Shown piece by piece: positions 1 to 64,000 of a stretch of DNA of 64,000 bases. The number at the start of each line of letters is the position of its first letter. Position 1 is the stretch's first letter. Both the position numbers and the translations under genes were made by a program. This stretch comes from Pelomyxa schiedti (taxonomy: Eukaryota > Protista > Evosea), in NCBI GenBank assembly GCA_020536535.1, contig JAHLWZ010000644.1:17917-81916 (forward strand), in the 5' to 3' direction. The notes beneath the pieces are model-generated. The model ran no database searches, was not told the DNA's origin, and saw nothing but the letters and a program-made list of their open reading frames with translations.

Positions 1-1316
1 TGCATCCAATGAGAGTGTTATTTATGATCCCAAGGGAGCCTTCACCTACTCTCAAGGCTGCCCATTGGAGCGACCATTTTAGGTATCTGATTAGCGGTGA
101 AGGAAGGCATTGACACATTGGCAGAGACTTTGTTGCAAAATGTCTGGTCAAAGATCCTGGACAACGACCAACCACCACACAACTATTAAGCCATCCATTT
201 ATTGCGAAAGTATGAGAAGGTTTTTCCTTCTTTCGGCAAGCTCATTTTTCTAGGCCCCCTCCACAGAGATACTAGTTGATCTCATTGCAAAATGTAAGTC
301 TCTCAAGCATAACAACCAGCCTGAATCCTCTGAAACGTTTGTTCTGCCAAAATTTTTTTTTACACTAATAAATTTCAGGGAAGAAGAAGGTCTATCTTAC
401 GAAGAGAGTCTAAACTTCTGCACTGACGTTTCCCCTGATGGAACATTCCGCATTCATAACCAACCGTCCCCTACTCCTCCTCACGCCTCAGTGGCTCCAG
501 CTAATTCACCACTTTCCATGTCCGGAACTGTAGTTCCTCCCTCGTCACCTCGCCCTCACCATGCTCGCAGTAATAGTGCAACTTCTCTTACATCATCGAC
601 CGGCACTACTGTCCTACGTCACACAACCACCCCACCGTCACCATCAGTTATGCTCCACAACACCTCCACCCCCCTGCATCAGCGTCCCACCACACCCGTT
701 TCACAATCACCATTGACTGCACTGATCACACCGCATGCCCCAGCAACTCCTCAATCTTCTTCCTTACTTGTTGAATCATCCAATCGTTTTGTCTCGACTC
801 CAACACATGCAAATCACCGTACACGTCAGGACCATTCTCTCAGCTCTACACCCTCCAGCTCAAGTGAGAGCAAAAAAGCCATCGAGGCAGTGCTCAAGTT
901 GCACAGCAGGGGTGCAAGTGGTGTGGGTGTATCAGAAAGTGAATCAAGTATCCGCGCTATTTATGATAAAGACTGCACCATCCGAGTGCCCTTCTTGAAC
1001 CTCAGCTACATATCTCCAGATGCAATGCTAACCCCTGATGATAATGACGACTGTGGTGCCACTCTGGTCGAACTATGGTACTCCCTCCTACCCCCGCAAT
1101 ACAAAATTCCCGTAAGATGACCTTTCATTTTGCAGCAGCGGGAAGCCTTTTGTGCAACCGGAATCGCTCTCCCCAACCCTAGGGAACCTCCTCAGCACTC
1201 TTGCCGACCACAAGGCCAAAGAAATAAATGTTCCCATGAATGTCCGCGAGTCTGAGCAGACATCCCGCATTGTATCTGATTTAACCTCCACACTCAAAAC
1301 CATATTCACCCTGTAG
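1..1316 (+). CDS. STE20/MST-like Ser/Thr kinase, 3' part (5' end outside window)
   Basis: Spliced exons give kinase subdomain X-XI (HPMRVLFMIPREPSPT...WSDHFRDFVAKCLVKDPGQRPTTTQLLSHPF), then a long Ser/Thr/Pro-rich tail; stop TAG at 1314-1316. Confidence 0.8.
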
Positions 1317-1463
1317 AAACAACCCGAGCGAATAAAAGAACAACACCCCAGCCCTTCCCGTCTCTTTCTGTTTGAGCTTTTCTTTTTCCTACAGAGAAAA
1401 ACTGTTGTGAGTTTTTCTTCTTGGAATTGTGAAACAACCACTCATAAACCAGTCACTGGCCTG

Positions 1464-3328
1464 ATGGTACGCCAGGCTTTATCGCCTGGAGTATGATAGT
1501 AAAGCCTTCTTTAACACAGCGCAGGGTGGGCAAACATCATCGAGCCGGATACTTGACCTCCAAGAGCCGTGCCCTCCGCTTGCGCGTAGTGTCCCACAAT
1601 TGCAAAATAAATACGCCAAGATCGGGAAAAGAGACGACGTTGCTCTTGCTGATGTTTGTGCCGAGCTTGCGAATCAGGATTGTGCTTGTAGGGAGCTGAC
1701 CCTGGAACTCCCCATTGGAGACAAGGGAGCAGCAAGCATTGCAACAGCACTCGAGTCGAACAAGTCTCTGATGTCTCTCTCTCTACAAGGCGTTTATATA
1801 TATGACCCTGACAAAAAAATCGGGAATGAGGGAGCAACACTCATTGCAAGAGCACTCGAGGCAAACAAGTATTTGGTGTATCTGGAGATAACAGGTATGT
1901 CCTTCAGGCGCTCAATTATATAGCGTTTACGAACCATCCTCCACAAAATGCCTCAGAAAACAAAATTGGGGATGAGGGGGCGGCGAGTATTGCAAGTGCA
2001 CTTGAATCAAACAAGTCTCTAGTTTCTCTGAATCTCGGGGGTATGTTGTACCATCACCCATTCTGCTCCTTTAATTCCAACATGGTTAACACTCCACACA
2101 GACAATAGAATTGGGGATAAGGGAGCAACAAGCATTGCAAGAGCACTCGAATCAAACAAGTCACTGGTGTCTCTAAATCTCAGGCGTATCCACCCCTCCT
2201 CCCCTCCATCATTCTGTTGTGTTCTCTCACTTCTTGATTGATGATTGACGATTGACTCTCCAAAACATCATCCAGGAAATAAAATTGGGAACGAAGGTGC
2301 GAAAAGCATCGCGAGAGCACTTGAATCAAATAAGTCTCTTGTGTCTCTGGATCTCAGCCGTATGTCGTGCCATCGTTCCATTGCCTCCCAATTTATGACT
2401 CCACAATATCATCCAGGCCTCGCCCGGAAGGGGAACAAGATTGGTCCCGAGGGAGCAACGAGTATGGCGAGATCACTTGAATCAAACAATTCACTCGTGT
2501 CTCTTAATCTCGGAGGTATGTGCCAACATGGTGGTTAACCCTCCATGCAAAATCACCCAGGCAATAAAATTGGTCATGAGGGAGCAACAAGTATTGCAAG
2601 AGCACTTGAATCAAACAAGTCTCTAGGTTCTCTGGATATAAGAGGTATCTCCTTTGTAATTGAGAGAGCAAAGCTATGGACCATCCTCCACAAAATGCCT
2701 CAGAAAACGAAATTGGAGATGAGGGAGCAGTGAGTATTGCGAGAGCACTTGAATCAAACAAGTCTTTGGTGTCGCTGAACATACGAGGTATGTCCTACAT
2801 GTACTCAATTGTCAAGTGGTTATGTACCCTCAAAATGCCTCAGAAAACGAAATTGGAGATGAGGGAGCAGTGAGTATTGCAAGAGCACTCGAATCAAACG
2901 CTTCTTTGGCGTGTCTGGATATAGAACGTATGTCCTTCATGCTAAAGTGGTCATTGACCCTCCTCCACAAAATACCTCAGAAAACAAAATTGGAAATGAG
3001 GGAGCGGCAAACATTGGAAGAGCCCTTGAATCAAATAAGTCTCTGGTGTTTCTGCATCACCGCAGTATGTAGTACCATCGTTGCAGCTTTTTTCGGTGAT
3101 CCGCAACTTCACCCAGACAACAAAATTGAGAATGAGAGAGCATCAGATATTGTGAGAGCACTCGAATCAAACAAGTCTCGGGATATCAATTGTATGCAAT
3201 GCAATCGTTCTATTGCGTTTTCCCCCGTTCCAGCATACCCTCCTTTACACATCTGTAGCAACACTGTTCTTGTGGTTTACCTGGGTAATTCATCCTACCT
3301 TGGGTGCTTCCCTTATAGTCTTTCTTGA
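1464..3328 (+). CDS. RNI-like/NLRC3-like leucine-rich repeat protein, predicted N-myristoylated
   Basis: ATG-only first exon (1464-1466) and intron 1467-1524 give MGGQTSS. About 10 repeats of NKIGDEGAxSIARALESNKSLVSLNL. Exons 1957-2040, 2102-2185, 2276-2359, 2561-2644, 2704-2787, 2844-2927 and 2981-3064 are each 84 nt. The 3' end is uncertain and may continue into the next gene. Confidence 0.8.
1895..3191 (+). repeat. Tandem exon+intron repeat (about 140-nt unit) encoding the LRRs
   Basis: Both exons and introns are mutually similar; for example, several introns start gtatgtcc and end (cca)caaaatgcctcag. Confidence 0.9.
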
Positions 3329-3586
3329 AAACGATTCTCTTGCACCTTTCAACAATATTTTCGTGGGTGGTACCAAATGCCCTCATGTTCAGTTGAACTT
3401 TGAGCTATGGTTGCTAAGCTTGGAGCTCTGGTTTGTCCCAGGACTGCCTGAAACTAATCTCTCCGAGACACTATTTGAAAGTCCCTTTGAGATTCTTGAT
3501 CAGGAGAATCGCCGGCCCAGTTAATACATCCATTTTTTTTCTGTCTATTGAATCCTCCCTCTCAAAAAGGGTCTCACCCAAATGCA

Positions 3587-5423
3587 ATGGCCCTTGCCTC
3601 AGGCAAAGAATACTTTGAGAATAACTTCCAAAGCACACTCACAAAAGCAGCACTGCAGTCAGCATCAGTGGTGATGCCACAACCATTAACAAAAACACGG
3701 TCAACCAAAGAAGAAATTCCACAACAGGGACAACCAAATTCCTCCACAACCACGGTTTCGGGACCTATAACGGCCGCACCAATAGCACTCACGTCTTCCT
3801 TGGATACCCCACCAACACCACCAGCACTCCCGTTAAGACCACTATCGCTTGCACCAAAACTGGATTCTGATGCTGTTTCTGCCACCGCTGCTACCACAAG
3901 AACACTTGTGGTGAGCCCTGCTGCAACAACACCCTTTCAAATTCAAGTGGCCAACGCAGAACAAACGTGTTTTTGGCTTGACTCTATTGGTGTGGATGAC
4001 GACTGCCTGAAAATCATCAGAGCGAACAAACTGAGAGGAAGAACACTTGCCAATTACTCTGTGCAACAATTGTGTGACCTTGGCCTGGTCACTGGTGATG
4101 CAGAATTCATTGTCGAGGAGGTGAAACTACATTTGGCAAGATATCTTCAAGAGCAACAACCACAGCAGCAACAGCAACCGTCGACTGTTATTTCCTCCCC
4201 CCTTGAGGGCGGGACAGCAACAGGTGCCAGCAGACAACAGCAACCACCTGGTGGTATGTAGATGAGCAAACCTCTGGGTTTTTTTTTCTTCTAACCACTT
4301 TCTTTTTTTCAGTGGGAGCAGCACCTCTTTTCAGTGCTGGGATGAGCTACAAGTGCTTTGCCTTTGTTGTTGGAAACGAATCATACGGAAGGCGTTCCCT
4401 CAAAAACGCCATCAATGATGCGGAATCTATTTATGAGGTAAGTCTTTCTTTCCTCTTTTTCCATTGTATGACAAACAATCCCTCAGTTCTTGAAGACCAA
4501 ATGCCAATTTGAGGTTGTCTGCCACAAAAACATCCCAAATCTCGAAGTCTTTGATGTAAACTTGCGAAAATTCAAAGAAACACTGATCAAGCAAAAGAGG
4601 GCAGGAAACAAGGTTTGTGTGTTTGTGCGTCTGTGGCGAACTTGTTTGTGTGGGAATTGGCCCGGCAGCCTGATAAGTTTCATCACTATATGATCAGGTT
4701 GCCAGCATATTTTATTTTGCAGGACATGGAAGGCAAGTGGAAGGGCACAACTTCCTGCTGATGACAGATGACGAGACTGCTTTCGAGGAGACCACTTACG
4801 ACCTCATGGAGATCAAAGCACCGATGCTTGGCTCTGTGATTGACGGAATGAAGAGGTACTCTGACCTCACAATCGGCATTCTTGATGCCTGCCGCCAATC
4901 CAATGACAAGACTGCCTTCAAGGTGACGAGATTTGATTTTTCTTATTCCAGCACTAATGATCTCTTGAAATTGGCCAGACACGTGGATCAGACCCGACAA
5001 CCGAACTCCAACTGACGAAAGAAGATTTTCGCGCTGGGTGCATTTTGATTTACCCAACAAGCCCAGGTTTTTCCCCTCTCACCCCATATTATTCAACAGC
5101 CACTCACTTCTGCCACATGGTGCAGGGAGGACAACACTGGATGTTTGCACGCTGCCGAACAGGCAGAACCATGGATTCTTCACTGGTTGCTTCCTCGAAG
5201 GTTGCTTGCTTTGTTTTGCCTCAACTCCTCATTTGCAACCCCACCCCACACCACCTATTCTTACATCACTCATACATGTGCTCTAGTTGTTGAGAATGCA
5301 CAACACGGCACACCGTGGAACGACCTCGAGTCCGCCATTATTCAGATGGTGCAGACGGAATCTCATGACGAACAGACACCATGGGTCTCAAAGAGTTCGG
5401 GACTTCGCTTTGCTCTCTTCTGA
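3587..5423 (+). CDS. SAM-domain + caspase-like (peptidase C14, para/metacaspase-type) protein
   Basis: Low-complexity N-terminus; SAM-like segment EQTCFWLDSIG...LRGRTLANYSVQQLCDLGL; then AFVVGNESY...LKNAINDA, FYFAGHG (catalytic His), ILDACR (catalytic Cys), HGFFT and EQTPWVS. Splices with no internal stops. Confidence 0.85.
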
Positions 5424-5576
5424 GGTCAAGTAAAAGGCCACTGTACCACTGTATGGTGAAAAAGTAGCATCTGTCTGGTACTACAAGGACATAAAGCTGT
5501 CAACTTGGCAACTTACTAAGTTGGACCCTTTTGTGTATTGAATAAAGACAGTGTTCGAGGAATATTTGGACGCGAA

Positions 5577-6824
5577 ATGAAACGCAAGACGGAACGAAAA
5601 GCGACGATTCGCCCAGTGATAGAGGCGCGATCGCAGTTTGTTGGTTTTGCCTGTTCGGGGTTGGACAGGTGCGGCAGAGGGAGCCCGGCGAGGTTGCTGT
5701 CCCACAATGGCGCGTTGCGCGAGCAATTCGGCCGCGAATGGGTCGTTGGTTGCTCCAGGTGGATAGGAACCACCGTCACGCTTCCAATTGTGGGAGGTGA
5801 TGCCCAGGCACCACTAGACGCGAAATCAACAGTCAATTTTCACGTGTTCATGGGCTTGAGCGCAACACTTGGAGTTGTGTCATGCAAGTGTCTTGGGGAG
5901 TCACAGTTCCCCCCGAGGGGTGGCCGTATGTTTGGCAGTGTTCAGGGTTGTGTGGGTGATGACAGGTTTGTGGTGGGATCCTTCTTCGGGGGCTCATGCA
6001 TCGCGAATAGCGAGGGGAAGGTTGTGGCATCGCTGGAAGGTGAGATTGAGTGTGACAGGTTTGGGTTCTGGCTAAGGAACAAGAAGTGGTTTGTGAGGGC
6101 TGAGCCTCATTCAATAGTCTCGAGAGTGATTGTGTGGAGGGTGGACAACAATGGTGCGCCTGTGTCCAGGGGTGTTCGTGTGAAGTGCACTGTGCCACTG
6201 AGTCGTGAGTGTGTGAGAATATCTCCATTTGATCCTTGTGGTGATGAGATTGTTTTCGTTGGCGAGCAGCCAGGTTCGGGTTGGGGTGCTGAGCCTGTGC
6301 CAACAACAATCTCATTTGTTGACCTTGAGAAGAGCATTGAAGCTGGTGTCACGGTGGCGGTCTCCAAGAGGAGCGTGTATCTCCCGCACTCAACCCCTTT
6401 CGACGTGATTTGGGCATCTCCCAGCACAATCCTCGTTCTGTACAGAGTTACCAGCGGCGGCCGCCCCATGTGTGCTGGCTTCAGTGTTCTCAACACTGTG
6501 ACTGGTCAGGTGCGGTCATTCTCTGAAGAGATGTACACCAGCATTTCCACAGTGTGGCCTTCACACATCACTGCCTTGCGTAGACGTCGTGATGGATGGT
6601 GGGACACCTCATCAGTGTGCGAGATCTATTGTGCATCATCAGACTTGAGTCATCCCTCATTCAGTTACGATGTCGACCGGAGAGGCCAACCACAAGGGGA
6701 CCGCGGGGAAATCTACTATTCTTTCCTTCCAGCTCCAACTGTATCATGCCGTGAAGTTTCCATTTGTGATGTCATAACGGGGAGGGATCTGGCAGTTCTT
6801 ACATACAACCATTTAATGAGTTAA
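5577..6824 (+). CDS. Intronless hypothetical protein (beta-rich, probably a lineage-specific expanded family)
   Basis: Single open frame of about 415 codons (ARSQFVGFAC...REWVVG...); no catalytic motif recognised. Confidence 0.65.
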   Translation: MKRKTERKATIRPVIEARSQFVGFACSGLDRCGRGSPARLLSHNGALREQFGREWVVGCSRWIGTTVTLPIVGGDAQAPLDAKSTVNFHVFMGLSATLGVVSCKCLGESQFPPRGGRMFGSVQGCVGDDRFVVGSFFGGSCIANSEGKVVASLEGEIECDRFGFWLRNKKWFVRAEPHSIVSRVIVWRVDNNGAPVSRGVRVKCTVPLSRECVRISPFDPCGDEIVFVGEQPGSGWGAEPVPTTISFVDLEKSIEAGVTVAVSKRSVYLPHSTPFDVIWASPSTILVLYRVTSGGRPMCAGFSVLNTVTGQVRSFSEEMYTSISTVWPSHITALRRRRDGWWDTSSVCEIYCASSDLSHPSFSYDVDRRGQPQGDRGEIYYSFLPAPTVSCREVSICDVITGRDLAVLTYNHLMS

Positions 6825-6911
6825 AAGAATGCCAGACAAAAATCAACAGACCGGCCTGTTTTGTTGTGGATCGTGGTGGTGTGGAGATGCGAAGGGCCAA
6901 TTGATTGTTTT

Positions 6912-9900
6912 TCATGGAAGGACTTTCCCCATAAACACAATAAGGAACACACAGGAGGATAAGGACAACCACACTGTGGGGAAGGATTGAGAAGCTGGGC
7001 ACAGCCACAACTGCCCAGTGTCACACACACCCTCTGGGTGCTCCTCAACATCCGCATTGTTGATATCACACTCCAAACCGTGGTACATTGTGAACGTGAC
7101 TGTTCCCGGTGATGACTCGGAGTTGGTGCACTCAAGCCCCCAGCATTCGGTTGTGGTGCACACACAGTCCCCTCCTTTGTAGAAGTAAACATCCGTGATG
7201 TCTTCATATCCGCATCTGTCATTCGGCGAATAAAGAAGCACTGCACTGTTGGGGGAAATTAAAATCAATCGGGTGCAGAATGGTGAGGGTTATTACACAA
7301 GAAGAGGAAAGCACACACTCACCCTCCAACAAGAGATGTTTCAGTTTTGGATATTGAGGTCCCGTCAAGGCATGTTTGATTTATGTAAGTCCCAGTGTCA
7401 CCAAAAAGGTCACATGTTCCTTCAGCGGAATAGTCACAGAACCGAGTCACTGTGCCAGATGCGTAAAGCGGCTCTCTTGCACAATCTTTTTTTGTTTTCG
7501 TTATTCAATGTTGAATGCCAAAACTGGATTAGCGACGAGTGAGATACAACCAACCTGAGCCGTCAACTAAGATATCCATGTTGAATTTCTCGAGATCGTC
7601 AAAAGCGCCACAAGTCGTGAGTTGATAGTAACGGGTGATGTAAGGATCATCACGAGTATACGGAAACAAATTGCATTGGCTTGCTGTTCCAGACGGTGAA
7701 ACCACGTAGGTGAGGGTTTGCACATCATGCAATGATGGGGGACAAGTTGGAAGATCAAACTGGGCCATCTGTGTGCCTGTGAAACACAGAAAATGCAAAG
7801 GTGGTCATGCTGACAGTGATATGCATTTTACCTGCACGGTTGACCTCTCCATATTGCAATATGAGATAAATGCAGAATTTTCATAGGGAGATAAACAGTC
7901 AAGAGAGTACCAGTTCGTGAAGTTCACTGTTGAGCAGGAGGAACCAGAGTACCATAAAATTTCAACAGGACTAACCACTTTAGTAAGCTGAAAGGTTCGA
8001 TGAAGCTTAGATTTTCTTACTCGGTGGTGAAGTAATCCGTGGAAACTGGATCATCTGTTCCAATATCCCTGCATTCCGCTTCAGTGAAGTAACCATCAAC
8101 AACGGTGCTGTATTCGCAGCAGTAAGGGTTCACATAGACAACAACTCGGTAAATTGGATCTGTTATTGAATTGAAATGAGAAGAGGAATCTCAAGAAAGC
8201 CTTTTTCAAACCGTCTTCCTGATAAAGGTGCTGTTTGAGAACTTGCCATTTCCTGTTTTGAGTCTGACAGTAATACAGGGTTGTGTAGGAATCCGTGTGA
8301 ATCCCCTCGGGTGTTAGCAATTTCGATGTTGAGCTTCCTGAACACGCACTCGTGCTGTATGATAACTCCTTGAAGGAATGAGGGAAAGTAGGGAGTTGAA
8401 AAGGTCTCACGGAAATGGATCCTTCAAAGGAGACTTCATCCGAAAAACAGGAGTGACCATAGCTGGCAGTGCCTGTTTGATGACTGATGCAGTGAGAATT
8501 GTATGCCCAAGTACTATCCCAAACGTCAACTGCGCCTTGCACCTGGGCCACAAATGCACTGCAGAAAAAGAAAAAATGAGCAACAACTCCCAGCAAAAGT
8601 GACTTACTCAGGCCAGAGAGAACAAAGAGCAGGTTCGGAAGTGGTGCAAACAGCAGAATGAACCACGTTCTCAGTGTAATACGTTCCAGGAATGACGTAC
8701 TCCACACAGTTTTCAGACCAGTAGTAGCGCATCTCAGTCATTTTACTTGTGTCGTCACCTGCACAGTGAGGGGTCGGAAATGGGGACTTTCCTTTCAGTT
8801 CACACCGAACACTGAGGGACCGGGGAACGTGTAAATTGATTGCCAAGCGGGATTGGGTGGTGCACATTGAACAGTCATGTATTTTCCTGTCTGGTCAGTG
8901 AAACACCCTTCTTTACTGGCGGATCCAGACTCCAATATTTCTTTTGTGCTACACTCTCCTGTGCAATCATAATAATAACTTTCACGCTCTTCACACTCGT
9001 ATGCCTTATATATGGTTAAAGCACATTTAAGTAACCTTACAAGGGAGGATACATTCACATGTGCATCAGAATCGTCCACATTACAATCCACATAATAACA
9101 AGAATAAGAGGTGAAATCATAGTTATGGCATTCAGGAGAGTAAAAAGACCAACTGTTGGCTGGTTTACTGCAATTAGAGTCCAGATACCGACTGACCGAA
9201 ATTGGACTAACAAATAAAAAGGGGAGAGGAAAAAAGAAATAAGCGAGTAAGTGGTCACATCAGCACATTAGAAAAACGCACTAGTCGATCCCAAGAGAGA
9301 AAGTGGTAAGAGAAGTCAAGCAAGTGTTGTTAATCACGAAATCGGAAGAAGGAGCAACAGTGGTGCAGTACTGAGACCAATACACATCCACAGAAAGCAG
9401 GTGCTCTGTTTGTTGTTATTTCAGCTTTGAGGTTGGTATCGTTTGGCAGAACTTTCATCAAAACGAAACGAAAACAAAAAAGGTGAGGGATAGTGAATCA
9501 TACGCATTGCTACATCGGTGAAGCTCTTTCTGACTTGGAAGGCAGGGTTGGGAAGTTCGCAGTGCAAGTCAAAGAACCCCATGTTGTTGGAACCGGTGGT
9601 GTAGCACCACTCCTGTTCCGTTGCAGTTCCCGGCTGTACTATGTTCTGTGTTGTGCCTTCCGTTTCGCAGGTTGAATCTGTGGAACCACTGGACAGCTGA
9701 ACATAGTGTTCAATTTTGAATCATTTCTCGTGTTATATCCGTAAACATACCAGCAGCCCAGCGGCGCCTGCTGATGACGTGCACTCCATAATGTGATATC
9801 CCTTGGAAGTATCTTGGTCAGCAACGCAATCGCGTGTGGCTGCCAGTCTGTACATCCACGCATGGCTCTCGGAGCATTTGCTGCTTGAGGAACCATACAT

Positions 9901-11590
9901 GTTCGAAAGGATTGCACTGCACAACGAAGTGAGTGAATTGTGATTTTTTTTCTTTGGATAAATAGTCATACTCTTCCCAATAGCCAAACGGATCAGGCAA
10001 GTTGTCCAGGTCTGTACAGAACCAGTTTTGAAAGAGGTCATACTCTGAAGAGCCTCTTGAAACAGTTTTTGTTTCACAATATGATGTATAGTACTGCTCT
10101 ATCATCATCACGCTTGCTGAACGTTCAGTATTATTCAGAAAGGTAAATAATTGCGCAAAAAGAATTGACCTGATGCATCACTTCCAGCGTAATGTTCGAT
10201 TGTTTGATAGCCCTGACTGAAGTGCTCTTGTGATAAAGAAAACCATGTAGCATCAGGAAAGGCAATATAGCACTGTGGAGTGTTCCCAAGACCCTTGCGG
10301 TAGTTAAAGGTTGTGGCACTCCCAGAACAGTCTGGATCTCTGTAATAGTCATAAAACTAAACAATTTTGAGAGGCATGAAAACAGATGAATTTCAGTCTA
10401 CCACTAAAAAGACACCAGTATCCAACACATAGGCTGACGTAGAATCTGATGTTATACAAGTTGAAGCCCATACTTCAGTTGATCTAACTTTTTCACTGCA
10501 GAAGTTGTCATTGTTGGTGAACCATTGTAGAACATAAGGCCTGGATGCAACAAGTTGTGTCAGTGGATGTGACAATAAATCACCATTTACTCCACATACG
10601 GATTTTCTGTGTCCGGAATAAGAGTCCATGGATCTGGTTCAGTCAGTGAGCATGCCCAACTTTCCATCCAGTTTAATCCCTGAATGCAAGAAATCTCCTG
10701 GCAGTCATCTGTGAAGTAATACTCATACCCAAGAGCATCAGTGGCTCCAGAACAATCCAACACTTACGCCATTAAATGTTAATTTGAAGATAACACAGTG
10801 CCTACATTCATGATCCACCGGATAGTATTTTATGACTTGATACGCTGCAAGGTCGGAATCCAACGGTGCAGTGCAATCCACGGTGAAAGATCCAGAATCA
10901 TATTCTAGACTGAAACAATTCCCGTGTTTCACAGCAATGTCTTCTGTCATCACGTCATGCCAGGACAGAGTGGAACATGTGGGAGAGGAGGACTGCTTCT
11001 CCTGAAACCGAACCATCAGACATCAGGAAGATCAGACAGATATCAATTATACCCAGATTTCCCCTCTTGCTTGGCTGCAATTGAAGGACAAATATTGGCC
11101 AGAACTGTAACTGCAACTGCTTGCATCGAAAATTTGGACCATGTACAGGTCTACACCATCACAGTAATCATTCCAGTACTTTACTGTGTGATAACTATAA
11201 TGAACAGTTAGAATTTTGTCTGAAAGGTGTTGTCCCACCTTTCAAAATACGAGTCAATGTCAGGCATTTCACTGTGACAAAACGTCCTGCGATTCCAGTC
11301 TATGTCAGGCCAACAGTCTGAATTTTCCGAGCAATACGAGCCCCACTCAAGTTCCACGTTTGTCAAAGCGCCACATGTGTCCCATCCTTGTAGAAAATTA
11401 CAGGCATTAGAATGGTAGGCGACGGCAACCGCTCAATCATTAACATCTTACTTATGACTCAATTTAATAGTTGTTGTTGTAGCAAGATCACACCTGTTGG
11501 TTCATAATACAGAGTCTCCTGCCATGTTTGAGGGTTGCAAGTAAGCACATGCAGTGCTATTAATATAGCACACGACACACCCGCCTTCAT
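6912..11590 (-). CDS. Large Cys/Tyr-rich repetitive surface protein (signal peptide, C-terminal hydrophobic/GPI-like tail)
   Basis: Starts MKAGVSCAILIALHVLTC; many short exons with recurring YYxxxxC/SC motifs; the splice across about 9210-9280 links both halves in frame; ends PTVWLSLSSCVFLIVFMGKVLP*. Confidence 0.6.
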
Positions 11591-12022
11591 TCTTTGTTTC
11601 AACTACTGACCCCCCCAACTTCCCTTTGTTTTATTTGTCAATAGAAGCGTTATGGACGTTGGGACGTTTATCAAGATTTGCCGATATTTTCCAATCGGTA
11701 AATCATAGCTTCCCTGTGAGACAGGTTCACACAGATTCCTAATCTGCCTAGATCTATTGTTCTGGTGTTCTGCTCACACCAACCTGTGGAGAAATCTTTT
11801 CACACCAACATTAGAACGTGTGGTTGTTTGCCCAGCTGCTGAATGATAAAACTGGGTAAAAACAACCAGTACATCAACAAAATACCCTTTTCCTTGTACG
11901 GTCAGTTCGTGTATTTGACCCCCCTGCATCAAATAATAAAAGAGATCTCTTTTACATCAACACCCATTTTGGAGAAAAAAAAACGAAAAAAAATATTTTC
12001 GTTTGGCTGCAGTGCCCGGACG

Positions 12023-14619
12023 ATGGCAATGTCGGAGGCGGATTGGGTGGGTCAACTGTCAGCCGCCTCAGGGTGCCCATCCACCAACTTGGTCCGTAGA
12101 ATGCAACATCGATTTCTTTTGTGTTTTGTTTTGACCTTTCGTTTCCGCTGGTTGTTTTCTATTTGCATTCTATTGTGGATTCGGTTTTTTACATATTTCC
12201 TTGTTGTTCTTTTTTTGTTTTGTGGTTTTAGTTGCAACTAACTCACGTAATATACACAAAACAGCAAAGTTTGGGACAGTATGTTCAGCAGGTGGGGAAG
12301 AGCACGGCTTTGTATCAACTGGGATTGGTGTTTGAGCAAAGAGGCATGACTGACAGGGCTGCACAGTGTTTCTTGCAAGCGGATTCACCTGTTTCGTTGA
12401 CGGCATTGGGTGTAAGCATGACTAACTTAACTACTTTTTTTTTTTTCATTTCTCTCGAAGGTTCTTTATGAAAATAAAGGTGACGTTATGCGCGCTATGC
12501 AGACATTCAAAATGGCTGCCACTCTGTCTGCAAACCTTCATTTAGCCTCTTTACATTATTCCTGTGGAGACTTCAAGCAAGCTGAACAAGTACCTCGAAT
12601 TCGCACTCTCTAAATTGATCATTGCTCTAGATTTTACTCAAATGCAATTCCCCTTCTGCCTGGTTACTTCTAGGTACTTTCTATGCAAGAGAAGGCCTTC
12701 ATCAAAAAGCCAGGTTGGCGCCATCGTGCATTTCCAGCTGTGAAATTTACAACCAAAATTGTTACGTACAGTGAAGCCTTCAACAATTCACATCTACAAC
12801 ATGCGATTGACTGGTGGTCTGCAAATTCTTCGCCTTCTAATACAGACACTGCTGCCAAAGAGTACTTGGATGTACTAGCAGTCCATGCTCGAGAGATGGC
12901 ATCTCGGGAATTATCACCACCAGAAACTCGAAATAAGTCCGGTAACATTTCCGAAGACCGTCCTTTGATTACTACTAACTAATGGATGACCAGATGCGTC
13001 AACCTCTCCAACAGATTCTGTGAATTGCGGAGAAACATCGTCATCAGTAACTCCGGAAGATATTCAAACAGCATTGCACCAAGCAGTATGAAATGTTGCA
13101 ACCTTCTCTCAAGGGAGTCATTTATAGTTCAGGACTCACCTTTCACAACCATGGACAGAAGAATGCACTTGTTCAAAACATTACATGCTATGCATATTTC
13201 CTCTGTAAGTGGAAACTTTTCGTCATGAACCAATTGTGAGGATGTTTAGAAAGAAGACGTGATCGCACTTAGGGGAAAATGTCTTATAATGTTACATGCT
13301 TTGCAATATAACTGCCGAATGCAACGTTACGCAAAGGAGTTTATAGAGTCACTCCAAAGCACTGCCTCCGAGCAAGAGATTGCTGAGGTTTCTTTAACAA
13401 TAAATACCAGCCAGTCAAATTTTCATAGTGCATTCGGCTTGTACAATGCGCAACTGCGGTTCATTACTCCATAGGTGATGATATCGCTTCTTGCAAACCA
13501 CGCTCTTATGAGGTAATACTCATATTTTCCCTGCCGGGGTCTTCTGTCCAGTATGTAGAAGTGGTACAGTGATTTTTATCCGCTCTTCTTTTTATGTACT
13601 CTGGATTTCTCCAATATCTCTGTAGGAGTTCTCAACAATTTGGGGAATATTGGAAGACAAAGATCACACACGAGGAAGCTCTTTAAAGTTTCATTCCCTT
13701 TCATATGGAGAGGGTGGGAAGGAAAGCCTGCATATTAATCAACCTAGGGTTTCTATTGGGAATGTAACTTACTTTGTACTTGGTGAAAATTTGAACATCC
13801 CTCTACTGAATCGCTTCAGGCCAGCCGGCAAAGTTCACGCTCATGGTAACTTTCTCTAAGCAGTCGCCTCCTAAAAATCGAATAGGGGAAGTTCTTACCA
13901 TAATGCACATCGCAATTCAAAAATTGCTAAATACCACCTTGAGTGTAGACATGTTTCTTTCTCTCGTGTGGGCACTCGTCGGTGGAATTCATGTCACTGG
14001 AGAATTACCAAAAGAATTTTTTGAACGTGGCATACCACACTCTCCTCCACAGTGTATGCCAGTGAGGAGGAATATGCCTGTACTTGTACAACAAATGGGA
14101 GTTCAGTTTCTTGTGAGTGTTATCAAAAGTGTTGTACACCTATCTATCCCTCAACCAGAATCAACTACATCCACAACCCCGAACGCCGGTAACCTGCAAA
14201 CCCCCTGCCCCAATTCCGAGGTAGCCTCAGATACCGGGCAACAGGTTCCCACCAACCCCACCCAAATCGCTGTTAATAGTACAACTGACAACATTACCAC
14301 CGCACAAACAACAACCACTGACACCCACACCACCACTGAATCCGGCAGCACCGGAATCAACATCAACAGTGATGGTATCACCGCTTCAACCCCCGGAACT
14401 TCTTCCCTCCCACAACAACCACTTAATCCGGCTCCATCATCCTCACCACCAACTCAAAGCACACCCATCACCCCAAACAACAGCAACAGCAACAACATAA
14501 TAACCACTGATACTACTAGCACAAATACTACCAACCTGCCTGTAACACTTGCACCAGACTACATTCTATTTTCTGGAGCCACACCCCCTTCATTCTTTGT
14601 AATGCAGCCAGACTTGTAA
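12023..14619 (+). CDS. TPR/Sel1-like repeat protein with Thr/Asn/Pro-rich C-terminus
   Basis: ALYQLGLVFEQRGMTDRAAQCF and LTALGVLYENKGDVMRAMQTFKMA helical repeats; multi-exon; internal structure uncertain. Confidence 0.55.
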
Positions 14620-14892
14620 AGAATTCGACCAATCCAAACAAAAAATCAAAATCCATCGGCCTTCTTTTGGTTAGTTTTGTTTGAATTCCGATGAATTGAT
14701 GACTTCGTGTAAATGTAACTCATCAGCCGTACCTACCTAACCAATTTGTTGGGTGAGATTTAAATACAACCAAAGACCAAAACAAGGGCAGGACGACAGG
14801 CCATCAAAGGATAGAGGAGATAAACCAAAAAAAAAATCATCCTGCCCCCGTCGCCCTCATAGTGTGACCGAGTCCGGGAGACCCACCGCATT

Positions 14893-16450
14893 ATGGGATG
14901 TGGAGCTAGTGGGAGTTGGGCACGCCACGTGGGCTCTGCCGTAATTCCAACGACGCCGACGAATTCGCCAATGGGCAGTGCATCCCATAATTTTCGTGAT
15001 TCCACGTCCATTAGGTCCGCGCCAACCGCGTCATTAACTACACAACAATGGTCTTCATCAGCCAACAACAACACAACAAAAATAAATAAAAAAACCAACA
15101 CCAACAAACAGTGTCGAGTAAAAACCGGCACTGCATCGCCCCAGAAGCAAAAACAACAACAACAAACACAAAGACAACGCCAGCGCCAGTTTTCACAACA
15201 AAATCCACAAAGATACTATCACACATACGGCAACACTCCCATACAAACGCACCAGCAGCGGTCATTAAGTGTACACCACTGGGGACCTTCAACACAGCCG
15301 CCCCGAACTACCTTTACTGGCAATTCAAGCGGCATTTACGTTGGAGGCGCAACCAATGCCACTGCCTCTGCGACATGTTGTGGGGACAGAAACGGGGTCG
15401 CTGAGGGGAGACGGCAGGGGAATGCGCTGAGCACAGCGGGTGTGGGATCACCCTCTGGGGAAAATGCTTGTCCAATGATGGTTCCTTCCTCTATCCGGAG
15501 TGAATGTGGATATTCTGGTGGGTTCCCTCTTTTTTCCCAATTTACTATACCGAACTCGAACTTATAGTCTCCTTCTTCGAATCGTAACAGACCGGTTGGA
15601 CAGATTGGCGGCCGCCAGCTTCTCTACATGTGCCACTGGTGGAATAGTTGCGCATAAGACGTTCCATTCAACACAATATGGGTCCTGCAAAACACTTCAT
15701 CACGAAACTAGCATACATGGAATGGGAGTTTATTCTGCAGCATCCCGGGAGGGGGTAACTGGACCAGCAACAAGTCGGTCAATTTTAATGACAGGCAGAC
15801 TTTCATCTGGAGACATGACTGCCCGGGACTGTGATTTACCCTCTGGGGTATCCACAGGCACTATCACCACAATGCACAACACTGTGGAAGGTGGAAGTTT
15901 CAAACTACCATGCACCCGCAGTTTTGACCTGTCTCGCCAAAGCACTGCATCCAACCATATTGGCAGCAGTGGAAGTGACTATGAGGACACTGTAGCGCAA
16001 CGAACTAGTTGTCTTGTACCAGATGACTGGAATGCACTTTTTGAATCTGTTGCCCAACATCACAACAAATCAAGTAATTCACTGCGATCCACTGTATGTA
16101 CACAAACCCAGGAACTTTCTGCCTATACAACATCCTCACATTCGGAACAAAGTGATGATAATCTCTGCCTGAGAGTTGGTGGTGTTCTATACTCTGTACA
16201 TGACAGAAGTTTACCTACATCAAAAACATCCGGCTCACAAGAGAACTTTTGTGGGGTATGCTGTGATGTAGAAGTAAATTGGTGTGTAGTTTTCTTACAA
16301 CTTTATCAGTTGCTAACCAGTTTTAATAGTGTTCTTGTGCCCTGTGGTCATGTTGGACTTTGCTTTGACTGTGCTAACAAAATGCAAGGCCAGCTTTGCC
16401 CTTTTTGTAGAAAGACAATAGCTTCTGTAGTTAAAATATACAAAGTTTAA
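14893..16450 (+). CDS. C-terminal C3HC4 RING-finger E3 ligase, predicted myristoylated/palmitoylated
   Basis: MGCGASG N-terminus; C-terminal CGVCCD...VLVPCGHVGLCFDCANKMQGQLCPFCRKTI. Confidence 0.8.
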
Positions 16451-16472
16451 GACTTTGTGTTTTTATGAATTT

Positions 16473-17230
16473 TTAAGAACCATTTGTGAGGTTCATCAAG
16501 GCACTTGTTACAGCTCCATTTTCCTCACCAATTGCCCCAAAATCAAATTCGCCAACTGGATATGCAACAAGAACTGTATCTGTGGTGTTAAGAGGAGCTT
16601 CTATGGAGTGTTTAAAAAGATTGGGAAAAATGTAAAATACCCAAGGGCCTTTCCAGTAATGTGCCCAACATCCCTTGGAACTGTGCAGCCTCCACGGAAT
16701 ATCTGAGCACTATATACAACATAGACCAGAATCAATATTAGAAGAGAAATGAAATGTGTTGCATGCCAAGAGTGCCATGACCATTTTCACCAAATAGTTT
16801 ATCAGCCTCCAGAGTTATCTCTACATAATTAAACCAACGGAAATTCATCAGTCATAGCAACAAGCATACTTAAATGGCCCTCGTCATCAGTTCCAAATGA
16901 AATTGTCTTGAACCTTGGATCACTAATAGGCATGTTTATCACGGCCCTCGTAAAGTCAGTGCACAGCAGCCTGGCATCTTTTATAATGCACAACTTAATA
17001 ATTTATTTGGACATTTGAAACAATTCCATAAAAAAAAACCCTTGCAAAAGAGGTAACACCAAACTGGTCAATACAATGCAGCCCTTGTCTATTTTGGCAC
17101 CCTGATTAACACGGGCACCAGGGGACCGCCATTGGTTATAATTCAGCCTCACAGTCACGCTCTCGGCACAAAACAAAATACCCTCCCCATTGAGGGATTC
17201 TCTTTGTTTACTTGATAGTGATGAGCCCAT
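16473..17230 (-). CDS. Small predicted myristoylated hypothetical protein
   Basis: MGSSLSS start; several spliced exons; stop TAA at 16473-16475. Confidence 0.55.
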
Positions 17231-17329
17231 CTTTTGTTTGTTTTGTTCTTGCGTTTTTTTTTTTTGTTATTCCTATTGCAGGGATTGTACACAAAGGAGG
17301 GAGTGTGACAAAATTTGTTGTTTGCTGGT

Positions 17330-19030
17330 CTATGATTGCTTGCCGAGTTCAATTTTCTTTGATAAAGTGTTGAGCGAGTGATGCACAAACCTGTCCACAA
17401 GGCCGGCAAAGGTGAACAAACCACCTGGAGTTGTTTTAGTAGAGTTCGCATTCCCACTTCCACTCACCCAAGACAGCAATAATTCTTATAACAAAGGAAG
17501 AGAGGGATTGTCTGTCTTCCACGTACTCGATTCTTACAGGAGAAATGTCATAGTAGAAGTACAGTCCTAAACAGATATAAACAATGAGGGAAATAGTATT
17601 CATTACCTGGATATGCTTTTCCTTGTGTAAGGGTGGCATTTGAGGAACTGTCCTTAATTTTGAAAGTCAGTTACACATTTTTGATTACATTAAAACCTTC
17701 ACAGTTTCAGCAACACTAAATTGGTTTGATGTGATTTCCTTGGACGTCAAATGCTTGTATGTTGTCGGGATCACTTTAATGTAGAATTGAAAACTTGACG
17801 AGGCCGTTTCTATGGTAAAGGTAGGGGAGACCAGAAAAGAAGCCAACAAACCATCTATCTGCAGAGAATTATCAAGAGGGTTTACCATTCCCGGGAATTC
17901 TTCGCCAAATGACAATTTGTGTATAGTATGAGTGACATTGACTGTCCTATGATCTTGTTGGCTTTATTTTAGGAGGAAGGCTAGCTAACTTGGAACTTGA
18001 AAGGTCGTGGACATGCATCATATTTTCCTGGAAACTAGTACCAGGGGCAATATGGAAGTTTCCAGCAACTTTGTTCACAAGAATAAATCCATAGACGTTG
18101 CAACCCTCAGACGAAGAAGTGTCAAACTTAACCACCCCTTCTTGTATGCACTAGAGTCAGTGTCAGATCAGTTCAGTAATTCAAGTAACACACTTGCAAG
18201 ATGTTTGTTGGGTTGAAGTTCCAGCCTTTCATTTTATATAGGTCTTTTACTTCACTGCACGTTTTGCAGCAGTGACCTATGGGAGCTGCACCATAACACG
18301 AACCACAGTCTTCAGTTGTAGACACATTCTGATGTTGTTCTTCATCAGACTGAGCATTTGGAATTTCTTCATTGGTAAAAAGATCAACAGGGAAACTTTT
18401 CAACTTGACCATACGTTGCTTTTCAGGAATAGAAAAGGGTCTTCCATCCTTATTCAAACGACGCTTGAAAACGTCATGTTGTAAATCAATGTGGTGCTCA
18501 CCAGACACGTCCAATGAGTCCACACTCAAAACTAGGTTGATTACTCAACATGCAATAATATCAAGAGAGATGCAAAGTGACACACATCCACAAGCTAAAT
18601 GGTTGAAAGTGATGTTGAAATTGATTTTGAGCATCTCGTCCCTTGTTGTGTCAACCACAACCTCAGGGTACACAGTTATTTGCCTAAAAATTGTGTTGTA
18701 AGTACGCCCCAAATGTATAAATGAGGAATTAACAATAAGTGGTGGCATGCAACATAGAATTACAAAGAAAATGAAAAATAATTAAAACTTGAAAAGTTCT
18801 TGTTGTTGTGGGAAAAAGCGTGCTCACCTATACGCAGCAAACTCCCCAATGAACAACCATAAGAGAAATACGATGCAGCCAATCGTTACTGTTATAAAGG
18901 GGGAAGAGAACAGAATGAGTCACCAGATCTCGCGAGCAAAAAAAAAAGTACTTGCAGCGCCGTAAAGCGTTCTTACTCTGAAGTCCTCAATGAGACGCGG
19001 ATATGCGTCCAGCTTCTGCACGAACCTCAT
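17330..19030 (-). CDS. ERGIC3: ER-Golgi intermediate compartment protein 3 / Erv46
   Basis: KLDAYP..RVRTLYGA, CGSCYGA..CCKTCSEV, EGCNVYG..VNKVAGNFHIAPG, PGLYFYYDISP, C-terminal KKIELGKQS*. Confidence 0.9.
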
Positions 19031-19265
19031 TGTCACGTGGCCAAAAAAGAAAAAAGAACAGAAAGACCATCTCGGAACTGATGAGCTTGAAGACTTGGGT
19101 ACCAAGGAGAAGATCTCTTCCAGTGGTTAAGTGCGACATGCTCACAAAGAAAAGTGCTCCCGCCCACTGACACTGGAAGGTCTTCTGCAGTTCTTTTCTC
19201 AACGTGAGTTGTGATTTCCCAGAAATGATCTCAAAAAAGCACTGGCCGGCACAACGGCTTCTGCC

Positions 19266-21063
19266 ATGGCAACAACAGCAACAACGGCAACGGCAAGCAG
19301 CGGTGGCGTAAATGCACTGAAACCCAAGAAGTTGTTGGCGGTCGTTGGTACTACCGAGAATTGGTGAGATGAGATCTGCGTCGTTGTACCTGGGGAACAC
19401 CAGTTTTTTTTTTGCTGGGCTCGTTTTCTTTTTTTGTTGGGGCACTCGTGTGTTGTGTCTCTAATTTTCTGGCTTCTTTTCTATGTTTTGGTGTTTTACT
19501 GTTTTTAAAAAGGTACAGATTGGGTAAAGACATGGTTGTGTCTACCCCTCTTGGTGAGGTTCCTGTGGAAATTGAACAAGCCACTTGGGATGATATCACT
19601 TGTTGGTATACTAGAAATATGCTAGATTTTCCTTCTCTTCATAATACCGTTATTAGTTGCTATTCTGACTCTGGGATAGAACTCCGACTGGGCCCCTCCA
19701 AAACGCCACTTTGTGGTACGTTTTTCAGTAGTTGATAACTCTCATCCTTTCCTAGAGCAGCAAAAGAATGTTCGCCGTTTCATTCCTGATTTTATCATTG
19801 TGAGGTGATCTCTTTGTCATTTAGCCTCTCAATAAGCAACAACAAATCAGGAATTTTTGTCGCAGTGTGGGTGGCAGGCTGGGCTCCAAGCCTGATTTTC
19901 GTAATACCCTCATGGCACTGTACTATGCTGGTATCCCAATGATGAACTCCTTTCAAGCTCTCTATGCTGAATTGGAGAGGTGATGAACTTTTGTTTATTG
20001 CTCGTTTCCAATGGTTACAGGCCTATTATGTATGCAGCACTTCTGAGTATTGCAAAGAGACTGGGACATAACAAGTTCCCTCTTATCCCACAAATCTTTT
20101 ACCCCGACCACTCTGAAATGAAGTTTGTCCCTGCCCACCCTCTGCAATTTATCTCCAACTGGTTTTTTAGTATCACTCCTTCCACTCCCTTTGTGGTGAA
20201 GGTAAGCTACCCTCATGCCGGATTTGGCAAGATGCTTATTCAATCCACTGAAGATTTCCAAGATCTTTCTGGAGTAATAGGCCTTCACAAGGTCTCTCTA
20301 TGCACATACATCTTCTCTGGGTTAATATCGGGACTCAGGATTATTGTACGGCCGAGCCGTTTATTGAATCCGAGTATGAACTGAGAATTATCAAAATTGG
20401 CAACACGTATCGGGCACACAAACGTATGGGCTCTTCATGGAAAGTAAATGCAGGAGCTAGCTGTAGGGAACCAGTTCCCATGGAAGGTGTGAGTTCGCAA
20501 AAAAAGATTTTCCTTCACATATTACCTCAGAAAGATATAAACTTTGGGTTGATGAAGCCAGTAAGATTTTTGGAGGTTTGGATCTTCTTGCACTGGATGC
20601 TATTGTCGACAAGAATGGCAAAGAGTACATTCTGGAGGTATCAAATCCGATCCATTTATTTACCTTAAAACCAAAACTACAGGTGAATGGGTCCGCCCTT
20701 GGTCTTTCTCCAGAGCATGAGACAGAAAACTTAATAGCTATTAGGGACCTTGTGCAACAACGGATGAGCGAACTGTTCACACAAAAACCACTCTCACCCA
20801 ACAGACTGGAGACACTGTCACCATCACCTACTGCCTCTTCCTTGGAAACAACGATTGTAAACCTTAAAAATGAACTCGCCACTGCCCTCTTGCAAGTAGA
20901 AGAGGAAAAAGCCGCTTATTCCCAGCTTGAACGGAGACTGGAAAATGAAAGAGCCAAACACAAGAACCCAAGTCACTTCATCTTCCCCTCCATTCCAGTA
21001 CTTCTCCTAATTGTAATTGCTGTTCTGATTCCCGCCCTTATAGTGCCTCACCTCTTTGGGTGA
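19266..21063 (+). CDS. Synapsin-like ATP-grasp protein with C-terminal coiled coil and membrane anchor
   Basis: VEIEQATWDDI, PDFIIVRN, AGIPMMNS, FPLIPQIFY, VVKVSYPHAGFGKM, AEPFIESEYELRIIKIG, SWKVN, FGGLDLLALD..GKEYILEVNGS; tail IPVLLLIVIAVLIPALIV. Confidence 0.85.
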
Positions 21064-21130
21064 GATACACAACCCAACACAAAGCACCAAAACAAAATGA
21101 ATGGAGCCTTGAAGCTCCTAAAAAAATTTA

Positions 21131-22961
21131 TTAAATGAAGACTGCAAAGATTGTAAAGAGAGTCCCAGCCATGACCAACAAGGCAGTAGTTGTTAATCCA
21201 GAACCAGCACATATGGAGAATGAATCCACTCCAATAACCACATCTTGTAGCGTAAGTTTTGAATTTTTAAAAATAATTAAACATACCTGAGGAGTACTGG
21301 TTTCCAGCAAAAGTGAGACCAAGAACATTGTAGTCAGCGTAACTGTAAATTGGTGTCCATCCTTCCTCTGTAAATTTAAATTAAAGTTAGTTCAGTAACT
21401 TCATTACTAGTTGCGTCAGCAATAGGGATGCATAGTATTATTCACGTACGGTGGCGAGCTATAGCCTGGACAAACCAGGGGCGTTCAGAGGGGTCGTAGT
21501 CATATGAGAATTCCTTGTAAGAGTATGTAAGGATTGGAAATGACTTTGGGGAAAAAGAAAAGTGTGTACTTACATCCATCTCATCAGTGAGGTCAAATTC
21601 CCCAGAGTCATCCATTGGGAACAGATGTACCGAGTTATCACCAAGGAGGTCATTACTCTAGTGTGAAGGCGAAGTTATGTGATATACTGACTACTAGTCA
21701 ATGGACTGGCGAGCAATACCTTAACTTCGAGAATCCAGTTAGTGTCATCGCACCTATCAGTGTCTCCATACACCCAAGATGCACATGTATCCACCGAGAA
21801 GTAGTCATTGGATGTAATATATGCCGAGTAGCTGGGAATTGATTAATTCAATTGCTCTCGACTTGAAGTATTGGAAATCGAAGTACACTCACACAGAAGA
21901 TACTGTGCCACCCCCGTTTATTACAAGTGCTGACCAGAGCAACGACGCCATTGTGTGAAGCTCTTCTTCTGTGCTAATATCATCCAGCAAGTCAGCCCCA
22001 AGTGTCACTGCAGAGTAGTATGCCGCGGGAGCATTACTTCCGGTGAAGCACCACAGTGGATCACATTCGTCAGGTTGGTCCGAATCCCTTTTGGATGATA
22101 CACCCTCAGTCGAGCAACAATAACGATCGGACTTACATGTCATAGTCACAGTCCTCAAAGTTGTTGTCACTTGGGCAAAGTTCCACAGAGACAGTATCAG
22201 CGGCCACCTGAAGAAGGTCAGTAGAAGACCTTTAGCTGAAAAAACACTCTACCAACCTTTCCTCCAGGAATATCGAGCGCATAGGTTTTGCACATCTGGC
22301 CTGAGAGGAAATCTTCATAAGTGTCAGTCCAGCCAGTTATCCACCTATGGCAAAATGAGTAAGGAAATGAATATGTAGCCTAATAGTACCAAGGGCGAGT
22401 AGTAGGGTCGTATGATGAGTTTGAATGGCCAATATCGTACAAGTAAGAGCCGTCATTTGTTTCATAAAAGTGCACATATGTGTCACCAAACACAGCTTCG
22501 TTCACAACAAAACCAACGTAGCTATAGTATGAAGAAATCAAATCGCAACCGCTGTAATAGAGTCAGTACCAAACCATTCAAACTACAGAAAAAGAGGCCG
22601 TACTAGCCCTGAAATCCGAGAAGAGTGGTCTGTGTATAGCAGTCAGCCATTCCATACCACTCTCCAGTCTCTTGACCAACATAAATCACACCAGAATACC
22701 CTGCTAGTGTTAGCCAAGAATAACCAAAAAAGGGAGTATAGCCTCACCGTTTGCGTATGCCTTCAGGTACTTCCACAGCAATTCCAGAGGTTCATCAAAG
22801 TCAGACTCCCAAGTAATACCACTAAACACAGTGGTCTCTGTTGCAGCCAGAGCAGTGGCTGCTGAGTAGGCCCAGGAGTTTTCAGCGCACCAGTAACCGC
22901 CCGTTCTTCCTACAAGCAACAGTGCCAAAGTTCCAACGATTACAGACAGGAACACCTTCAT
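21131..22961 (-). CDS. Secreted / GPI-anchor-like hypothetical protein
   Basis: Signal peptide MKVFLSVIVGTLALLLVG; C-terminal hydrophobic tail ALLVMAGTLFTIFAVFI*; multi-exon. Confidence 0.55.
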
Positions 22962-23491
22962 TGTCTTTTTTTTTTTTCTGTTTGCTATTTGGTTTTGCTG
23001 TGGCCTTTTAAGGGCGTGTCTTGACCAACTTCGGACGATCTCCAAGTTACTTCTTTCCCCATCAGATAACTTCACACATGTTCTCTGTATTGAAGTTTGT
23101 GATGTGTCAACTGACATACAGAAGGACCGAAGAATATACAGGGAAAAGATCAGGACAGCTGCCGCTGCGAACCGCGAGGGCTTCCTTGTCCCGCTCCGCC
23201 GCAATGGGCATAAGGAAACCAAGGGAACTTTCGTGGTATAGCATCATCTAGAACTCAACCTTACTCCTACTTGTTAATTTCAAACGTGGGCCAGTGGGTT
23301 TTTTTTCTGAGCTTTTAATGCCACGGAGAGCCCGCTTACAAGCTTGGAGGATGTGGGCCCATTCTCATAAAACGGGCACCACAAGCTCGAGGGTCGAATC
23401 TCATGGTCAAACGGGCCGGTTGCCGGTTCCGGTCCAATAAATTATCCATAAATCAAGCTCTTGTGTTTTTTTCTTAAAACGAGTGGTGTTG

Positions 23492-24457
23492 ATGCGGAAA
23501 GGCGGTGGCGGGTGGGTGGGTGGATCTGCGGTGGTGGAGACACGACGTCTGATTGGTGTTGTTGCGTGTGTAGATCACGCTGACACTCTGTGCTCCTGGT
23601 TCAATGATCCTGCCGTTTCAATGTTTTCTTTCTTTTTTTTTTTTTTTGCTTTGTTTTTTTCTTACCAAACAGAAAGGTTTATGGATGACCCAGAGGAGGT
23701 TGTCACTTTAGACGTTGTAAAAGACTGGTATCGCACTCCAGAAGATGAGGATGATGTATCCCTTGGTATTCGCATTCACATTTGAGATTATACTCAAGTA
23801 GAGCCACACAAGTATTCCTATGCCGTGATACCAAGAAATGCCTTGGTTATGGGGCAGTTTACAGCTGGAAGCAGAACCATACCAGCCAATGTATCCATGT
23901 TCTGGACCCTCCTTCAGTGGGGCAAGATCAATGTCCACTAGAAGAATCAGATGCCTCTGCAACCACCAGCAGCGCCGCCGCGGTTAACGATAATTCTCAG
24001 TCCTGTGATGTGGAACACTCATGCTCGTGTTCCTATACAGCTGAGTTCTCCTTTGTCGTGGGTGACGAAGTGGCACGTGGGCAGGGCTATGGCAGTGAAA
24101 TTTTAGGAGCGTTGTGTGAACTGGCCTTTTCTCCTTCTGGCCCTTTCAAGTACCTTTGCTGCATGATATTCTTATATCAAATAAGGAAGCAAACAAAGAT
24201 TTGTTGTGCAGGGTATCTAAACTGCTTTGTGACATAGTGGCAGATAATTCTCCCTCCGTCAAAGCTGTTCAGCGACTTGGGTTTCAAACCATGCAGGTTA
24301 GAAATGGAGCACACACCTACGCTGGTCAAGTTTATGACCTCATTGATTTTGAGCTCACAAAGTAAAACCCCAAATGTCTGTTTCTCATTTTTTTTAATGT
24401 CTTTCTAGGGAGGAGTGGATGCCCAATAGAGACACCTCCATAAGACTGTTGCTTTGA
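23492..24457 (+). CDS. GNAT (RimJ/RimL-type) N-acetyltransferase
   Basis: SWFNDP, AEFSFVVGDEVARGQGYGSEIL (acetyl-CoA motif A), DNSPSVKAVQRLGF. Confidence 0.75.
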
Positions 24458-24569
24458 TTTTGTATTTGTAAGAATATTTCGAAACATACTTTACCAAAGT
24501 GAAGCAGCCTTCACTCTCCTAAAGACATTGTTCAACAACCAAGAAAGGTATTTATTTCCCCTCTAGGGA

Positions 24570-25464
24570 TTACAACAATTTTGCAGCCCAGGCAGCCATG
24601 TGCGATACCATTTGGCAATGTCTGTGCTCTTCAAGCTCTGGGTGGGGCCCAGATAGGACTGTACGCCCATTCCCATACACATCAGTTACCATCGCTTCAT
24701 AGCCCTCAAAGCCTGTATTATCATCATCATATGTGGCGAGTGCTGTGCCCCCACTCATAGCTGGTCCATTTACGTGATACAGCGTCACCTGTAGTTGTAT
24801 TTAGCCTTTATCTAGGCAGAATTGGTATTTTACATCTCCACTGAAGCCAAGTATTTCAGTACCAGCATCAGTCATCAATACATTGGTGTCACCAACATAA
24901 TCAACTGCATTACACACAACATTTGGGGCTACTCCCCATCCAGTGTAGTAATCAACTGTCACACTGCAAGCGGAATACGCCCCAGCGCATGTTCCATAGT
25001 AACCCTTACCCTTAGTCCCCACAAAGCTTTGTATGGCAGCGCCATCAATGTTACTATTATGCAAATAAGAATAACCCGACGTTCCACCTTAGTTTTTTTT
25101 CCCCCTTTTTGTTAGTTTCTTATTTTCCCAGTAAAAAGGGAACATTTCTTTGCTCTCAACGGTGTTGTCTTTATATAATAAAATAGTATGTTGAAACAAA
25201 AGGAATTGAAACCACACCAGGCATTGCCACCACATCGTAGCTGGACAGTATTGTTGAAGTTATCTTTGTGGAGTAGGCGTGTTTGAACACAACACCAGGA
25301 GTGAGGTTGTAGTTGTTGGAGTAGTCCAGGCAGTATGCAATGCCCTCGTAGCTGTTGTAGGCCGCATCGTCCCCAGAGTATATCACCACGTTGACTACAG
25401 TACTTCCACAAACTATAGTCACTGCCGTGAGGAGTACGAGATAACAGGCTGTTGTGAGTGTCAT
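24570..25464 (-). CDS. Secreted BPL-N / class I glutamine-amidotransferase-like hydrolase
   Basis: Signal peptide, VVIYSG, YDVVAMPGG, GKGYYGTCAGAY (nucleophile Cys), NGP, YGNGRTVLSGPHPE (His-x-Glu). Confidence 0.75.
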
Positions 25465-25626
25465 CTTCACAAACCAAAGGAAAAAAAAGTTTTTTTTTTG
25501 TTGGAACTTGTTGATTTAGTTAGTGGAAAGGGAAACCGAAAACCGCCTGTTATGGCTGGAATGTGATGAATTTGATGTCACAACTTTTGTTTGTGGAATG
25601 TTGAGGTGTTTGGCTCATAGGGATTG

Positions 25627-28078
25627 TTAGAAATTGCTACGAACGGAGAACACCTTGGCGCCGTTCAGTACTTGTGGATAGCCGGGAATTTCTTGGAGTG
25701 CTGTTTGTATGGCTTGTGAGCAGTTTATGTGTTCAATGGGGCGCTTTCCAATGAGCTCCAGAACTCCAGCAGTGGTTACTAGGGCACAGCCAAACACATC
25801 AACCATCTTCATTCTGCATACTCCGTCCTCATTGAGCGATTCTGCCGCGGTTGTGGATTCCCTCAGCCGGCTTGTTTCCATTACAGTTGTCATGATGCTG
25901 AAATCGGCCCTGGCAACGGCTAGATGATGTAAAGCTACATCTGTAATTTGTGTACACTGCTGCAGAACAACCGTGGCAAGAAGCGGGCAGCGCCGCGATA
26001 GTACAGACACCCCAACGTCAGTTACAAGGCCGTTGTGGCTGAGGTCAATGTTGACAAGCCCTGGGCAGTGTTTGGCAATGGAGGTAATCGCGGTGTCAGT
26101 GAGCGGAACGCACTGCGCGTTGAGGATGCGCAGGGACCATATTGGCGGGGGAACCATTGGTGGGCACTGGCTGTATGACGCGTGCTGCACCGGCGGGCAC
26201 TCTATAGGGTGGTTGATGGATTCTTCCGGTGCTGGCATGAGGGGAATAATAATGGATGAAGATGAGGTCGAAGGCTGAGGTGGTGGTTCTGCTACTGTTT
26301 CAGGTACTTCTGCACCTTCCGGAGCAGTGGGTTCTGCTGGTGCCACTGGTTCAAGCTCTTTCATGCAGAACGCAGTATCATCAATTGCTCGGCAATCGGA
26401 AATATTCAAAGTGCGTAGGAGACTGCACTTAAGTACGAGCGAAGCAATACCAACGCCAGTAACATGTCTTGCACCAGCCATATTGGCAACAAGAAGGTAG
26501 AGCAGGTGTTTACTGAGGTGAACAAGTGCTTCATCATTTGTTGTGGCTGGAAAAGAAATTCCTTCCAAACTTATGCAGGATCCCAAGCACAATAAACCCT
26601 CTGGTGTAATTCGACTGCATCCAGTCAGAAAAATGCTCTTGAGAGACAGGCAAGTCTTCCCAATAACCCTCAGAACTGTATCATCCACGCCACAACGAGA
26701 AAATACTAGTTGTTTCGCATGCGGTAAACGCCCACAGAGAGTGGACAAAGACCCCGTGTCAAGATCATAACATTCTGTGAGATTTAACTGCTGCACAGAA
26801 CCCTCAGTTTTTGCCACAAGAGACAATAATGGCATGGGCTTCAGAACTTGGCATTTGAATAAAGATATCTCTTGTAACATTCGCATGGGACTGACAGAGG
26901 TTATGGATGTTATATCCCAGCAGTCACTACAACCAAGATACATCAGGTGTGGCGTATTAAGAACTAAACCTGTAAGTTTGCTGCACACACTAAATGAGCG
27001 AAGGGTTTCACTTTGAATGGTAAGGGTGCCATTGATGGCCATACAGTGGTTACAAGCAAGGAATTCAAGATGCCGGCAGACTGAAACCACATTTTCAATT
27101 GCTTGGCCACTCACCAGAGGACACTCGCTCACATCAATCTCCTATTTAGAAGAATGAGAGGAAACACAGTGGCAACAACAAAACAGGAAAAAGCCAAGAG
27201 AGGAAAAGAACCAGTAAGAAAGGATTTGCCCGCGAGATTTGCTCAAGAACTGAGGAGGAGAGCTTGTGACATCTGCACAGGTCCAATGTAACAAGGTTGC
27301 TGCAGTATGTGGAAATGGGTGACAGAACACAGGAAGTGACTGGGGACGGGCCACGATCAAAAGAGGGTGAGACAACAAAACGGGTGAGGGATCGCCCCAT
27401 GTGCTGAAGAATGGGAACAAGAGTGTCCGTGCAAACAAGGTTGTCACGCAATAATGCACTCAGTACACTATCAGCCACTTCTGATGGTACAATGGTTGAT
27501 GCTGAAAAAGAATATGAAGACTCAGGGCGTCTGGTGAGTGCCCTAGAGCAAAGAGTAACCAAGGAGGGCACCTTATTTTGTGTTATTATGTGACAGCTTT
27601 GTCACATAATAGAAAAAGTGTACAAATAAGCACAAAAAAACCGAAAGTATTTCGGAATTGGGCTGAAAAAGGAAAAAAAAAAAGGGCCTGCCTGTTTATC
27701 CAACTGGGATATCTTTGACGTTGGCCTGGTGTAACTGCGGGCCCTTGTCAACTCATTGAAGTAAAATGTAACACCAGCGAGAGACCGTCTCTCCTGCCAA
27801 CCAGGTGGAAGTGGGGGAAGCTGCTGTGTATGGATGTTGGTTATCCCATAACGGAAGGAAGACTCATCTCCTAGGGGGAAAAAAAAAACTGCGCTGTAGT
27901 GGGAGGAAATGAAAAAACCTCATTGGTGGTCCTTGAGCTCGACGAAGTTGTTCTTGTGGATGGCTTGACTCCACTGGTGGGAACATAAATAAAAAGAAAA
28001 AAAAATGAGCGAGGAGGAACCAACGACTTATGGGACAAACCTGGGCAAAGGCGGGGGGGGCGGTGGTGCATCGTCCAT
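25627..28078 (-). CDS. WW-domain + BC-box-like + cysteine-containing LRR (AMN1/FBXL-type) protein
   Basis: Exon about 27692-27868 encodes WW domain PLPPGWQERRSLAGVTFYFNELTRARSYTRP; next exon starts VPSLVTLCSRAL; then many LxxLxLxxCxxITD repeats. First exons (MDDAPPPPPP) tentative. Confidence 0.7.
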
Positions 28079-28179
28079 GTTTTTCTTGTTTTTTTCTCTT
28101 CTTTTTCTTTCAGAATATTTCAGTGCAACAAAGTCGCATTTTGTTGTTGAAAGATTCCTTGGTTCCGGTGCCTGCACGG

Positions 28180-28184
28180 AAAAA
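28180..28184 (-). terminator. RNA Pol III oligo-T terminator of tRNA-Arg
   Basis: TTTTT 4 nt downstream of the tRNA 3' end on the minus strand. Confidence 0.6.
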
Positions 28185-28188
28185 CTTT

Positions 28189-28263
28189 CGGGCGTGGCAG
28201 GATTCGAACCTGCAAGTCTCCTGATTCGAAGTCAGGTGCGTTATCCAGTTGCGCTACACGCCC
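28189..28263 (-). tRNA. tRNA-Arg(TCG)
   Basis: Reverse complement GGGCGTGTAGCGCAACTGGATAACGCACCTGACTTCGAATCAGGAGACTTGCAGGTTCGAATCCTGCCACGCCCG: 7-bp acceptor stem, CCTGA/TCAGG anticodon stem with TCG, GGTTCGAATC T-arm. Confidence 0.95.
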
Positions 28264-28729
28264 TTGAACTTTCTACGGAGGGTGAGCACTACCTGGAGCA
28301 GAACACGGAGGAAAAACCACTCACTAGAAGAGACAAGATCTTTAGGGTTCCCCTAATGTTGTTGCGATGTAACAACAAAAACTCCAAATGGTTTTTCCTT
28401 TTTGTGAGGAGCTGTCGTTGCCTTGTTCAGAGTACCCATGGTGGACGTATCCCCTTTGGGACGGGAAAAAGGACTAAGGAGTGGATGGAAGAGTGAGTGG
28501 CATGGAAAGAAGGAGGACCCCAAGTTGGAAATTTTTGACTTCTGCGATCTATAAGATGGCAGCTTCTGCTTCTTGTTAGGGCAGGCCAATTTTTCTCGTT
28601 CATTTTCGCAGTTATTTATAACTCTTGCACAAGAACAAAAAAAAACACAACAAATCAAAAAAGCAACAGACAGAAACAACCCACCCAATACAAAAAAACA
28701 AAACAAAAAAAACACACCGGACAGATCCC

Positions 28730-29707
<978 letters not shown>

Positions 29708-29854
29708 AAAACACACTTTTTTCTCTCGCGTTTTTTGGTGTAATGTAAAATCACAAGCCCTAGGGTGAGGCCTACTTTGTTAAAAGGGGAAAAAAAAAAA
29801 TTAAAAACCCATCAAAATCCGTCTTTTTTCCTGTTCTTCATCAAACGTGACAAA

Positions 29855-31371
29855 ATGCCCAAGGCAAAGAGGGGAACCACGAGGAGGGAGCCTCCCACCA
29901 AGGCTGCAAATGCAAACAGACACGGATCCCATAAGGACGGTTGTGGGTCGTGCTGTTGCTGTTGTTGCGGGGCGAAGGGCTGTGCGTTGGTGTGCTTGGT
30001 GCTGGGGGTTGCGGCGGCTGCAGGGGCGGCGTGGCTCGTGAGGATGTCGGCTCCTTTGGAGCTGGACCTGGCCCCGTGCGGGGACTGGGCGGCAAAATCG
30101 GGGGCGAGGCTACAGCTGGATGATGGGAGGAATCTATCTTACAGGGTTTATGGTGTGCCCTGCCCGGCGGGAGCCAATTGTGGGAGGGAAGCTGCTTGGT
30201 GCAGTCACATGTCTTCTTATTTTTTACTTTTAGTTCGAAGTCATGATTTGATGCTTAATTTAGTGTAATTTTTAGCCTGTATATTGGTATTAAAATCTGA
30301 GTTAAATTAATATGATTTCCACCATAATAGGTTCTGGAGAACACGTTGTTTTCTACCTCCACCCTGACCCACAGTCTAGTGGGTGGGTTCATCCAAATAT
30401 AGAAGATTTCTGCCGTGAAACTAACACTCGCATCCTGGCACTTGATCGACCTGGAGTAGGCCTCTCATCCCCACAACCCCGGCGCAATTTCCCCGACTAT
30501 GCAGATGGTGTGTAACAATTTTCAGTAACTGCAACCTCACAGTAATTAATAAAGATGTCATTCAGTTGGTGACACACCTCGGCATTACAAACTTCTCTGT
30601 AATTGGGCACAGTGCTGGAACTCCACACGCTCTTGCACTTGGAGCTGACCCGCGAGTAAAATCGCTTGGTATGTTTCTTTACAGAGATACCGTGGACTAA
30701 GTTCTTTAAGGTCTGCAACAAATTGCCTTGATTGGTCCCATATATCCCCCAAAGGAATTTAACAGCGGAACTTTGGAGGGAATGTCTAAAACGAACATCC
30801 TTGTCACTAAGCTAGCGAGGCGTTTCCCTTATGCTATCAAGCTTTATCTGTGTGTAACACGTTTCATGGGTTCCCTCTCGTAACGGAGTTTAGTTCCTTG
30901 GTTCCTATAATGGCGAGACTGCTAGGAACAGAAACTACAATCAAGCTCCTTCTTTCTGAAAGCCCCAGAGACGTTTCTCTTGCATTATCCTCGTACGTCA
31001 ACCACCAAAACAACAAACAAAAACAACAAACAACCCACTAATTACACCTAAACAACAAAACAACCAGGCCTGAATGGATGCAAAGATTCGAGTGTTCGCT
31101 GGTAGAACACTTCGCGCAAGGATTCGCGCCGGCCGCACACGAATTCTACAGAATCGCCGAAGTGGACTGGCACTTTTCTCCCGCCAACGTGCAAGTACCC
31201 CTGGATTGCTGGGTGGGCTCAGACGACACCCTGACACCCAGTTTCATGGCCCATACCATATGCGAAATGGTCCCAATGTGCCGAGGAGTGCATGTCATTG
31301 ACGGCGAGGGCCACTATAGCATCTACGCCAATCACTTGGAAGCAATTCTAAAGGGCCTGTTTGGGCATTGA
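29855..31371 (+). CDS. Membrane-anchored alpha/beta hydrolase
   Basis: N-terminal TM, LDDGRNLSY, DRPGVGLS, GHSAG (Ser), GSDDTLTP (Asp), GEGHYS (His). Confidence 0.85.
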
Positions 31372-31556
31372 GCGTCCCTCTCACCTGTATCTCTTCTGCT
31401 ATTTTCGCCATTTGAACAGCCGTAAAATGGTGCGTTTAACTTCGATGAATTTGTGCGGAAATGAAATGTGACCTTCTGAGAAAATTACGTAATTAATCAG
31501 ACCGAGACGCAACGGCAACAACAATAATAGGAATTCAAAACCAATAAAAAAACGAG

Positions 31557-34500
31557 ATGGCGAGATGTGCGGAGGTGGGTTGCATTGCTGCGGTGCAGAG
31601 ATTCTGCACAAACGACGGTCCTGGATTACGCACTACCGTGTTTCTGAAAGTATGGGGTTTTTTTACTGTTTCTTTCGCACCGTTTTTTGCTCTTGACTCG
31701 CGTGATCTCATCGAAAAATATATAGGGGTGTAATATGCGATGCGGGTGGTGTTGTAACCCAGAGTGCCTGAGTTCAGTTGTTCAACAACGAATGGGAGAA
31801 ACTACTGTTGGGTTTTATCAAACCGCTCAACAACTAGCGAGCCAACTTGTGCGTGATAAAGCATTCTGGAGCTATTCCTATGTTCCTTCTTCTGCGCCGC
31901 AACCAGTTTCAACAGCAGCAACGGCAATGCAACCAGTGGACCAGATTAATGGAATGCTTGGTAATCCCAGTTCCGAGGAAGTTGCTCGAGTACCCTCACG
32001 TGGAGGGGTAACCATTACTGGAGGAGAACCACTACTGCAATCTCAGTTTGTTTTGCACCTGGTCCGTGAGTTGAAAGCTCAAGGAATTCATGTTGCAATG
32101 GAGTCAAACGCTTCTCTAATTGCTCGTTCCGTCACCGCGAGGGAAGTCGTTAAAAGTCTGGACTACTGCATTGTTGATCTGAAATGTGCTCATGAGTGCA
32201 AACATGAAGAAGTCACAGGAGTTGCTTTGGCTGATGTTAGGGAAGGAGTGGCAGTGGCAGCAAGTGAATGCCGTGATGTGCTTGTAAGAACTCCAGTAAT
32301 CCCAGGAGTTAATAACACTTCTGAAGATATCGAATCACTAGCCAACTTGGTTGCATCACTTCCTTCTCGAGGTACCTTTTTTCTTGATACTATTTTTGTA
32401 AAACTTGTTGTCACTGATTCCTTGAAGTATCTTGGGAGTTGCTCCCTTATCACAACCGTGCAAAGGGGAAATACAGTTCCCTTGGTATACCCTACCTGCT
32501 GGGAAATCTTTCCCCTCTTTCACAGAAGGATTTAGCTCCACTTTCTGCTATTGCACAATACATCGCACCACCTCCAGATTTCGCACCATCATTACCCAGC
32601 CCTCCTCAACAAATTTGCATCACTGGAGAACAAACCCACCGTAGTGCACGGACTGATACAATGTTGCGCGAACTATTAAATCTCCGTCCGAGTGTATCAC
32701 ATCATCGAGCCCAAGTTCTCACTGAATTTTTCCAAGATCTGGAGCATCAATCAATTCCAACACCAATATCCTATCCTCCCATTTCTCCAACCAATCCGAC
32801 TACTATTAATGCCTCCAAGTCACCGGCCTTGGCTGTTGCTTTGGCATTCAAAAAGCTGTGTGAAGAAATTCCCGTGGGAATTCATAGTAATGACCTCCTT
32901 GTGGGAGAGCGTGGAAAAGGCGGAGCTCCAAAAGTAGTTCCTACATACCCCGAGCTTCATGCGCACACAGCAGCAGAACTAAGGGAGCTAATATCAAGGA
33001 GTGTGCAGAAATTCGATGTTTCTGAGGACTGCGCTGCCCTTTTTGATCAACAAATCCACCCAAGCTGGCACGGAAAAACTGTTACTGAAAACCTTATTTT
33101 TGCCAACCAATCTGAGTATAAAAACTATCTTACCTGTGGGGGTTTCACACAAGTATGTTTTGCAGCCAGTTAACACTTATCCACTAAGACTCTGTCGTGT
33201 AGTTCATCGACTTCTTCCAGCCTTATACTGTCAACATGGATGATAGATTATACAGATTTGGTCTTGGGGGTGTTATTTCTGAGATTCAGAAGCAGATTTT
33301 GCACCTACAATCCAACAAAACCTCTGCCGAAAGACCTGATTGCACAGAAGAATTCTATTCATTGTCCGCCATGTTAATCTCCTGCACTGCATTGATTAGC
33401 CTTGCCCATCGCTACGCTTCCTGTGCATTGCAGTTAGCTTCACAATGTGAGCAACCAGAAAGAAGAAATGAGCTCCAACAAATTGCACATGTATGCAATA
33501 GGGTTCCAGAGAATCCCCCAAGCACCTTGTGGGAAGCTATCCAATTTTATTGGTTTTTGCATATGGGGACTACACTAGAGAGCAACAGTGATGCCCTTGG
33601 TCCTGGTTTTATTGACAGATACCTGGCACCCTTTTATTTTAGTGATGTATACGAAAAAAAGACCATCACCCATCAGTTCGCCCGTGAGCTATTAGAGGGT
33701 CTGGTATTAAAGTTGTATGCCCACTACACTACCCCAACAACGCTGGGAGAGAATGCTACATATGTCTATTTCTCTAATTTGCAATTGGGCGGTGACAACC
33801 CAAATGAACTAAGTGCTATTTTTCTTGACATTTTAGACGACCTTCATCTATTTCAGCCACTGAGCCAGGCACTTACTCTGTAACCTAAAATTTGGTTGTT
33901 AATACGCAAATAGGTTTTCATCTCTCAAAAAACACCAGATTGGTTTCTTCACCGAGCATGCCGTGCGATTCGACACGGAACTGGTTACCCGGCAGGTAGG
34001 AAACTTTCCATGGAGTTGTTTTTTTTTTCATCCCCCTATAGTATTCAACTTGGACAGTATCCGATCCCAGCTTCGCAATCACGGTTGCAGCTCAGAGGAT
34101 GCTATGTCCAATGGGGGTGTTGTTGGCTGTGTTGAAACAATATGTGTTGGAAAGGAGTGCTTATTTACCGTCGGATACTTGAATGCCACCAAGCCACTGG
34201 AACTTGCCCTAAACAACGGTTAGTACAATATTCCCGAAAACGTTTTCACTCTTTCAGGAGTTGACCCCTTGACCGGGCAATCTGTTGGCCCAGCAACGGG
34301 AGATCCTACAAAATTTACCTCACTCCAAGATGTCCTTGACGCCTATGTAGCACAGTTCAGGAACATGGTGAGAGTCAAGGTTGCGGGAGATTTTGATATC
34401 GAAACTCAAGCTGCCCGGAGATGGCCAACACCTTTCCGATCTGTTATAATAGACGGATGTGTTGAAAATCACGCACTGCTAGAATTTGGCGGCGCCAAGT

Positions 34501-35417
34501 ACAACTCCTCAGCCATTGCAGTATTCCACTCCCTCAATTTTTTTCCATTTTAACTAGCGTCCAAGGTTTCGTGCTTCGGAAGTACTGTTGATAGCCTTGT
34601 GGCACTGGATCAAGTTGTATTTTCCAAGAAATTACTCCCCATGTCAGCAGTGTTGGAAGCACTCCGCAGCGACTTTGCTGGATGTGACAATTCCGTACAC
34701 ACACTCCTCAGTTCCCAGCCTAAATGGGGAAATGACTGTGACACAGCCGACAACATAGCCATTCAACTAGAGAGACTTCTTCGAGGAGAGATTGATGGTC
34801 GCAAAAACTTCAGGGGAGGTGTTTACAGAGCTGAATTTTTGAGTGTCACGGCTCACATTTCTTTTGGCAGTTCTACTGGGGCAACACCAAATGGTGTGTG
34901 GTGTTGTCACACGAATTGTATTTTCACACTGCTTAGGCCGAAAAGCTCGTACACCACTTTCTGAAGGTCTTTCGGCCTCACAAGGCCAAGACAAGAACAG
35001 TCCCACTGCATTACTTCTCTCTGCTTCAAAGCTCGACCATACAGTTTCCAAGGGTAACTTACTGAATGTAAAGTTCTTGCCGGACCTCCTAGCTGGCGCT
35101 GTACGAAATTCTGGTGTTTTTCGGTAATTTAACGATTTATCAGAGGGGAGAACTTGCATTGGCAGCACTATTGCGAGGTTATTTTTCGCTTGGAGGCCAC
35201 GAACTTCAGTGCAACGTTGTCTCTGGTCACACTTTGCGGTGAGATTACTCTTTTAGTGTACTTCATAACAGTTCTTTCTAACAGGGATGCACAACTCAAC
35301 CCTGACAAGTACCGAGACTTGATTGTGCGGGTGGCTGGATACAGTGACTTGTTTGTAGAACTGACCAAAGACATTCAAGACGACATCATAGCACGAACGG
35401 AACACGGCTCGGAGTAA
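31557..35417 (+). CDS. Fusion: glycyl-radical activating enzyme (radical SAM) + HypD/PFL2-like glycyl radical enzyme
   Basis: 11 exons, 3372 nt spliced (1123 aa). AE part: [31 protein letters not shown] (CxxxCxxC), [30 protein letters not shown] part: [40 protein letters not shown]. Confidence 0.93.
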
Positions 35418-35548
35418 TCGCTACTGTAGAATTGTGAATATGTTCATATATCCTCACATGCCTCTCAAGACTATGTGTGTACAGATGTTTGTTTTTTTGG
35501 AATAAAGTTTCTCGTTACCACAGTTTATCTTTTATCACATTTTTGAGT

Positions 35549-36951
35549 TTAGAACTTTGTCTTGGGTTGTACCAACACAAACAGTGGCTGAATTTGAGTA
35601 ACCATTTTATGCACAACACAAGCAGGAAGGTCCAAAACTTCCAGGTTGCTGTCCTCAGTACTGTAGGTGATTGAATACCAGTGTGTTGATAACTGTGTGA
35701 GGCCACTCGCGTACTGCCTTTTTCCTGTCTGGTTGGACAGGAGAAAAGTGCCACTGGCCCCTGTGATTCTATAGAATAAAGAGAATGAGCCAAGAAAGGG
35801 TATGAAGGAATGGAAGGAAGAAACCGAAAAGGGTGTGTCTTTTCGAAGGTGTAGAGGAAGTAGATGTATTGGCTAGGTGTGGTTATGTGCCCAAGAGCTA
35901 AAAAGTCCTCCCCCCGCTCGACTGCCACAGAACTTCCCCGTAAATGGGCGTCTACTTTAATTTCAGATTACAAAAGAAGGAAATCGGACTACCTGGATAT
36001 CCTAAGAGAATAGGAAGAGTGAGCCACGTGCTCTGAGAAACAACTTCACACATTCCACCATGTTCACATGAAACTATCGTGTGCGGCTCAATAGACTGGG
36101 CAAACACGGGTCGCGCGGCTCCAGGTGGCAGGAATGCAACCCAATTTTTTTCTACCTGTGGTCCACTGACGTTCACGGGCGGGTGTAGAAAAGTGATGTC
36201 AGAAACACTAAGGGTTTCAAAATCTACAGTGATTGTCACCATCCTTCTCAGGCATTTCTCCGTCAATGCGTTGGCCATGATCATAACTGCAGTGGCACCT
36301 ACAATCATCATCCAAGAAGCCAAAGTTATATAGGGTTTCTTTATTTTACCTGGAAGAATCAATGGACGTGGGTCCTCAAATCCAAGACCTCTGTTGCCAC
36401 AAGCTGACCAATTGGGCTCATAAGGTGTTGTAATTATTGTTGTACTTTCAGAACCATCCATGAAAAAAGGGGGTGTCACTTGAAAACGTGACATTAATGC
36501 AGTACTACAGTGCAGTGAGGAGAAAGAATACCGAATTCATCAATAGAATATCTCTTAGCAGCTATTAAACTCGTTCCAGTGTCCCATTGAGCCACCCTGT
36601 AGAACATAAGCCATATCCTGGATCCCAGCAAACTCGGTGGCCAGACAGCAATACTTGGATTGAATTCATCACTTTCCACTCTCCTATTCCTATTCCCTAC
36701 AAATATGCCATGTAAAATACTCGTTTTGCATAATAATGATCCGAAAAAAGGACAAAATGAAAACGAAAGAAAAAAACAAAACAATAAAAAAAAAACCCAC
36801 CTCAACCTTGCACAATTTCGTGGGACCAACGTTGTTTGGAGCACGAGATGGTTTGGTTGCTATTCCTGTTCAAACAAATCCACGTGAATGTAACAGACAC
36901 CACGGTCGCCAGCACCAGCCAAATCACTTTGTTCTGTGGCGACCCTCCCAT
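35549..36951 (-). CDS. Type II membrane 5-bladed beta-propeller carbohydrate-active protein (GT91 Bmt / GH130-like)
   Basis: N-terminal TM, FNPSIA, GFEDPR, EKNWVAF, HLRGSS, FLALGH, QYASGL, ITYSTED. Confidence 0.6.
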
Positions 36952-37228
36952 TATCTCCTGTGGCGCACTTGTCCCCGGCAGCTACAAAAAAACCCCAGCG
37001 CCCAACTGGCACGTCAGTCTAGTGGTTCGAATCGGCTGCGGAGGTTTTCTTTTTTGTCAGTTGTGGCCAACAGACTTGCCTTCATCAGACCCCAAGGGTA
37101 CTGAATTGAATTTTTTCGTGTCAAGGAGGGGAGTTCCAGGCATCAAAAATCAGTCCACTGTGGAATTGGATTCAATCACGTGGAGGTGCACCCCACACTT
37201 TTCACCAATAGATCATCACGTTCACCAT

Positions 37229-37703
37229 ATGCCTCCTCCGTCTCCTCCCCAGCCGCTCACATCCCCCAATATCCGCTTATGGGAATGGTAAAAACTGAAG
37301 AACGGACTGACTTTTTTGCAAATTAATGACATCCCCCACATCAGCACCTTCACCTCTCCCATCATCGGCTCCTCCGCCTCCCCCGCCATCGTCATCAGCA
37401 GAAGCAACGGCGGCGGCCGCCGTGGCTGTGCCCGTGGTGGTGGTGGACAGGGGCGCTCAGCTCGAGCGGGCCGTGATGCAGTCCCACATCGTGTGGTCGA
37501 TGCTGCTGCCGCGGTGGCTGCCGTGCTGCAGGCCAACCACGTGCCCCGTGGGCTTCACCACGTGGAGGTACGACCGGTCCACGATGTTCGACGACGACTC
37601 GCTCACCACCAATATCACTCTGTCTGAGGGATTTGATATGCTCACGGTTGTAGCAGAGGCAATGTTTCCTCTGTACGTATTTTCCCTTCTATCTCGTATG
37701 CCG
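37229..37703 (+). CDS. Hypothetical protein fragment running into a gap
   Basis: GC-rich open frame (MTSPTSAPSP...) cut by the N-gap; no motif recognised. Confidence 0.35.
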
Positions 37704-37803
37704 NNNNNNNNNNNNNNNNNNNNNNNNNNNNNNNNNNNNNNNNNNNNNNNNNNNNNNNNNNNNNNNNNNNNNNNNNNNNNNNNNNNNNNNNNNNNNNNNN
37801 NNN
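37704..37803. other. Assembly gap (100 N); others at 41875-41974 and 62177-62276
   Basis: Runs of N. Confidence 1.
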
Positions 37804-38107
37804 TCAGGCAAAGAATACTTTGAGAATAACTTCCAAAGCACACTCACAAAAGCAGCACTGCAGTCAGCATCAGTGGTGATGCCACAACCATTAACAAAAA
37901 CACGGTCAACCAAAGAAGAAATTCAACAGGGACAACCAAATTCCTCCACAACCACGGTTTCGGGACCTATAACGGCCGCACCAATAGCACTCACGTCTTC
38001 CTTGGATACCCCACCAACGCCACCATTACTCCCGTTAAGACCACTATCGCTTGCACCAAAACTGGATTCTGATGCTGTTTCTGCCACCGCTGCTACCACA
38101 AGAACAC
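37804..38107 (+). pseudogene. Truncated duplicate of the 5' exon of the SAM-caspase gene (copy of about 3599-3905)
   Basis: Near-identical to 3599-3905 apart from a 3-nt deletion and a few substitutions; similarity stops abruptly and a stop codon follows. Confidence 0.85.
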
Positions 38108-38430
38108 CCTAACTCCAAAAATTTCCCAATTTGCGCGTCAAATCGGAACCAAAGTGAGCCTCCAAATTGCTTAACTAGTGCACACTTTGGACAAAGTGGA
38201 GGGATTTCAAAGTGGCACCGCTTTGAGCATTCTCAAATCGGGCACAAATTGGGGATTTTCCCAGGTTGCCTACAAATTGGAAGATACATAATTTATTTTT
38301 TTTTTCCCTTACTTACACCTGCATGGTTGCGTGGTTGCTAGCTGGTGGTCCAGTAACAGAGAGGCTGTCACGGTTGTACTCTTCAAAATAATTAAAATAA
38401 AATAAGATATGCGGAAAGAACAAACCTGCA

Positions 38431-38893
38431 GGCAGACTCTCTTGCTCTTTGGCAAGGGGCAAAGGTGCGTACATCAAATAATTGTCATGTGAACCTGTGT
38501 GGATGTTAGAAGCAGAAAGCCAATAAAAAGGACAAACCAAGTTTGCTGCCAACTAGCGGAAGTCTTGAACATAACAGCAGCTTGTCAATCTGTGCCTTGG
38601 TTAAGGTGGGGGAAAAAAAAGGGAGGAAGGACATACCGGAGTCGGCAACCGGGACCCAGGCAGACTCTCTTGCTCTTTGCAAGGGACAAAGGCGCATTAT
38701 TTGATCAAATAATGGTCGCCTGTTGTCATGTGAACCTGTGTGGATGTTAGAAACAGAAAGTCAATAAATGGGACAAAACCAGCAAACTCGCTGAAGTCAT
38801 GAACTTAACAGCAGCTTGTTACAAAATCTATGCATTGGTTAGCTGGGAGAAAAAAAAGAGAGAAGGCCATACCAGAATCGGCAACTGGAATCC
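38431..38893. repeat. Two diverged tandem copies of a unit of about 230 nt
   Basis: gcagactctcttgctcttt...tgtcatgtgaacctgtgtggatgttagaa...ggcaac repeated at about 38432 and 38660. Confidence 0.85.
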
Positions 38894-39920
38894 TTTAGCT
38901 GTTCCGCACTGGCTTGTCAGGTTAGTCGGAAAGAGAGAAGTAAGTTGAGGGCACACCCAAGAGGAGAGCCGCCAAAAAGGAAAGTAGCCTGGAAGCTTGG
39001 TGGAACTGCCGATCCAATTCAACCAAGCAAGTTAACGGGAAAAGGGAAAAAGGGGGAAAAGGGAAAAAAGGGAAACGCACCACACTGCGATCAGCTATAA
39101 AGGGTGTGGAACATGCAGAGGGGAGGGAGCGTAGCGACACCGATGCGCGGCCGGCTACGCACTACGCTTGGTTTTTTTGTTGTTTTGTTTTTCGCGATTC
39201 TCCGAAGAAGCCTCCGCACATGCGGACTCCTCAAGCTGAGAAAAACCCAAGGTGGCTCAGCCACCATTGCGATGTGCAGTGGTGACTAAGTACGGTGAGC
39301 GCACTCTGGGACACGCCATGAATTCGGTTGTCCTCTGGCGTTTGTGGATTGCACAGTGGATGGCTGATGTTATCATTGGAGGCCCCTCTTGTCAAATTCT
39401 AGTGACATTACCTGTGATGCACAGTAAGGTGTTGGCCTAGATAATAGCAAATAGCATCTTTGTCACTTCACCTGCACATCAAACTACTACTGTATATGTC
39501 CAAATACAAAGGGAGATGTTGGGACAGTAGTGTTGAACCTAACTTTTCTCAGCCAGTAATAGTGGGCATTGCGACCACCCTAAGGAGAAGCACAAATATC
39601 ACAGGTGGTTTCTTACCTCTACAGCAAGATAATCAATGAAGCAGTTAGTGCATAATGATTTACACTACACTTGGGTACCAATAGCACAAAGAAAGGCTTA
39701 TGTAAATGAAAAAAGGATTGTAATTCAACTGCATAAAATAACCTCACCTAACACCAAATTACACCAGCCAAGGTATTATAAGTACCATACAAAAGAAAAA
39801 CCTTTTTCTATTCTCCTTCTATTGCGAATAAACTTATAAACAAAAGAAAGAAGGTGATAACAACCCGGCTAGCTCAGCGGTGCAATTGCAAAATTCGCAT
39901 CGGTGAAAGTCCGCTCCGAC

Positions 39921-41874
39921 ATGTCGGCAAGTGTTGACGCTCCCCACGCGTGCGCGGTTGCCCACACAACAACAACGGCAACAAACAACAAGTCCAACGG
40001 ATCAGCGGCATCAGCGTCTTCATCGCTTGCGAAGGAGGTGCCGGTGTCGTCGGGAAGACCGCAAAGGCGTGTCCCCCCTCCGTCGACATCGCACACAAGC
40101 GCGCAAACCCCACGGACATCGTCACTCGACGGTGGCGACGTTCCTGCGGAGGTGACGCGTTTCATCAGCGAGTGCAGAAATCTCTGCAGCAACGCAACAA
40201 ACAAGGAATCCACTACCTCTGCTCAGGCTCTGCTTGAGAGGATCGGCATCATCTTCAACCAGTACTCACACATCAAGAGCCACCATCCCACCTTCAAAGA
40301 TGTGGTGAAGCCTTTGGTGTTGGAGGTGGACGGTCTGCGCCGTTCTGCTCGCCAACAAGTAGCGTCACCCATCGTCAACCCAACACCAATCCCGGCATCT
40401 CCAGCAAAGGAAGTTCCGCTCCCCAATGACGACGCACCACTAACTCCTCGCAATGAGCAACAACAGGACCCTTTCACTCCTTCGGGAGATGAACCTAAGG
40501 GTCCCACTACCTCGACGATTACCAATACTTCCACATCTTCTACACCAGACCACACCCCTCTCATGCCAACCATACCATCAGTATTGGTTACAATGAGGAG
40601 GGGTAGGAAAACAGCACAACCTCTTCCGAAAATCCCTGGGCAAACCCTAGAAGGGATATTAAGGAATGGAATCCATCGAACTCCAAACCCATACATTCAC
40701 CTCATTGCTCACCCACCACCTGGGCTCCTTGGAGACTACCTTAGCTCCATTTGGGCTAAGTTAGTGATAGCCATTGAGCAGACCCTGCAAAAGAAAATCC
40801 AATCCCTGAGCTATCTGAACGGGAAGTATCGTCTCAACTTCCTCCCTACACAAACACCGGCAGACAAATCAATCTCGGTACTGGTAGAAGGGTACCGATA
40901 TGATTTTGCAACAACAACAAAGACCCTGCGGGCCATTAACCCAGGTCTTAATCCCAAACTCACCTACGAGTAGCAGCCAATGGGACATCCCATTCTACAC
41001 CATTTCCTCTGAAGGCTCAGTCCTCCTCCTTACAGATAGGATACACTTTACCCCGACTGCACCACAAGAAAAAGGAAAGATCACGTGGCGAATCCTTGGA
41101 TACCACATGTGCGATAGATGTGGTGCCCAAAACCACGATGTCAATCTTTGCCCTTTCACCTCAGCTGAACAGCGCATGCAGCTGGCTGCCTCGTCGAAGC
41201 AGAGAAGCCGCCGCCAAAGGAAGCGACGCCGCCCTCCACTGACCACTATTAAACCTCCTGACCATGACTAGTCTAAAGGTTTTAACGTGGAATGTGAGGG
41301 GGCTAGCAGCAGCAACACACCAAAAACTCACCAACATAACAAAACTCATAAACATCCTCAACCCACACATCATCATACTCACAGAGACCCACTCCACCGA
41401 AACAGCAAATTACAATATCAGCCAGATAAACCGCAAGTTCTGGTGGTTTACCAGCGGACACTCCACCTCAGATGGAGTAGCGATTGGAGTAAACCCATCA
41501 CTCAACCCCAACAACCAAGTCTCTTTGATATCGGGACGTTTGGCAAAGGTTCAAGTAACCTGGAACAATACACCCTTGGAAATACTAGGAGTGTATGCTC
41601 CCTACGTTGGACACACAGATGCCTTGGACTTCTGGCACCCAAACCAGAATGGGTTTTTCGAGGGCAGACTCATTGACAATAATATCACTTCAATATCCAA
41701 CCTCTTTTATGGAGCAAGGAGCAAAAGAATGCCTATTCAATTCCTCTTCACCAACTTCTCCAAGGCATATGATAATCTGGATAGGGATGCAATTATCCAG
41801 ATTCTCCAGCACATTGAGATGACACCCAAATGGGTAAATGTCATCCAACACCTCATGCAAACCACGGAGGCTTA
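39921..41874 (+). mobile_element. Non-LTR retrotransposon (L1/Tx1-like), copy 1, internally deleted
   Basis: ORF1 with CCHC knuckle CDRCGAQNHDVNLC; ORF2 APE endonuclease MTSLKVLTWNVRGL..LTETH jumps directly to RT motifs QNGFFEGRLIDNN..NFSKAYDNLDR; about 80-nt frameshifting deletion in ORF1 relative to copy 2. Confidence 0.9.
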
Positions 41875-41974
41875 NNNNNNNNNNNNNNNNNNNNNNNNNN
41901 NNNNNNNNNNNNNNNNNNNNNNNNNNNNNNNNNNNNNNNNNNNNNNNNNNNNNNNNNNNNNNNNNNNNNNNNNN

Positions 41975-42632
41975 CCCTTACCTCTCCCAAGGTTGTGCTG
42001 GAACAGGGAAATCTTTACTTCTCCGAAGAATTGTTGACCTACTGAAATCTACGGACTGCAGAGTAGCAGTGACAGCACTTACAGGTTCGTTTTGCTACTT
42101 TAATAATGCGCCTTTCTAATCCTTCATGCCTTCCCGTCAGGAATTGCGGCAGTCAACATTGGAGGTGTTACTCTTCATCACTGGGCGGGTTCACCTGGCT
42201 GTGTTAGACAGCATCATCTGCAGCTCATCTTGCGGGTGCCTGGGCAAGGAGGGATAACTGGGAAAATGCAGATGTTCTCATAATAGACGAAGTGTGCCCA
42301 GCTTTTTTTCAAGGATTACTTGTTACCTTACTCACATTATACAGGTATCTATGCTGGATGCAGCACTTTTTCACAGATTGGATGCTATTGGTCGTAATAT
42401 CCGAAACGATCTCTGATTTGATTGGAAAAAAAAAGGGACAAGGAGTTCCCAAGAATGAAAGTGTTGATGGCCATTATGCACAAGGTGGTTTCTTGCCAAC
42501 AAGAATGCATACATTCCCCTCGTGAAATTCGATGGTATGGACAGACTGAGTGGGTAACCTCGCTGATGGTCAACCTTCTCTGAAACTTGCTTGGGCCATT
42601 TCTATTCATAAAAGCCAAGGCATGACACTGGT
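41975..42632 (+). pseudogene. PIF1-family helicase relic
   Basis: GCAGTGKS, VTALTGIAAVNIGGVTLH, LIIDEVSML, LKLAWAISIHKSQGMTL; the central helicase motifs are missing; has introns. Confidence 0.75.
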
Positions 42633-43282
42633 TGTGATTGCTCAAACTGCCCATGCCCTTCGATTTTATGAGTTTCTGCACTCCAGACCAACTCCAGAAA
42701 CAACACCAGGTCCCGTACAAACCACATCCACAAACTTCACAACTGTCACCACAAGTACAAAAAACGGAACCTCCGCCAAAGAAATCCATCACACCAAAGG
42801 TCAAACAGTAAAAAAACCACTGCAACAACCACACAAACTCCCCTCTCAAGCACCCAAAAACACACACAACATACAAAACTAAAAGGCCTGAATTCAGAGA
42901 ACATGAATGAAGAGGATGAGGATTACAGCAACCGCCACCCTTTCAAAGAATTGTTGATTCAGAAGCTCTCTTGCACAGAACCTGTACTTCCACAACAGCA
43001 GGACAGCATTGTCAGGAAGAACCTGGAAGGAAAGAAGAATCTAAGGGTATATATGTTCCTTTTTTTTCTAAATTTAAAACTACACAGGAAAGATGTGGGA
43101 GGTCCGGTCGCCGTTGGATCATTTTGAGGACCAGGGTGTGCCGGGTTTGTGGGCAGGCACAAATGTACACGAAGGCAGTAGGGAGTGCAGAACAAGAGGA
43201 ATCAGGAGGTGGTCCGGGAGATGGAGGAAGATATCATGCCGGAATCCTTCTTTACAAGTGTAGTGAGAAAAATAAAAACCAA

Positions 43283-44174
43283 ATGAGTGGGTCCACGGTT
43301 GAGGGTGCAGCAACAACAACAACGGCGGCGTTGCCAAACGACGAGGCGGGGTACATAGTGCGTGAGCTGTACTCGGCGGAGCAGATACGGCAGCGGGTGA
43401 GGGCACTCGCGCAGCAGATCCACGACGAGTACCGCCCGCTGCTCACAAGCTTCGACGACCAGTTGGTACTGGTGGCGATACTGAAGGTTCCCGGCTCCGC
43501 TCCCCCCCCCCCTTTTTGGTTAATGGAAGTGAAGGGAGCGTTTATATTTGCCTCTGACCTGTCGCGGGAGCTGTCCGCACTTGGTCTGCCTAATTTCGTG
43601 GAGTTCATGGCCCTTGGTTTGTTGCTTGCCATTCACCTTTGTTTGTGGTACTGACTGTTGTGTTGTTTGTCCTGCATTGCAGCCACGTATGGTGACTCTA
43701 CTAGCACTACTGGTGCTGTTAGAGTTATTATGGACTTGAAGCGTAATATCGAAAATAAGCATGTACTTGTGGTGGAAGATATCATTGACACTGGATACAC
43801 CCTCTCATATCTCCGTGCAAACCTTCTGGGAAGACGGGTACAAACTCTCCAAATGCCATAATCCCACCGATCGCACTTGTGCCCTTATTGTCCCAAGCAA
43901 GTGCACTAACTAGTTCCTCACACACACAGCCAGCATCCTTGAGGATTTCCACATTTTTATCAAAGCCAGCTTCGCTGAGAAAAGTCGATGTACCAGTAGA
44001 TTACATTGGTTTCGAGGTATTCCTTCCTCTCCCAAAACAGGTGCTTAATACTTCCAGTATGATGGCACAGAATGGGTTGGAGGTTATGGTCTTGACTGGG
44101 CAGAGCACTTCCGTACCCTCCCTGTTTGTGTTGTTCTCAACTCTGAACTTCTCAACAAAAGAAAGAAGCACTAA
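43283..44174 (+). CDS. HPRT: Hypoxanthine-guanine phosphoribosyltransferase
   Basis: LVAILKGAFIFASDL, YGDSTSTTG, VLVVEDIIDTGYTL, VDYIGFE, GGYGLDWAEHFRTLP. Confidence 0.92.
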
Positions 44175-44277
44175 GAACAAACACGAAAACAACAAACTTG
44201 TTTCGCTTTTAGCTGGTGAAGGTTTTTACTGTTTATTCAATGTGGTTTTTCACAGTCGAATTGAATGGTCGCGATAC

Positions 44278-44485
44278 GTTCGATGGTTTCAAATCCCAGT
44301 GTACAATTCCTTGGACTCGAAGCACCCGCAACCCTTGAGACTGGGTGGTAACGGTTAGAGGTCAGCAACAACTCACCAACCAGATACAGCCACCGTTCCA
44401 ATGCACGACTGGAAGATCGTCTTTGTTTTGGGCAGTCTAATATCTTCCACAGATCTGTATTTACCCACTCCAGGATGAGCACACT
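44278..44485 (-). pseudogene. CMGC-type (CDK/MAPK-like) kinase fragment
   Basis: Two exons give LILEWVNTDLWKIL...SQGLRVLRVQGIVHWDLKPSN (subdomains V-VIb, HRD changed to HWD). Confidence 0.6.
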
Positions 44486-44565
44486 CTGAAAATTGAAAAG
44501 ACAAGAAAAAAAGAGAATTCTCTTGAAAAAAAATTCTGTATTTATTGTTCTTTGTAAAAGTCTGT

Positions 44566-47478
44566 TCAGTCTTCCATGTCAGAATCCTCCTCACTGTCGT
44601 TTTTTGACTTTCCCTTGCTCCCTCTTTCCCCTTCCTCTTCATCATCATTGTTCTCGTCATCCGATTCTTCTGCTTCTTCCTCAGCAACTAGTTGTGCTTC
44701 GTCCTCCTCTTCTTCCTCTTCCTCCTCCTCTGCTTGCTCTTCCTCTTCATTGGACTTGGTATCCGCTGATTCTTCAGCCTGTTCTTCCCCGTTCTCGATA
44801 AGTTCAGTCTCTGGTTCACCATCACTGTTTCCCAGCTCATCGAATCCAAAGCGGACTTCCTCGCCTTCAATCACAGGGGGTGGTGCAACTGCTAATTCTT
44901 CTTCATCGAGGTAGACAACGGGCTCTGTTTCGCTAAAATCGGGGTGAACACGGGAAGCCTGTAGGGCGGAATGTGAGGAAGGAGGTGGGTTTTTGTTTAA
45001 CGGGAAATGTGAACCTGGCTCAAGGTTATTTGAAGTCTTCCTGAAAGGTTTACTAATTTCTTGTAGGCTGATGTTCGTGCTTGAAGGGTGAGATAAAGAT
45101 CAGATAGTGCACTGTTAACATTGGGTATTGCCATAATATGAGTGGCATGCTCAGTGAGGATGGTTTTTACCCAAATCAGAGCGGTTTGGTTACTTCTAAA
45201 CCAAAAGCGGTTATAGTGGTAATGAATTTCACAAGCGCACCCATCCAGTTCAGGAACAAGTGCATTCAATAACGGTATCACAGAATTCACTGATAGCCGT
45301 TGTACGGTTGACTGTATGACAGACTGGGGGACATTAGCAACTCTCAAAAAAAAAAAAGAAAGAAAGAAAACACTTACCAGTTTGTTGGTTTTCAAACAGT
45401 CCTCTAGGAGTGCTTTGTCTTTTGTAATAAGGGCTTGCTCCAAGACAGACTGCAGAGACCCGGCCTTAACACTTGTGGTCTGTGCTACAGTAGGGTAAAA
45501 CACTGAATCGTAGGAAGCCATCACAAAGGAGCAACAAATCAACAACTAGAACACACACCACGAAATAAAGGAACCTGATGGTGAATCTTTAGTTTTCGTT
45601 ACTTGGCTGTAAAGAGTATGTAGTTGTCCCTCGTAATCGGTGTCTACGAAATTAAAATTAGCCTAAGAACCAAGTTCAAGATACCAAAGCACCTTTATCA
45701 CTTCCGATAGCAGGAATGGCTGAAGTGGTGTCTGCCGTTGCAACGTCGAAGTCAATGTCTGTAACAGGCGCTTTCGTTGCTCTTGCCTGCTTGTGTAACA
45801 ATACAAAACGGAAGAAGAGTGAGGTACCTTCGACATCGTTCTTTTGAGGTCTCGTTCAACAAGTGGGATTGTGCCATGCTGCAAAAGCGTGCATGTGGCA
45901 TAATCGAAGACATTCTGAGGATGTAAGAACAACACAAGAAAAGTTGTAAATTGCACACAATGGTTTCAAACCAAGTTTCCACAAAGTCACTTCTGGCAAT
46001 TGTAAGTGCCGATCCTGCGTTGGTGAATGATGCCGCAATCACAGGAAGTGATGAAGATGTGAACATCAAGTCAAATGTAATAGATTCGCTGGGTGTGCCG
46101 CGTTTCATCTGAAGGTGTGCTGCCATACTGTCCCATTGTGCAACATGAACACCTTTGGTGCTGACCACTAGTACAAGGTTTGTTTTCTAGGAGCAAAGTT
46201 GAAATGTTTTTCAGGTTTGGAAAGTTTTAGTACCTTCGTTTTTCCAACAGTGGCAATATCCACTGTGTGAGGAGCGGCATCGAGGGTGAGTGCTGTGCGA
46301 TAAAATTAGTAATTTACATAGTACATTATGGGAAGAAACTTTGTAGAGCAATGTCGTCAATGAACTGCTCATTAGGATTGCAATTCCATCCGTACACAAA
46401 CAAATCACTGGATACAGAGACAAGTACAGGAGTTGGGACCTGCCCAGATATCAGTAAGCTGCAAACATAGAAAAATTCCATACAGTTGAGCAGGAAAGCC
46501 ATTGAGTTGGGTCTTTGTGGCCGACAAAACCTTTAATTTTCACGTGACCCACAGTGTCGAAAAGCTGTATATCTTGGGCTGCTGCAGCGAAAGTGTGATC
46601 GTCGTCGAAAATGCATAAATTGTTGACACGCCCTTCCACAGTACAGCTCCTTGGAGGTGCGGTTGGGTGGAAAAGTAGTGTTTTGTGCATCATACATTAA
46701 CACAGTGCCTGATATAAGGTCCCACTGGGTGATTTCTCCTTCTATGTTTCCAGATAATATCCAAGCAGATTTGGAGCACGCAACACTCGATACGGGAGTT
46801 TTATTGCGGGAAAGTTTTGTGGATACCTCGCCTCTTGAAGGATATTAGCTAACATGCTGTCATAACTTGAGAAACACACTTTAATAATTCCCACACAGAT
46901 ATTTCTCCCGCAGAATTGCCCAACACAATAACAGGATCATTAGTTCTTGCGATTTTCGATGACCGTCCAGTCTATGGGAGAAAATAATAACCAGTTAGGA
47001 CAATACCTAAAATGTTGAAAAAGCACACAAAAAAGATACTTTTCCGCAAAATAGACATAAAAAACCAAAACAAAAAAAAAACAAAAAAAAAAAGCCGAAA
47101 TAGAGAGTAGACTGGGAGACTCACAGCGATCTGGGACTTTGTGCCCCAGCAAGCGCAGGTGCAACTGCCCGCGGCCCTCGTGTCGTTGAAGTCGCCCACG
47201 ACCTCGTTGGTCGCGCAGTCCACGACCCTCAGGGTGCTCGAGGCGCCGATCATCGCGAGGTACCTGCACTCGGGGTCCAGCGCCGCCCACGACACCACCG
47301 CGTCGCGGCCCCGCGCCCGCTCCATCGGCCGCGCCGCCTTGGGCACGTCCGTCACCGTCTTGGGCGCGATGGTGGCCCGCGGGGGCTCCGCCGGCGCCGG
47401 CTCGTGGCGGCGCCCGCCGCGGTGGCCCCCTCGCCCTCGGTGTCCTCCGCCTCCGCCTCCTCCTCGTCCTCCCCTCAT
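44566..47478 (-). CDS. WDR43: WD40 + Utp12-domain nucleolar protein WDR43/UTP5
   Basis: RGG-rich N-terminus, WD repeats (FVGHKDP), SLQSVLEQAL..LIWVKTILTEHA..LVNLSGRL Utp12 domain, acidic tail. Confidence 0.8.
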
Positions 47479-47794
47479 CTCGGTCCCGGTTGTTCTGGTT
47501 CTTGGTGGTTGTTGGTGGTGGTGGTGGCGGTGTTGGGGCCAAAGGGGATTGCAGCTTATGGGTGTGTGCGCGACGGGCTCACGTGTGGTAGGCAAAGGGC
47601 CTTTGTTGTAGCTTGATGGTTTAATTACGGTGCAACTGCAGGCCGAAACCGAAAAAAATGCCTTCAGGTGGTGCCTGACCGTAACACCTCAGAAGATAGA
47701 CTTCTTTGGTCTCCAACCTTCAAGAGTTAGTAGGGAAGCCTGAGTTGAGAAGACGAAGGCAAATGTCGATCAACAAGTCTAATCAAAACGTAAA

Positions 47795-48993
47795 ATGGGT
47801 TTTATTGAGAAAGTTGTCGTTTCGTTGGCTGTTTGGGTTGTGGTTGTACAATGTAACCGTCTTATGCCCTGGTACTTTTTCCTTGTGGGAGTGCTGACAA
47901 AACGAGAGGAGTGCCGTTCCGTTCCATTCCCAATCGTCGAAATAGGATGTGCCTGGAGAGATGTGGTCACACGCCTGACGACATTCTTGACCAGCTCAAG
48001 TCGCTCTATGATCACCGTGATGTAGTCTCCACTGTATCTTTTGAGCTCTACAACCTGGGCCCGAATGGGACCATAGTCAGAAACAATCTGACCGATGTAT
48101 GTGTGTAGCTAATTCTAATTCCCCTAAGCTAAAACAAAAACACTGGGAGGGAATTCCCTTATGGGATCGTCTGACCTCCAGTAACCCAACATGCAAGCAC
48201 AATAATCTACAAAAAGGTTAATGACATTTTGGCTTCCTGGGGTTTTGAAACTCTGCCAATGTTTTCTTCATACCCATATCCACCTGAGTTCCTAGATTGG
48301 ATGCGATATCTATTTGCAAACCCTGACCACTTTATTAACGAAGCAGTTGCAAAGTAGTGCATCAGATTCCCGCAAAAAAACCTAATTAAACAACAGTGCC
48401 GTAATTTATGGGCACTCTGGCTACAATATGGACTTTGAACCTACCACAACTGCAACAGATCAAGACGCTATTGACTACGCGAATTTTTTGACTCAATTTG
48501 CTGATGCTCTACACCTCAAAGGTTTTAACATCAAAGGACAATAATCAATTAACTTTCCTCAAGGGAAGGTACTTTCTGTTGATGTAGCGACATGGAATAC
48601 CATATGGAACTATGAGCTGATTGCTCAGTCCCATGTAGATTATATCAACTGCATGGCTACATACACTGGAAGCTGGGACTCTTTCCAGTGTGTATTAACA
48701 CCCCAAGTGGAGAGTGGCTTACCTAGTACAGAAAACAACTCGCACTTGCAGTGTCAGAGATAGGAACTGAAAAACTTGGGATTGGAATGGAAACAGTAAA
48801 CACTCAGAATGACCAGCCATTAACAGATGACGAGATAGAAGAGAGGTTCTTTCTTATAAATAAACACTGATATACTAAACAACCAAAATCAAGATTCAAC
48901 TTGTGTGAGGCAAATGGGGTCCATGAAGTTGATATCTGGGAGATGCCAATTTATGACAACTGGTGGCCCTACATCACCCAATTCATGTCCTAA
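47795..48993 (+). CDS. Secreted GH18 chitinase-like protein
   Basis: Signal peptide; GYNMDFEP (DxxDxDxE-like); LSVDVATW; MATY; KLGIGME; stop at 48991-48993. Confidence 0.7.
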
Positions 48994-49124
48994 AAAAGAG
49001 TTTCTGTGCTTTTTTCCTTTTCTTGGGTTTTCAAACATCACATAATGCCCACTGCAACCTACTACTATCCCACAATGTCCCTGTGCTTTTGATGTGAAAT
49101 CGAGAAAAAATAACAAACACGAAA

Positions 49125-50100
49125 AGTGGCTGAGAAATTGTTGTCGTTGGTGCGTACGGGAGATGCTGCAGGGGTACGTGTCGCACTGTCGTCTGACGTC
49201 AATCTAGTGCATACAAGAACGCAAGGTTGAGATCTGCGACGACGTGAAAACAAACTCATTCCTTTCGGAACCGCTACAACTTACACTACGACAAGGTGGC
49301 TTATGCACGTGTTTGCACGTGGCTGCGGAATGTGGTAATCTCTCTGTTGTGAAGGTTTATATTCAATTTAGAAAGTGTAAACTCTGCACGTGAAAAAAAC
49401 CTTCAATTTATATAGGTAGTGGTGGAGATGGGAGCTATTCTAGACGAAAGGGACATCCGAGGACGCACTGCATTGCATGCTGCTTGTGGGAGCGGTCATA
49501 GCTCTATTGTGCATTTCTTACTCTCACACCACGCTGATCCTAATTTGTGTGGTAGTGGATTATACCTCTTTTATTTATCTGCTTAACCTGGATAGATAAG
49601 CAAGGGAACTCCCCCCTACTTGTGGCTTCCGGGTCGTATGCAGATATTATAAAAGAACTCCTCCTAGCCGGCGCAGACGTAAATGCACCAAATCAGTGGG
49701 GCAAACGTCCTCTTCACAAAGCAGCTGAGGAGGGAAACCTGCAGTGTGCTAAAATCCTCCTGGAATCAGGTGCTTTGTCGCACAGGACGGACTCTTTTGG
49801 GAGGATTCCAGTAAGTGCTGATTGTAGTTCTCCTTTCTGTTGACATATCCGTCCATCCAATCCTGAAGTAGCTTCATTATGCGTGTATAAAAGGTGATCC
49901 CAGTATAGTGGAGCTTTTACTTGCCCATGGTTCAGACCCAAATTGTTGTGATTCCCGGGGTAAAAAACCTGTGGAACTTACATCCTCTGTACCTGTGTGT
50001 ACCTCTCAGAGTTCGATGCCCATTAACTAACTCTGGAATAGATACAACGACTGTTCAGAACCAAACCATCCACTCCAGAGCAACCAAATTGCCGACTAAG
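49125..50100 (+). CDS. Ankyrin-repeat protein (ends approximate)
   Basis: TCLHVAAECGN, GRTALHAACGSGH, GTPPLLVASGS, GADVNAPNQWGKRPLHKAAEEGN. Confidence 0.8.
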
Positions 50101-50218
50101 TTGAAGCCAAGGTTACGGCCTTACCTCCTATTTACAGTTTTCTCAAAGAAATAAAAGACAAAAAAGCTTCTACTCACAAAGTTTAAGGTTTTTTTTCCTT
50201 TAGAAAGAACAAAGGGGT

Positions 50219-53200
50219 TCACAAGGATTTGACATTGACCACACCAATGCGGGCACTTGGGTCCGTGGTATTGAGAAGAACAGTTGTTCGTCCAAGAGTT
50301 ACTTGGTCTGAGCGGCCAAAGGCTGCAAAAACAACCACTGTAGCAGCAACAACAATGCTGTTTTGTGGGTTATGTTAGGTTGGAATTGTTTGTATAGGTG
50401 GAGGGGAGAGTGTTACCTTGGAGTGGCTGCGTGGTACAGCCTGGTCTCAATGGTGTAGTTGCCGGGTTGGGCATTCTTAATCTATTATAACCGGTTAGTG
50501 AATTGTGGTGGGAGTCAAAGAGCAGCGCACCATCCACTCAACTGGACCATAACCCTGTGTGAAGTTTCTGGACATGATTCCTGTTTTGGGGTTGGTATAG
50601 CATTTAGGAGATTTTTTTGTTTTTGAACGCACCACCAGATTTAGTATGGTTGCTGAAGGAGTTGCACCGTTCTCCTGATGGATCAGTGACAATTAACTCC
50701 ACGTCTTTATTTACCAAACTCAGCTAAACCAGAATTGCTCAGGGAAGGGAAACCTGTCATATCGGTATCCCATGTTAATACACAGCGCAAGTCTACATCC
50801 ACGGGAGCGATCATACGTGAATCTAAGTTAGCACGTATGCTGGCCATTAACCTAAAGGAGATGAGTATTTGAGGTGCATGACGCTGTAACATACCCTTTA
50901 GACTCGGCTTGTTGAACAATGGCATTCAGTTCCTGTTAATAACATCAAAGGAAAATAAAGGAATAGCACAACTTACCATGAGGGAAACAAGTTCAATTTG
51001 CTCAAATCGGAGATCCCATTTACCATCTACGACTTTCACCAATAATTCTATTGCCCGTTTGAGAGACTCTTTTTGGATCACATGAGATCAGATTTAATGA
51101 TGAAGGAAAAACCTGTGTCGCCTTGTTCTGCAACAACTAATGCTAGGTCACGATGTGACTAGATAGGTATAAATATCTTGCTTCATTCAATGTAAAATCA
51201 AGTTACCTGGGGCTCCTCCCCGCGGAGTTGGAGTGCTTTTTCCAATAAAAACTTTGCTACTCTGGAAAGTGTGTGAGAAATTCGTTGTTGGTTTGCCAAC
51301 TACCTAAGTTCGTCGCGTTGAATTAAAATTGAGCACAGACTTCGTAACATTGATATATCATCAAGCTTGAGCTCAGCCAGGTTGCTTAGAATTCTTGAAA
51401 AGGTTAGTTAAGTGAGTTTATGGTAATGAAATACCTTAGAGAAGATGTTGTCACCACCTTGGCTACCTGAAGGAAAAAGGCCGCATTTGTTCCAAGGGAA
51501 GGATCACTTTTAATGGCTGCCAGGAACGCTTTGTAAGCTAAAAATGAAAGTTACAACCACAGGAAAAAATTTTCATGACTCACGATCTGCTGAGGTCCTG
51601 ATTGGGTTTACGAGGGGCTTGAACATTGTAAGAATGTTTTCAGTGGGTGGTGCTGGTGTAAACAGAAATCGTGGATGCTGAGTTGGGGGCTTCACGAGCT
51701 TTTCGGTAGGTGCTTTTGATAATAGTTCTTCTGCACGCCTCATAAGCTCTTCCCTCCTTAATGCCTTTTCTTCTTCCAATCTGGCTTTGGCCTCTTGTTC
51801 TCGTCTTACTCTCTCCCTCTCGGCCTTTATTCTTTCTTCCCGCTCTCTTCTTTCTCTTTCCTCTCTCTCTTTCTGCAATCTTCGCCGACATTCCTCCTCA
51901 AGTCTTTCTGCTTCCCTCCTTCTTGCCTCTCTCTCTTCTTCCATTTTTCGCCTTGCTTCCTGCTCAGCTTTCTCTCTTTCTTCTTGTTGTCTTCTTTCTT
52001 CTTCTTGCCTCCTTTCTTCTTCCCGTCTCATTTCTTCTTCCTTCTCCCTCATTTCCCGCTCTTCATTCTCCTTTCTTTCTCTTTCCTCTCGTTCTCTGTC
52101 GTCAGATCTCGAATCCATCTTTCTCATCACAAATCTCGCCACTCCACCCCTACCCCTTGCTGCCACGTGTGCTACTTCCGCCCTCCTTTGGAGAGATAGT
52201 AGGGCTGGTTTTACTTCACAAATTTTTCTGTCTTCATCCCTCATTTGAACTGCTTTTTCTGCCTTTTTATATTCTACTGCTTTCTGCATCACTCTTCTCC
52301 TCATGATGAGGGTTTCTTCTGCTGAAACTTTAGGTTTTGCAGCTGGGGGTGGCGCCATCTTCTTGGCCGGTGCAAGGACTTGCCTTTCCGCTATTATTTG
52401 CACTTTCTCTATGTGCTTCATTTCAGCCTTCGCCATGGGCTTCATTGCTGCCTTGGCCTTGGGTTTCTCTTCCTCAGATTCCTCGGATACCTCCTCGTCC
52501 TCGTCCTCGTCGGCAAACGGATTAACACCACAACTGTCACATTCCTCAGCTTCTTCCATTATCTCCTCACATTTTGCTGCAGGTGAAGCTGATCGCTGAA
52601 TACGCCCTAAAGATACAGTTCCTGCCTCCGGTTCAGCCGCTAAGTCCAAGTTACCAGAGAAGTCACTCCACATAGAATCGTTCAGAGCTTGAGGTTCTGC
52701 AGACAAAGTGGATTTTGGTAGTTCCGCAACGAAACATATATTCAAAGCATCCAATGATTCCGTTGGAGGAGCCATGCACTCCGTGGGAGGGGGAAAGTCC
52801 ATAAAAGATGTTGTAACGGGGGGAGGAGGCATGTCGTCCATAGATAAGCTGTAACAAGCACGATCCATCGGGGGGGAAGAGGCAAAAGGATCCATGGGAG
52901 GTGGAGGAGGGGCAAAGGCAGCCATGGGAGGTGGAGGTGGGGCAAAGGCAGCCATGGGAGGTGGAGGTGGAGGTGGGGCATATGCATTCAGGGAAGGTGG
53001 GGCAGGAGAACCGAAAAGAGCCACAGGTGCAGGGGTTGGAGGAAACGATGAAAAAGAAACTGAGGAAGGTGAGAAGAAACATGCTGCACTGGAGGCAGTG
53101 GCAGTTGTAGCCATGGGTGGGAGAAAAGCTGGCAGCTGTGGAAGGGATTGTGGAGTGATTGAAGAACTTCTACTTTGAGACATGGGGGCAGATGGAGGTG

Positions 53201-56200
53201 CCATAGAAGGAGAATAAGGAGAATAAGCAGGGGAGGATGGAGGTGGAGGAGCCCTTGCTCGTGGCGCAGACGCAGGAGACGCAGGAGAATATGCAGGGGA
53301 AGCCGCCGCCAAGGAAAAGGAGGGCCTAGAGGGGGCTTCAGCTTTTTTCAGTGTCGAATTGGTCGATGTGCTTGTGGTTGTGATTGGTGTCAATGAACTT
53401 GAACTGGCAGACCAGGATGGCTTCAGTTGCTGCTGTTGCTGTTGCTGGTGCATGACCTGCTGCTGTATTTGCTGCTGCATCTGCTGCTGTTGTTGCTGCT
53501 GCATCTGCTGCATCTCCTGCTGTTGCGGTTGTTGTGGTTGCATTGATGCTAAGACACGGGATGGTCGCTCAAACGGCGACTGGAGATTCAAAATACCACG
53601 CTTGCTTTGTGCTTCATCTCCAATATAACTGGGTATCGTTATGAAAACGAAGTTTGCATTTATGTGATACATACGCATCCTTATTGCCCATTCCACACAT
53701 GACTTGTGTGTGTCGTGGCCTTCCTACAAGTGACTGGGAGTTGTGTTAAACTTACGAAAGGGCATTGAGAGGGTACTGGAAATACAGCCCTGGGTGCATC
53801 GTCACCCGCAAAACCTGCTTTAGTGTATCCCATTCCAACATCTACCATCATTTCAATACTACTTCATAACTTTAACACTTGTACCTAGTACCACAGTTTG
53901 TATATCATCAACTTGGCTAACTTCGCCAGAAGCAGCTCCTAAAAGGTCGGCAATATCTCTTTTCTTCTTCTTCTTTTTCTCTCCCTTTGCGTAGCTTTCT
54001 TTTCGTTCACATTCCTCTTCCGCTCTTTCCCTCACACGCTCTTCCGCTCTTGCCCGTTCACGCTCTTCTGCTCTTGCCCGTTCAATTTCCTCTGCTATTC
54101 TTTCTTGCTCTCGTCTTTGTGCTTCTTGTTCCTTGGTGATAAAGTTCAGTAGATCATTGGGAAATTAGTTGTTGTTTGTTCAGTGTAACCATTCTCTCGC
54201 GTTCTGCTTCGGCAATACATTCATCATCATTGTGGAGTTTAGCTGCATCTTTATCAAGCAAAAGGAAGTGTCTGACAGGTGGCTGTGTGTGCGTGCCGTC
54301 GTAAGTTGTGTTCCACCAAAATAAGCGTCTTTTCCACATTTGGACAACACGCTGAGCTTTCATTGCCTTCTTTTGGTCTTCTTCTGCCTGTGTATTTTAA
54401 AACAAGCTGGAGTTGACCAATTGAGAACCTTTTGAAGGGCTATTCTTTTGAAATATTCGTGACGGATACTGGGAAGGCTTTCAGGTGGTTCAATCTGATT
54501 CTTCAGAAACTTTTTTTTTTTAGAAGTGATGAACTAAAGATGTTACAAAACAAACTTGTTCTAATGTCTCTAAGACAATCAGAGATGCATTTGGTGTAAC
54601 AAATCTAACACACTTTTAGTGAAAGTAAAGTAACAACAACTCATACTTGAATTTTCGTGCAAGTTTTAATATTAGCTCACTGTTTTTATCTGCATCATCG
54701 TAGGTTGTCAGCTCTTCAACTTGCTGTTGTGCCCAGTATCGGCCCACTACCGGGAAAATTAAACTTTGACAAAAAATAATGAAGAGCTTACACAGTGATC
54801 CAGTTGATTCTGGAGCTGATCGTGGAATAATGTATTCTCTCGAAAACTGTATGTCAGCTGTAGGAGCAGAAAAGTGGAATGTGATAATTTCTTGTAGGAT
54901 TGTGAACAATTCAATTTTTGAGTGGTACTTTATGAGGTACCATCTTGTGTTGTGGCAGTGATTTTGCCTGTCACTCGGAATGGGGTACCCACAGCTCGTG
55001 GAGTAGCAGGGAAAAGGTTTCCTACTCTCCTTCCAGCAATGTCTGTTGCATGAGTAAAATACACTTGGGGTGTTTGTATTTGCTGTAAAACGTCTCCCCT
55101 TAACAGAAATACCTCAGTAATGGATTGAAAGGGGAGTACAAACTTGAATGTACTTAGATTGAAGAAAGCACCCCCACTTTTGGCGGAAATTTTCTGCAGT
55201 ACTTATTAGCGTCCTTTGGTACGTGTAATATGGTGTGGACATACTTTGAGATAAGAAAAATCAGCCTTAGTTGCAGAGCAAACAGTGAAAATCGGGGTAG
55301 GAAAGTCAAATCTGTCCTCCACCTGCATTGGTTTGCTTAAAGTATCGGAAATGCCATTATTACCATTGTGCACCAAGAAGAAAAGCCATCCGATAACAAA
55401 ACAGCCACTGTAGACTGAGTTGGTGTGGCGCACACATGATCAATAGCAACGCTGAGGTTTGTCGCGCCGTCATAAATAGAGTTACCATTGATGAAATTAA
55501 CAATTTTCTCTGATTCTGAGGCCTGCTCTATTTAGTGATGTGTACATAAACTCAGGATACATACCATAAAGCTTGCCTCATTAATTATTGCTTCAGAGAA
55601 AATCACTACACTGACTGGAGTCCTGCCCAAAACACTCAATGATTTGATGAAATCAAATTCTCTGACAAAAGGTGCGTTTTAGTCACAATCAGACACTCAT
55701 GTGAGATACAGTTTTTTATCGAAGTCCGCGCGGGAGCGAGAGGAATCCCAGAGCAGCACCCATTTTTTGAAAGTCACCTTGTCAGTGCGAATTCCACCGA
55801 AGTTGCTCAAATCTGCCATCTCTTGGACACACCAAAACACAGAATCTTCTTCTCCGGAGAGGGAGTTAGACTGAGCACCAGTAAGGACAGTGACTTGCGA
55901 GCTTTCTGAGCACTGTGGGATGCCATCTATGAACGTACGCCCTGATAGAGAGGTATTGTGCAATTCAAATTCAAAAGACCATTCACTTGTTGCAGCAGTA
56001 TTGGCAGAAGGTAATAGGCGCATTTGTTGTGAGGAAACCAAGTTGTGAAGTGTAATCACTGGCGACTTAGAACTGCTTGCAGCCATTACCGTTGCCTGGG
56101 GCAGTGTAAATAAATAAATAAAAAAAAAAGGTACCTATACAGGAAAAGTACCTTGAAACGGTATGCGTGAAGTGTTGCATCGACTGATAAGGGAAAAGTA

Positions 56201-56749
56201 TAGGATGCAGTGTTATCGTTGACAAGCAAATCTTGGGTGAAGGACACTTTAACAACGCGGGTGGCACCCACTAAAAACGGGAAGACCCTCACTCGAAACA
56301 CATTCCCGGAAACCTGCTCTGCAATTGCAACACCACGTTTCTCCCTTACCTAGAGCCAATATCATATTAGAGTTTTGATAATAACGACTTTGTTGGGAAT
56401 AACCTCCGCTTCGAATGTAGCTCTTGCCTTCTCCTTTTCAACAACGACAGCATCAACAAGTTCCCCTTTATTTGTATTAATGGAAGAAAGGGAAGAGAGG
56501 AAAGAACAAAGCAGAAGAACCAACAGGCAAACCATTAACATCCACAGCATAAGAGCAGACTGTGCTGTTGTCAGGGAGGGGAAACACCAGCTCGCACTCC
56601 ATCTCCTTGGGCCCTTCGTCCGTCTCCCTCGTGAACGACGCCACAACCGTCGTTTCGCTCACAAACGAAGCGACGCTCAGGCTCACGTCCACCGTCCGAG
56701 GCCAGAACTTGGCCCCGCTGCCGCCTTTCTCCTCCATCACCAACGCCAT
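50219..56749 (-). CDS. VIT - vWA-like - [actin fragment / polyQ / poly-Pro / ER-K helix insert] - TPR - YfaP(DUF2135) protein
   Basis: VIT: ECELVFPLPDNSTVCSYAVDVNGELVDAVVVEKEKARATFE. vWA-like: LLWDSSRS, YDGATNL, LVTPNASLIVLE. TPR: RGEEPQSHRDLAL. YfaP-like: DLRCVLTWDTDMTDVELIVTDPSGE, SRNFTQGYGPVE. Confidence 0.8.
53562..53910 (-). other. Actin N-terminal segment embedded in frame in the VIT gene
   Basis: [70 protein letters not shown] after removing introns 53842-53884, 53734-53776 and 53629-53674. Confidence 0.9.
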
Positions 56750-57061
56750 CTTAGGTTATATTATGGGTTTGCTTGTTTGTTGTTGGTACTGGACTCTGTG
56801 CTTTGTGTTTTTTTTTTTCTTTTTTTAAGGGGATCGTCCTTTGTTGGGTTGTCGGTTTTATTTTTTCTTTTTTGGCTTTTCTCCCTTGTGAAAAACGGTT
56901 AAATTTCAACAAGGCTTACTTCTGCCTCTGGAGTAGAGGTCGCTTTACTTCAACATTCATGGAGTTTCTTCCAAGCCAAAAAACTGATGGGCCTTGACAT
57001 GTCAAGAACTCCATCGTGCAAATAGTTGGTTTTATGCAAATGTGTAGTGATACAATGTGTG

Positions 57062-58591
57062 TTAGGATGCACCAGGAATTTCTTGCTGTATGTATTGCCG
57101 AAGACCTTGGGGTGCACCTTGTGCAAGGAATTTGAGGTTCGCTGCGGCCATGTCATAGGTTTCTTTCCACTTGGCATAGTGTGGGACTGCACATTGATGG
57201 GGCAGACTGCGGCCTGCCACTCCTTGTGTTGCTACACTTCGTGGATTAAGCCACCAGTTGGTGAAGTGAACAACTTTCACCTGTTGGTTGTTGTTATTAA
57301 CACAAAGCAGATGGAGAAATGCACCAACCTGCGTAATGTCATAGTAGGGTACACCACGATGAAAACAGTCACACCGCCAGACAAAAGCTGCATACAGCTC
57401 TGGTAATGTTTGTATACCAAAATCTTTCTGTGAACCAAAAAATACTTCCATAACTTCTTGGTCACCCTGCTTAATAACTGTAGTGTCTAGGATACCGATC
57501 ATTCGCTTGTGCCATTCTCTGTTGTTTCCCATTATACTTTGCTTTTCCGAAGAAAAGGTGCAAACCTGTTTGGTATTGTAGAGAATAGACCACTGTTGAT
57601 TGCCATTGGCCTAATGTTGCATTCATCATTATTCATCATTGAAACGAATCTGGTGGTGTTAGGAACAAGCTGACAGAGATTGAGTTACAAACGGTAATCT
57701 CACATCAAATAGATCATCTATATTCGCAGTAATGCTCATATCGGCATCCAAGTACACAACTCTATCAAAACGGTCTTGCAGATTCCAGACTTCAAGTTTG
57801 CTAAGCAGTGATTTCCAATGTCCGGCATTTGGAATATAATTTCGGTGTGATGGTGAGTCGGGAATGTCTAGAGCCGTGATGTGAGTATTTCAATGGGAAT
57901 TTATGTTTGGTTGGGTTCAAATTTACCAATTACAGTGATATTGAGTAAAGTCATAACAGACCGAAAATGTTGCCCTACGGAAGGCGTGCACAGTATTACT
58001 CTTTGACGAAGTGTTTTGGAATTCACAAGTCCCTTAGATCTAATTAGAAATGGTACATAGGTTTTTTTTTGGAATACCTGGTTGACAGTGAGAATCCCAA
58101 GAAGCGGGAAGTCGTTTGTTGCTACAAATACATAACTCTGGCGGGAGTATGGATTGGTGGGTGGCTTTTGCGTTGGCGTCGGAGTCACTTCAACTGATGA
58201 GACCGTTGCCTGTGTTTTGTCTGGTTGTGTGGTTTCCTGCTTCTCCTCAGGCTCTTTGGCATCTTCACCTTCGTTTCCATGATGAATAATGATCACCTGC
58301 TCCAGTTCCTCTGCCGGTAGCTTCTTACATTTACAAGTGAGTCGCTAGGAATGGGTCCATTCCTGGCCACAAAAACGTACTCTGGGATTCGAGTCCGGTG
58401 GCTTGACGTGCTCACGTCTAACATGTGCCTCATAACCCACAGAGTTCCCTAGCGCACAAGTGACTTAGGCAACAACAACACGGCACTAGCCTACCGCGAG
58501 TCCCACCAATGCCCCAAGTGCCGTACAAAACCAGCAACACCGCCACCGCCAAACACGCAATAAGCACGAACCGCACACGCGCGACGTTCAT
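57062..58591 (-). CDS. GT8 (glycogenin-like) type II membrane glycosyltransferase
   Basis: N-terminal TM, SYVFVATN, SKLEVWNLQDRFDRVVYLDADM (DxD), GDQEVM, VVHFT. Confidence 0.8.
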
Positions 58592-58702
58592 CTCTACACC
58601 CCCAGTTTGTTTTTTTTGTTTTGATTTTCCCACGTTGTTTTTTGTCCACTCACCGGCGCAGGGAAATGCTGCCATCAGACTTCGTTTTTTGGCAGAAAAC
58701 GG

Positions 58703-59888
58703 ATGGCCGCCGAAACGGACGACGTGTGAGTGACGGCGGCTACTTTGGCGTGTGTGTTTTAACTCGACATTTAGTGATTGCCTGATGAGGCTGTTGATGG
58801 TTGGAGATTTTAATGTCGGGAAGAGTATGGCCTCTGAGAGTCTTGTTTTTTTTTTGTTTTTTTTTTTTGTCTTTGCTTCCCGACGTTTTATGGGTAACGT
58901 GGATAGCGTCTTTGTTGGTCAGATTCACTGTAAGTGAAATGGGATACTTCCCTTAGTTCTCATGTTCGTTTTGGCTTTCTAGGAGGACACATTTGATTCC
59001 GAGGCACACACAATTGGACTGGATTTTGTAATGTTCGATAAACCAACTGCATTATGACCTTGGATATTGTAGAGAGTTCGTACAGTGCGATTAAATTCGC
59101 TCACTGTGAAACTGCAACTTGTCTGTGCACAAAATCTATCTATATCTTTTCCTTTATGTGACATTTATGTAGTGGGACACACTTGGAGTGGAAAAGTATC
59201 TTATGCTCTTCAATCATAAACACTACTTATACTATACAGATTCCAGGCAATCACAAAATCCCGTACTTTCTTTTCCCCACCTATTAATATCCATTTCATT
59301 AACAAAGCAAAAGGCTACAGAAATTCCCATGGAATTTTTTTTGTTTAGTGAGTACTCTAAGCATAACACATAACGCGAGACAATGGCAGGTGTTGCTAAC
59401 TTTGCTTTCAGTGATATCGCATCAGAATGCACCTTTCAGAACTGCAGGTACTGGTTCAATCAAGTTGAAGAATCTGGAACCGAAAGCTGTAAAATGTTGA
59501 TCGGAAACAAAGAATGTCCTCCAGTCCCTCCAATATTCCTCACGCATACACCAACAACAACAACAGTGTGACCTGGAGTCCTTGCGAAGTGTTTCCACTG
59601 ATCAAGGCAGAGAACTTGCTTCACACCTTGAAATTCCCTTTCAGTACCGAGAATATTACCTTCATTCCTCTCTCAGCCCACTCTAACCAAGCAATCTTCA
59701 GGGAGACTTCCGCAAAGTACAGCAACACCAACGTGGAAACAGCCATCCTCCAAATGGTGCAGCATGTGCTTGATCACCACCCGCACCCTGAACATTTCTT
59801 TCACAGGCTGAACAACACCCAAGGCGGAATAGAAGTGCCACTTCAACAGGCCCCACAACCCACCACCACCAACACCCTCTGCTGTTGA
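58703..59888 (+). CDS. Divergent Rab-like GTPase
   Basis: LLMVGDFNVGKS, TIGLDF, WDTLGVE, GNKCDL, ETSAK, C-terminal CC. Confidence 0.8.
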
Positions 59889-59914
59889 ACTCTTTCATTG
59901 ATAATAACAGAAAG

Positions 59915-60530
59915 TCAAGAGTTGTGTGGAAGTCCTAAGTTCTTGTTCCTTTGCTCAAACTCCAACAAACATGAATGCTTGGAGGAGGCATCAACACAGA
60001 AACACAACAACTTTTCATTCTCTTTGGAGAGTTGAAGACACCTAACCCTAGCGTCATTCCTCTCTGTAGTAGCGACATTCAAACGATTGGCAAGTTCCCA
60101 CTTGTCAGCTGCTATCTTTTCGTTTTCTTCCTTCGCAAGCTTCAGTTGCTCATTGACGGAATCCAGAGTCACCCTTAACTGGTGCTCCGAGTCCTCCTTT
60201 GCCGCCTGCAGCTGTTTCTCCAGAGTCTCCCTCATGGCATTCTCCTTGGCTTGGGTGGAATCCCTCTCCACTGCCAATTTGCTGACTTGTTCCTGAGACA
60301 TTGACAGCTCCAGCTGAAACTCGGAGGCTCGTTTCTCTGCATTGAGTCGTTGGCCTTCGCGGCCTCGCCCCTCTCCTTGAGTGTAACGTCCAGTATCTGC
60401 CTCGTGTATTGAGCTTGAATGCAACACGGACCTTTTGTGAGTTTTTTGTAGTATGGTGGCAGTGTGTGTGCCGAGGTAGATTGGGTTGGGATAGTGACCA
60501 CCACACTGTGAGGTGTGCTGGGGTGTCGAT
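59915..60530 (-). CDS. Coiled-coil hypothetical protein (possibly degenerate multicopy-family member)
   Basis: E/K/Q/L-rich heptad ORF 59915-60427; its 5' part resembles 60933-61008 on the opposite strand. Confidence 0.4.
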
Positions 60531-61528
60531 GGTTGTTGTTTTACTTGTGTAGTAAGGGAGAAAGAAGCCCGAATACAAACACAAGAGTTTATTGTTTATT
60601 ACTTTAGCTTTTGCTTGCTATAACTACGATGGTGTTGTTCCCGCCTTATAAAGGCGCTAGAATCAGTTCTAGGTGTTCTCCCTCAGGGTCCCAACAGATT
60701 CGCGGTAGTTTTCCCAGAAATCCATCAGTGATTAGAACCGTACTTAGAACTACAGCGACGCGAAGTCACCTCGCCACAGTGTGTGTTCTTCCATTTCCTC
60801 TTTAGGTCTACGTCCATCTTGGAGTCAATTCCACACACATCGTCCGGGTCCTTAGTGTCATCAACGACCCGGACGATGTGCGTGGAATCGACTCAAGATG
60901 GACGTAGACTTAAAGAGGAAATGGAAGAACGCGCACTGCCACTACTACAAAAAACTCACAAACGTCTGTGTTGCATTCAAGCTCCGCAACACCAGACAAC
61001 TGTGGCACTCCAGAATCATTTTGGTGGGCCATAGACGCTTAGAAAAGAAAGATGAAAAGAAAAGAGGAATTGGGATTTTACGTGCCTAGTTTTCAGACAC
61101 CATTTAATTAACGTTAATACGCCACATAAATCTTGGGAAAAAGGGGTTTATAAGGAATGGACGCAGGGGAATGGTGTCAAAGGGCTGACGTAATGACAGG
61201 TGACAAACGGGCTTAGATTTTCTATCCAAATATTTGGCTCACCTCGCCACAACAACCACATTTTTTTTTCAAATTGAAATCTGACACTCTAGATCTTGGA
61301 GATCTTCTGAGCTCCTCATCCGGGCACAGGAGGAGGGCAAGACTGTGTGCAGTTTTCCTGGAGTTCTCACGCGCCAGTGCCCCCTCAGTTTCAGACCACA
61401 GTAACACACACTAAGAAATTCTCTACAAAACCCTCTGACGATTTCTCTCCGTTGTGTCCCCAGGCAAGTCAATGTTTGGTGCAGTTTTGGCAAGAAAGCT
61501 CTGTTTTGTCAAGATTCGGTAGTGCGAT

Positions 61529-64000
61529 GACCGCAAAGGCGTGTCCCCCCTCCGTCGACATCGCACACAAGCGCGCAAACCCCACGGACATCGTCACTCG
61601 ATGGTGGCGACGTTCCAGCGGAGGTGACGCGTTTCATCAGCGAGTGCGGAAATCTCTGCAGCAACGCAACAAACAAGGAGTCCACTACCTCTGCTTGAGA
61701 GGATCGGCATCATCTTCAACCAGTACTCACACATCAAGAGCCACCATCCCACCTTCAAAGATGCGGTGAAGCCTTTGGCGTTGGAGGTGGACGGTTTGTG
61801 CCGTTCTGCTCGCCAACAAGTAGCGTCACCCATCGTCAACCCAACACCAATCCCGGCATCTCCAGCAAAGGAAGTTCCTCTTCCCAATGACGACGCACCG
61901 CTAACTCCTCGCGATGAGCAACAACAGGACCCTTTCACTCTTTCGGGAGATGAACCTAAGGGTCCCACTACCTCGACAATTACCAGTACTTCCACATCCT
62001 CTACACCAGACCACACCCCTCTCATGCCAACCATACCATCGGTATCGGTCACAACGAGGAGGGGTAGGAAAACAGCACAACCTCTTCCGAAAATCCCTGG
62101 GCAAACCCTAGAAGGGATATTAAGGAATGGAATCCATCGAGCTCCAGACCCATACATCCACCTCATTGCACGCCCANNNNNNNNNNNNNNNNNNNNNNNN
62201 NNNNNNNNNNNNNNNNNNNNNNNNNNNNNNNNNNNNNNNNNNNNNNNNNNNNNNNNNNNNNNNNNNNNNNNNNNNNGAGGAGGGGTAGGAAAACAGCACA
62301 ACCTCTTCCGAAAATCCCTGGGCAAACCCTAGAAGGGATATTAAGGAATGGAATCCATCGAGCTCCAGACCCATACATCCACCTCATTGCACGCCCACCA
62401 CCTGGGCTCCTTGGAGACTACCTCAGCTCCGTTCGGGCTAAGCTAGTGGTAGCCATCGAGCAGACCCTGCAAAAGAAAATCCAATCCCTGAGCTATCTGA
62501 ATGGAAAGTATCGCCTCAACTTCCTCCCTACACAAACACCAGCAGACAAATCAATCTCGGTACTGGTAGAAGGGTACCGATACGATTTTGTAACAACAAC
62601 AAAGACCTTGATGGTCCGCATGGCAGTCGTCCCCTCTGGGGATGACGACGAAGCTGTGCTGGCCCAGGTTGTCCCCTACATGGGGGACTGTGGGCCATTA
62701 ACCCAGGTCTTAATCCCAAACTCACCTACGAGTAGCAGTCAATGGGACATGCCATTCTACACCATTTCCCCTGAAGGCTCAGTCCTCCTCCTTACAGATA
62801 GCATACACTTTACCCCAAGTGCACCACAAGAAAAAGGAAAGATCACGTGGCGAATCCTTGGATACCACATGTGCGATAGGTGTGGTGCCCAAAACCACGA
62901 TGTCAATCTTTGCCCTTTCACCTCAGCTGAACAGCGCATGCAGCTGGCTGCCTCGTCGAAGCAGAGAAGCCGCCAAAGGAAGCGACACCACCCTCCACCG
63001 ACCACTATTACACCTCCCGACCATGACTAGTCTAAAGGTTTTAACGTGGAATGTGAGGGGGCTGGCAGCAGCAACACACCAAAAAATCACCAACATAACA
63101 AAACTCATAAACACCCTCAACCCACACATCATCATACTCACAGAGACCCACTCCACCGAAACAGCAAATTACAATATCAACCAGATAAACCGCAAGTTCT
63201 GGTGGTTCACCAGTGGACACTCCACTTCAGATGGAGTGGCGATTCGTGTAAACCCATCACTCAACCCCAACAACCAAGTCTCTTTGATATGGGACGTCTG
63301 GCAAAGGTTCAAGTAACCTGGAACAATACACCCTTGGAAATACTAGGAGTGTATGCTCCCTACGTCGGACACACAGATGCCTTGGACTTTTGGGAGAAAG
63401 CCAAGGATCTCTACACACCAAGTTACACAGCAATTCTAGCTGGGGACTACAATGTCCCCATTTTCAAGCCTCAGCACCCCGCTTTTGAGAGATCAGCAAC
63501 ACTGAGGGACTCACTGAAGACTACACTGGAAGAGTGGGATTTGCTTGTAGTTGAATCTCGGGCTCCAACCCACTTCCAGAATGGTTCTAGTTATACCCTA
63601 GATCATGTAGCTACCTCGAACGCATGCACTTTGATCCCCCAGGTATCAGTATGGCAATCGGAGGTGTCCGATCACCTGCCAGTCCTATTAACCCTCTCAA
63701 ACACACCTAAGACCAAATGGTCCCACAACAAACCACCAAGATGGGCTTTTGAACACCCATCTTTCAAAATCAATCTAAGCCGATTGATCCCCGCTTCATT
63801 CCCCAGGCACCCTGTGGCAGCTTGGCAGCTATACAAGCAACTGCTGGTTAAAGCTGCATGGCAGACCATGGCAACCCATGAAGAATCAACCTCAACTGAC
63901 CTCTTATCTACATTACACAAGCTCCGCACAGCATCGCCGGCTGAGGCGATTGCTCTGCTAGAAGGGAGCCCAGAAGTGGCTTCCCTTTTCGAAGTCGTCC
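61529..64000 (+). mobile_element. Non-LTR retrotransposon, copy 2 (5'-truncated, frameshifted, runs off window)
   Basis: Homologous to 40057 onward; ORF1 CCHC knuckle; ORF2 APE domain with AGDYN, PTHF, TLDHV and SDHLPV motifs; 11-nt deletion near 61690 and 1-nt deletion near 63290. Confidence 0.9.

Follow-up and report, generated by a model that had tools for sequence, protein, structure and literature searches.

A conserved N-terminal actin remnant in the variable loop of a VIT-vWA-TPR-DUF2135 scaffold gene of Pelomyxa schiedti

In a 64,000-nucleotide stretch of Pelomyxa schiedti DNA (assembly GCA_020536535.1, contig JAHLWZ010000644.1, positions 17,917 to 81,916 of the forward strand; hereafter the window), a gene on the minus strand carries a short piece of actin (the stub). 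With a probability that we put at about 90%, this stub represents residues ~3-72, the conserved N-terminal part that is left of a complete actin domain; the domain was inserted as intron-bearing genomic DNA into a loop that is exposed and disordered, in a cytosolic scaffold of the bacterial VIT-vWA-TPR-DUF2135 type, and lost its other ~300 residues here, and the remnant is transcribed, correctly spliced and under purifying selection.

The stub lies at 53910-53562, in frame with both flanks, and is interrupted by introns 1 to 3 (43, 43 and 46 nt, all GT..AG; Table 1). Over residues 12-72 it is identical to the conventional actin of the host at 49 of 60 residues (82%); each of its exons matches host actins with E values of 1e-10 to 1e-14, and exon B alone is matched by the Pfam Actin model. 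Residues T41, Q42, N49 and A52 are lineage-specific and are also found in P. schiedti actins, the glutamine that replaces glycine at position 42 being likewise present in the host's own actin. The counterpart of the DDIQTVVL segment in host actin is EEVQALVI, and residues 18-32 are exactly those of host actin. Phosphate loop 1 reads D-V-G-M-G-Y as against D-N-G-S-G-M in the host, so that the nucleotide-binding motif is not kept, and neither a second phosphate loop nor an adenine pocket is present; a functional actin fold needs four subdomains (~375 residues), of which this gene has residues ~3-72 only. The substitutions fall in the nucleotide loop (N12V, S14M, M16Y and C17T) and at residues that pack on the absent core (T66N, K68Q, Y69S and I71F), while the D-loop and residues 55-65 are nearly unchanged. 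Judged from colinear similarity, lineage-specific residues and intron positions, the stub is actin-derived by homology. A preliminary description, made from the letters of the window, had recognised an in-frame, intron-split copy of roughly actin residues 1-72 that retains the equivalents of M44, M47 and K50. Frames and phases are indeed continuous across the introns, and the alignment to host actin contains all three residues and the end at residue 72, and places the start at residue ~3 rather than 1. The absence of the rest of actin was likewise borne out, as neither blastp against host actin nor a search of solved-structure sequences found any more of it in the linker exon past the 21-residue head.

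Table 1. Features of the scaffold gene and its actin stub (window positions; exon letters as in the text)
Feature	Position	Strand	Evidence
Whole gene, ~1,700-1,800 codons, roughly 28 exons	50219..56749	-	open stretches, RNA contigs, eight colinear paralogs
Exon 1: start codon and first half of VIT	56538..56749	-	Pfam VIT (PF08487) E 9.2e-7, profile positions 3-54
Second half of VIT	56151..56347	-	Pfam VIT profile positions 76-111, E 0.0016; RNA piece 56151-56347
Exon entering vWA, DxSxS metal-site motif (LLWDSSRSR)	55710..56094	-	translation; RNA piece 55710-56094
vWA exon with other metal-site residues (YDGATN, LLSDGF)	55362..55521	-	translation; RNA piece
MWKRRLFWWNTTYDG block exon, end of N-terminal half; variable loop begins after it	54189..54386	-	translation; RNA piece
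Exon with Glu/Arg-rich coil, ending in actin residues ~3-10 (DDIQTVVL, 53909-53886) and first base of Asp11 codon	53885..54130	-	RNA piece 53885-54130
Intron 1, 43 nt, GT..AG, phase 1 in Asp11 codon	53842..53884	-	spliced in RNA
Exon B: actin residues 11-32, phosphate loop altered	53777..53841	-	Pfam Actin E 4.4e-6 (profile positions 8-31 only); host actin matches
Intron 2, 43 nt, GT..AG, phase 0, Pro32/Ser33	53734..53776	-	joint 53733>53777 in RNA
Exon C: actin residues 33-51 and two bases of codon 52; D-loop complete, with host-specific T41, Q42, N49	53675..53733	-	host actin matches
Intron 3, 46 nt, GT..AG, phase 2 in codon 52	53629..53674	-	joint 53628>53675 in RNA
Head of long exon D: actin residues 52-72	53568..53628	-	host actin matches, translation
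Rest of exon D, loop without recognisable domain	51584..53567	-	translation; RNA pieces 51584-52898, 52941-53628
C-terminal module (exons 50976-51068, 50893-50931, 50754-50849, 50632-50704, 50531-50579)	50531..51068	-	RNA joints, alignment, profile search

RNA contigs from four single-cell runs splice all three stub introns exactly. The joints of introns 2 and 3 were seen in three of the runs (X1, X2 and X3), and the splicing of intron 1 is given by the arithmetic of X1 record 2 (688+59+65=812) together with a loose end in X2 (TCCCATTCCAACAT at 53885). A single contig of 2,856 nt extends from 52941 across the actin exons as far as VIT exon 1, a loose RNA end at 56470 resumes at 56538, and separate contigs join 52898-51584 to the DUF2135 exons, where the joints 51068>51113, 50931>50976, 50849>50893, 50704>50754 and 50579>50632 were recovered; in RNA the actin exons are connected with VIT-vWA on the upstream side and, downstream, with the linker and the DUF2135-like exons. 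The preliminary description had named skipping of the actin exons, neutral evolution and a chimeric assembly as outcomes that would speak against it; the exons are spliced into the mRNA, and RNA contigs link both flanks. The view that the arrangement is an artefact or non-coding, whether a chimeric assembly, a decaying actin pseudogene between two genes or a recent gene conversion, draws on the origin of the genome from amplified single cells and on a 42-nt hole at 52899-52940 that no RNA contig spans. However, the hole lies in a proline repeat inside one open reading frame, frames and phases do not break, and the same exact exon joins, with both flanks linked, recur in independent RNA contigs of three runs, and we consider this view very improbable. 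Recent conversion, or a recent donor, is ruled out, since synonymous sites are saturated against every actin copy.

The gene runs from an ATG at 56749 to a stop after ...GVVNVKSL and encodes, in order, VIT, vWA, an MWKRRLFWW helix, a long loop with the actin stub, a TPR-like region and a DUF2135-like C-terminus, and its blocks are colinear with those of eight paralogs. Pfam and homology searches were made exon by exon. No Pfam vWA model matched a single exon; the vWA metal-site segments WDSSRS, YDGATN and LLSDGF align with the family invariants D331/S333/S335, D402/G403/T405 and F433/D435/G436, and the D, S and S of the DxSxS motif are invariant in the family alignment. MWKRRLFWW corresponds to the W..R..WW helix of the family and RILSNLAELKLDD to its TPR-like RILSN.AEL block. 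The DUF2135-like motif is made up of the exon DVELIVTDPSGERCNSFSNHTKSGG / DVELIVTDPSGERC...SGG and then ...SRNFTQGYGPVEW, with an intron between the halves; Pfam PF09906 (DUF2135) was silent in the exon-by-exon scan of the gene because the motif, 48 residues long, is interrupted by this intron, and a profile of the motif's first half matched the gene there with an E value of 3.9e-16, for that half of the motif only. The VIT domain, the vWA metal site and the order of W..R..WW helix, loop and TPR-like region thus place the gene in the scaffold family and uphold the earlier identification of the host protein as a VIT-vWA protein, and the split DUF2135-like motif is probably its YfaP (DUF2135) end. 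No hydrophobic signal-like stretch was found at the N-terminus in the exon 1 translation. An exhaustive HMMER search with the exon at 55712-56092 found no cross-species relatives, giving five weak matches, each in many short stretches. The gene seems to be missing from the deposited proteome.

Within the loop, exon D encodes a polyQ tract (53543-53424) and then a Ser/Pro-rich stretch, three FAPPPPP tracts (52982-52893), a DPF motif (52892-52884) and an NPF motif (52523-52515), followed by an acidic run, a Glu/Arg coil (52103-51747) and a conserved FLFTP..ENIL block (51668-51597). Searches of this loop for other host-protein pieces with Pfam and solved-structure sequences gave low-complexity matches only. 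By eye, SPAYSPYSPS in the loop resembles the Pol II CTD.

The VIT-vWA-TPR-DUF2135 scaffold is common in bacteria. Bacterial and amoebozoan proteins of ~1,000 aa (Balamuthia mandrillaris P0013, Ereboglobus luteus P0043 and Tenacibaculum P0051) have the block order of the Pelomyxa gene, namely VIT, vWA metal site, W..R..WW helix, variable loop, RILSN.AEL TPR-like helices and a D.ELI..P.GE...GYGP.E C-terminal sandwich. Their loop comprises ~80 disordered residues, or in Bacteroidota a SusC/RagA-type segment (residues 634-822), whereas the loop encoded in Pelomyxa, with the actin stub in it, spans ~900 residues, and the gene has many introns and no evident secretion signal. In a structural model of the insert-free Balamuthia homolog (pLDDT 83, pTM 0.83) disorder inside the protein is confined to residues 685-766, which follow the W..R..WW helix immediately, and the MWKRRLFWWNTTYDG block exon corresponds to W672 at the end of helix 634-674, right before that segment; as modelled, the insertion slot is a natural disordered loop of the scaffold. 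Structural matches of the model were to ITIH, vWA and TPR only. The best of them, inter-alpha-inhibitor heavy chain 1 (PDB 6fpy; E 9e-23, TM 0.53 on target), has a VIT-vWA fold like that of the N-terminal half, but it is a secreted vertebrate protein without the TPR-DUF2135 half or a loop insert, and identity is 13%.

This loop is hypervariable among the paralogs, and several copies hold pieces of other host proteins in it. The loop of C1059 (paralogs are named by contig) contains Snf7 (E 1.8e-11, profile positions 4-144 of 171) and PH (1.9e-7), and that of C531a a Qc-SNARE motif detected in a search of solved-structure sequences (E 3e-5), although Pfam found no SNARE in the C531a linker; Pelo_6792 carries positions 1-32 of Prp6/PRP1_N and P0007 an SNW motif with a BBP KH domain, both of the spliceosome. 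The open reading frames of the C427 loop had no recognisable content. Different host-protein pieces in the same loop across the family fit both of the ideas considered below, bait and docking.

Whole actin occurs at the same site of the scaffold in two paralogs, C266 and C919, and in a transcript of Mastigella eilhardi (EP01105_P003190, P0015), which encodes VIT-vWA-WARRMLWF-actin. These proteins share the scaffold and insertion point of the gene with the stub (C644) and, unlike it, keep all four actin subdomains, at 35-40% identity and with shortened D-loops. A fourth paralog, C282, keeps only the C-terminal ~20 residues of actin, and in C531a and C940 actin is wholly lost. The phase-1 intron at Asp11 is common to C644, C266 and C919 and absent from ~45 other actin-family N-termini; the phase-2 intron in codon 52 is common to the same three genes and the actin paralog C859 and absent from conventional actins; and a phase-2 intron at Glu361, with a KCF|GG exit, is common to C266, C919 and C282. 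As three intron positions that conventional actins lack are shared in this way, we infer one ancestral whole-actin insertion that was truncated later. Ser69 and Phe71 of the stub also occur in C266. The comparison with host actin genes, suggested earlier as a check, gave a divided answer, in that intron 2 occurs at an identical position in every conventional actin gene of the host and introns 1 and 3 are absent from these genes. The whole-actin paralogs and the shared derived introns agree with the earlier view that this is not a fresh retro-insertion, and together with the junctions and the Mastigella fusion they replace the idea of capture as a D-loop module by that of an N-terminal remnant of a whole inserted actin. 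The proposed search for the same or alternative inserts thus yielded both, whole actin in C266, C919 and Mastigella and other pieces elsewhere. The whole-actin insertion is probably older than the Pelomyxa/Mastigella split. A block-wise distance tree of nine paralogs was star-like and gives no order for the actin losses. Apart from the Mastigella protein, a database word search for more fusions of VIT with actin gave only actin fusions of unrelated kinds. A foraminiferan fusion (Ammonia sp. P0138; also metagenome protein P0132) combines a vWA domain with a downstream actin; its actin is complete and conventional-like (Pfam E 1.4e-117), and since the lineage is unrelated and VIT and DUF2135 are absent, that fusion is probably independent.

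Nor does the stub evolve neutrally. Against 12 conventional actins pS was 0.84-0.97 and pN 0.14, and a lineage-specific lower bound of 15 synonymous versus 11 amino-acid changes gives a conservative ω ≤ 0.22 (Fisher p = 4e-5). Synonymous sites being saturated and ω ≤ 0.22, the stub is under purifying selection, as judged from 60 codons in one lineage, to which the evidence is confined because no ortholog of the truncated form is known from another species. Over residues 12-72 the stub has kept 82% identity to actin, compared with 40% and 35% in the whole copies C266 and C919, and its D-loop is intact; the scaffold's own domains are ~50% identical between paralogs. Among 55 actin-family N-termini no closer donor was found, the best nucleotide identity being 72-77% per exon.

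Given this selection, the stub probably still offers an actin-like contact or bait surface. In F-actin, the D-loop and residues 61-65 insert into the barbed-face cleft of the next subunit. The stub corresponds to subdomain 2 and the N-terminal hairpin, which would form the pointed-end face of actin, and we think that it most likely serves as an actin-like docking surface, a tentative choice to which we give somewhat less than an even chance. Displayed on a long flexible loop beside three FAPPPPP tracts that resemble profilin-binding sites, it would link the scaffold either to actin, at the barbed face of monomers or of filament ends, or to proteins that recognise actin subdomain 2. The changes in the stub hit the nucleotide loop and core-packing residues and spare the D-loop and residues 55-65, which fits docking. 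WH2 motifs beside profilin-binding tracts (WASP, Ena/VASP, formin FH1) may offer an analogy in their disordered region and polyproline; they have no sequence relationship to the stub, which is a piece of actin itself. Against docking, an actin-like fold is unlikely for residues 3-72 when the remainder of subdomain 1 is missing, and chance may account for the FAPPPPP, DPF and NPF motifs, which are located in low-complexity sequence. The same D-loop has decayed in the whole-actin paralogs, and therefore actin contact through it is not a family-wide requirement.

The loop could instead display the part of actin most open to enzymatic attack. The protease-sensitive sites of actin lie in subdomain 2, where the D-loop and residues 61-69 are classic sites of limited proteolysis and toxin modification; a bacterial protease or effector acting on the loop would free or alter the two folded halves of the scaffold, so that the attack is trapped or reported, and the sister genes would serve likewise for ESCRT-III, SNAREs, the spliceosome and others. 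It speaks for such a bait that hallmark pieces of unrelated core machines (Snf7 and PH, Qc-SNARE, spliceosome) sit in the same loop of the paralogs, that the loop is disordered and exposed in the homolog model, that selection keeps the stub actin-like, D-loop included, and that the amoeba lives with intracellular prokaryotes (PMC10579272). The layout recalls the integrated decoys of plant NLRs, where paralogs also carry differing host-protein pieces at one position of a constant chassis; the likeness is one of layout only, as the amoeba scaffold has no NB-ARC, LRR or other known immune signalling module. The bait trap of alpha-2-macroglobulin is a further analogy, in that the modelled loop appears exposed and hypervariable between folded parts, but the scaffold has neither a thioester motif nor macroglobulin domains. 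By Pfam, no effector, thioester, A2M/macroglobulin, protease, nucleotide-binding or death-type signalling domain was found in any exon or homolog, nor any NB-ARC/NACHT, TIR, LRR or death-fold family; the scaffold matched none of the catalogued defence-system models (PADLOC), and its bacterial homologs have no known link to immunity. The literature searched contained no mention of DUF2135 and nothing relevant on integrated decoys in amoebae, and no cognate effector is known. As the whole-actin copies have degenerate D-loops and the stub arose by truncation rather than by capture of a bait, we regard this use of the loop as unlikely, though deserving of attention. More doubtful again is its extension to a multigene family of cytosolic bait-display proteins in Pelomyxa, and probably Mastigella, in which each loop would be a selected look-alike of a machine that microbes attack or exploit (actin, ESCRT-III, SNAREs, spliceosome), the actin stub being a minimal bait pared from whole actin that keeps the enzyme-accessible subdomain 2.

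Docking might also have a regulatory outcome, as a special case in which the stub, having kept one polymer interface and lost the other, blocks assembly as a capping or interfering subunit while the bulk of the scaffold serves as a steric plug; in the sister genes, dead-end complexes would be formed likewise by the lone SNARE helix and by the Snf7 piece. The pointed-face residues are conserved and all else is lost, and the sister pieces are also interface-only (a SNARE motif without its anchor, Snf7 positions 4-144 of 171). However, a pointed-face mimic without subdomain 4 contacts may bind too weakly, and C1059 has nearly the whole Snf7 core rather than half an interface, which leaves capping improbable. 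We give a similarly small chance to a remnant without an actin-related role, which would pack against or space the same protein or answer to unrelated constraints, its likeness to actin being historical. The stub did arise by truncation of a larger domain, the C-terminal ~20 residues in C282 show that leftovers can persist, and actin has gone altogether from C531a and C940, but a spacer need not hold 82% identity while whole copies fell to 35-40% and the scaffold domains to ~50%, and ω ≤ 0.22 also argues against it.

Actin is among the most constrained of proteins, and to our knowledge free-standing conserved actin fragments in other proteins are very rare. In P. schiedti the stub has stayed at 82% while its sister copies and the host protein diverged to 35-50%, so that the stub alone would have to act through its likeness to the pointed-end face. 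It offers a minimal, naturally occurring reagent with which to ask which partners subdomain 2 and the D-loop can bind by themselves, and among the host-protein pieces that this expanded scaffold family carries in its loop it is the clearest case of purifying selection so far. Should the family turn out to serve for bait or targeting, no member would be easier to test, as actin assays, actin-specific proteases and D-loop-modifying enzymes are standard. Bait display, if true, would amount to a new kind of eukaryotic innate sensing or trapping system that follows the integrated-decoy logic of plants on an unrelated chassis.

The locus studied here belongs to the single-cell assembly of Pelomyxa schiedti, which was reported as 52.4 Mb in 5,337 scaffolds with 7.43 introns per gene, 98.4% of them GT-AG (PMC8887013); the deposited version (GCA_020536535.1) has 52,367,397 bases in 5,337 contigs. 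The gene carrying the actin stub was searched exon by exon. Minus-strand translation spread the actin-like text over three frames, and exact GT..AG introns of 43, 43 and 46 nt restored a single frame, with a polyglutamine run after the stub. As the preliminary description had stated, the stub is in frame with both flanks, since phase arithmetic makes it continuous with the preceding exon (54130-53885) and with the following 2-kb exon. The Pfam Actin model matched one 21-residue exon (E 4.4e-6), while each stub exon matched host actins with E-values of 1e-10 to 1e-14; searches of the linker exon for the rest of actin gave none, again in agreement with that description. The flanks are a VIT domain (by Pfam), a vWA domain with a complete metal site and a DUF2135-like C-terminus interrupted by an intron. 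The loop of this gene also holds a SPAYSPASPAS...SSPAYSPYSPS segment that to the eye alone resembles Pol II CTD heptads, three FAPPPPP tracts with a DPF, and an NPF, all within low-complexity sequence.

RNA across the actin junctions, which had been named as a check, linked both flanks by spliced joints. The locus was covered by four single-cell RNA runs, all of one study, and the evidence consists of their contigs, placed on positions 50500-56499. Splice joints 53628>53675 and 53733>53777 were present in three runs; the remaining actin intron was supported by the second record of run X1, whose coordinates add up (688 + 59 + 65 = 812), and by a loose end in run X2, 14 letters of which equal 53828-53841. 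The X1 record (2,856 nt) extends from 52941 across the actin exons, a Glu/Arg exon, vWA and VIT to exon 1, and other RNA contigs connect 52898-51584 to five exons further downstream, including those with the two DUF2135 half-motifs. The sole RNA gap (52899-52940) falls on a proline repeat of a single open frame. No exon-skipped form was seen among the contigs of the locus, a contig-level result that leaves room for rare isoforms. At the first VIT intron, an RNA contig connects 56538 to 56470; three letters are ambiguous, yet no placement yields GT..AG, and the canonical pair 56532..56466 predicts one letter otherwise (…TTAATGGGG versus the observed …TTAAAGGGG), so that either the intron is non-canonical or the contig is peculiar here. 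At 50809, 52656, 52729, 52742, 53356 and 54459, all outside the actin exons, RNA contigs differ from the genome by a single letter; these differences may be alleles or errors.

Database proteins related to the scaffold were reached through C530 (Pelo_6792), a long relative with a single exon. VIT and DUF2135 occur together in proteins of about 1,000 aa that are widespread among bacteria and are also present in Balamuthia. The Balamuthia protein, modelled with 58 relatives, gave a confident structure (pLDDT 83, pTM 0.83) whose N-terminal half is similar to inter-alpha-inhibitor heavy chain 1. Disorder was confined to the N-terminus and to residues 685-766, directly after the W..R..WW helix and ahead of the TPR helices and the C-terminal sandwich. 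A Tenacibaculum maritimum member (P0051; Bacteroidota) has a SusC/RagA-type N-terminal segment (residues 634-822) apparently at the loop position, indicating that bacterial members, too, tolerate inserts there. The scaffold matched none of the PADLOC models and no curated NCBIfam family above cut-off, and no mention of DUF2135 was found in the literature searched.

Stub residues T41, Q42, N49 and A52 are host-specific actin residues, and comparison of intron positions with host actin genes, as had been suggested, showed that the intron after Pro32 is common to the stub and the host conventional actins; the stub therefore goes back to an actin gene of the lineage itself, acquired as DNA and not as a processed transcript. 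Comparing the actin and VIT match lists yielded two paralogs, C266 and C919, with the block order of the stub gene and a complete but divergent actin-like domain directly after the MW(K/R)RR..WW block. All three embedded actins have a phase-1 intron in the Asp11 codon (G/gt..ag/AT), which conventional actins lack and which occurs in none of about 45 other actin-family N-termini of the genome, and a phase-2 intron in codon 52, found elsewhere only in the actin paralog C859. A phase-2 intron in the Glu361 codon is common to C266, C919 and a further paralog, C282, and is absent from conventional actins. In the C282 loop only the last ~20 residues of actin are left (...WQSKEE/YDESGPSIVHRKCF), followed by GG as in C266; this remnant mirrors the stub. 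The stub and C266 have Ser69 and Phe71 in common. In Mastigella eilhardi, a transcript (EukProt EP01105, P0015) encodes VIT, vWA and WARRMLWF, followed by an actin-like domain (Pfam E 1.5e-30); a paper cited in PMC8887013 makes Mastigella closely related to Pelomyxa. On the simplest history, a complete actin gene with its introns would have entered the loop once, long ago, after which actin would have stayed whole in some paralogs, been reduced to the N-terminal ~70 residues in the stub gene and to the C-terminal ~20 in C282, and been lost from paralogs C531a and C940. The earlier view that the stub is no fresh retro-insertion thus holds, given the intron shared with host actins and the derived ones shared with C266 and C919, with the amendment that actin was most probably first inserted whole and later trimmed.

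Positions of the stub-bearing gene, its paralogs and other features (window coordinates unless a locus or contig is named)
Feature	Location	Strand	Basis
Window	C644:17917-81916		
Stub-bearing gene	ATG 56749 to stop near 50219	-	
First VIT intron	56466-56538	-	
Heptad-like segment of loop	53205-53300	-	by eye
Three FAPPPPP and DPF	52884-52982	-	
NPF	52515-52523	-	
C266, whole-actin paralog	L078, 4459-5900	+	
C919, whole-actin paralog	L079, 4200-2750	-	
C282, actin remnant WQSKEE/YDESGPSIVHRKCF/GGG	L082, ~5200-5300	-	
C531a, Qc-SNARE motif	L034 (C531), ~6950-6780	-	
C531 C-terminal module, second copy	L084, 250-1150	-	
C1059, Snf7 (ESCRT-III) and PH paralog	L081, 6054-7642	+	Pfam
C859, actin paralog	L051, ~430-800	+	
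C283, actin-like domain	C283:27613-28647	-	
C663, actin-like domain	C663:38002-39009	-	

Other actins may also be fused. C859 has about ten prolines ahead in frame and introns after AGFAG, in codon 52 (the position of stub intron 3) and after SKRG, and may be another fusion; C283 and C663, with actin-like domains inside open frames of 875 and 1,015 codons, may be further ones. In the foraminifer Ammonia sp. (P0132/P0138), VIT and DUF2135 are absent and vWA is joined to an actin that is complete and conventional-like (Pfam E 1.4e-117), which looks like an independent fusion in Rhizaria.

A profile of the conserved DUF2135 exon recovered nine close loci, plus about 20 that are more distant; a part of them was read for loop contents. 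The suggested search for inserts in paralogs found actin itself as the whole domains of C266 and C919 and as the C-terminal remnant of C282, and other host pieces in the same loop. The C1059 loop matched Snf7 (E 1.8e-11; the exon before it, 1.2e-3) and PH (E 1.9e-7). In C531a, the nearest paralog of the stub gene, the loop matched the syntaxin 8 core, a Qc-SNARE motif (E 3e-5), with His where the zero-layer Gln aligns, and no membrane anchor was seen. Two family members at a greater distance have parts of spliceosome proteins in the loop. That of Pelo_6792 (P0006, residues 851-882) holds the first 32 positions of PRP1_N, a Prp6/PRP1 N-terminal signature of the GLGRGA.GFTTRSD type. In P0007 the SNWKN segment of SKIP and a BBP-type KH domain (residues 590-725) are flanked on either side by a half homologous to the scaffold; its annotation as 'Branchpoint-bridging protein' misdescribes the protein. 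The C940 loop has RS and RGG repeats, and that of C427 had no recognisable content. Of the C531 gene, only the C-terminal module has a second copy, 99% identical and 30 kb from the first, which is a segmental duplicate or assembly redundancy.

Compared with 12 conventional actins, the stub differed at 84-97% of synonymous and 14% of non-synonymous sites; the median synonymous difference within conventional actins is 33%. The best DNA identity of any actin-family gene to the stub, on any exon, was 72-77%, which rules out recent copying or gene conversion from actin. In a stricter count (60 codons, one lineage), which took only synonymous changes necessarily on the stub lineage (codons in none of 20-25 conventional copies), there were at least 15 synonymous and 11 amino-acid changes (ω ≤ 0.22, Fisher p 4e-5), so that neutral evolution, against which a dN/dS comparison with true actin had been proposed, is not borne out. 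Identity to actin in residues 12-72 is 82% for the stub, 40% for C266 and 35% for C919, the latter two with D-loops about five residues shorter; conserved scaffold blocks have just 45-57% identity between paralogs. The 11 changes fall mainly at phosphate-loop positions 12, 14, 16 and 17 and within residues 66-71, the latter of which in actin pack on the core that the stub lacks. Residues 18-33, 35-44, 46-53 and 55-65 show no change from actin. The stub is a real, expressed and selected actin remnant in an exposed loop, and an artefact is essentially excluded.

The D-loop and residues 61-65 belong to the pointed-end face of actin. Because this face is preserved, with the nucleotide loop and core-packing residues released by selection, the stub most likely acts through it. 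A role unrelated to actin is improbable and fits poorly with the degree of stub conservation. The bait or decoy of the preliminary description would use the same surface to another end; the family pattern of loop contents gives a reason to test it, but neither a trapping nor a signalling part was found, and we consider it rather unlikely. Capping, a variant of docking with the same surface and a different consequence, is improbable too. Our tentative preference, with a probability of roughly 0.4, is that the stub serves as a docking surface, which would engage the barbed face of actin or proteins that bind subdomain 2, possibly assisted by the FAPPPPP tracts, DPF and NPF of the same loop.
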